This document shows positions 1 through 58,902 of a stretch of 58,902 bases of DNA, piece after piece. Every line of letters starts with the position of its first letter. Positions within the stretch are counted from its first letter, which is position 1. Under the pieces are notes generated by a model. That model saw only the letters and a list, made by a program, of their open reading frames with translations. It had not been told where the DNA came from and did no database searches. Position numbers and translations under genes: made by a program. This DNA comes from Kondoa subrosea (lineage: Eukaryota). Location of the stretch: positions 2,415,129 through 2,474,030 of the forward strand of contig BCIN01000001.1 in the NCBI GenBank assembly GCA_039545335.1, written 5' to 3'.

Positions 1-626
1 TTCACATCCGATTTCTCTTTCTCTTCAGACGAAGCAGCAAAGCCAGTGATGGAAGACCACCAATCAGCAGGAGAAGAAAGAGCAGGCATAGTGAAGAGAG
101 GTTTTGGAGCATCTGAAGAAGAAGTAGTAGTAATCTGCGGTTCCTGAGCTTCTTTGTTGAGATTCTGCGTTGAATGATATTGCACTTTATCTACTGCACG
201 CTTTCGTGAGAGACCTTTGCCAACGAAAAGATCTAGAAAGCTGTTGTTCTGTGAAACATCTTCAGGTCTGTCTTCTTGCAAGCTCCGTCGTCCTTTAGCA
301 TCTTCAGGGATCCCGAGAGATATCGTTGAATACGATGCTTTCCGCGCAACGGTGTCAAGCGAGCGAGCACGCTTCAGAGTTGCAGGCAAATTACTATGAG
401 ACAGCAGAAGATTGCTTGGCCTAGAAAGATCAGGCAAGGTTGGCACTTGAGCAACAGATGTTGCAGCTTCAGATGCTTGTCCAGCTCGTAGCAGAAGAGC
501 AGGCTGGCCAGACGGAGTCCTTTCCTTAGCGATGACGGCTTTCGAGGGTGTTGCCAATCCGCCTGCCGCAGCCATACTTCGTGTAGTGTCGCTCATGGCA
601 AATCGTGCGAGCTTTCTTGTGAGCAT
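1..626 (-). CDS. 5' part of an unknown protein, running off the left edge
   Basis: Stop-free frame from ATG 626 (MLTRKLARFAMSDTTRS...; second in-frame ATG at 596) to base 1. Ser/Ala-rich, with an Arg-rich N-terminus like a mitochondrial presequence. Absent from the ORF track because no stop lies in the window. Confidence 0.6.
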   Translation of the reverse strand, partial: MLTRKLARFAMSDTTRSMAAAGGLATPSKAVIAKERTPSGQPALLLRAGQASEAATSVAQVPTLPDLSRPSNLLLSHSNLPATLKRARSLDTVARKASYSTISLGIPEDAKGRRSLQEDRPEDVSQNNSFLDLFVGKGLSRKRAVDKVQYHSTQNLNKEAQEPQITTTSSSDAPKPLFTMPALSSPADWWSSITGFAASSEEKEKSDV

Positions 627-908
627 ACCAATGCTAGTCCATGCTGGCGAATATCACTGTTGTCTGTCGACCTCGGGCTCGAAATCAAACGATTGTCATT
701 GTGCTTCTTCAGTCGCGCTCTTGCTTTCGCGAACAGTCATCTGCTTGTGTTCTCCGTCATACACTCCTCCGACGTACAGCTTTGCCATCTCGCTCGCGTG
801 TCTGCTAGACGCTGATATAAGTCTGAATTGTGAGATACTTCACCGCTGGTGTTGTCCATCTTCTGTTCCTTACTCTCATCTGAATCCTGAAGTCTTCCGT
901 ATTGCAAG

Positions 909-2209
909 ATGTCCGCGTCAGACTATGAAATCATCTCATACAAATACCGCACAAAAGAGCTTGATCTTTACCTTCCTCCGAACCCTATTTCCACATCCCT
1001 TCCATTGATCTGCTTCTTCCACGGCGGTAGGTCATTTACGCGCTATCATTGCAAAAGCTATGCCTGAAGATCGCGTAAAGGAGGACTTGTCACTGGCTCG
1101 CATAAGCCAAGCGTGCGTCTTCCTTGGTGGTTGGTAGGTCTGTACCTCAACTCAGGGTTGTAGTCACTCTTCCTCATTACTAGGCATTTCAGAGGATTGC
1201 CATAAACGAGGTTTTGCATTCGCGTCCATTGGTTATTCCTTCCTACCAGAATTCACGGGGTTCGATATACTAGAGGATGTCAAAGCTCTTATGCCTGCCT
1301 TGGTCTCTGATGATCTGCGTTCCCATCTGCCCGATGGAATCTGCATTGACCCAAAACGTATTGCTCTGGTGTCAGTATAACCTCCTGTCCGTGCGCACTA
1401 TGCTTAGTGATCGCGCAGTGGCTCTTCAGCTGGAGCGTACCTGTGCAGACTAGCTGCATTGCATGCGGATCCGAAACCTGCCGCGCTTGGGTTGGTCAGT
1501 CATTTCAACCCTCCGTCCCGTTGTGCGAAATAAGCTAACTAATACGGTATAGCTCTGGGGAATGGGAGGCTCCTTTTTTACAGACTTCTGGTTTGATCCT
1601 CATATTCCACGGTAAATCAAAGATTGTTAATGCTTGAAGGCATACAATTACAACTTCATGGTTCTCAGATTCTTTGATGGCTCGATGTACATCAGACCGC
1701 CGAGCGAATTTGGGCCTGATCCACTGATCGAATGGTTCGAGAGCGGAACTTATTTGGACCACTTGATTGGTCAAAAGGGGTTCTCAGAGAAGTTCCGATC
1801 AATGACAAGGGAAGAAAGGATCAAGAGCTTGCCTGAACAATACAGAGTTCTGTTTCCGGAATTCAGAGCAAAAGAGTTCCCACCAACATTCTTAGTGCAG
1901 TAAGTATTGTCGCAAATGACGAATGAGCGCTATCTGACCTTGTCTCAGTGGGAAAGAGGACAGCGTTGTGCTAGTGCAGGAAAGCGAGGATACTTTTGAA
2001 GCGCTCAAAAAAGCAGAAACCGCGACCGAGATACGGTATGTCTTCTCCTTTTGGCGCAAATGAAGCTTCTTACGCGTCTCTCGCTCAGAGTGGTCACAGG
2101 CGAACACAGCTTGAGAGTTCTGTACAAAACAACGGAGTATAAGCAAGCAGAAGAGTTTCCAGCTTTACAAAAAGGAATGGTCGAATTCTTGGCACAACAT
2201 ATAAAGTAG
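909..2209 (+). CDS. Alpha/beta-hydrolase (HSL-like esterase/lipase), multi-exon
   Basis: Spliced translation gives MSASDYEII...LICFFHG|GGLVTGS (HGGG oxyanion motif split by the intron at 1027-1080), nucleophile elbow GSSAG, FPPTFLV..GKEDSVV and GEH. TAG at 2207-2209. Confidence 0.8.
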
Positions 2210-2305
2210 AGATGGGCGTAAAATAGATAGACAAATGCATGACTCTATCAGAAGACTAAGTGTGACAGTGACCCCGAATACCCATACCTTCCAAAGTCGT
2301 TTGAT

Positions 2306-4341
2306 TTACAGAATGAATGTAAGCGGGTTTTCAAGAAGATCTTTGAAGGCTTTCATCCATTTAGCTCCAACCGCGCCATCAACAACCTATAAGAAAATTG
2401 TATTCAGTCAAAAAGGAAGGTAGTTGAGCGATCTAATTACGCACTCTGTGATCCGCACTCAAAGTAGCTTCCATCACTTGAATAGCTTTGAAGCCCTTTT
2501 CACTCTCAGGATCTGAAACGACCTTTTCAACATTAGTTCCCACAGCCAATATACATGCTTGCGGTGGGTTGATAATAGCAGTGAAGTTGGTGACGCCGAA
2601 CATGCCCAAGTTGGAAATTGTGAAAGTACCTCCTTGGTATTCGTCTGGCTTGAGTTTGTTGTCTCGAGCTTTCTTGACTAGTTCTTTAGTTGTTGTTGAA
2701 ATACTTGCTAGACCTTTCGAACCGGCATCTTTAACAATAGGTGTAATGAGACCAGTAGGTGTTGCAACAGCTACTGAAATGTCTGCTTTGTGATATCTGA
2801 AGAAGAAGAAGAAAAACACTTCTTAGCTAAAAGTTTCGATCAACAACCAGAATTTCACGTACTGCCTGATTGTCTCTCCTAACCATGCTGAGTTGGCTTC
2901 CGGTACTTCTTGTAAGGCCAAAGCAGCAGCTTTGACAATGAAATCGTTGACGCTCAATTTGACCGACTTTGGACCAGCGTTGCCTCCATCTGCGGCTTTC
3001 TTTGCTGCATTGTTGAAGACTTCACGCAATTTCATTAATCGATCTACTCTGATTTCAGCAGTTACGTAGTAGTGAGGTACGTTTTGCTTGGATTCTAGAA
3101 GACGTTGACCAATAGTCTTGCGCATGTTGGACACAGGAATATCGGTGTAAGGCAATTCGGCAGCACCTGGAGCAGGAGATGAAGGAGTAGAGGTAGCCGC
3201 AGCTTTCTTGGAGGAAGAAGAAGATGAAGAAGAGGCGGAAGTTGAAGCTGAAGCTGAAGCTGGTGCGGCAGATTTCGCTGGCGCTTTGTAGTTTTCGACA
3301 TCGCTCTTGATGATGCGTCCATTGGGACCAGTTCCCTTGATATCTTTGAGAGCAATGCCCTTGTCTGACGCCATACGCTTGGCAACAGGTGTAGCGAAGA
3401 TGAAGTCTCTCGGTCTCGAAGAAGAAGCTGACGAGTCTTCCTGTTGAGATGAACTCGACTGTTGTTGTTTGTCGGCTGATTTGGTAGCGCCCGTTTGTGT
3501 TGCTGGGTTTCCAGATTCTTTGGCTGATTGCTCTGCAGCTTTCTTTTGTGGTTCATCGTCAACCTTGGCTTTGGTGGCAGGTTCAGGTGTATCATCTTCC
3601 TGCTTCTGTTCACCTTCGCTCTCTGCTTCCTTGATAAGCTTCTGAATTTCTGCATCGCTAACATCGTCTCCCTCTTCAGCCATGATAGCGATCACTTTCC
3701 CGACCTCTACGCCTTTTGCGCCATCTGAGACCTGAAAAAGCGAGATCAGCGAATATTGTGACTTGCATTTGTTCTACTGACTAGAATCTTGACTAACGAA
3801 CCCTCTTCTTGTGCTTCGACGTCCATTGTAGCTGTGGATATTCACAACGTAAGACAAGTTTCGATATCTAACGTAATACCACAAACCTTTATCTGTTTCG
3901 ATCTCGAGCAAGACATCACCAGGAGCAAAAGTATCTCCTTCTTTCTTCTTCCAGGCAGACTGTGGGTTTCACCACAAAGTCAAACGTCAAGTTTCTCATA
4001 ACTTTGCGAGCGAGTAAGCTTACAAGACCACCTTCTGTCATTGTGGGTGACATTGCAGGCATAGTGAATTTTGAAAGAGCTTGAGAAGGTGCTGAAGCGT
4101 GCAGGGCTACAATAAAACAAAGCGATAAGTCAGCCCTTATGCACTTCCAGACGAATCAGGAGTTCTCGAGAGACAGAAAAGTCTGCAAGACTCTCAGAGA
4201 CTCATATGCAGACTTCCAGACATGCACAGAGCCATGAATCTGGGAAACGGATCACCCAACAAAGAAATCTGTCAATGCACCTCTGTTGCCGCTACATCTT
4301 GCTGATCGCGCTGCGCTTCTTGCTGCTAGTAATCTGAGCAT
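2306..4341 (-). CDS. LAT1: Pyruvate dehydrogenase E2, dihydrolipoamide acetyltransferase
   Basis: Presequence [20 protein letters not shown]; lipoyl motif IETDK|ATMDVE; E3-binding domain ATPVAKRMA...GTGPNGRI; catalytic [11 protein letters not shown] and SADHR|VVDGA; ends ENPLTFIL*. Confidence 0.97.
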
Positions 4342-4519
4342 CGTGTTGTGGGTATCAGGCAGAGAGACAGGCTAGAAGAGCAAAAGTAGTATCGTTTGCA
4401 GACAACAGCCAAGTGCTTGATTTTGAATCTTGCTCAACTCGGGACGCCCATGGACTGTTGCTGATCTCGTTACTAGTCGCTCGTTGACGCTACACTAGAA
4501 GCCTCGCACAAGAATCGGA

Positions 4520-6865
4520 ATGAAGCTGCTAGGCTTTCTTCTCGCTTTCCTGCCGCTGATCCATGCTTATCAATTAGTCGTGTAAGTCCTTACATCAAGC
4601 CAGAATCATAGCAATGCTCATATCTCATTCGTATACAGGAGCTCAGAAGATGAGAACAGGCAGGTAATGGGCCAAGCATTGATCAATGGAAGTAGCATCT
4701 ATCCGCTGACACCGACCATTTCTTTGCGATTAGGTCTGTTCTGGTTTATGGGGTAGTGGAGGTGTTAGAGATCCAGAAATCAATATCGTCTTCAGTCCAG
4801 CTTCAACCGGAGGTTAGCTCATGCACGCGCGCAAAGCCAAGCATTTGCATATGTGTTAACCTTGATCTGGTTTCGACAGCATTGGCTGTAATCGTCTATG
4901 AATGGAAAGACTCGCGTTTCTTAGGCGTGGACTCCGATGGGAGCGGTGCTGGTGAGAATCAGGTATCTTTGCACGTCAATCAACTCAATCTTCGCATGAC
5001 TAACTTGTTATTGCGTAGTGGGAAGATCAAAGGATATACGTCTGTACCTTATCAGCAATGAGAGCGAATCGTGGGTCGTCTCAAGGCAACCCGTGCAATT
5101 ACTCATCGCTATCGACAGTATGTACGGAAGAATCGCTGGGCAGATTCATCATCTCCATGCCAGAAGGCATGTCAGTTAACGATACAAGTATATGGACAGA
5201 AGCAGTTCGGTTTGATGTGGCAGATCATGAAGATGGCAATCTCCCGCCAGCGAATGCTGGACCTTTCACTTATCCAGTAAAAAAGACCGGATACTACTGC
5301 GTCGGATTGGTACCTGTGGTCTACGAACAACCCCAAACAGAAACTCCTAGCGATCAAGCTGTAGATGGCGAATTGACTGGTCGATCAATCTATACTGGAG
5401 TAGTGGATTTCGAGAATGTCTTCTTGGGTCATTTACCAGCTGCAGAATATCCCAAGATCTGGGTAAGGACCACTGTTGTAGGTGCCCTAGTCTTCACTGA
5501 AGATGTCTACAGTTTTACTTCTGCCTGGGTTTCATCTACTTGATATTCGGAATCGCTTGGGCAGCTTTGTGCTACAAACACAGGCAAGATCTGATACCGC
5601 TGCAAGTAAGGTTTCGATACTTTCAGAAGTTGATCGCAAGTATCCTGATGATAATCCATGCAGAACTATGTCTCTTTCACTTTAGCTTTCCTAACAATCG
5701 AAATGTTCGCAATTTATACCTATTACAACTATCTCAATCAATACGGAGGAAGAGGAATGAGTAATTTCCTACTCGTAGTGGGTATGGCATCTCTCTCAAA
5801 CTATGTGTTACCTTGTTCGAATGTTTTGTGCAACAGTATCTGTTCTGAACGCAGCGCGAAACTCGATATCCTTTTTCTTGCTATGCATTGTTTGTATGGG
5901 ATTGGGTGTAGTTCGAGAATCATTGGGTCCGCTCATGCTCAGGGTCCGGATATTGGCTTTCATTCACTTCATCTTCGGTATTCTGTAAGTGAAGCGGTGC
6001 ATTTTCTTTGGTGTCGCACCTCATTCCGACTCTACAGCTACTCTGTGGGAACAGTAACTGTTCCACTTGAGAGTGCTGGCATCTTCAGTAAGCCTTCTAC
6101 AAGTCCCGATGAGACATGCTCAGTGTGCATTTTCAGTTCTTCTGATGATCTTGCCCCTGGCTTTCACCCTTTCAGCGTTCATGATGTGGATCAGTGAGTG
6201 GCCTAATTCCATAAAACCTTAATACCCACTCTGAACATCTCACACAGTGTGGTCGCTGAACTCAACGATCCAAGATCTAGAACAAAGAAAGCAAACCTAC
6301 AAGAAACAAATGTTCCTTAAACTCTATCGAATCCTTTTATGCGCCGTGATAGTCATCATGGCCTTCTTTGTACTATCATCTATATCCTTTTCAAATCGGT
6401 TAGATGAGGATTTCGCTCCCGATACTTGGAAAACTCGATGGTGGTTGTTAGATGGCTGGTTGAGCATTTTATACCTTTGCGTAAGTTTCTGCTTTTTTGA
6501 GGAGTTCATATAAGAGAGCTGATTCCGCGGACAGGTTTTTGCGGCAATTGCCTTTTTATGGAGACCGACTGGATCTAATCAGAGATTAGCCATGTCGGAC
6601 GAATTAGCAACCGATGATCTGGAAGCAGACGAATTCGAAGTGGATTCGCTTGAAAATGGGAAACGGAAACGGAACGGTGTTGCAGAAGATGGGTGCGTAC
6701 AAAAAAGCTAACAAAAGTTCCTCTCGTACTTGCTGATTGTATTGCTCTCAAAGTGTTGTATTCGATCTAGGCGAGGAAGATGATGAGGACGATGTTAAGA
6801 GTGGAAGAAGAGACAGCGGCTCAGACGATCAAGGCAATTCAGGATACAGCAAAGTCAGAGCATAG
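4520..6865 (+). CDS. PTM1: PTM1/GPR107 (Lung 7-TM) family membrane protein
   Basis: Signal peptide MKLLGFLLAFLPLIHA; YPVKKTGYYCV; GHLPAAEYPK; LNAARNSISFFLL; WKTRWWLLDGWL; WRPTGSNQRLAMSDE; acidic tail. Many GT-AG introns. Confidence 0.9.
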
Positions 6866-7094
6866 ATAACCTTTCGGTATAGCATGATAGAGAACAGAAC
6901 ATTTTATCTGTTCTATGAAAAGCTTAGACCGCGAGAGAGTATGACATGATGAAAGTCGTGCAAGAGGGAAATCAAATTTGTCTTTCTCATTCCAGCGAAC
7001 CAACAACATACTACTTCTTCTTTTCTAGCTATTCGAAAGGAAAATCATCGTCTATATCTCGATTGCCCATAAAGTGAAACGGATGGAAAATCCT

Positions 7095-8452
<1,358 letters not shown>

Positions 8453-8966
8453 CTTGATCTAAGACTGTATGTAGTGTAAGGTGGTGAAGCTGATAGTGAG
8501 AGAAGGAAGGAAAGTCAAGAGGACACGAGGGTTGAGACGAGTTGTGATTCCAGATGTTTAGAAAAAGGGAAGGAATAAGAGCGTCTACCGTTAGCCTCTG
8601 GCCTCGTGAGGTGCTTGTGGGCTTACTGACCTATGGAATAGGAGGCAAAAACCAGAACAGTACGCTGTTTAAGGTGAAACTCAACTTGCTTCGAATGAAG
8701 CTGACTCTTGCCACTACTCAGTCTTACCTCGAGCGCGTACCGCTGGTATCGTGCAACGAGCTATTATGGACTTGCTATTGAGCTCTACACGGATTTTCTT
8801 ACATAGCCTTCGATTTAAGTTTGCATCGCTTTCTCGCTTAGCTTCTCCATTTTCTCTTTCCTTACCTCTTTGCTCTCAAAATCTCTCCTCTTATCCGGCT
8901 GGACCGTATCTCGTTTGGCTTCGCGACTCGAGCTGGTCTTGTCTCGCCTTAATTCATCAAGATTTC

Positions 8967-9509
8967 ATGTTTCTTCCCTCCAAGCGAGACTATGACACCC
9001 CTCTAGAATCCTCAGCAGTCGACTCCTTGAAATCCTGGTCTAAGAATCCAATCCCATATATAGTCATTGCTTCTGTCTTATGTTTCATTCTATTAATGGC
9101 AGGGATTACTACTCTTGTAACTGCTCAAAGAAGGAAAAGGAAAAGATCTAAGTTTGAGGACAAGTATAAAGAACGTTTACAAGGGATTCATGAGAGAGCA
9201 AGACTGGGGAAATTGAAACCTATTTTCTTACTCAAGAAGCAGAATTCTGGCACTATGGATTTAGATTTAGAGAATCAAGATTCTGATTCGAAAGAGGAGG
9301 AGGAAGTTGAGAAGGAGAAGGAGGTTGTGGTAATACCGGACCTCGTCAAGACTAGTCCTACTTTCGATGCAGGTTTAGCTAAACCCGAAGCAGCTCATTT
9401 GAAACTCGACTCTATGCCTGAAGAAGAAAGCGGCCCAATCTCCAGCGCCAGAGCTAAACTCAGGCAAATGAGACAAGCGAACAGAAGTAGTATCAGAGTT
9501 CTACCCTAG
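8967..9509 (+). CDS. Hypothetical single-pass membrane protein (~180 aa)
   Basis: From ATG 8967: a hydrophobic segment IVIASVLCFILLMAGITTLV, then the basic stop-transfer RRKRKR and an acidic/disordered tail. No family recognised. Confidence 0.6.
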   Translation: MFLPSKRDYDTPLESSAVDSLKSWSKNPIPYIVIASVLCFILLMAGITTLVTAQRRKRKRSKFEDKYKERLQGIHERARLGKLKPIFLLKKQNSGTMDLDLENQDSDSKEEEEVEKEKEVVVIPDLVKTSPTFDAGLAKPEAAHLKLDSMPEEESGPISSARAKLRQMRQANRSSIRVLP

Positions 9510-9588
9510 TCCCATTTCTTTGTTACCATTCATTCATTTACAATATAATGCTACCCGTCAAAAGTTACACAATAAACCTCTCTCATAC

Positions 9589-11075
9589 TCAAAGTCTTAC
9601 ATATCGCTCAGGCTCGTCTTTCAGCTCGAAATCGCAGATCTTGTAGAGGGACTCCCATTCACTACAGTCTGAGTGAGCTCTGGCACTCAAAAAGAGCTAT
9701 ACCGAGACATACATTGAGCATCTTTGAAAGGATCTCTGATTTGAACAGCATGCGGTCCAGGTGAAGGTGCAGCGCTGCTGCTGCTACCGAACGAATTGAA
9801 AATGTGACTGATTTGTGAAGTAGAATTGGATTGCGACTGTAGTGCAGCTGGCGCAAAAGAGCCAGAGATTGAAGATAAGGTTTGTGTTGAAGCTAGAGTA
9901 GATCCCGAGTTGCCTAGACCGTATAAAAAGCCCCTACAACGGATTCTTGTCAGTGACAGATTTCGTCGAGGCAAGAGAAGAGAAGTTACATATACTTGGA
10001 ATCATCAATTTGATCTTCAAAGAACTTATTCCGCATCTTGAAAAATGTTGAAGCTGTTAAGAGACTGTCACTACCCGCTTGATGCTGCGTCCCGACGCGC
10101 GCAACCTGACCAACGATAATCAGCTCTGCAGCTCTGGAGGGAGTGAAAAGCATACTTGAAGGTCATCGGCGACTTCTTGTAAACCTCCTTTAAGCGGTTT
10201 ACAACTCTTCATGAGGAATTCTGAGCAAACGTCAGTCTGAGATAAGTGACTTTAGCAGAAGAAGGCACTCACTGATGTCGTATATACATGGGAACCAGAT
10301 CTTGAGAAGCTCAAAGAACTCATTCTCCGACGCAGGTAAAGGTGAGCAAGAGACGACTTTGAGTAAATATCCAAAGTCGTATCCACTGCGGCACGGGAAG
10401 CACAGTATCAGTATAAAGCGAGCAGAGGAAATGAGACGAGGCAAACCTGTGAAAGGAGATCCACTTGACATCGTCCAGAAGCACAAGACCACTTGAGATG
10501 AGCAATTCGCCAAAGTGATGCGCTTCGATGCCATGTTCCTCATGCTTTTTGAAATTGATACCAGCTTTCGTTAACAGCTCTATCGATTCTTGTGCAAACA
10601 TGTCGTCGCTGGACAATACACCCTTAGCATCGAAGGACAGGCTTTGGTTTTGGCTGAACATACTGAATAGAGAATTTAAAGTTGAATTGCCAAGTACAAA
10701 CACCTTCAGGCGTCTCTCCGTTTGCGTCGCAGAAGCTCAGACCGAGTTGTATTATCCGCAACAAATCCACGTTACATCTACATTGCGCAACAGCTCATTC
10801 ACCACTGAGCTTGCTCCCGAGCGACTTGACGTACCTTAGAGTCTGATAGTGATAGTCTGAAGAAGTCTTGAATTTGCCCATTGGTCTAGCTACCACTCCT
10901 GGAAACTCGGTGTCCTGTAACGCAGTTTGAGATTTGAGCGTATTCACTTGCTTCCTTTAAACATAGTAGGACGAACCATAGCAACGAAGGGATACTTTTC
11001 AACCACCTCTCTCATGTGCTCCATTTCTGCTTCCAGATCATCCTTCCATACATCGATGATTCGCGGATTTGACAT
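9589..11075 (-). CDS. POP2: CCR4-NOT deadenylase subunit CAF1/POP2 (DEDD nuclease)
   Basis: [10 protein letters not shown]...[60 protein letters not shown]. Catalytic residues intact. The last exon (to 9589) is less certain; the unspliced stop is at 9687. Confidence 0.95.
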
Positions 11076-11323
11076 TTGTTCTCTCTCTTGCCAGGTCTTA
11101 GGCTCCTCTGTATAGCGCAAGCTTCTGGCTATTCCAAGCTCTTCCCTGAGCACGCTCTGCCAGGCTTGACTGCGAAAGATCTGCACTTGCTTTCAAACTT
11201 GGTTCGAGTACAAGCGAGATTTCTGTCGTCGCTTCTTCAACTCGAGCAGCCACAACCATCTCCTTAGTGCTCGTGACAGCTGTGTCTAAAAGCCCTCGTT
11301 AGCAAGAGATCAATACGGCAGCC

Positions 11324-12149
11324 ATGCCCCGAAGGCGACAAACAGTAGCTTTGATTATCCTTCAAGAGGTATGGACTCCTTCATGGAGGCTAATACACCA
11401 GAGCTGACATACAGCTCGTGCAGACCCAAACGATCGTCACTCTTCTGGTCGCGCTAGGCATTCTTCATCTCAGGACAGCTCATAGCATCTATTATGCTTT
11501 GGGTGCAACAGCATCAGCAGTCTTTGGTCGGTTTCTTACTGCTATCTTCCGTTCTCGTAAAATATCTTAATTGAAGTCTTATGTTCCAGCCAAACTACTA
11601 AAGAAAGTAATCAAACAACCTCGACCAACGAAAACGCTCAAGAAGACTTATGGCATGCCATCAACTCATTCAGCTTCCATAGGGTTCCTAGGAACTTACT
11701 TGACTCTTTCCGCACTCTTCTTACATCCTCATAATCGCTTACCATTCTATTCTTCTTCTCGCTTCAGCAATAACCCAGATCTCCATCAATACGAACGTCT
11801 TCTTCTTGCTTCTCTCAGTACGATTACTATGAACGCTGTTTGGTGGAGTAGAGTTAAATTGGGTCATCATACTCCTGCGCAAGTTATAGTGGGCGCTTCG
11901 ATAGGTTGTACTTTCGCTTGTCTTGCTTTCCCATCATGGATGGGATCCGAATGGATTGAAAGAAGAGTTGGGATATCTTTAGGTAGTACAATCATACCAT
12001 CAGAAGGGTGGAGACTGTATGGGAGAATGTTTGAGAGGGTGATAGAGGATTTAGCTTTCTTAGCTTTGGAAAGCTGGCAAACAAGGACATTAACTCCATT
12101 GATTGGTCCATTAATGAGTACAGCAAAAGCAATACTATACAATTCGTGA
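11324..12149 (+). CDS. CAX4: PAP2-family lipid phosphatase (dolichyl pyrophosphate phosphatase-like)
   Basis: PAP2 motifs KKVIKQPRP, YGMPSTHS and SRVKLGHHTPAQV. Two 5' introns; ATG at 11324. Confidence 0.8.
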
Positions 12150-12203
12150 GCCTGATGTATCCTCTTCCTTTCCACCTGTCTGTTGCCTTCAGACTTTCTT
12201 CAT

Positions 12204-14409
12204 TCACCAAGGTGCAGCCGCTAATTGACCATAATTCCTTAGTACAACGCTTCCGTTACTTCTTTCTTCATGTTGATCAGAATGGGTCAGAACAGTTGAC
12301 GTCTCAACTAAATTTCTTTTCGAGTTAGGTGGTTTCACAAGTTGAAAAGGTTCAATAGGGATTTCCACTTGACCTCTTTTGACCAACAATTTCTTCATGC
12401 CAGTATTATTGCTACTTGCGATAGATCTTGTTACTCTGGCAGTAGTAGTGGATCCACCAACTCTGGAAACAGATACACCCGTTTCCGTTTCGAAGAATGT
12501 TGCTGGAGGTCCACAACTGCTTTCATGGCTTTGATCTCCAGTAGAATCAGTTTCAATCTTGTTTTGCGTTCTTGTACGAGCAGTGATAGTGGAAAGATTA
12601 GTTCTGGTCCAATTGGAAGAACTAGCTGGAGTGCCTCCTGTGCCGAGAGTCATTTGACTGGAACCAGCTTGTGTATCAGTGTCGAAGTCGGTCACTGTAA
12701 CAGCAGGTCGCACAGGTAAAGAAGAGGAAGTATGTAAGTGAGTGCTACGATCTTCAGTTTGAGCTTCAGTGTTTCGACCTGACCTAGATGACTTGTGGGT
12801 TCTTGATGAAGATTTCGACTTGTCTGATTTATTGGATTTGCCTGATCGATCTGATTTGCCAGACTTGTCTGATTTTTCAGACTTGTCTGATTTCCCTGAT
12901 TTGTTGGATTTGCCGGACCGGTGAGATCTCATTGAACCTTTGCCAGACTGCTTCTCTGAAATATATGACAATCGGGAACCAACGCCAAAAGCAGTTTCTG
13001 TCAAGCTTTGATGGTCGCCGAGGAAGTAGGTACTTGCTGGCATGGGAGACGAAGCAGATCGAATTCGACCTGGAACTTGTGGACTCAAAGTACTGGAATG
13101 AGTATAGGAGCGCAGTCCATTTTGCAGTGAAGGCTGGTAACTCTCTTTGCTCCTTGAATATGGAAGATCAAGTGCATCGTCCCTGTGACAATCATCAGAA
13201 ACGAATCGATCATATTCTTGAAGGCACGTACGATGACAAGGACAAAGGTCGCATCCACGATGCCTCCTTGGTTAACTTTTCCTGACTCTCGCTACCGCTT
13301 CTACTACGAAGATACTTCTTGTGCACATACTTTCGTTGCCCACATAATTCAGCAAAGAATCCATAGCTTTCAGGCAGAGTCAAAATCAGGAAGAGAAGTC
13401 CGCTAACAGGAGGGACCCATTCTGATGCTGTGATAGATGACTTGGTCGGATATTGCCAGATACGATTCTAAGAATGCAAGATCTGAGACTTAGTTAAGGT
13501 CTAAAGAGGAACAACTTACAGATGCACCAGAGATGAAAATGGTTTGCCAATCTACATATGGCGCCCTTTTACTCAGTTGAATGAAGAACATTAACGAGAT
13601 GGGCGCGTTGAAAGTACCGAAGCCAAAGACGAAAACGACCAGGCGCCAAACTATGCTTGCAGACAAGAATGGTAAATCTCGCGACGAGATGCGAGATTCT
13701 AAAGTCTTGTTAAGATATAGGCGACAGACAGTGACAATGCCGAAAACTGCAGATAACAAATTTCATCATGGAGCTGACATTCTGAAAACTACGAACCTCC
13801 TGTTACAAAAGCAGCGACTGCAAAAGCCTGTTGCCATACGAATAATAGCATATAGGCCGGGAGTGACAGAAGTATAGAGCTTTCGCAGCCTGATTGATTG
13901 GCTATGGAATATTTAGAAGGGGCATAACTGCCTTGTGCAGCCACCGCGACGACGGGCATGATGAGACAAAGCCCAAGACTCATTCCTTCGGCCAAAGGCG
14001 TCGAAACAGATACAGGCGAATCCGGTCTTCTGCCCATTATTTTCAGGAGAAGTCTACCGGTGCACAAGACTGCGAGCGGTATCCCTATTGTGCCTCCGAG
14101 TTGTAACCCTGCACACATATATCAGCGAGAACATGCTGCTGAACTAGCCACGCACTCGATATAAGAAGACAACCTCCGCTGAACTTTGCTGTTGCGCCAT
14201 TGCCCCAGATAACAGCATTAAGCTACTTTCTCATTAGTGACAGTCTTTATCAGTGGATCGGGACGTACTCCGACCGCACCATTCGTCAGAAAGAGCCAAA
14301 AAGCTAAGCAAGATGGTCCAGCTAATCTCCGTTTCCCAAACCAGATTAGTGCAGGGAGATTCAGCACCGCAGCTAGTACGGCGACGACAATAAACACAAT
14401 GGTCGCCAT
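12204..14409 (-). CDS. STE3: Divergent STE3-like pheromone-receptor GPCR with long Ser/Thr/Lys-rich tail
   Basis: Seven hydrophobic segments after splicing. STE3-like landmarks: NLPALIW, WLFLTN, VIWGN, IGIPLAVLC, KYSIANQSGC, PYVDWQTI...RIWQYP, WVPPVSGLLFL. An intron near 13183-13233 joins the 7TM region to ORF 12204-13088. Confidence 0.7.
12811..12917 (-). repeat. Degenerate 9-nt coding tandem repeat encoding (S-x-K)n
   Basis: Translates SGKSNKSGKSDKSEKSDKSGKSDRSGKSNKSDKS; DNA units like TCAGACAAG/TCTGGCAAA. Confidence 0.85.
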
Positions 14410-14610
14410 CTTATGGCTGTGACGAAGTATCCACCTTTAGAGATTGACAAGTGAGGGTTCAGAAGATGAAAGAACTCCGCTACGCGAAGTAAACTTCGAC
14501 TAGGCAATCCCTTTCTTGTTTGCGTAATGTGAACACCGTGGCTGAATAGTTTGAGCAAGACTGAGCGTTCTCATGTACAATAGAGCTACCTTCTTCGTCA
14601 GGCAGCGAGC

Positions 14611-15120
14611 ATGGATTATGACGATCTGAATAACTTGGAGGAAAGGTTCGTCATCGTATACAGGGCTCAGAAGCAGGCACTGAAAGTCACAGCAGTTTCC
14701 ACAAGAATGGCTTTGAACAAGGATTCGAACATGGAAAACTTCATGGCATCTTTGAGGGCAAAGCTTTAGGACGGGAGAAAGCTTTTGAGCTATGGGAGGA
14801 GCTCGGATTCTATGAAGGACAAGCAGAGATCTGGCAAGATGCATTGACAAAGCAGATGGACGAAAAGCATAAAAAGTGCGTGAATCGCATTTAGGCTGCA
14901 AATGTCAAGAAGAGCTGAAGATTCGCACAGAGGCCTGCAGCATATCGACACATTGAAAGAACTCATAGGTCAATTCCCTCTCATCAACAATTCTTCTGCT
15001 CCAGAAGATGATCAAACCGACATCAACGCTCTACTTACGGCTATTCGCTCGCGATATAAGCTCATGTGTGCAGCAACAGGCACACGACCTCGACTAGCAG
15101 TAACAAGCAGTACTTTATAA
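14611..15120 (+). CDS. LTO1: LTO1/ORAOV1 family Fe-S targeting adaptor (Yae1_N deca-GX3 domain)
   Basis: Spliced MDYDDLNNLEE|RFHKNGFEQGFEHGKLHGIFEGKALGREKAFELWEELGFYEG (GX3 repeats) and C-terminal IRSRYKLMCAATG. Confidence 0.85.
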
Positions 15121-15156
15121 GAATACATTGTTTCTTCAGTGTTATGCGGTCTAAGT

Positions 15157-17075
<1,919 letters not shown>

Positions 17076-17151
17076 GACGCTTATGAGAAGACCTGTTATT
17101 TTTACAATGCGATTGATGCAAGTACAAGCTACTGCGCGACTAACTTCTATA

Positions 17152-19550
17152 CTATCCCATCTCCTTACACAGATCCGCTGTAAGACTAGCAGCCATATCG
17201 TCTCTACAAGATGAGGACCATTCAGCATAGCTTGATACAATTAGACCAATCGCTCACAGAGAATCGTCAGATCCTTCTCCAGGTGTTCCTGCTTCAGAAG
17301 CTGGAAGACTGCTGGTGGGATCAGCCGCAAACGATATATTGAGATTGCTCTTGCGCGCTTTAGCTAAGCGCTGACGCTTGAGTAGAGGTGATGCTGGTCT
17401 GCTGTTACCGCCTTCACTATCTGATCCAGGAGTCGCGCTTCTACTACGCTTCAGTGTAGGTGTACCCGCTGCTGAGCTGTCGTCATCTGCTCCTATACTT
17501 CAGAACAGGTCAATTGCCATCATCAAGCAGACGAACCAGATTGCTCAAGAAAGGCTTCCAGTTCCGCATCAGCCGTCCCCCAATCAATATCCGCGTCTTC
17601 AATATCCACAGCTACTTCCACTTCGCTATCGACGGATAAACTGTCCTCATCCACGAGTTCGTCCGAAACGATGGCAGAGACTTGCGGTCCAGAGATGAGG
17701 TATTTGGATTCATCCAGACGTTTCCAAAGTGCCATAGAGTCCACAAGCCAGGCAGTCCAGACGATAGTCACTTCGGGTCTCTCTTTCGCTGCATTGACTT
17801 TAGCTGTGCCTTCCTGTCAAGAGAAATTAGAAACAGAGAGAAGTGTACAAGTGAAAAGCATGCCTTGCCAGTCACAAGATGTGTGATATGTTTGTTCAAT
17901 TGAAGCCAACATATAGCACCAAAAGATTCCGCCAAACGCCAAATTTCGGATCTGAAGAAAGATTAGTATGTGGCTGTCGATGTCTTGTCTAAGAAATTGC
18001 TGACTTTGCTTGGTCTACACCTAGAGGAATGACGCTGGAAAACAGAATGTTGACGTTCTTCAGAACAGCGAGCTTGATGGTCGATATTATGCTCTAGAAT
18101 GGCAGTCAGCGATAGGAAACAGATGATCAATAGCGAATATACCTTCACATCAGCTGACCGACCTCTGTCGACCTTCAAATAGAATTGCTTATGGACTTCG
18201 CTGAGCAACTGAAACCATATATTAGCCTGAGCCAGACCTGACATAAGGTGCACTAACATCGAGTAATCGATTTAGTTCCACGTCGTCATCCTTGAGAACA
18301 GCTTCTTCAGCATCATCACCCAATGCATCTTCTTCCTCGGTTGTTCCATTAGCATGTACTTCTTCAGCGTGTTTGTGATGTTCGGCAGTGACGATTGCCT
18401 GGCGCTTCGATAAAGGTCGATCAGCTATTTGAGAGACTAGAGTAGCACTGGTCGCTTGAGTCGCTTCCTCTTCTGAAGGTAAAGCTGTTTCTGACACCGA
18501 CCCGTTCGATGTCTTTGCTTTCGAAGACGCAGCGGAAGCTGTGTCTACGGCAGCAGTTGAACTTTCCGGTGGAGCGTTGACGATGCTAGCTTGTTTGGGT
18601 AAGAAAGCAGAATTAATGTCGCCTATGCCAACAAAGAATTCATCTTGAAACAGCTTGTTTTCAGTTGATGTGGCTACAAGAGTGGGTCCAGGACTGACAT
18701 GGTACGACTTTGAGCAAATTTGGAGACCAATCCCATACATCGCCTCGATCGTCAATCACCACAACCATACTCGTTTCACAGGGGAAGAGCCTTTCGAGAG
18801 ACTTTTGAGTCATACCTAACATTAAACCGTCGCTCAGGCTTTTGGATAGAATTGAGCACGACAAGAGACGCACTTCCACTTTCGTCCCGCGTCAAGATGC
18901 GACTACCAAAGAACTTTGTTTCTGGGTCAATGATCTTGCAAACCTCTTCCGCATAACTTCTTGTGCCCATTGTATAGACGTGCATCTCATACTTTTCCGA
19001 AACAGCTTGTAGAAAGTCTTGCAAGCCAGGCCTTTGCTTGACATAGTACCAACAACCCTCTTCATCCTCATCCTCTTCTTCGGCAGCTGGATCATCTTGA
19101 TTAGCAGCTTTCTGTTTCCCCTTCTTGTTTGCCAGAGAAGTAGGTTTGACGGGAGATCCATCCAGAGCAAGCTGAAACTTGCCTACATGTTGCAAAGCTT
19201 CATAGTTCGGATTAGTAGGATCTTGTAGCCATTCAGCAACCGTAGGGTCCACTGTTGCATGCACTACTGTCTGATCCAGATCCACAATGAGAGATAACTT
19301 CCGACTGCCTAACAAGGCTTTGGTGTTCTCTTCGTGTAAACGCTCAGCTTCACCTCGAGTGACTGTTAAAGCTGAATGATGATGTGAGAGTTGGATATTA
19401 GCTTGAGATGTGTCATTGCTGGCTGGAGCGTCTCTGCATTGAAATTACATGAGATTCGAGTTGAGTAGCCAGATACAGTACAAACCTGGTTATATCGCGT
19501 CCACAAGCAGCGCAGAGGCCCCCGAAGACGATAGGATGAGTGCACTCCAT
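17152..19550 (-). CDS. FCP1: RNA polymerase II CTD phosphatase (FCPH + BRCT)
   Basis: ECTHPIVFGGLCAACG; catalytic DLDQT; YYVKQRPG; VYTMGTRSYA; VVIDDRGDVW; BRCT THLVTGK|EGTAKV and VWTAWLVDS. The 5' start and last exon are uncertain. Confidence 0.93.
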
Positions 19551-20392
19551 GCTGTTTCGTTGTATTTTTTGAAAAAGCTTGCTTGTCTCACAGCAGCGAT
19601 ATTGGAGAAACTTGGCTGTCCTTTCAATAGACATAAGCTGCACAACATCAGCGCAGCTTTGCGAATGTCTTATGACTGTTCCGTCTCTCAGTGTGCATTC
19701 ATACAGATTTCATGCAATCTCATCACAAAGTCGCTCCATATATTGCAAGAATCTGCCTCATGCAGCAGAGCATGCTCTATAAAAGAGTCTTTTCGTGCTT
19801 AATCTTCTCTATTCTCTCAACCTGCAATGTTGTGACCTATCATCACCTTCTGGGCTTTGACGCTTCCTCTCAACGCTACGAGTTTCTGCTTCGCATTCAG
19901 GATCTCGTCATCCACGTCTCACCATTTCATGCTTTGTGCCGCAATCTCTTGCGCTTGCAACCTTCCCTGTTCATAAACGGGAAGGTAGACATTGATGACA
20001 TGATCTGGTGGAGCATGCCAAAAAAGGTTACCGTGCTTGCTTCCGCTCTTGCGGATACGACATAGCAATTCGCGCTGTTTAGTTCGCTTGGCGGCGCCTG
20101 CATACATAAGACAGCAGAAAAAGAGCAGGCTTGGATTACCGATAACATGTATTGGAACCCTCAAAAAGTAGCGCTGACACGCGAGAATCAGAAGGCACTG
20201 ACAGATGACAGTGATCCTACCATGGACTGCCTCTGCGTTTGCATCCATCAGTGCCCACGACAGACTCCGATACGCGTATATAGACCAACTGTATTTTGCT
20301 TACTAAGCACTCCCGCTCCAAAACAAAAACACAAGTTTGACGACGCGGGTTGCATAAAACAGCGACTGCAGATCCTCGATAAACGACTCTCA

Positions 20393-20408
20393 ACACACAC
20401 ACACACAC
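20393..20408. repeat. (AC)8 microsatellite
   Basis: acacacacacacacac in intergenic DNA. Confidence 0.9.
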
Positions 20409-20532
20409 TGCGCATTCCTGCGTGCCACACTCCTTTGAACGAAACGCAAACACTTGGGCCTCCGAGAAAAGCTTCTTGGTCTTCCCACTAGTCAAGACCA
20501 ACAGTGCTCTCAACAACACACACAGCGCAATC

Positions 20533-22198
20533 ATGCGCATCACATTCCTTTTAATAGCTCTTTTCTCTTTTACTTCAACTCAGGCAGCCCAACCTGTCGA
20601 ACCACCCGATGGCTCTGCTTACCTTGGCGTTTGGCTCGACACTGAGGCTACAACAGAAAGTTCGATACCAGGAGATATAACCATTGGCGATACTCGTGCG
20701 TTTCATCAATACAGCGCGATAGGGCAAGTATTGATTCTCGAATAGCGGCTGCTTTCAATGCGCGAATGGGAATGAACGCAGCGAGCTTTCAATTGGCGCA
20801 GAATATACCTCTTGATCCATACAATTGGGTTACTGGAGCAGGTGGACCTATCAACGAAACTATGATAGAAGAAACTCGTCAGCTATATTGCTTTAAAGCT
20901 GAATATCATCTCTGATAACAGTACAGAGACCGACACTTCAATCTTCCTCACAGTCTACCCTTATACGGGTCTGGACAGAGTATCAAACGCCGATATCAGG
21001 GATTTGGCAAATCAAGTTCTGGCCTATCAGACGATCTACAACAGATCTGTGTTCCTTCGTTATGCCCCAGAGATGAACGGACAATGGATGAGGTCAGTTT
21101 GAGCTTCTCCTCGTCCCGACCACCAACTGATGCTTCGAGAAGTTATGGTTGCAAACCGTCTGAATTCAAGGCACAGTGGATGACTCTTTGGTCAACTTTC
21201 CAAGAGATTGCTCCTGATACTGCTCTAGTCTGGTTCGTGTGAAAATCTTCTTTTCTAGAGCCCAAGCTGACTTCTTATGTAGGGCACCGAGTGAGTAGAT
21301 AGTCTGAATTTCTTATCATGAACCTGAGCAAGCTGTAGATTTTGGTTCTGGCTATCCATTCTCCATCAACTGGGCTTCTGTTTCGCCTCAAGACCAAGCA
21401 CTTTTGGACACAAACGGAAACGGAATCCTAGATGCAGGGGACGACCCATACCTACCTTATTATCCTGGCGATGAGTATGTACACTGGAATGGCATCAGTC
21501 TGTACTGGAAAGGGACACAATATCGTGAGTGAAGGAGTTGTAATTGGTATACATGTCTCTGATTCGGTTGTAGCATACATCATGAATGAACAGCTACCGA
21601 GCAGCTACATCTCTGATAACATGTACTACATGAACTTTTATAGCACATACTGGTGAGGCTTTTCCATATACTCTTTGTTTCGATTCTGAAAGATTGTGGA
21701 ACAGTACGCAAGCAAACAAACCGTGCTTGCTCGGAGAGTCTGGAAGTGCCTTCCATACGAATGATGGAGGTCTTGATCAGCAAACAATGCAGCTCGATTG
21801 GCATGCGCAGTTCCTCACAAATGCTTCCTTTTATCAAGCCTTCCCGAAAATGAAGATGATCAATCTCTTTGAACATGCCAAGATTGAAGATTTGAACGGT
21901 ATGGGACCCGTTTCACCGACAAATGCATGCGAATTTGACGCGTTTTCTCGTAGATATGCGCGATTTCCGTATTAGCTTTAATGATACAGTGAGAAGTCAA
22001 TGGATTGCAGCAGCTCAACCGCTTGTCGATAGCCAGACACTTCTATTGGCCTCAACACAAGCGCGTGCCAATGACGATGGCTCTAATGCAAGCACGAGTC
22101 CAAGTTCGGATGCAAGAGCAAGCAAAGTATCGTCAGGCTGGAAACTGACTGGACAAATGGGATGGTTCTTGTTGGGGCTTATGATATGTGTGGTGTAA
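20533..22198 (+). CDS. Secreted, probably GPI/TM-anchored glycoside hydrolase family 26-like protein
   Basis: Signal peptide MRITFLLIALFSFTSTQA; FLRYAPEMNGQW (acid/base Glu); W|AP|NFG on an 8-nt exon (21283-21290); EF-hand-like DTNGNGILD; YYPGDEYVHWNG; KPCLLGESG (nucleophile); Ser-rich linker and hydrophobic C-terminus. Confidence 0.8.
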
Positions 22199-22263
22199 GG
22201 AACGGACAATGGACATGGTGTAACATGAATGGCATTGTACTTGTTGTCTCGTCACTACCAAGC

Positions 22264-25200
22264 ATGAGCGCTGCGATGCCATTGGCTGGACCATCTCGAC
22301 TCAAGAATGAGCGCTATTCAACGGACCAAAGTCCCTTTGTGTCAGTCGTCGAGCGCGGGACAGAAAGAAAAGCGCTTTATTGATAATTATCGCGAATGCA
22401 GACCTCTGGATGTAGTGCTCGAAAGTCTTCGTAATCTAGCAGAGACTTCTGCGTCAATACCAGAATGGCTTCGCAATGCCATCTCTCAGCGCAAGCACCT
22501 GCTTACAACTGAAAACTTTCCACAGCCATCAGAGGCAAGCAAGACCAAGCTCAATGCTACTGGCGGTGTTGCATTAGCCGGAGGTTATAAGACTGGAGCA
22601 ATTGATGAAGCTGAGAAGACGTTGGTGCTAGAGATCTCGTCACGTCTGGAAGTTGATCAAGTTGAGGCCTTGGTGTTACTCAAGAGTCTGCTGCTGGCAC
22701 GCAAGGGACCTGCTTTGTGGAAGTTCAGTGATCAAGAGGAGTATGAGCAGGATGAGGATTGGTGGGAAGATATGCAGATCTTTTACTTTCAAGAGAGATT
22801 GGCGATCTTGGATATACTCAACTTCTTCTTGAGGCTTTGTGTGTGCTCATCTTTCATCCGTGGTATATCGCTTATACGGTGCTTAGCCGAAAGCAGCGAG
22901 GCCGAAAAATCACCAATCAGCGATTATGCTGAAACTATCCTATCAACGATTGTGCCCAACTGCGCTCCTCGAAAGATCATGAATCACTTCGCAGCGCTCT
23001 CGGTCAAAGATCTACCAACTTCCGTGCGATTCTCTTCTCGCCAATCTATTTTCTGGGCAAAGCAATACATACGAGAGCAGAAAGAACTGCTCGACTTACT
23101 CTTCTTTTCCTGGTATCTTCAACCGCCAAGCGGAGCAGACTTCAAAGCTTTGCTTGATTGCATCAATTCCGTCGAATGGGGAACTAAGCAAGGCTGCGCC
23201 TCTTATTGGGATGAAGAAGCGCAAGGTCTCGGTCGTGAAGTGTCATGCATTTTGGTAGCAATTTCTATCGAAGCCTTGTCTATAGAGAGGATAGCGACAC
23301 AAGAAGACTTCGGCATTCCATTGGCCAGTCAGAAACTGCCACCAGCGGATTCGCTATTATCTGCAGAAGTGCTAGAAACAGTACACGAATCGCTCATGAA
23401 TTTGGCTAAAGCCTTCCCTGCTCCTACATCTCCTCTGTTACTGGCCTGGTCTTTCCTCCTCTCTCGAATCACAGACTCCGTCTCTAATGGTGAAATTGCT
23501 AGAGAATACAACAACTTCGTCGCCGTCTTGATGCCGACGGCGACCAATCCGCAGCCGCTCTGGCAAAGAATACTTGGTACCTCATTGGCGAATTGCTTTT
23601 CCTGCTTGGTGTCCTGCCTACCAACCCTGACAGCAACATCGTCAAATATGCTGGGCTTGCTATCTGTTTACCGATCTCTTGTCGCTCTGTTGCCCTCTAT
23701 GGTCTCCTTGGCTTTCCTACAGCAGAATCACTTAGACTTGGTGACGCAATGTGCAATCAAAATGTACGGACATGTCGAAGCAGGACCTCTGCGCCGACAA
23801 TTCTGGGGTTTAGATCAAGAAGAAGAGAATATGCTCGTAGACTCTGAACGACAACTCCTCGATTTTCATGCAAGAAGGTTTCCATTTCAGGCTACTCCCA
23901 TGTTGCAATTGCTCCGTGCATTGTCTGACCCTATAAGTGAAGCCGATTCTGATAGCGGTTCGCAATGTTCTGAAGCAGCAGCTTCTTATCTACGATCTTT
24001 ACCATACCTCTGCACTCTGGTACCTCCTTCGACATCTATGCAACGCGCTTATGAGGTATCAGCACACAACAGTACAAACCTACAAATAGTTAAATCTGGG
24101 AAAGGCATGAGGATCAGCAAGTCTGTATGGGTGCCGCAATATACGCAAGGAAGAGTTGTCTCAACCGGAGGTATGGACAACTTGGTCATACAATTGGATT
24201 TCACAGATAGTGGATGGAATGGTAAGCTTTAACCGTTTCATAGTTCATAGGTATTTGGCTAATGATGGCCAAGGCTGGGACTGGATTGAGGATCTTCTCG
24301 AGAATTATGCTGGTCAAAAGCTTGGCGCATCATCAATGAACAGTCGAAGATCCCCGGCTCCACAAGATCCCTTCTTGGAAACGGTAGACACTTCGATACC
24401 TTCAATACCCTTTGAAACACAAGCGGAAGAAGAGCAAGCAGTAGCAGATGCCTTAGATCTGCTCAGCAGAGATTCAGGCAATCGCTCTTTCGAAGATGGG
24501 ATATCGATTGAACGTAGAGCTCATACATTGTTCGCTGTTCTCGCCAAAGCTTTGACATCATCTGGAGCTCGGCCACGCCTCATCACGTCGGCTTCTTTAT
24601 CTACTCTTATGGCTATGTTGCCGGCTTATCCAGGGCTCGTATGGAGTCTTTTCCGCTTACATGCGTCCAACCTCTTCTTAACCCAAAGATCATTCAAGTC
24701 CAGTACTGTTTCTGGTGGCTCAGCACTCCTTCGATCCGACAAGAGCGCTGGCAGCTATGAATCGACCCTTGCACTACTGCGACTGATTCAAGCTCTGTTC
24801 CTGGAAGCTCAAAGATCAGCATCAGCGGACTCAGAAGAACATAGATCCCTGAAATCAGAAGTCCTTTGCCAAAGCCTGAAATGGGTCAACGACGAAATTT
24901 GGTCTGCTGGGTGGCAAAGCTGGAAATATACGGACAATTGCCAACGATGGGATCTTGCAACTCAGCTATGTCAACTCTTCACATCTATCGTTTACGATGC
25001 TGGTCTGCTCAAAGGGGGAGACTTGAAGGAAGCAACAGAACCTGTTGTTGCCATTCTACTGCAAGAGGCTAGCGCTCTTGCAGCGAGTGCCCTGACCAAT
25101 CCCATCGTCACTCTGCTTCCACAAAGTTGCGAAAATGTGGTCGCTGCGCAACGTTCTGGGCAATATCTCGAAGTCAGCGCGGCTGAAGGTTGTGCGCAAG

Positions 25201-28200
25201 CTACAATGAATCTGGTTCTGCACCTCTTGATTCTGCGCAATTCTCGCAGTCTACCTATCACCACACTGGAAGTGCAACTCTTCGGCCACTCTATTGTAAG
25301 ACGTTCTGCAACTTCATCAACTCGTTCAGAACCTCTTGCATGCCTTATCTCATGCTTGTTGGATCATCATCTCTACGCTCATCAAACTTCGTTACTGGCC
25401 GCTCGGACACTGGCGGCCCTTCTCAGCGCGTCCACGGCCAGTGGTGTATCGGCACAGAACCTCAGCCTTCTACCCTTCTTCTCCAATCCCGACAAGCAGC
25501 TTCGACAATTACTGGAAGTCATAGCCGACTCTAACCTTCAACTCACTTTGGCCGTAGCTCTTTGGACGCTACTGGATGCTATAGTGGATTCTCAGCCTGC
25601 ACTGGCAATGTGGCTTATCACAGGTCGACTCCTTTCCGCTGCTGAAGCTGAATCTTCTGGCCCTGCATCTTCTTTGCATCACACTCTACTCAATGTCGTT
25701 AGCGACCTTCTTCTGGATAGCGACAACGAACTACCCCCTGAAATTGAGGAATGCATCTACCGACTTCTGAACACCGCCTGGCAACATCTGATACATTATC
25801 CCGACTCGTATGAATCACTGCGAGGCAATGATCGATTTTGGGCAGCTGTACTAAAAAAGCTGACTGCCTCCCAGGTCGCGCTACCAGTTGCCGAAGAAGT
25901 TGACACCTTGCTCGCAACAGATGATTTGCAGCAAGAAGTCTACCTCAGTTCTTCTCAGGCTCTCTGTCTCTCGGCTTCAGCTCGTATTTACGCAGTACGG
26001 CTACTTACAACTGATGTCGAGTATATCAGCTACTTCCCCAAAGCTACAAGCAAGTCTTTAGACGAAATCATCAAGTTGCTTCAAGATCAAGAAAAGATGC
26101 TCGCAACCTGCACTTCCATTGTCACAAACTCTTCAAATCCGGATCTGCACGCTAGTGTAGCTCATCATTTGAAGGTACAGTATTCAGACCTGGATCTAGA
26201 CGCAATGCGTTACCCAACAGCAACGGCCTGCCCAGCGTTAAATGTTCTACGACCTCTTGGGAGCAATTATATCTACGATGTCAATTTGGCAATCTTGCGT
26301 GCTCAGTCTGCCTCTTCTATCCCTCTTGTGCCTTATCTTCTACGATGTCTGAACTTGGATTGGTCCTTCATTGATATACAAGCCATTACTGCTAAGGCTT
26401 GGCAAAATATGTTGGCTACCTCCTACGCATGCCTGCGAGCAAGCGGCAAGTCGATAGCGACAGTAACGCGTCCAGCCATGGCTTGCGTCTTGGCCATTGC
26501 TAAAGTATGCGCTCGCGAAGAGCAGACTGGTGACATAGCGGCATCAATATATGAAGCTCGCCTTCAGATGCTAGCCTCGTTAGCAGAAATCTGTATGGCA
26601 GACGAAGCCATTGAACTTCAAGAGGTGAATGACGCCTTGGAAGCCGTGACCGCGCTACTATCTCAAGACAACCTGCATCCCATAGCAGCTCTACAGGGAC
26701 AATTCAAAACAGCTTTCCATCGACCTTTACTTTCTGCCCTTTACCTGCTGATAGTACAAGTGAAGCGCAAAACCACCAATAGCAGCAAGTCTGCAGATTT
26801 GAAGGCAGCCGATTCACAAGCTCTACAGAACATCCTTTACTTTGGCTTCCGGGCAGTACGAAGTATTGTGCAAGCTCTCCCTTCAAGCGATGGCGAAGCA
26901 GGAACAAATCCGATGACGGATCTAAGTCTTGTAGTAGCAGTACTGCAGCAAGTCCTCAGCCCATCCATATGCCCGAACGCCCGGGTATGGCTCTCTTTTT
27001 GTCAAGAAATGGACATCTACCAATTGCTGTTTTCTACCCTCGCAAGTAATGCCACTGTATATACCATATCGGGACAGCACAAGTCGACAGCTGGTCAGAT
27101 ATTTGCGCTCCTCCTCTCTATGAGTGCACATCCTCTTGCAGCCGAGCGAATGGCTATCGAAGGCCTTCTTTCGGTATTTTACACCAATCCTCTTTCCTCA
27201 CAGCTCGAAGCCGGCTTGATCCAGCCTCGGATCACGACAGGACAGCAAGGTCGGAACGAGTTACATCGCATTTGGTGTCTCATGTTGGCAGTGCTATCAA
27301 GAATGGCTGCTACACTCTCACATAGCGATACGTTTATGACTGAGATTTGCGGTTTGGTTCGCTACTACGGCAAACAGATTAATACACCTCTGCTTTGGTC
27401 TATCGAGCAAACCTTATACCTGGCCTCCCTCGAAGAGATCGAAGCGTCCGTCAGTCTACTGACAACTTTGCTCACCCATGCCTCAGAAAACGCTGCCACT
27501 CAATCATTAGCTCAGCAAGCTCTTCTGTTCCTTAATACTGTCGTCTTCTGCATTCAACATCCAAATACACTAGTCAACTGTATCGAGGCACTAGAACCGC
27601 AAGAAGCGGATTGGATTCAAAAGTTGCAAGGCGAGTCGAGCGGAGACACTTCTGTACAACAATTTGGCGACAAGCCTTGCGTAGGATCTTGTGTTGTGGT
27701 ATTTGCCGGGTGCGGCTAATCCAGTCCCAAAAAGATCCTTTTTGATTTATGAAGTGTGTAGGCTCGCTTCAAGCTTAGTGCATGGGCTGGCCGCTTACTG
27801 CCGCGCCTTTCAACCTCTACGACGCGACGAAATCGAATGGCCTTTCCACAGGCTTGTTTTCAAACCTGTCAGTCGAAGTACGTTCGTCGAGAAGATTATA
27901 CTGATGTTTCAGTGAACAGTCGTCCAAAGTAACGATGCAGGAGCCTGCAACAGCCGGTACTCTGCTCGACTTGGCAAATTGGTCACTAGACATTTTGCGA
28001 CATCATCCTTCTACTGGACAAAGCTCCTCAGCTCCAGCTTCCCAAGACCTTCTACCAGCATATAGCTTCGCTAGACTCAAAACCATTGCGTCAACGACTA
28101 TGGAAGCGAGCCTTTTGTTAAGTACATGTCAACTTGCTTTGGCACTGTATCAGCCCGCGCATTTTGGCGGAGAGACATTAGATGATCGCGGTATGCGATG

Positions 28201-28463
28201 GTCCATACACATCCTGTTGCAAAGCTAAATTGCGGTGGTTTACAGGCAAAAGAGCCATCACAGGCGAATTCGGTCCAGATCTGATATCGCTGATCAACAA
28301 AGTGTCAAACCTCGATACCACGCATTCTTTATCCTCGATCAACAAGGTAGCAAGCTTCGACCGCACAACAAGCTCACGACCGATAGGAAACAAGGAAACT
28401 CAAACGCCTTTACTCTATGTTGCGCTAAAGAAGTTCATTCAGATAAGATTGATTCAGAACTAG
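22264..28463 (+). CDS. NUP188: Large alpha-solenoid nucleoporin, Nup188-like (~1900 aa)
   Basis: Long helical ORFs (641 and 1187 aa) joined by short introns. N-terminal EISSRLEVDQVEALVLL...FYFQERLAIL and RFPFQATPMLQLLRAL resemble Nup188. ATG 22264 is followed by a GTCAGT..GCAG intron. Confidence 0.7.
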
Positions 28464-28603
28464 GTTGATTGTGTAGACATGTAAGAATAGCAACAAATTA
28501 AAGCGGCTGCTGGTCCTTTGTACATTGCAGGAGAAATTGTTACACAAAAAGAATGGATACGTACTCAAAAACCCTAAACCAAACCCCTCTTGGTGATTGT
28601 TCT

Positions 28604-29194
28604 TCATTGATTGTTTTTCGCATTCTCTGGCGCAGTGGCCCAGCTCTTCGCCGCTAAGGCGAAACCTGCGATGGCACTCATTTCGCATGACAGATGAAAC
28701 ATCACGGGTTCGTGCATACGGTCTTTGTCTGCAGAATTCATAGAGGAAAAGTAAGCTCGATCAGCGTCTCAGCCTTCTTGCGCTTACGAGCCATGTCCTA
28801 ATGTAACATGTTTCCTTCAGTTGCGCATTGCCGGGTTCAATACTCGACTTACGGGTTCCTCTTCTTTGAGCTGTCCGTAAACGTTATCAGATACAGACCA
28901 AGCTGTAACTTCAGGCGACGAACCCTAGCGAGATTTTTCTTCATATTGCGGGAGAAAGTCAGAACCTCCAAACGTCACAAAAGAGAGTCATTTGGCCTAC
29001 TTTCATGTAGCTTTGATATTTGGAGCTCTTGCCTAGAATGGACAGCATTCCATCAGCATAGCTTTGAAGCTAGGCCTCAAGAGAATCAGATACCTTTCTT
29101 TCCTCCAACTAGAAGAAGTTGTTTGTTTTTGCATGAGTTTCAAATATTACGCGCAAGGACACGAACGAGACTGACCAGCTTTGCTCTTTGCCAT
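28604..29194 (-). CDS. 59-aa YABBY/HMG-box-like DNA-binding protein encoded by 8 exons
   Basis: Exons 29176-29194, 29094-29108, 29001-29032, 28924-28938, 28853-28870, 28788-28797, 28720-28728 and 28604-28665, all joined by GT-AG introns of 53-67 nt. They give MAKSKAVGGKKGKSSKYQSYMKKNLARLKEEEPDMAHKDRFALAAKSWATAPENAKNNQ*. Confidence 0.88.
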
Positions 29195-29439
29195 GATTGT
29201 ATGCTAAGGTGCAACTCTTCAAAATAGAAATCACGCGGTTTTGGAAGAGAGTCAAAGAGAATCAGCGAGCGGAGAAAGTCGAAATATACAGAAGCGAATG
29301 CCACTTTGGGATATTGCTCAAAGACTATGATAGTAATAGCAGTGTGTAATAGTATGTGTTTATACAAGCGCCGTTGCGCGATTATGAATCAATATTCGAC
29401 GGCGAGAACATGATATGAGCGAATCCGCAATAACTTGTA

Positions 29440-31439
29440 CTATGCAATACCCGTAGGTGTCGGTTTGTACAACACAGTCGTAACAAACTATAAAGAGAGG
29501 GGATTGTCAGCGCAATTGTCATGAGAAGAAAGCATGACAGAAGGAACACACCTTCTTTCGATATCTCTTGGTCACCCCTACACTCAACAACCCTTTTGTG
29601 ATAGGACTTGCAGCCAAATGATCAATCACACTGTGATCTGGTTTCGGTAGCAAACTGTTATCATCTCCACTTCCAGAAGCAACGAGTACTATAGAGTTTA
29701 AGACGCCTCTTTGCAATTGAGCCGGTAGAGAGGGTGGATTAACAGGATGTAAGAGATTAGGATGAGAAGGAGTAATATTAGGATGTTGAATAGGTTCAGG
29801 TTCTAAACCTCTTTCCATTAATTGTCGGTTATGTTCTTCTTGAGCTTCGTAAGCTGCTTCTTCCGCTTCTTGCATTTCTCCAAAAGCAATAAGTTCTTCT
29901 GGGATGTTGGTAGTCCAACGTTGCTCTAACAACTCTTGCCAATACTCTTCTTCATCAAAATGTTGTTCGGCTGCTAATTGCTGAGCAGCAGAGACACTTG
30001 GTGTACCGGGAACCGATACTTGCAGGTAGTTAATCAGATTACCATCTTGATCTGTAGCGCTAGGTAGGTTTCTACTCGTTTTCCATTGCTTGTCGACAAT
30101 GAATTTGAGTCGATGTGGACCAGGCGGTAAATTGACCAAAGCGGAGAAATCAGATTGACTCCTAAACAAATGCGAACAACCAGCTTTTTCAACATCCCTG
30201 ATGCAACTGTCATAGTTTAAGCAAATGAGCTCACTTTTTCTTTCTCAACTCGATCTTTGTAGTCCATCCTTTAGCAAAAGTTCCAGTAACATAAACTTTC
30301 TGAGGCATTCCTTCACCCGTTTCTGGACCACCTTCTTTTCCTTCCCCTTCACCAGGATTCCAAGTTAACAAAGTTGGTATTCCTTCTGAACCAGCACCTA
30401 AATCTACTGTAGCTGCTTTAACGGCTTCTACAGCTGCTGGATTGTTTGCTAAACTACCAGCTAAGACTGCGATAGGTGCTGCAGCTGGAAGAGGTACAGA
30501 AACAGTATTGCGAGGTGAGGTTTTAGGTGAGGTTTGATTGGTAGTAGCACCAGAAGCTAAAGGGAAAGAATTGTCTACTGTTGCTAATAGACTTGTAGCC
30601 AATTCACTTGTGCTTAGATTAGGTGAAGCGACTGGTGTCCCTGTTGCTGAATGTATTGGAGAACCAACAATTAGAGATGCAGTAGGTCCAGCTGCTGTTC
30701 CTAAAGAATTGCTAACTGAATTTGGTACTTCAGGTGCAACAACGGTAGAATGAGGTGGTTGAAGAGGAGGAATTGTGTCGACAAGTCTCTTTTGAGGTTC
30801 AGAAGTGATGTGAGGTGCGTAAGAAAGATTTCGAGGTAAAGCGATAGGTTCGGGTGATAAGGCTGGTTGATTAGATAAGTCTTTGCTTCGATCTTTGATT
30901 ACATCTTCCAGTACAGGAGGAAGACCAGTAGCAGGTACCACGCTCAGTTGATCAGTGTGTTTTCGAAGGGAAGGAGTCAATCTTGCTGCTCCATCATCGA
31001 TTTCATTATCCTTATCTAGATCTTGAGCGTTGCTGCCGAGGTAGATTTCATTGTCATCCGACATGGAAGACATGCGAGAGGTGAAGAAGGGTGATTCAGA
31101 ATGGGAAGCATTGGCATTGGCTGTTGGTGTTACAGGTTCACTGTTTCGTGCTGCGACAGGTCTGTTTGAAGTAGCTACAGTTGGTTTCGACTTGGAAGAG
31201 AGAGCAGCAGTAGGTGAGAACTGCTGAGCCAGATTTGGATTCGCCGTAGAGGGACCAGTAGAAGAAGAAGGGGTGAAGGCAAGGGAAGCATTCAGGTCGG
31301 GCAATTCAATAGATTTCCTTCGCTTGTTGCCATTTCTGTTGCTTGACCCAGCTGAAGTGACTGTAGAAGTAGATGAAGCAGATACAGAGCTCCGTAAAGG
31401 CGGTCTAGTCGCTTTGCTAGTGGATTCCGAGTTGCCCAT
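29440..31439 (-). CDS. SIP2: SNF1/AMPK beta subunit (CBM48 + ASC domain)
   Basis: Myristoylation start MGNSES; KVYVTGTF..GW; GPHRLKFIVDKQW; DGNLINYL; PPSLPAQL; LPKPDHSVIDHL; KRYRKK|FVTTVLYKP. Confidence 0.92.
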
Positions 31440-31658
31440 CGTCCTTTGCAGTAGGCAGGTTTCAAGAAGAGCTACACTGTAATTGGACTTGCAGCGACAG
31501 TCTGCCTTGTTTATGTGGTCGTATGAGAGTGATCTAGAGACTCATTGCTCTAAGTGGCTCTATTTCGTTGTTGATGGAATAGCAGATTGTTCAAAATCGC
31601 ATTATCCAATGATACAGCAAATCTGTTCGGAACGATAATACATGCTATACAATAACTG

Positions 31659-32353
31659 TCACGAGTTGAAGGGTATACTGGTGCTGATCTCTTTGTCTTG
31701 TCTGAGTTGTTTAGCGTTATGGATCGCAGTCTGTCTCAGGGTATCGCTCGCTGGCACAAGAGTCAGTCAACTGTATACTGACATTCCATATGGAGAAGCT
31801 GGACGCACTTGATTTCTTCTTCTTTTTCTTCTTCGTCTCCAAAACTGAGTAATCCGATCATGATGAGCTTTCCACATCCGGAAATGAGTAATAGCAACAT
31901 ACTGCTGCTATCACGTTGCATGAATTGCCAATCATCAGAAGGAGGATAGAACAGTGCCTAAAGAGAAGTCGGCTTATACTAAGCGACGAGATTGAAAGGT
32001 ACATACATTTGCTTTCTGCATCATCGCGACTGCAATACTGGTTGCGATCATGTCCAACACATTTAATTCCGGCGCTTCGAGAGCTTCAAGTTTTTCCAAC
32101 TGCTTAAGGTAACCAGGCTCGCTTGCCAATATACTAGTCTTGAGAAATTGGATAGCGGTGGAGTGATCTTTATCCATTCGAACATAACGACGCCAAGCCT
32201 CATCACTTCTACGGGATTCAGGTTTAGCAGCATTAACAGACTTGTTTGACGAGTATACTCCCAAGCTATCTTCCATGCCAAAGCAAATAATGTTGTTGCG
32301 TTGACGTTCTTATCGTCCAGATTCACAACCACAACAGGCGGTGGGCCTCTCAT
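31659..32353 (-). CDS. Hypothetical ~160-aa protein with poly-Lys tract (5 exons)
   Basis: GT-AG splicing keeps an open frame: MRGPPPVVVVNLDDK...KIAWE|SDEAWRRY...QKAN|ALFYPP...|LETKKKKKKKS|TSDTLRQ...PFNS*. Confidence 0.6.
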
Positions 32354-32504
32354 GGTCACATAAGAAAGAATAGAGCAGAACGGTCAGCTTTCGCCGATAT
32401 AAACAGAAAATCAACAGAAAATGACTCGAGCTCGTGGTCGGAAGCAAAACAATGTGGGGTCGAACGTTACTTGGATTTTCTAGATATTGTGATCAAGTTG
32501 CAAA

Positions 32505-33894
<1,390 letters not shown>

Positions 33895-34303
33895 GTTGTT
33901 GCGAGTAAAAGATTATGCAGGTCCAAGGGATACAGGGATACGCGAGTCAAAGTCTGTGATTCAAGAACAAACAATTTCGAATTTGTTACAAACGCATCGG
34001 GATCTAAGATGACTCGAAGCTCTATGCATTTGCTCCCTTTTTCTGCCCCCAGTTATAAACCCAAGACACAACAACAATTTTTGCGAGACAAACGACAAAC
34101 GACACTTGGAAAAAATACAGTGCAGCGGAAAGATAGATACGGTAGATAGGGTTGAATGACGATATGTGGTGAAGTACTTGAAGACTTTTGAAGGAACGAG
34201 AGTGATAGGGTATTGAACACCAGTACTGAGAATCGGTATACAAGTAGATGATTGGCATGGTTTTTACAGGGCAGCCAACTAGAAATCGTGATTAGCTTCT
34301 AAG

Positions 34304-37300
34304 TCACCGAGATCGGCATGCAGAACGAACCTGACTGTTGATAGCATCGGCCCAAGATTGAGCCTCATCTTCAGATGATAATTTGAGGTACATGATTTGA
34401 CGAGAATCGACCAAACGCAAAACTCCGTCTCTTCGAGCGCTTGCACAGGAAGTTCGTTGGCTTTGACCTAGCCGCAGAACGGTGTGCAGCTTCACTTGTC
34501 CGACCGTTTCGCCGTTATCATAGATGAGAACCAGGATATCAGATGTGAGTAGTGCGATAAGACGTCTGCTGTCTGTCTCGCTTTTGAGGGAATTGACTTG
34601 ATGGACGGTTGTTGTACCGTCTACTTCGGATTGGACATGTTCAAAGGTCCTTTTGAGAGATCGCTCCAGCAACATTGGGCCTTCTTTAACCAGAGCCTGT
34701 CAAAAACGTTAGCCAAAACCATTTGTTCTGTTGAGGTAAACTCACTCGATGCGGCTGAACCAAAGGTGACTTGAAACGCTGTCCGATTCGGGTCTGCCAG
34801 TAGAGCAAACGATGACGACCTTCGCTTTGACGCTTGCGTTCATTAAGGTCAGAAGCCAAATGAGAAACCAGTTCTAGAGCGTTTGCGATTTGAGGATTTG
34901 GTGCCAGCATATACGATCCGTCATCTACTGGAGTGCAAGAAAGGAGAGCCTCGAGTAACATCTTGTATCGCGGAATGCGTTGAATGGGCATCAGCAGATC
35001 TGTGTCAACTTTGAGATTGCTGTAAACGGCATGTGTTTTGTCACTCACAAGAGTCGCAGCCGATCTGACTATGATCTGGATGCGTTCGGCACTGTTTGAG
35101 GAATGCTTTCATGCGTTTCCGCTGAGTGGCAGAGAGGGTTTCGTTTTCGCGTCGCACGACTGAGTCCAGACCATTGGAAAGACCAGGAGCAGCACCGTTG
35201 GCCAGTACCGAGCTTGACGAGGGCACAGGAGAAGTCCATGTCTTAAAACGACTCATAGCTAGTACAAACTTTTCAGCTGTGTCATTTACTGCGGTTAAGC
35301 AAACATACCAGTATCGAAGTTGTTTACATAAGTAGAATACCTACGATCAATCTAAGTCAGCACTATACGATGTCAGAAACGGGAAAAGAGCTCACATGCG
35401 TAGGAAAGCGCCATGACGATTGAACACCTTTGCAAGTTCTTCTGCAGTTTTCCGCGAGTCGACGCTGTCTGAACTATCGACCGACACATAGCTATCTCTA
35501 TTCTGTCTCATACTCTGGCTGACAGCTTCCAGATCAGGTAAGAAGTGGTCTTGATGAAATTTGAGCAAGCCTTCAACATTGGAAAAGACTGTTCGACGTT
35601 CTGGGGCGGGAATAATGCTTTCTCCGTTGCCCGATCCTTTGATAGGTTGGGATCCAGGTGTGACGTAGATTGTGACTAGTTCTCGAAGACCGGCAACATA
35701 CGACTTCTCGCTGGCAATAATCTCCTCAATCAATTTTTCTCGCTTATAAGGATCGTTGTTGAGCTTGATCGCAGTCGGTGGAGACATTGAGCCATCGACT
35801 GATGTATCTTGCGTGCTTGCGCTGGAATGAGCCTTTCGTTGCAGATCTTCGCTGAAACCGTCAGATCTTTGGCCGTTGGAGAACAAGCTAGAGTGAGCAG
35901 AAGAGCGAGAGGAAGCGGTCGTCAGATTGCTCGAGTAAGGCTGACGAGCACTGGAGGAACGCGAGACAGTTGGTCTACGGTACCCATTTTGCGATTGAAG
36001 TTCAGAAAGAGCAGTCAAAACAGTCGCTGGAGAATTGTCTGGACCTAAATCGTCCAGATCTCTTAGATACTGCATCAGACCTCGTAAAGCAGATCTGGGC
36101 TGTTCTTCCACCGCAGGGCTCTCGAGTTCTTCAGTCTCTGAATCATCGGTATCGGTCGGGGTGTCAATCGACATAGACGAAGATGGTAAGTAGCGCAATT
36201 GGAGTACGCCCGAGCTCGAGTATTCGGAAGGTGATTGTGAGAGAGAAGAATTGCGATCTGGAAGTTTGATGGTTTCAGCAAATGATGGAGCGGAAGAAGC
36301 AGTCCGGTTCCGGGTGATAGACAGGAAGTTCTTTTGCGGGCGAACGACTGTACTGGCATTGATTTCTGGAGCTGAGCAACTTCGTTGGTCTATACTTCGA
36401 GGATCGGTTGTTAGTAAAGGTCGTTTGAGACCTTCACCTTTGCTTCGACCGAAAGATCCCATCTTCTTGAAGAAGCTGCTTTTCTTTTTGCTCATAGGTG
36501 TAGCATCAATGCTTGACTCTTGTTTCCGAGGAACCGGCAGCTCGCCAAAGTCACCCAGAGATTGTAGTACGGCTTCGGGCGATAGACTGATACTGCGGTG
36601 ATTCATTGATGCTGGAGTATTGCTTCGACTAGAAACAGGAGGTAAGCCATTCTGAGAAGACCGGGTAGGTGGTCGACTGAATGCCAAATCACCATGACTT
36701 CTCATCTTCCGCATTCCGGAAGCCGATGGTAGACTAGCTGTAATATTGTGATCTTGTCTCGAGGAAGAAGGTGCACCAGCTATCGATGGTCTTCGTGGCA
36801 ATGGTCGACGAGGGGCATGCATTTGTGGATCAACAGGACTGGGACCATTAGGCGAATCTTCACCTTGCATATTTGGTGATCGCGGGGAATCGATGAAGGA
36901 AGAAGCCGACGAAGAAGACATACACAGAGGACGTACCAACTCTGTCCAATGGTCAGAGAAAGGATTGTTGTCGATTCGAAGGTATTGCAGACTCTTTTCC
37001 AAATGACACAGCCAAGACGGAAGCGAGAGAAGCTTGTTGTTTGTCAATGACAGAGTGTGAAGGTCTGAGAGAGTGGAAAGGGGGTACTGTAGATTCCTGA
37101 TACCGCATGAATCGGCTGTCAAGATTTTAAGCGAAAAAAGGGATGCAAGAATAGGTGGCAGAGTAGTGAAGTTATTGCCAGAGAGATCCAGTTCTTCCAA
37201 GCTGCGAAACGAAGACATCGTATGCGGTAGTTCCGTGAGTTTGCATTCCCTGTTCGATGGGTGAGAATTCAGGTTGCTGCGGCAAACGAAAGATCACTCA

Positions 37301-38927
37301 CGAAAGATCAAGTACCCTCAGATTGACCATATCCACAGCAATCAACAAAGATCTCATTACATCACTTGTGTGTAAACTGTTGCTTAATGACCAATGCGTC
37401 GTTTCTTCATTAACCAAAGCAGCCAATCCAATTGCTCTTTTCTCTTTTGCAGGAGTCAAGAAACTTTCCATTGCGCTCAAAGGACTAGTGATCCAACCAT
37501 TTGAAATTCTTCGAGCTCTTTCAACCCTTTCGGCTACACTACTAGATCGACTTCGACCTCCAGCGGGAACGACGGATTTGTGTCTGCCAGCAATAGTAAT
37601 TCCTTGCTGTTCTTCCAGTTCTATACCTAGTCCAATTTTGCTAGGCGAAACTAATTGATCTGTTGTAGATTTCGCTGGTGAACCGGTAGTAACACTTAGA
37701 TTGGGCGAAGAAGTAGTTTTGATGGTTGATTTAGTGAAACCAAGAGGAGGTAAAACAGGTTTCCCACTTTCTAGCGTTTCGATTTGCTCGTTGAGATCTA
37801 AGTCGATCAAGGAAGAAACAGAAGGTGAAGTCAAGGAAGAACCGGAACTTGTTCGATTTCGTTCATTGTCTGAGTTTGACCAAGGGTTGAAACTGTTTGG
37901 TCTACTTGAAGGACCACTTGAAGGAGTGTAAGCAGTTGATGGAGTAGTGGAAGAGGAGTTTTGAAAAGGGTCGACACCAGATCTACTTGAAGCGAAAGAC
38001 ATTTGTCGAGCTAATGATCGAGGTGGTGGGACTGGCGCTGATGCAGCTTCAGGAATAGAGGTAAGTGATGGATGACTCCTCAACATATTGATCGAAGCTG
38101 AATCTGATTGAGACCGGGATCCATGTGTCAGAGGGTGATAGGATGATGTTCTCGAAGTCGACATGATTTCAGATAAGGCTGTCGCGCTCTCCATAGGTTC
38201 TTGCGATGAGGAGGAAACCCGTTGTGAGTTGGAATGAGGGATAGTCACTGTTGGTGAAGGTGTAGCCAAAGAATCCTGTCTTGGCGAAGAAGAGAAACGA
38301 GAGTTTGCAGAACCAGCTGGTGAAGAATAAGTTCTCCTAAGCGAAGCAGGACCTTTTTTTCCTAACGGTCAGTTACGGGAAAAGTGAATTCATATTGCAA
38401 AGGCAATTTACTTTGTGGACTGGGAGCGAGCAAAAAAGCTCCGACTGTTGCATGATCATCCTCTTCTTCTCCTTCTCCTTTCTCTGCCCATTCGTCATGC
38501 ACTTGCTGCTGTAATTGCATTGCAGAAAGGTTCATTGATCTTCTTTCGCTTAAGCGATAAGAAGGCACGTCCGTGGTAAAAGCAGACATCAATGCGTTGG
38601 TATGCAGAGCTTGTTGAGAAGGAGGAGGAGGAGAGATCTGCTGCTCCAGAATAGGCGAGCTGTTCGAGATCGCCTTGGAAAAGACTTGCCCTGGAGCAGG
38701 AACAGTTCTTTGCTATTGTCGACAGAATCAGGTTCGGCATCAGTATAAATGGAGCTGGACAATCAAGATAGTCTGCGTACAGTTAGACGAACGGTAGGAT
38801 CATCCAGTGACGGTTCTCGAGACCAGCCTGGTGCAGCGGCAGTCGGAGTTTGGCTGAGATGGAAAGAGCCTGCCCATGACGCGGGAGCAGCTTGTGGAGT
38901 GATGCGCCCATCTATAGAGCCTTGCAT
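34304..38927 (-). CDS. LRR-containing RhoGEF (LRR + DH + PH), ~1400 aa
   Basis: LRR units LRVLDLS/LEELDLSGNNFTTLP/LHTLSLTNNKLLSLP; DH motifs EIIASEKSYV..L, VFSNVEGLLKFH and LLMPIQRIPRYKMLL; C-terminal PH-like ...AQSWADAIN. The 5' exons were joined by inferred introns from ATG 38927. Confidence 0.85.
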
Positions 38928-39306
38928 GACAGCAGTAGCGTCGTAGCACAGGTGCACCGAGAATTTTATAGTGCTTTTTCGTCGCGAAGTGGTTATGTTG
39001 CTTTGTCGCACCGAGGATGTATCACGTCGCAGGGTATAGAGGCGACTTCACGCGTAATTAACAGGGCAGAATGGTTGTAGAAAGAGAGAACAGGGCAGCT
39101 CTCACAACACAAGAATACTTGCGAAGGACTTTTTTCAATGAATGATCAGAAGACATTGTTTGGAAAACCTCTTATTCTTCTGACTATGCTATGCTACGTG
39201 GACCGCAGTCGGTTTGCCTCATTGAGGACGGGAAGTCTGAAGAAGAACAGATATTCAGCGAAATAGAGATCAAATTGAAATGTGCTTACCTTTTCCGATT
39301 GTCTAC

Positions 39307-40478
39307 TCATGCGACCTGCGCTGTGAACTTGGATGCAGCTTCGTCGAAGAGACTACTTTTCTCTTCTAGATCGAGCAGCAGAGGATGCTGAGGGGCAATG
39401 GTCTGTAAGCGCCTGATGCGCAATTCAGCTTGAAGTCACCGCAGCATCATCTTATACATACTGTAAAGATGCTTCGGCCGTGTTGGCTGGTTTTCCAGAT
39501 GGCAGAGTCAACGCTATCGAGTTTGCAAGCGAGTGGGCGTAATCGGCATTCTGTAACAAGCATGTCTCAGTAAGCATAATAGCATAGACAGCAGACAACG
39601 GACAATTTGAGTCGCTTCCACTAGAGCTGCGTCAGCTTCTGGCCAATTGCCCATGGCTGCTTGAGAGCAAGCTTTTGCATTCAGCACAGCAACGTTGTTG
39701 GCACTAGGTAGTTGTGCAATCTCATCAAAGACGTAAAAGGCTGCTTGATATGCTGCTCCTCCCTGTACGAGTCAACAACTTCTTTAATCAGCACAAGCTG
39801 AATCAATGAAATTGTCTGGCACGTACCGTTCGCAGACCAATCCAGGCTTCGCAAAGCTGAATGACGAGCGAATCTTCTGCCCAGGTCTTGGCTTGTTCAT
39901 ATACTTGACGGGCTGAAGCAAGTTGTTCCAGTGACAGCAGAATCTGAACTTGAAGCGCGACCCTATTCGACAAGGCCGCACTTCTTAGCTACTTAAGCGG
40001 CTAGTAGGAAGCGAAGGAGACAAACGATTCTTGCTCTTCATGTTTTGCTCCCTCGCTCAACACCGCCAAAGCTTCACCATTCTCTCCTTCCAAATGCAAA
40101 GCGGTAGCAGCTACTGGTCTAACCACACCAGCATCCTCTCCATCCAATTGAGCCAATAAGTCCCGCATCTCATCCAAGCACGATTCGCCCGAGCTCAAGT
40201 AGCGCGTTAAATGAGAGACTGCCTGAACTGAAAGATCATCTTGAGGTAGTTTGGACAATAAAATTGAAGCTTCTTTGTATTGGGATAAGCCGAGATGAGA
40301 TCTAGCTGCGTAGAGCTGTAATAGAAGAGCTGGATTGTCGAAAGATGTAACGGTGCTAATGGCAGCGCTGTATGAGCCCTTTCAATCACACAATTGAGTA
40401 TACGCAACCGTAAATATCGTGTGATTGAGAGCCTACCTGAATGTACAGTGAGCGTGCTAAAAAGGCTGATTCGTCCAT
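39307..40478 (-). CDS. SEC28: Coatomer epsilon subunit (TPR-like)
   Basis: MDESAFLARSLYIQ|GSYSAAI; WAEDSLVIQLCEAWIGL; YQAAFYVFDEI; PQHPLLLDLEEKSSLFDEAASKF. Confidence 0.88.
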
Positions 40479-40542
40479 GTCTAGGTCGCGGTGTGAAAGC
40501 AAGCAAATCAAGTTGTGCTCAAACGAAGGGTCGGCTCAGTGA
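40479..40542. promoter_or_regulatory. 64-bp spacer between divergent SEC28 and NudE start codons
   Basis: CAT at 40476-40478 and ATG at 40543-40545. Confidence 0.6.
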
Positions 40543-42214
40543 ATGGAAGATGGCGACGAGTATGAGTTGGATACAGCAACAGCAACGCACGACCAGCTAT
40601 TGAAGGGTTACCTCTATTTTCGCTCATTGGCAAGGGACAGGTTTGTTTGGCATTGTCTCGAGGTTCAAGTCGCAAGCATCTGATGGGTTCAAGTACGACA
40701 GTGATGCTCAATTGGATGAGACTCGAGCTGCTCTAGAAGAATTTCAAGCTTCAAGTCGAGAATTGGAGCAAGAGCTCGAGCGTGACTTAGCTGCGACAGA
40801 GCAGCGTGAGACGGAACTCAGAATAGCTCACGAGAAAGTAATGCAAGAGCTAGCTGATTGGAGATCCAAGTACCAATCCAGTCTTAAAGAACATACTACA
40901 ACCCTGCAACATATGCAGAAAGAGCTGGAAAGCGTGCGAGCTTCTGAACAAGCTATACGGACGCGTATTCGTGATGTGAGCAGCTTTCCTCCCAGACTAT
41001 CCATATCCGCTGACTCTCCAATCCAGATGGAACTCGATAATGACGATTTGGAAAAGAGTGAAAGGTTAGCACAACACACATATCTCTTATTCTTCCCTCA
41101 ATTTGGTATCCAGAGCACTTGAAAGCACTCTCTCTGATGTTGAATCTCGCTATGGTAAAGCAATCGAGCGGACAATACTCTTGGAGGAAGAACTGGTTGC
41201 TAAAGCTCGTCTCGAAGAAGATGTTCAAAGGCTACGGGATGAGCTAAGAGGTGCGTCATTGACGTGATACCGTGAAGACATGTACTAACGATCGAAGTAG
41301 ATTCGAATGAAGAGCTCTTTGCGATAAAATCTCGACCAGCAGTTCAAGAGCTTCCCTCTCGTCCTCTTACTCCTGTACGCAAAGCATCTCCAATACCTGA
41401 AGCTTCTACATCAAGTCCTTCTCGAGAACAAGCTGAAGATGCAATGCCCACACCGAAGAAGGCTAGCGATCTTCGTCGACCTATCTCTTCCGCTTCAGCC
41501 ATCCCTCGATCTACTTCTACACCTGATATGCTGTCTAGCCGAATACCAATGAAAAGTCCATCACCTGCTATATCACCTTCTATAGCAGCTAGCAATCGAC
41601 GACAGCCCTTGGCAAGAGGTGTAAAGAAGAACGAAACCATGTTATCTGACTTGAGGAACATGACTTCCCGAGTTAAGAACATGACTGCTCGAGTGGATTC
41701 AAGGAGAACATCTTCTATACCCACTACTACTACTACCACTTCTATACCATTACCTCGGGCAAGAAAATCTTCAGTTTTATCTTCTTCCGTTTCATCAATG
41801 AATGAAATGCCTCCACCTCCTTTACCTTCTGCAAATATCAAGCGTCATACACCTCTACCTAGAGCTAGTCGAATAGCAGAAGATAACAACAACAGACCTT
41901 CTTCACCTATTTCTCGACCTGCATTACAGCGACCTCAATCGAGATTGAGCGTCATGTCCACTTCTTCTTCCTCATCAAGACCTACTACACCGATACAGAG
42001 AAGTATTTCACCAGAGAAAAGATCAAAACCTAATGGAGTAGGGTTTGGTTCTTCTACGCCAAGTGGAAGATTACCTACTGCTTTACCGAGGACTACATTA
42101 GAGGGGAAGAGAGGAGCAGGTCAATTAGGTGGATTAGGGAGAAGGACGAGCGTCAAATTGAGATCGCCGTCGATACAGCAAGTTAATACATTAACTGAGG
42201 ATGAGACTTTTTGA
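40543..42214 (+). CDS. nudE: NudE/NudEL dynein regulator
   Basis: Coiled coil LEEFQASSRELEQELE, MELDNDDLEKSER, AIERTILLEEEL, QRLRDELR; Ser/Pro-rich disordered tail. Confidence 0.92.
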
Positions 42215-42397
42215 GAGATAAAGCTAGAGGGATTTGTACGAAAACTGTTGTAACGAGTAATGCGAGAATTGCGGACAGAGATAGCAGCCCAAGGAAGATA
42301 CTGAAAGGATAACGGTCATTTGCACGACTTTGTCTTAATATAACACAAAAAGAGATCAATTCAGTCAAAAATATGCGTATTATACAGCCCGGTGCGA

Positions 42398-44535
42398 TTA
42401 TAATTGACCAGGAATCATCTAGCATGAATGTCGTGAGCGTTGGGTGACGATCAGGCAGTGAACACATACAGATTCTGGGATAGGCAGTCCCGGGGCAATG
42501 CTAATATTTGACAAATGTTAGATCGATTAACGCGAAAGCCAGGCTGACGTACGAGATGCCCTGCATGTGACCACCGAAGAGTACTTTGCCTTCCCTCTCG
42601 GTGAATTTGGCAATGCGTTCCTCCTGGAGAAGAAAAAGGGATTTCAGCAAACTAGTTATCGTTACGATGCTGCAAACGCACCACTAGAGGCCTGAAGTTT
42701 TTGAGTCTGTAGTAGACATGAAGATTGTCAGTTTAGTCGACGGTCGAAGCGAGAAATTTGATTTACAATCCTTGTCTATGCGAGAAAATGGTCAAAATTA
42801 GTCCAAATCGACCGCCGAAACGACAGATCGACTCACACAGGCCAGGCTGATGCATCTCCCAACTAAAACACGCATTCTGGACGTCAGGGGAGTATTTTGG
42901 ACTTCGCCGGACACTTACAGCACAAATTGTGTGACCTGAACCAAAAAATTAGGGTGCTTCTACGACTACGTGTCTGCGCGCTTACCCTCGATCTCCTTGG
43001 TGAGCTCATACATCATGTCAATCTCTCTAGGGTGAGCACGACCTTCAACCATTCGATCCATCATGGTAGCGAGCCAGGAAGTTCCTTCTCTGCAAGGAGT
43101 ACATTGTCCACATGATTCATGCTTGTAGAACTTGGAGAAGCGAGCAATAGCAGCAATGAGATCAGTGGATTTGTCCATGACGATAACTGCTCCTGTTCCA
43201 AGACCAGATCCGAGATCTTTGAGCGAATCGAAGTCCATCCTGAATTGAGGCAGACTGTCAGCTCTGCTGCTGAGCTACGAAGAGCGCGAAAGCGTACAGA
43301 GCCTCTTCAGATTGCTCCTTGTTGAGAATAGGTACAGAAGAACCACCGGGAACGATTCCCAACAGGTTGTCCCATCCACCTCGGACACCTCCACAGTGTT
43401 TGTCTATCAGTTCTCTCAATGGCATTGACATCTCTTCTTCCACAACACATGGATTGTTGACATGACCTGAAATACAGAAAAGTTTTGTACCTTGATTGCG
43501 ATCTCTTCCCATGCCGGCGAACCAGCTTGCACCTCTTCTAATGATTGTAGGAGCAACAGCAACGGTTTCTACATTGGCAACAGTGGTAGGACAACCGAAC
43601 AAACCAACATCAGCAGGGAAAGGTGGCTTCAATCTTGGTTTGCCTTGTTTGCCTTCAAGTGATTCAATCAAAGCGGTTTCTTCACCACAGATATAAGCAC
43701 CCGCTCCTCGGTGAACGTAGACGTCGAAATCATAGCCTGATCCGCATGCGTTCTTGCCAATTAATCCTTCTTTGTACGCTTCATTAATTGCTGCTTGCAA
43801 ATGCGCCGCTTCTAAGTAGAACTCTCCACGGATATAGATGTATGCTGTCAGGCGATGAAAATCAAATCCGGCGAACCGAAAGCTACCACATCACCACTGA
43901 CCAGCTGTTGCGTTCATTGCTCGACCGGCAACCAGACAGCCTTCTACCAGCTTGTGCGGGTCACCTCTCATGATCTCTCTGTCTTTGCAAGTACCTGGTT
44001 CTCCCTCATCTGCATTGACTACCAAGTATCGAGGTTTGCCGCCTCCCGCTTCCTTCCATCCAGGCTTGTTCATGAATGACCTGCCGTACACTCAGCTTTA
44101 CAGCATTTAATGCATTGTATTGATCTTGACTGACCATTTGAGACCAGAAGGGAAACCTGCACCACCTCGACCTCGAAGACCTGAATCTTTGATCTGTTGA
44201 ATAATCCAGTTGTCCCCCTTTGCGATGATATCTTTGGTTCTGTGCCAATCTCCTCTTGCTTTAGCACCCTTGAGTAAGTGATCGTGCTTCATGTAAGCAT
44301 TTGTAAAACTATACGAAATTCGCGAGAGCCAATAAGATTTTATGCATTGGCAGTCCATTCAGGGCTGCACTTACATTCGATCTTGATCCTTCAAGCCTCC
44401 GAAGCCTGAAGTCTTGCGCGCAGGTGGAGCAGCAGGCTTAGGAGGATCTTGAACTGTGGCCAGAGATCGGACTGCATTCACTGAGCTAGGCAGCGTTTTA
44501 GAGACTCTGGGTCGATGAGCTAGCGAGCGTTTCAT
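42398..44535 (-). CDS. NDUFV1: NADH:ubiquinone oxidoreductase 51-kDa flavoprotein subunit
   Basis: [49 protein letters not shown]; Fe-S motif [12 protein letters not shown]...GHTICALGDA. The last two exons are less certain. Confidence 0.97.
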
Positions 44536-44794
44536 ATTCCCAACACTGGTATAACAGGCGATCCAAGTAGAAATGCGATCACAATAGTTCGAGTCCAAGA
44601 TGCACATAAAGTGAATTGTCCATGGAGTGCCCTTCTCTGCGCACCATTCCGCTCTGTCTTCTGTTTCTGTCAAGAGAAGTCATCTACATATATACCGTCT
44701 TACCCCTACCTCGTCAGTGAACATCCGCTTCCGCTTTCTATATGCTCAGATTGGTGTCTTCAGCCTGAAGCCTTATTCGCTTCATCTCCTGGTC

Positions 44795-46674
44795 ATGTCG
44801 AGCAGTACTGGTATTCCAGTCTATACAAGCGATCTCTCTTCTATCTACTCCACCAATTCTGTAGCAACACAAACCTCTCGCTATGCTGATCTATGCGAAT
44901 CCTTCTCTTCCCTTTACGGATGTAAACCCACATTCATCGCACGAGCTCCAGGTCGTGTCAATGTTCTTGGCGAACACATAGACTATTCCCTTTTCTCTGT
45001 CATGCCTATGGCAATTGAGAAAGATGTCTTAATCGCTTGTCATGTCGAACCTTCTTCTTCCTCCCAATCACGGTTTGAACTATCGAATCTCAACCCTAAA
45101 TACACACCGCAAGAATTGCAAGTAGAAGGATTGGATGCCGAAAACATCCAAATCGATAGTTCCGAATTGTTATGGAGCAATTATTTCGCTGCGGGCTGTA
45201 AAGGAATGTTGGAGCATTTGGCTACTCTTTCATCTTTCAATGGAAAAGCGGTGAATGTGAAAATGCTTTTCTCAGGCAATGTACCAGCTGGAGGAGGATT
45301 ATCGTCAAGTGCGGCTATGTGCGTCGCTTCGTGTATTGCGACTGCGCAAGCTGTCGGGGCATTGGATCAATTGACAAAGGAGCAGCTTACACAGGTGACT
45401 TCTTCATTTTATGATCATCACAAAGACTGACTTACTTTGTCTCAAGATTGCTGTTGTCAGTGAAAGATTAGTTGGCGTGCAAAGCGGAGGAATGGAGTGA
45501 GTCTCGATGATAGTATAGTCTAAGCGAAGCTGATTTCAGTACTACATTAGTCAATCAGCTTCTGTACTTTCTGTTAGAGACTCGCTCCTTCATGTCTCCT
45601 TCTTTCCCGAACTACATGCCGACCCATTAAACCTACCAAGCGGATCCTTGTCACCTTCTTTCGTTATTGCTAACTCTATGGTAGTTGCGTGAGCTCTGTA
45701 TCCGAGTTGTTTAAATTCGCTCTGATTTGCTTTTGACAGCGATAAACATGTAAGCTGTCTTGACTTGATAAACGCCCATAAGTAGTCTAACATTCTTTCT
45801 AGACTACAAGCAAGAAGCACTACAATTTGCGAGGTCAGTCCAATCTATTCATCGCGATTAAGTGCACAAGCCTAAATTTTAAAGCAGTGGTGGAATGTCG
45901 AGTCGCAAGCAAATTGCTAGCCGATCGTCTTAACGTGCCTTCTTCTCACTCCGCTACCCTGAAACAAGTGCTCGAATACCACTTCAGATCGCAAGGTCAA
46001 TCTTCTTCCGCGAAAGAAAGTTTGCAGCGGATTCAATTTATGCTGGAACAAGTTGAGACAATACTTGGTGAGAAGAAGGAAGGGATGGATTGGAATGAAG
46101 TATACCGAGCTTGTGCTGTAAAGGACGAAAAGGAATTCAAGAGTCTCTTTCACCCCAATTTCGAGATTGAGGCTTCAATGCTACAACCTTACAGTGAGTC
46201 AAGTTACCTTGTACAGTGTGGGTCCGCTAAATCATGTGCAGATCGAGCGAAACATGTGCTGGAAGAAGCTGCGAGAGTGTACAGAGCTCGGGAACTTCTG
46301 CAAAGCACATCCTCGGGTCCGATCGATCAGCTCGGGCAATTGATGAATGCTAGTCACAGCAGTTGTCGTGATCTGTATGACTGCAGCTGTCCTGAACTGA
46401 ACAAGCTTGTGGAATTGGCTCAGCAAAGCGGTAGTAAAGGTGCTCGATTGACGGGTTCGTTCCACTTCAGGATTTGTGCTGCAGCTGATTGCAACAACTT
46501 TCAGGCGCTGGATGGGGCGGATGTATGGTCGGTCTGTTTGATTCGGAAGCAAAAGCAGAAGCGTTCATTGCCTCGCTTCGCAAATCATACTACGGGGACG
46601 CGAGTGATGAGGTATACCATAATGCGGTCTTCAGTACCAAGCCAGAAAGTGGTGCATGTGTATATATGCCCTAA
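44795..46674 (+). CDS. GAL1: Galactokinase (GHMP kinase)
   Basis: RAPGRVNVLGEHIDY; PAGGGLSSSAA; SERLVGVQSGGM; YNLR|VVEC; GARLT|GAGWGGC. Confidence 0.93.
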
Positions 46675-46696
46675 ATAGGCATTGCAAATTGTATGC

Positions 46697-48648
46697 TCAA
46701 GCTTCATCGCGATCTACTTCAGCTGTATACCCTTTCGCTATTCCTGCCCGCCCTTTTGACATTAGCATAGACGGTGCAGCTTCCTTGATATCTAGACCAC
46801 GATACGATAAAGTATGGATATGCTCGCCTTGCAGAATAGTCATTTTCGATGCAGAACTGGCGCAGAAAAAAATGGCTTACCAGCAGCACTTCCCATCATC
46901 TGAGCAATCTCTCGTCCGGACGGCTGATGTACCAAAGCATTGGCCGACACCTTGTCTTGCAAAGAAGTAGTATCATACTTGCGAACCGTTCTCAATTGTC
47001 CGGTAACTGAAGAAAACTGAAGATTGCCCTCATCTTCTTCTCCCTCTTCGTCAATCGCAGACTTCTCAGGAGCGTCATTTGACAGGACTCGATTCCAGTT
47101 CAGCGACCATCCTTCAGACCAATCTGCTCCATGTTCAAGAGCAACCATAGCTTCCCAAGGCGTGATGATAGGTCTATAGAAATCTTTGCCTACTTCATGA
47201 CTAGTCAAGAGTAAAGAGTTTTCGGGACAAGCAACGAGGATGAAGCATTCTATTTCCTGATAATTGCCTAATTTCGAGGGTGTCGGTTTGCCAACGCATA
47301 TAGTATAGCTCTTCTTGTGTTTCCGCTTGAGTATCTTGCGAAGTTGATTGACCAGTAGCAGATGTTGCGCTGCAGAAGAGCCCATTTAACATGAACGCTG
47401 AAGCGGGAAGAAAAGGTAACTTACCTACGCCTAACGTGCCGACTAGAATACCGAACACATCTGCATCTCTTGCTCTTTGTATTGCAGCATATCGACGCAT
47501 AAGCAGACGATCTGTATTCTGCTGATCCGCCAGCAAGCTGCCACCTTCTTCCGAGGGTTCAAACACAATAGCCTGGCTCGAATTAGCGCGCTAAAAGGCG
47601 GCAAAAGAATAAACACACAGGTATAGAAGGATTGCTCATCATGAGATGTGATAGCCGAAGGGATTGTGAGCCGATATATAGCAGAACGCCCGTAGAAGGT
47701 ATGCTATTTTGCTCCTTCGCAACGCTCGTTAGTGGATTAGACGACGAATCTGACGGTCTTGGTCCGCAAGTACACGAAGATCCACAACAGCTGCTTGGTG
47801 TAGTATTTTGGGTCTGTTCGCAAGCCCGTTCTTTGTCGAGATGAAGGTACTTCGTCCGATCGAGCTCCATTCGTATGATCTCGTTCGATATTCGCTCTTT
47901 CAGGGCAGCCTCCAGTTGCGCTATACCGAAGTCATCAGAATTGGGCTTTGGAACAGACGACTTTGCGCACCCATTTTCCACTCATAAGATAAGTCATAAT
48001 GCAAATACAGCGTTCTATCTGTAAGCTCTGCCGTCCTTGATGCAAGGTGTTCTGCTATTACATCAACGGCATGTGATATCGGAAAGTCCGTCTTGGTAAG
48101 AATGTAGAGTGTTGGCAGATAAGAAGAGCTGCATCACTTGTGAGGAGATTACTGATCGCCAAAAGACACCACGCACTTAGTCAAACAAGCGTGGCCGTAG
48201 TGGATCACTAGATCTGCGTTGACATGTTCCGCTGCAACTTGATCCACACAACAGCTGATGATGCATAGTCAGCTGTAAAGTGGCAGCAGCGATCTGCAAG
48301 TACCTACCTTCCGTATGTCGTATCCGCTAGAATATACAGCTCGATGTCTGCCAGTAAGCGCTTCCGCAACTCTCGATAGACTGGTACAGCATCTTTGAGC
48401 AGAGCGTCGGGGAACTGGAGCCCTATCTGTGAATAGCAATTTAGCTACATAAAATGATAGACTGAGTCTTCTGACCGGCTGACCCGTTTGTACTGTCCAG
48501 ACTCAACCCGTTGACAGGTTTCTAAAATTTCATATTGTTCAATCAAAGATCCAGCCGAGGCAGAATGTGTCGGTTCCAAGCTGGCTTCAGTCGAGCGAGA
48601 TAGCTCTGTAGCTGAGGAGAAGGCAGAGGTCGATGGCGCTGAGTCCAT
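46697..48648 (-). CDS. DPH2: Diphthamide biosynthesis protein 2
   Basis: [77 protein letters not shown]-terminal GRAGIAKGY typical of Dph2. Confidence 0.92.
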
Positions 48649-49243
48649 GGAGCGAAATTAAATGATTGTACAATAACGGTTGGAAGTAAGCAGCCAAGAC
48701 CTATTTAATTCGTGTTTTATGCTGGCATAACTCTAGTCGGGTGACGGCGAGTCAAGTCAATATGCAGTCCGCTATGGTGCCACCACCTCTACTTCTTCCA
48801 CTGCAAGTAAAAGTCATTTCCCTTTCGACTCAAGTCATTCGATCTGCAACATGAATGTGCTGAATCTGCAAAGCAGCTCGAGTCGTCATCACTAACTGAC
48901 TACACAGAACAGCGAGCTGGATTCACGGCCCTAATAGTCTGGCTGAGATTCTTGCTTAGCTAATCAGCCTCTGCTTTAAATTTGCTTCGTACCTCTCGAG
49001 AGAGCTTGATATGTCATCGAAGGCGGATGGAGATCATATCAGAACGATTGAACGCCAGAGAGTATAGCCCAGCGGACATCGGTTCTCCGGCGCTCAATCG
49101 TTTCTTTCTTCTGTCCATCATCTGCTCTCGCCAGTCTTCAGCTTTGTTTCTGATCTCCTTTCAATCTGCTCTACTCTCTTTTCATCTTCCTATTCTCTCC
49201 AAAACAGCTGGCCTGTTATCCCCGTATTTTTGTCAGGCAGACC

Positions 49244-50488
49244 ATGTTCCTTTGCTTCTTCATCATCGGATCTCTAGTTCTAAGATCATTGGCTGGTCCA
49301 ATCAATAGTCAAGGCTATACGAATCCTAATGACTTCGAAGGCGGCTCCATGCTAACGTTGGTGGTTATCTTCTTATCATTGTGTCGTTTCCTTGAATTTG
49401 CCTCTCGCAGAGGCGTTTACAATACAGTTCCAGCAGGATTAGGAGAACCTCTGAATGTGATCATCTCAGCGGTAAGTCGGCTAGCTAGACTTCCGGCGGA
49501 TTCGTCTGACCTAAAGAATGTTTCTTCTGCTATAGAATTCCGACCCGAAAGTCTTAACCGGTCATGGCGTCAAACTGTACCTGAATAGTCTCAATTCCAG
49601 TCAAAACTGTATGGGCATGTCTCAAGGTCAGTCAGCTTACCATTCGAAAGGTTCGGACCTAATATATATTTGACTTCTACAGGTCTAGATTCCACCGATA
49701 ACGCTCAGAACGCTACTCTCGACCCAGGCGTCGCACTGAATCAAACATTCGTTTTTCGCGAGGATTGGGGTAACCATCTTTGTACGTCAACATCTTTTCT
49801 ATAGCCGATTCGTCGGATTTTGTGACATCTGGGCATTCTTTTCAATAGATGGAGCCTGTTTGGAAACTTTCAACGGTGGCTCGCATGTCAAAGCTTTCCA
49901 ACAACAATCTACGGGCGCTTACTTCTTTGCTGCCTCAACTGAACATAGTCTGGACAAGCATCATATGATCACTGGATCCGCTGGTGGTTACAGCGGTCAG
50001 TCTGATTTCCTGCTAAGAAATGAAGCAGAAAACGGTCTGATGATTTGGCCAGGATACGACGAGGGTCGTGACATATTCGTTTCGCGCACGTATGCCATTA
50101 TTTCACAAATGCTGCTTACGACTAATGCTGTCGTATCGTAGTGACAATAATGGTAACGGAACATGGATGTCCCTTCCAGGCGATCCAGGTCGTACTATCT
50201 CATACCATGCCGACGTTGCAATGGTAGACGCTCTGCTCACTCGTAAGCATATCTTCTTTCCACTCGTGATGTATGCTAAGGCTTGACATAAGCTGGCGAT
50301 GAGATGATCAATCATGGACTGTACCTGTGAGTCGAGGCGACTTCTGTTTGGCAATATTGACCGAGTGTTTCAGTGATGGTCGAGTCGCTGTCATTACAGT
50401 CAGAGTAATTTACGACTCCTCTTCTCTTGCGGTTTCTCTCTACAGGGTACTCTGGCTGCTACCAGCAATAGTGATGTTACTGTTGTAA
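49244..50488 (+). CDS. Uncharacterised secreted protein with hydrophobic (GPI-like) C-terminus
   Basis: Signal peptide MFLCFFIIGSLVLRSLAG; GGSMLT, GLGEPLNVIISA, CLETFNGGSH, GAYFFAAS, GYDEGRD, NHGLYL|DGRVAVITV; ends VLWLLPAIVMLLL*. About 10 short introns. Confidence 0.7.
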
Positions 50489-50647
50489 AGAACCAGATCT
50501 GCATTATGCCTCTATCCGCATGCCCTGCTATACGAAGTACAAAAAGAACACTTTTACATCAGAAACAATAGAGGTAATAGTCCATCAATCACAACCCCGT
50601 CCGATAACCACCTTGAACGTCCTTTACTAATCCAACTCACTAGCATG

Positions 50648-52467
50648 CTAATGAACCCGAAGTCTTGCGTTGACCAGCAAAGGTTGAGCTAAAGGATGCG
50701 TAAGGGAAGAGAGATAAGCCGGATAAAGGCCTTGTTCATCCCGTTTCATGGTAGCCAAGTATTGTGCGTCGAAAGAGAGGTCGTATTTTCGTAATAGAGC
50801 CACAATAACAGCGATACTTTCGAAAGTCGCCAACCTACGAATGCTTATGAGAGAGGAATCAGATATGGAAGGTCCTTCACCAACTTTTGGCCCACACAAG
50901 CTCTCGGTCCAGCATTCTGGTGTCAACGAATCAGCAGAGTCTTCTCGACCAGGACTGACTAAGAGCGGCTTACAAATGCATGGAACAGGTAGGGACTAGG
51001 TCTACTCAAGCTGTCATCCGAATTGAACCATCTTTCGGGCTTGAACTCTAAACAGTCCTCTCCCCAGATGGTCGGATCTCGCGCCATTTGCCAATCCGAG
51101 AATCGAATATAATCCCCCTTTTGCACAACCACGCCATTAGGCAAGACATCATCTTCTATTGCACAAAAGATGTTCTTTGGAATACTCGGGTGTAGGCGAA
51201 GACTTTCCCAAAGAACAGCGGTGCATAGCTTGAGGTGGGTGTAGTTTGCGTACGTCACTGGTTCGTCTGCGCCTAGTACTGCTTCGATTTCCTTGCGGAG
51301 CATAACTACCAGATTCGAATCGCTGATGACGTGGTAAAGTGTCCAAGAGAGCGCACAAGCGCAAGGATCCCGACCAGCAACAATAATATTCACCAGAGAA
51401 TCGCGAATGAAACCAGGTTTGAGAGGTTGACCCTGTTCGTCCAGCATGTTGAGGTAGGAACCCATAAGATTATTTGCCTCCTTGGCTCCAGATTCGTTCA
51501 TGAAGGCGTAAATATAGTTATCGAGGAGCTGCTTCTTTTGCCTTATCTCACGATTCTTACCAGTCAGGAATTCAGTGATTTTGTAGAAAGGGTTGTGCAA
51601 TCGAGCGTCCAGCAGCTCTTGACCCCGATCTAGAGTGTTCTTCAGCGTAAGATCTACGCCCTTCCTGCAAACAGCATCGACTCACCGACGATGCTTCCAA
51701 ATTGATCTCTGGACACGCCTCCCTTTACAGCAATAGAGTCCCCAAAGGCGATTGAGCCTGCGCGATCATAGAATAAGACTAGAAGAGAAGCAGAAAAAGA
51801 ACCATCAAGACCTACAGAAGACATCGGTTGTGAAGGAATACAATAATGTAGAGAGGGCAATTGGTCCTTCCGATTTGTCAATCTTGGTCTCGAGCTGTTC
51901 CAGAGCTGAATAGATGGAGTTTGTTATAGGACCTTTGTAAGCTTTGTTGGAGAAGAGATGCCTGCCGCGCCATGAGCTGACATTAGCAAAGGAATGGAAG
52001 CTCTGAGCGCGATGATTCACACTGCTCGCTTCCGTTGAAATAGCCATTGGTGTCCATCCACCACGAACAGCCCGGTGCCTATAAGACTCGAGAAGATTGC
52101 CCGAAAATAAGGTCCCTTCTCATATCGGTGAAAAGATGGACCTTGAACGTATTCGAGCAAGCTTGGTTGCGAAACATCTATCATTCTGAGGAATGGGAGA
52201 GTAATTGTGCTGCAGGGTCCATACTTGCGAGCATTGTCCCTGAAGTAGTCCAATGATCTGTGAGTATTTGCTGCCAGCTCCAAAGCATTTCCAAGAATTT
52301 TTGTTCCTCTGGGACCATTTAGATCTTTCCTTGCATTCGTTCCAATCCCTGCATTCGGTCTACCAACAACATGTACTTCAGCAGGCGGTCGGCAGATGTC
52401 AGATGCCTTACAGAAGGTGGAATATGAAGAACCACACAAATATCAGGATGAAAGCTTCTGTGATCAT
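50648..52467 (-). CDS. Cytochrome P450 (fatty-acid hydroxylase-like)
   Basis: N-terminal TM MITEAFILIFVWFFIF; GPRGTKILGN; GLFVVDGHQW; I-helix VAGRDP; ESLRLHP; FKPERW; heme motif F|NAGPRACVG. Confidence 0.92.
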
Positions 52468-52715
52468 TTTCAATGGCTCGGTTGTGTCTGAGTCCAAGCA
52501 AGTAGCACAGGTAATGCTGCAGAACAATAATAGCGCACAAATCTCCTTTTCCATACATCCAACCGTCCTACCCACGACGATCTTACCCCGGATTGAAGTT
52601 GTTTTGTGTTTTCTTTTTTGAGTCGTGCAGCCTCGATCGGCGTACCTCTTTTAGACGCCGCGGTCGATCTCTGTCCCTCTTGCTATCTCAATCTGAATCC
52701 TCACTCTCATCATTC

Positions 52716-55299
52716 ATGGCTTCTTGGCATTATTCCTTCGAAGGTATCAGCGTTGGGAATGGATCTACCAATATCCTCAGCAATGTGACTGCTAGTGTAG
52801 GACCGGGCGAAATGTTGGGTAAGCCTTGTTAGTCAGCTTAAAAATAGCAGCTAAGCTGTTCAAAGCGGTACTTGGACCCTCAGGATCCGGAAAATCTACT
52901 CTTCTCGACTGTACGTTGTGTTGGATCTGTGCCTGTAATACTACGCTCATCTAAAGTACTTAGGTTTGGCATCTCGCGTACCTGCCAATCTATCAGTCAA
53001 AGGCAATATCAGCTACGGCAGCAAAACTATTCCTGCCAAAGGAGGGCAACCAAATTTCATTGCCTATGTACCTCAAGAAGATAGTGGACTCGTCGGCGCT
53101 TTGACAGTCCGACGCAATCTCATCTATGCAGCTGAACTACGGATGCCAGCCAAATCTACTTCGGCGGAACGCAAAAATATGGTTGACTCGGTGTTGAAGG
53201 ATTTGGGCCTTGTAAGCTAAAGTCCTCAGTTGGATTGCATCTTACCCATTGCATCTTACCTATTCAGTCGCATCAAGCGGATCTGGTGGTCGGTCGTTTA
53301 TTCAAGAAACACATCTCAGGTGGACAGAAGCGAAGACTGTAAGATCACTGTCAGAATATCATGAGAATGATGCTGACAGAACATTATAGGTCCCTAGGTC
53401 TTGAATTGACCGGCAGTCCTCAAGTCCTGTTGCTCGATGAAGTTACCTCCGGTCTAGATTCCGCAGCCGCTTTGTCGGTCATGACTGCAGTCAAGCGCTT
53501 GTGCAGACTTCTTTCCCTCCGTGTAGTTTTGACCGTACACCAGCCAGCTTCTCAACTCATGGACCTATTTGATCACGTACTCTTCCTCAGCAAAGGTCGT
53601 GTGGCTCATGTTGGCCTTGTTGCGCTCCTGCCTAGCTGGTTGAGCTCTATAGGGTAATTCTCGGCTGCGCATGGCCTGAACAGTACTGAAGGAAGACTGA
53701 ATTAGATATCCGTGTCCGCAATACGTCTCTCCGCAAGATTACATTATTGCGGCTCTCAACGATAGCTTCTTCGACGGATCTGCGGAAAGTCAAAAGCTGA
53801 AAGAACTCCAAGATGCGATATGGCTGTCTCGCCCAGACAGAAGTCCGATTGAGACGCCCTCCCAAGAGAAGAGCTTCCTTCTAGGACCAACACGCAGTTC
53901 TGAGAAGATGCCAAACAACCTTCAACTGATTTGGACATTGACACGTCGCAATTTGGAGAACAACGCTGTAGATCCAGCACCATTTTGGATTCGCATAGTT
54001 GTAAGGCGATATACGGGCTTCTTTAGGTTATTTTCCGATTCAAAAAAATAGATCAATGTCTCTGTTGCACTCTTTGGCGGGATCGTTTGGGCGAGATTGA
54101 AGGAGAACGATCAAAACCTCAATACAGTCCTGGGATCTACCTTCTTCCTGTAAGGCTTGCCATTCTTTTGCGCTTGCTTCCCTGACGGTTACCTTCGTAG
54201 GTGCCTTGGCGCAGGATTCAATGGTCTCACAGCTATCGTTCCTACTTTATCATTTCGAAACCTCTTCATCCACGAGTTGCTCAACGGCGCCTCTCGACCT
54301 TTGCCGTTCTTTTGCTCTTTAATCTTCAGCTGTATACCCTTTCTGGTCTTCCAAGCGCTTCTAATGGCACCTGGTCCATACTGGCTTATTGGTCTGAAGG
54401 CTACACCTGCTGCATACGTAAGCTTTTGCCATTGCCTTCTTGTCGTAATTACTGAACTCCGTCTCAGTTCACCTTTGTCCTGATATTGTTCTTCGCTACT
54501 TTAATACCGGAACTTTTCGTTACTTGCTGTACCTATATCATGCGCGATAAAGTGTCAGCGAATTCGTTGGGGGTCATGTTATTCGGTGTTCTCAGTAAGG
54601 TCTCAGCTATTCATCTCAGTACGCATCTCAACCCGTACTACAGTGATCAGTGGGTCGGTTTGGGCCAGTCTCGTACTCGAGCTCAAATGATCTTAGTGTC
54701 GGGCAGATTTAGCCCTGCTGACAATTTCAAGAGTTTATGGAAGGTACTTTGTCAGTACTGCACAGCCTAGTCTTTGTTACTGCGCTGAACAACAGCAATA
54801 GATGACGCAAATATATACAAAGCTAGTCGAGGTCTTCTAACTCCGCTCTAGTTGCTAATGCTCTTGAAACAACAGTACACCACAGAGGCAACCATGTATA
54901 GTCAATTTCACGGACGTCAAGTGCTATGTGTGACGAAGGCTCTGGATTGTGTTGACGGGTCCATAGGTGTAAGTAAGGTCAATCCCAACATGGGCTTGAC
55001 AGCTAACGCTCAAGTAGTTCTCAGCAATTCAAGATCGTTTTGGACTACATCTACATTCGCTATCTTCTGGCTTACTCGGTTTACTAGCAATCACTGGCGT
55101 CGCTTGCCTTTCTCTTGCAGTGCTTGTTTTCGCTTTGGACCTTGAATGCCGAGGCAAACTATCCTTCGACGCTTTCCGTCTCCCAAATCGACGTAAATCC
55201 ATCTTCCAACCCTTGCTCGGAAGGTCTACAGAAGATGTCAGCGAATCTAACTCTCTCAAGGGCGATACCGGTGCACTCGACTGTCTCGACAAAGTATAG
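52716..55299 (+). CDS. ABCG (White-type) half ABC transporter, NBD-TMD
   Basis: Walker A GPSGSGKST; YVPQED; signature ISGGQKRRL; Walker B LLLDEVTSGLDS; TVHQP; then RNLENNAVDP..FWIR and six hydrophobic segments. Many introns. Confidence 0.92.
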
Positions 55300-55856
55300 T
55301 TGAGGCTTCAACTGAGTTCTGGCAAAGGGGATGTAAGGTTGTTCACAGCTCGTTTGTAATTTACATACAGTGGTTATAAGAACATGAAGATATATACTGT
55401 ACTCATGCTTCTGTCATTTCTTTGCAGGGGGGCCTAATTGTTTCTTTGCAAGCGTAAAAGCGTAAGCGCACTCAACCCTCTTCGTACTCCCAGTTCATCA
55501 TGTCCATCTACCAAATCCAAACCCTCCTCTACGCCTCGTTCTTTGCAGCTTTGTCATTCGTTATGCTCAGTTCCTCTGTTCCCTGTCTTCTCTGCTTGTT
55601 ATTGTGCCAGTCATTTCTGTACTATCTAACACGTCGTAGAATCACTTAAATATTTAGAGAAAGAAGATAAGACAAACAAGAATAAGACGAGATCAAAGGC
55701 AAACAAGTATCGCCATGCCCAAATTATTTGCTATTGCACATTGCATCCCAAATTGTACACTGATATTGGATGAAACCCTAAACGCCATACAATTCTGCAA
55801 CCCTACAACCCTAATCCAAATTCCTTCCCTTTTCCCTTTCCTTTCCTTCCAACAAT

Positions 55857-56423
55857 CTAGCCCTGTCGCTGATTGCGCTCAAATCGCTTGTATGATGTAA
55901 ACATCCATAGCTCATTCACTGCAGCGAATTTGACTTCTGTCTCAGCTCGCCTTGTGATTCTGGCCAATCGACTTTGAGGCAGAGGTAGCCGAGGAAGATG
56001 AACGAATCCTTCTTCCACTTCTTGACAAGCTTGAGCTTTGAATGTGAATTGCTCGCGATGAGACAAAGGTGTGATGAGTTCCGGTGTTGGAACGATGCGG
56101 CGATCGCATTCTTCCTGACAAGCAGGGATATAGACTGATCGTGCGAGCTGCTGACGAGAGCGTTGAAGGACGTTCTGAGCGTGTTGTTGCTTTGCGAAGC
56201 GAGAGGCAGCAGCTTGAATGCGCGAGGAGAGAGTTCGCTCCTGCTCTGCGTCGACATCAGGGATGTAGGTTGTGCCTAATGCTGACCATTGCGATAAGCA
56301 GAGGTGAGCTTCATTCTTGCGAATGCCGCTGCGAGCAGACTTGAGAGGAGTGGAGCTGCTGCGCTTTGAAGTAGATCGAACTGGTCCATCTTTGTAAAGA
56401 TTGAAGAAGGAGAAGAGCGGCAT
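55857..56423 (-). CDS. Hypothetical basic protein (~188 aa)
   Basis: Intronless ORF from ATG 56423 (MPLFSFFNLYKDGPVRSTSKRSS...). No motif recognised. Confidence 0.5.
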   Translation of the reverse strand: MPLFSFFNLYKDGPVRSTSKRSSSTPLKSARSGIRKNEAHLCLSQWSALGTTYIPDVDAEQERTLSSRIQAAASRFAKQQHAQNVLQRSRQQLARSVYIPACQEECDRRIVPTPELITPLSHREQFTFKAQACQEVEEGFVHLPRLPLPQSRLARITRRAETEVKFAAVNELWMFTSYKRFERNQRQG

Positions 56424-56974
56424 GATGATTGAGTGTATAGCAGGCAAAAGGTTTTGATGTGCTAGTGCTCGCTCGACTCGATGGAAACAGTTGATAATGA
56501 AGAAGAGGAAGGAGACAGAATATTTCAGCTGTTATAGCAGCTACATGCATGGCTTGATAGGAGTCTTTGAGCTTACGACTGATTGCAAGTCAATTTGACC
56601 AACAGTCGATTTCGCGAGTGGGAATCGAAATCAAAGCAAATCGCATCAAACATGGCACGTAGAGGCAGACGAGACAGAGAAGAGCGATAGGCGGCAGCAC
56701 CGATAGAGCGCAGCAGAAGGACCGAGTAGCGCAAACGAGAAGTACTAAAGAATCGCTCCGAACTCGACAATTTCAGAAGGACTTCATCAAGGATCAATCG
56801 AAAAGCAGCGCTGAATTTAGTCGCGCGTGATGATGATCAGACGCTCGAAGGTAAAAGTCGAGATGAGGTGGTGCATGGGAACAACCTTGCTTGCCTTTGA
56901 ACGCTCTTCTCGCTTGTTGTCGATGTGCCTTTGAGAGTACTGGACCCGCTTCTTAATTCTCTCGCGTCATACAG

Positions 56975-57328
56975 TGCCAAAAGCCTGCCGCGAAGAAGAA
57001 ATCTGCTTTCCATTTGCATTTTCAAGATTTTGATGTCTCGAGCTTGAAATGGGCTGCAGAAGATGCAATATGGCTCGGAATAGTTGTCTGGACTTTCTTT
57101 GACACGTCGTTATGGATCGCAACGGCTGTCTGGACGAAGAATACACCCAGCAGCAAAATGGATCTGGACCGACAATTATGCCCGGAAACGGCTCTGAGAG
57201 CCTATGTAGCAATGCACATCGCTTTTTCAGCGGCGTATACGGCTGTTCTCGATCTGAATGCACTGCCCTGTGCTGTCGAAAGCACTCGAAAAGAGATTGG
57301 CTCGATTCTGGCCGACTATCTAGGATGA
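56975..57328 (+). CDS. Possible terminal exon of a small unknown gene
   Basis: 117-codon open frame after a CAG acceptor at 56972-56974, with a hydrophobic stretch AIWLGIVVWTFFDTSLWIATAVW. No convincing first exon found. Confidence 0.25.
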   Translation, partial: CQKPAAKKKSAFHLHFQDFDVSSLKWAAEDAIWLGIVVWTFFDTSLWIATAVWTKNTPSSKMDLDRQLCPETALRAYVAMHIAFSAAYTAVLDLNALPCAVESTRKEIGSILADYLG

Positions 57329-57661
57329 TGTGAAAGCTTAAGGAAGCAATCGTACTATTCGCTCAATTATAACTCTTCTACACCGAAGCGGTCTCCTTCT
57401 TCATGCAAAGATCGTCTGTTTCTCTTCTTCTTCCTCGCGGTGAGGACTACCGGCATGCTGAATTGCTTTGGGATCGATGTATGTGTGTCAAGTGGCCTAC
57501 AAGCCAGTTCAACTTGGTCGAATGTTGAACAAGTCTTTGCTTTCGATCCTGATGAGTAAACTGAAGCTGTTATGGTACAAGAGTAACCCGTTGCTACGCG
57601 CCAATCACTGCGTCCTATCGGCGTGCACCCATTCCTGGTCCATTACGTACATCGATGTTGT

Positions 57662-57722
57662 CCGGTGAACGATGAAAGAGATTCTCGATTGGTTTCGCCG
57701 GTGAAACGATGAAACGAGATTC
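57662..57722. repeat. Imperfect direct repeat upstream of the tRNA
   Basis: ccggtgaacgatgaaagagattc (57662-57684) and ccggtgaaacgatgaaacgagattc (57698-57722). Confidence 0.8.
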
Positions 57723-57811
57723 GCCGGACATCGCGTCTGATGATTTGTCCTACAGATCACGAGAATTTTTTATCTATATGGCTAAGAAGTCCTGGCTTCA
57801 CCACCAGTCGC

Positions 57812-57936
57812 GGTTTTATAGCTCAGGTTTGTTCAATAACTCGTTACCTAAAATCACGTTTCTGACATCCTCTGAAGTTGGTTAGAGCGTCCGACTGTTA
57901 ATCGGGAGGTCGTTAGTTCAAACCTAACTTGAATCG
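57812..57936 (+). tRNA. tRNA-Asn(GUU) with a 51-nt GT-AG intron in the D-loop (57827-57877)
   Basis: Exons 57812-57826 + 57878-57936 give GGTTTTA TA GCTC AGTTGGTTA GAGC G TCCGA CTGTTAA TCGGG AGGTC GTTAG TTCAAAC CTAAC TTGAATC G (74 nt). D, anticodon and T stems pair; anticodon GTT at 57897-57899; G73 discriminator; B box GTTCAAAC. Confidence 0.9.
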
Positions 57937-57942
57937 TTTTTT
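57937..57942 (+). terminator. RNA polymerase III T6 terminator
   Basis: TTTTTT immediately after the discriminator base. Confidence 0.85.
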
Positions 57943-58094
57943 GCTCTCGGCCTCTGCATAGGTTTTTTGTTGGGTCATGCAGGGTTGATCGTCGTAGGCT
58001 TGGACATGGTAGACTTGTATTGGGTCAAAATTGTTGAAAATATACCGTCCAAACATCTTTATTGAGGCGATAATAGCGGGAGGACTCTATGAGT

Positions 58095-58902
58095 TTATAA
58101 ACGCATTCGCCAATCGCGTATCGACCTCAAAGCCGAATGACGTCTGCCATTGAGAGTAGCGATATCAGCACCGTGAGCTAATAGANCTTCAGCGGTTCCT
58201 CTCGGCTGCTGCTCGTCGTACCCTGCTCAAGATCAGCGGATTTCCTGCAGTGAAGATTTGACGCACCTTCAACACGCATTCGTACTTTACGCAAAGAAGG
58301 AAAGATCTTCCTCTTCAATGCTTCCAACATTGGCTTGTATCCGACTGTCGTCCAGCTCAAATACATAATTTCCATAGTAGCATGCCCCTTCTCTAAGAGA
58401 CTTTCATCAAAGCAAGCACCTTCCAAGTGTAAACTGAGCAACCCNGGGCACATAGCCAACGCCTTTGCNCCAAAGCTTCGATCACCGCCATCTGATTCTC
58501 TCCACAGCCGATCAACGCTGAGATGTAGTAATCCAGGACCACTTTGAGCTAACAGATTGAGTATGCCATTCTCATCAAATACATCATCTGCAACTTCAAG
58601 ATACAAGCTAGTCAACTTTAGATGACCAAACAAATGACTGAAGCGAGAGTTGCTGATCTGTGGTCGAATCAAGCATAACTTCTCAAGATGAGGCATATCA
58701 AGCGAGGCAATGCAATCATCTTCCAAATTTGAAAGCGAAAGATGTTGCATAGTATCTTTCCAAGCAGAAAAAGAAGGCAACAAATCAGATAGACGAATAG
58801 ATTGCCGAAGACCAATAATCTCCAAGGCTTTCAAAGGTTTCGCTTCCAAAGCTTTGAAAATGCCACGGTGCAAAGGATCTTCGCCATAACTCCAATCTAG
58901 CT
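58095..58902 (-). CDS. 3' part of an RNI-like/F-box-type LRR protein, start beyond the right edge
   Basis: Repeated LxxLxL units (MQHLSLSNL, LEKLCLI, LTSLYLEV, LLHLSVD, LLSLHLEG, LRKVRM). A probable GTACGA..TAG intron leads to a last exon ending at 58095. Contains N bases. Confidence 0.6.

Follow-up and report, generated by a model that had tools for sequence, protein, structure and literature searches.

Can the spliceosome mature a tRNA? The question is raised by a locus near the end of the window, by which we mean the whole 58.9-kb stretch of DNA (58,902 nucleotides) analyzed here. At this locus, a tRNA-Asn sequence is broken in its D-loop by a 51-nt insert that looks like a spliceosomal intron. 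An earlier reading, made from the letters alone and referred to below as the sequence-only reading, proposed that the spliceosome removes this insert, adding that no spliceosomal intron in a tRNA was known to it. In agreement with this last remark, our literature search, which had most subscription journals outside its range, found no published spliceosomal intron in a tRNA gene.

The answer comes in two parts, held with different confidence. That a spliceosomal-type intron sequence sits in a real tRNA-Asn gene is, in our judgment, very probable. That the gene is also transcribed, spliced by the spliceosome, and turned into a working tRNA we put at slightly short of an even chance. The evidence for the two parts is set out below, together with the explanations that compete with them.

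Layout of the locus and the rebuilt tRNA

Exon 1, the 51-nt insert, exon 2, and the T6 run are all present and read as the sequence-only reading had described them (Table 1). The insert lies between D-loop positions 15 and 16, not at 37/38. Its longest T run is 3, which bears out the claim that it holds no T run able to stop Pol III. The claimed exon/insert junction stands insofar as a GT..AG cut exists, but the cut is not unique. Because AG closes exon 1 as well as the insert, the junction is ambiguous by 2 nt; of the three cuts that are equivalent, a single one has GT..AG ends. The insert splits the A box after its AG and leaves a gap of approximately 96 nt between the A and B boxes; both box calls were made by eye against the usual consensus. 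The T6 run directly behind the discriminator base is presumably the terminator, as general knowledge of Pol III would have it. Upstream TATA elements are found at tRNA genes of fission yeast and plants, and the TATA-like sequence upstream of exon 1 may, we assume, be a Pol III promoter element of this kind. Within exon 2, use of the competing TAG would remove part of the D-loop and D-stem; deletion of 57827-57885, which runs to this TAG, still leaves a low-grade ARAGORN call.

Table 1. Features of the tRNA-Asn locus (57812-57942) and its upstream element, in window coordinates
Feature	Position	Strand	Description
TATA-like element	57774-57781	+	CTATATGG; ~31-38 nt 5' of tRNA position 1
Exon 1	57812-57826	+	GGTTTTATAGCTCAG; tRNA positions 1-15: 5' acceptor strand, U8, A9, 5' D-stem GCTC, A14, G15
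Insert, 51 nt, spliceosomal-intron anatomy	57827-57877	+	
Donor GTTTGT of the insert	57827-57832	+	
Branch motif CTGAC of the insert	57862-57866	+	Putative branch A at 57865
Acceptor AAG of the insert	AG at 57876-57877	+	First AG 3' of A57865
Exon 2	57878-57936	+	tRNA positions 16-73; TTGG...TTGAATCG; discriminator G
Competing TAG	57883-57885	+	Consensus TAG, 8 nt 3' of the AAG acceptor
Anticodon GTT in exon 2	57897-57899	+	
T arm in exon 2	57912-57928	+	B-box-like GTTCAAACC
T6 run	57937-57942	+	Directly 3' of the discriminator base; Pol III terminator-like

When the two exons are joined by script, ARAGORN calls a tRNA-Asn(gtt). The D, anticodon, and T stems of the joined molecule are all fully paired, and inspection by eye finds the invariant positions in place (U8, A14, G15/C48, G18G19, A21, U33, G53, U54U55C56, A58, and C61). 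The sequence-only reading had stated that excision rebuilds the D-loop, and the joined exons indeed give the D-loop AGUUGGUUA along with the tRNA-Asn(gtt) call. The isodecoder has sequence marks of its own, namely, U16 and the T stem GUUAG/CUAAC. The same reading had called the 3' portion of the tRNA perfect, a description that fails at the acceptor stem formed with exon 1. This stem consists of G1-C72, G2.U71, U3-A70, U4-A69, U5.G68, U6.U67, and A7-U66, i.e., one G-C pair, three A-U pairs, two G.U pairs, and one U.U mismatch, which is weak for a cytosolic tRNA. The ARAGORN call on the joined gene is kept at 110% of the threshold and is gone at 115%; among 117 tRNA genes that served as a yardstick, 40 are still called at 120%.

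On the intact sequence, the gene escapes the standard finders, as had been predicted. ARAGORN reports zero tRNAs in the 58.9-kb window and none in the unspliced stretch with its options for anticodon-loop introns switched on. Rfam at gathering thresholds has nothing; at E-value thresholds, it returns a partial tRNA match at 57876-57928 that covers model positions 9-63 and scores 25.5 bits, versus a gathering score of 29. The same E-value search of the whole window gave no second tRNA piece and no snRNA.

The specificity of the joined call was assessed with two controls. In the first, every GT..AG segment of 40 to 100 nt on both strands of the window was deleted, one at a time (n = 28,131), a design that would miss genes with longer introns or several introns. 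A tRNA call resulted from three deletions, all at the tRNA-Asn locus. Removal of introns in silico had been suggested as a means to uncover other tRNAs, and in the 58.9-kb window it uncovered none besides this one. In the second control, random 5' parts were placed before exon 2. At the default ARAGORN threshold, 6,996 of 360,581 such joins were called, so the default call was rejected as proof of exon 1, being too permissive; it is weak evidence because most of the score comes from exon 2. Raising the threshold to 110% lowers the number of called joins to 15 of 360,581 (in 15 of 2,981 random 150-base segments). The true gene passes at this threshold, and we therefore regard exon 1 as real.

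Relatives of the tRNA were sought in JGI metagenome contigs, where the exact 59-nt exon 2 had 0 matches. A looser tRNA-Asn pattern matched at least 117 loci in these contigs, mostly bacterial-looking, and among the matches listed, all 119 were preceded by GCTCAG without interruption; given the origin of most loci, such uninterrupted matches say little about fungi. The closest among the matches listed (L030 and L040) are intact tRNA-Asn sequences whose 35-nt core is identical to that of exon 2. Unlike the acceptor stem of the split gene, theirs are G+C-rich.

Intron character of the insert

To judge the insert by local standards, introns of the protein-coding genes in the window are the natural reference. 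Proteins encoded in the window have their nearest counterparts in Pucciniomycotina. The NADH dehydrogenase 51-kDa subunit encoded in the window shows 83 to 85% identity to Rhodotorula, Mixia, Microbotryum, and Puccinia, and the aspartate aminotransferase shows 90% identity to Puccinia; environmental sequences reach 94 to 98% identity to proteins of the window. Introns were mapped with a purpose-written protein-to-genome aligner and homologs, which yielded a main set of 28. This set comprises 11 introns of the NADH dehydrogenase gene, 12 of the aminotransferase gene (a second homolog gives the same introns), and 5 of LAT1, each mapped by 5 or 6 of 6 homologs. Omitted from the 28 are candidates in the N-terminal part and low-complexity linker of LAT1 (1 or 2 of 6 homologs each) and, in the ABC gene, candidates for which one distant homolog was the sole support. 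Four better-supported ABC-gene introns were kept outside the main set.

The mapped introns measure 49 to 66 nt, with a median of about 55 nt (n = 28), and the 51-nt insert falls inside this range, in keeping with the earlier statement that its length fits the introns of this genome. Their donors are varied, with G at +5 in 27 of 28 and GTTTGT in 1 of 28; the acceptors are CAG in 19, TAG in 9, and AAG in 0 (n = 28). Both the donor and the acceptor of the insert are thus minority forms locally. G at +5 combined with CTRAY 10 to 25 nt before the 3' end occurs in 11 of the 28. CTGAC is a very frequent form of this motif among them, and its designation as the branch site of the insert by the sequence-only reading is well matched by local usage. 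In the mapped introns with CTRAY, the branch is mostly 13 to 22 nt from the 3' end, and in the insert, 12 nt separate A57865 from the 3' end. The exact branch context of the insert, CGTTTCTGACATC, recurs in a likely RhoGEF intron.

The two minority signals had each been credited with other uses in the window. GTTTGT is the donor of the LAT1 intron at 3886-3832 on the minus strand, as mapped by 5 of 6 homologs. The first intron in the NudE-like gene at 40641 probably has this donor too, an assignment made by open-reading-frame logic only. Local use of AAG as an acceptor was found in the extra ABC set, in an ABC-transporter intron at 52819-52865 (three of four distant homologs), where it restores the GEML-A-VLGPSGSGKST spacing around Walker A. 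In the NudE-like gene, the reading frame from ATG 40543 makes it more likely that the intron ends at CAG 40701 rather than at AAG 40693.

The likelihood of meeting such signals by chance was estimated from 313,111 random window segments of 49 to 66 nt, put at the same D-loop site with equivalent cuts counted. GT..AG ends were obtained for 2,495 (0.80%), GT..AG with G at +5 for 558 (0.18%), and GT..AG with G at +5 and a well-placed CTRAY for 51 (0.016%). As only 51 of 313,111 random inserts are equally intron-like, an insert unrelated to splicing is very unlikely. The combined G+5/CTRAY test is itself selective: it is passed by 195 of the 9,368 GT..AG segments of 47 to 66 nt in the window (2.1%), versus 11 of the 28 mapped introns. 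Checked as a possible introner or other mobile insert, the 51-nt insert has no second copy in the 58.9-kb window, where the best match is 13 nt long.

Further copies of the tRNA and competing explanations

The locus was compared with contigs of two DNA runs from one sample, X1 and X2, which are probably the source of the window and therefore not independent of it. In each run, a 1,171-nt contig spans 56738-57908 with zero differences, taking in all of exon 1 and the insert as well as the first 31 nt of exon 2. This contig, unique to the locus, stops at 57908, where the last 31-mer with T57878 in it comes to an end, which implies that the following 31-mer also occurs in other DNA.

Loose contig ends, each compared over 30 bases, give a partial view of this other DNA. 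A second contig joins the tRNA core at 57879 and has 43 differing bases upstream of it. Directly before TGGTTAGAGC, this contig reads CTAAC, 16 mostly pyrimidine bases, CAG, and AGC, which places an intron-like 3' end where the D-stem strand is expected. It has ATCCTCT in common with the insert and departs from it by several substitutions and two indels, and the adjoining 31-base tRNA core is identical in the second contig and the locus. We take the upstream part to be homologous to the insert, the same intron in diverged form, next to an exon that stayed conserved. A diverged intron next to an identical exon core favors constraint on the exon after the arrival of the intron. In this other copy, CAG lies 2 nt before the AG required for an exact tRNA. 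Among the loose ends seen, none joins an intact GCTCAG D-arm to the tRNA core.

Two additional loose ends, 255 bases each, lie exactly between 57911 and 57912 (tRNA positions 48/49), the border of the variable loop and the T stem. One of them begins CAGTGAGT, and the other finishes with CTGAT, 11 bases, and CA before G57912. We infer that both are ends of one contig with an insert of approximately 225 nt at 48/49. This insert ends donor-like on one side and branch/acceptor-like on the other, and no GT-AG cut restores the tRNA exactly; the copy that carries it is probably damaged. The inexact GT-AG removal at 48/49 and the shifted CAG indicate that this other locus tolerates damage. The locus contig has a depth of ~135, and the contig that runs onward from 57912 has one of ~403. 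Such depths would suit three copies or haplotypes with the same downstream sequence and diverged upstream parts, with the caveat that depth is not a copy number.

These copies bear directly on the strongest alternative, namely, that the locus is a dead or dying tRNA-Asn copy with an intron-derived or intron-like insert, while intact genes elsewhere serve the cell. Its splice signals would then be a relic, or would go unused on that transcript. Decay of this kind would account for the weak acceptor stem with U6.U67 and a single G-C pair, for the moderate ARAGORN strength that is lost at 115%, for the minority variants at both donor and acceptor, and for the split A box. It would also suit the company that the gene keeps, with a sister copy or copies bearing the long insert at 48/49 and the shifted CAG, and with flanks that differ greatly between copies. 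The state of the gene itself argues otherwise. Three stems and all the invariant tRNA positions are intact, the gene keeps its terminator as well as its TATA-like element upstream, and the 31-nt core is identical in two copies right beside a strongly diverged insert. An insert unrelated to splicing would be this intron-like in only ~0.016% of cases, the 58.9-kb window has nothing similar at any other place, and an intact D-arm on the tRNA core is missing among the loose ends seen. Taken together, we consider a dead copy a serious possibility, though less likely than not.

A second alternative retains splicing and dispenses with Pol III. Here the tRNA would be part of a Pol II transcript, either a host noncoding RNA or read-through, that is spliced cotranscriptionally and from which RNase P and RNase Z release the tRNA. 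Such an origin would avoid the split A box, the uncapped 15-nt exon, and a race with fast pre-tRNA processing, and the splice signals are ordinary for the Pol II genes of the window. Against this, the T6 run at the discriminator base and the TATA-like box ~35 nt upstream are arranged as in a stand-alone Pol III unit, and the + strand on either side of the locus has no open reading frame that matches Pfam. We therefore find a Pol II host improbable.

Removal without the spliceosome is more improbable still, whether by a protein endonuclease and a ligase in the style of archaea and Cyanidioschyzon or by self-splicing. Ectopic D-arm introns that are cut by the tRNA endonuclease are described for other lineages (PMC3728597 and PMC3978253). 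The sequence-only reading had named a bulge-helix-bulge (BHB) fold among the findings that would speak against it. At the junctions of the insert, the best BHB candidate has 6 of 8 pairs, a value equalled by 3,063 of 4,965 random junction pairs, and no such fold is found above chance. In the minimum-energy fold, a helix between exon 1 and TAAAATC of the insert was considered and set aside, as a rough estimate places it at about the level of chance. By itself, the insert is nearly unstructured (-1.0 kcal/mol); its 51 nt fall far short of what a group I or group II intron needs, and no Rfam family of either kind matches at the locus. The absence of a BHB above chance, the folding energy, the length, and the lack of an Rfam intron together disfavor both the endonuclease and the ribozyme routes. 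The eukaryotic tRNA endonuclease, moreover, measures to position 37/38.

Least credible is an artefact or a nonnuclear relic, i.e., a misassembly or a nuclear copy of a mitochondrial tRNA-Asn: the acceptor and T stems are A+T-rich in an organelle-like manner and the runs containing the stretch are probably its own source, but the 1,171-nt contig is free of differences over 56738-57908 in both X1 and X2, the flanks are not A+T-rich by eye in a window of 43 to 49% G+C, and a tRNA-sized mitochondrial piece with a T6 run and a GT-AG insert is unlikely.

The preferred reading remains that the locus is a nuclear gene for tRNA-Asn(GUU), from a basidiomycete of the Pucciniomycotina, with a U2-type GT-AG intron between positions 15 and 16. 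According to this model, the locus would give one transcript of ~130 to 140 nt, presumably made by Pol III. U1 and U6 would pair with CAG|GUUUGU, branching would take place at A57865 in UUCUGAC, and the first AG, 12 nt on, would serve as the acceptor. The predicted spliced junction is GCUCAG|UUGGUUAG, which would restore the D-loop AGUUGGUUA. The cloverleaf would fold, and RNase P and RNase Z would trim the ends, only after exon joining. As for its origin, the intron probably arrived by a route tied to splicing, for example reverse splicing with subsequent reverse transcription and recombination, which has been proposed for U6 snRNA introns.

Function is suggested by the intact tRNA positions, the correctly placed first AG, the T6 run, and the upstream TATA-like box, as well as by the conserved core beside a diverged intron, the failure to see this isodecoder in any intact copy among the loose ends, and the precedent in the lineage. 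It is spoken against by the weak acceptor stem, the minority donor and acceptor, the competing TAG, the split A box, a 15-nt 5' exon plus leader that has no cap, and the sister copy with its further insert. A broader version of the model, in which tRNA genes of this fungus, and perhaps of Pucciniomycotina more broadly, carry true spliceosomal introns and the Asn(GUU) isodecoder is only intron-bearing, appears unlikely to us at present.

Significance and relation to known RNA introns

Maturation of a tRNA by the spliceosome would violate the rule, given in the pertinent passages of PMC10275265 and PMC13149111, that tRNA splicing bypasses this machinery. It would also extend mRNA-type introns beyond the U6, U1, U2, U5, and rRNA cases listed in PMC5855946 to an RNA that is never in the spliceosome. 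The case, if true, would bear on the question of intron gain, as it sets reverse splicing into abundant RNAs against a mechanism that works only in proximity to the catalytic center. In practical terms, tRNA counts and "missing" anticodons in intron-rich fungi may then be artefacts of the finders. If the Asn(GUU) isodecoder is only intron-bearing, part of the tRNA supply would pass through the spliceosome. Should the copy prove dead, its intron-type insert would still be a clean natural record, within a Pol III gene, of intron gain outside protein-coding genes.

The insert shares with canonical tRNA introns at 37/38 that it interrupts a nuclear tRNA gene and that its removal is required for a working tRNA. 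Canonical introns are handled by an endonuclease and a ligase, not by the spliceosome, as stated in the sections of PMC10275265 and PMC13149111 on tRNA splicing. The insert differs from these substrates of the SEN endonuclease and tRNA ligase in its position at 15/16, its GT..AG ends, and its CTGAC branch motif, and it has no pairing to the anticodon loop. More distant relatives are the ectopic and multiple BHB introns and the permuted tRNA genes of Cyanidioschyzon merolae and archaea, which are treated in PMC3728597 and PMC3978253. Similar to these genes, the tRNA-Asn is interrupted outside the anticodon loop, a class that includes the D arm, and is missed by standard finders. In contrast to their introns, the insert shows no BHB beyond chance and carries spliceosomal signals instead.

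The closest likeness is to the introns of snRNA genes. According to the portion of PMC5855946 that deals with noncoding RNAs, U6 of S. pombe, a Pol III gene, has a spliceosomal intron whose splicing was shown experimentally, and U6, U1, U2, and U5 of Rhodotorula hasegawae carry spliceosomal introns as well. The list in that portion also names rRNA, and tRNA is not on it. Bioinformatic surveys reported there find as many as four introns in U6 genes of fungi, and the snRNA intron studies cited are those of Tani and Ohshima (1989/1991), Takahashi et al. (1993/1996), and Canzler et al. (2016). Unlike the snRNAs, tRNAs do not belong to the spliceosome, and the argument from reverse splicing at the catalytic center is therefore not directly applicable to them. 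Unlike the intron of S. pombe U6, the tRNA-Asn intron is known here from DNA alone. Like the snRNA introns, however, the insert is short, has canonical splice signals, and lies inside a small, structured noncoding RNA gene. The host organism adds a further parallel, as Rhodotorula hasegawae is listed in the taxonomy as Erythrobasidium hasegawianum, a member of Pucciniomycotina, and the tRNA-Asn gene comes from this same fungal subphylum. The lineage thus offers a precedent both for the gain of such introns and for the splicing of Pol III transcripts.

A contig-depth border inside the tRNA gene

Contigs from X1 and X2, two DNA runs of one sample that is probably the source of the window, were compared with the region around the split tRNA-Asn(GTT) gene, which holds a 51-nt intron-like insert in its D-loop. 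In both runs, one contig of 2,674 nt starts at position 57912, where the T stem begins, and runs past the end of the window at 58902. The depth of this contig is about three times that of the contig with the 5' part of the tRNA, a ratio of contig depths and not of copy numbers. In addition, further contigs of unlike sequence attach exactly at the junction 57911/57912, through two loose ends that are both 255 nt long. The depth step and the contig joins therefore indicate that a multi-copy or multi-haplotype block has its border inside the tRNA gene, where the T stem starts. We infer that another copy or copies carry an insert of approximately 225 nt at this junction. The ends of this inferred insert are GTGAGT-like and CTGAT..CAG-like, but a GT-AG cut would not restore the tRNA.

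Variants upstream and N bases downstream of the tRNA gene

Upstream of the tRNA gene, at positions 56400 to 57210, the contigs include two or more additional variants, which are 80 to 95% alike. Numerous substitutions, an insertion of 8 nt and a skip of 174 nt (56926 to 57101) distinguish them. These could represent diverged haplotypes or a segmental duplication. Given the exon with a pheromone-receptor match, the window may be located within or close to a basidiomycete mating-type region, and such a location could explain diverged haplotypes. Closer to the gene, a tandem repeat is 46 nt shorter in one contig, which passes from 57655 directly to 57702, and the repeat number thus differs between copies. 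Downstream, single N bases occur at 58186, 58445 and 58469, all within an open reading frame.

Features of the window

Feature	Positions	Strand	Remark
Exon with STE3 match (pheromone a-factor receptor)	13792-14121	-	Pfam
Likely RhoGEF-gene intron	35341-35394	-	Contains exact 13-mer CGTTTCTGACATC
NADH dehydrogenase 51-kDa subunit gene, 3' end	42400-42990	-	Very small exons
ABCG-type transporter gene intron, 47 nt	52819-52865	+	Rare AAG acceptor
Tandemly repeated motif (GGTGAAACGATGAAA...GATTC)	57640-57730		~100 nt upstream of tRNA gene
Open reading frame	58181-58900	-	No Pfam match

Introns of the protein-coding genes

The ABCG-type transporter intron lies just ahead of the Walker A motif. Splicing at a CAG that is in frame 15 nt upstream of the AAG acceptor would add five residues. 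Towards its 3' end, the NADH dehydrogenase 51-kDa subunit gene appears to be split by seven introns within approximately 590 nt, with micro-exon boundaries based on one near-identical homolog. The 13-mer of the likely RhoGEF intron is identical in the tRNA insert, which may reflect an extended branch-site preference of this genome or a shared origin.
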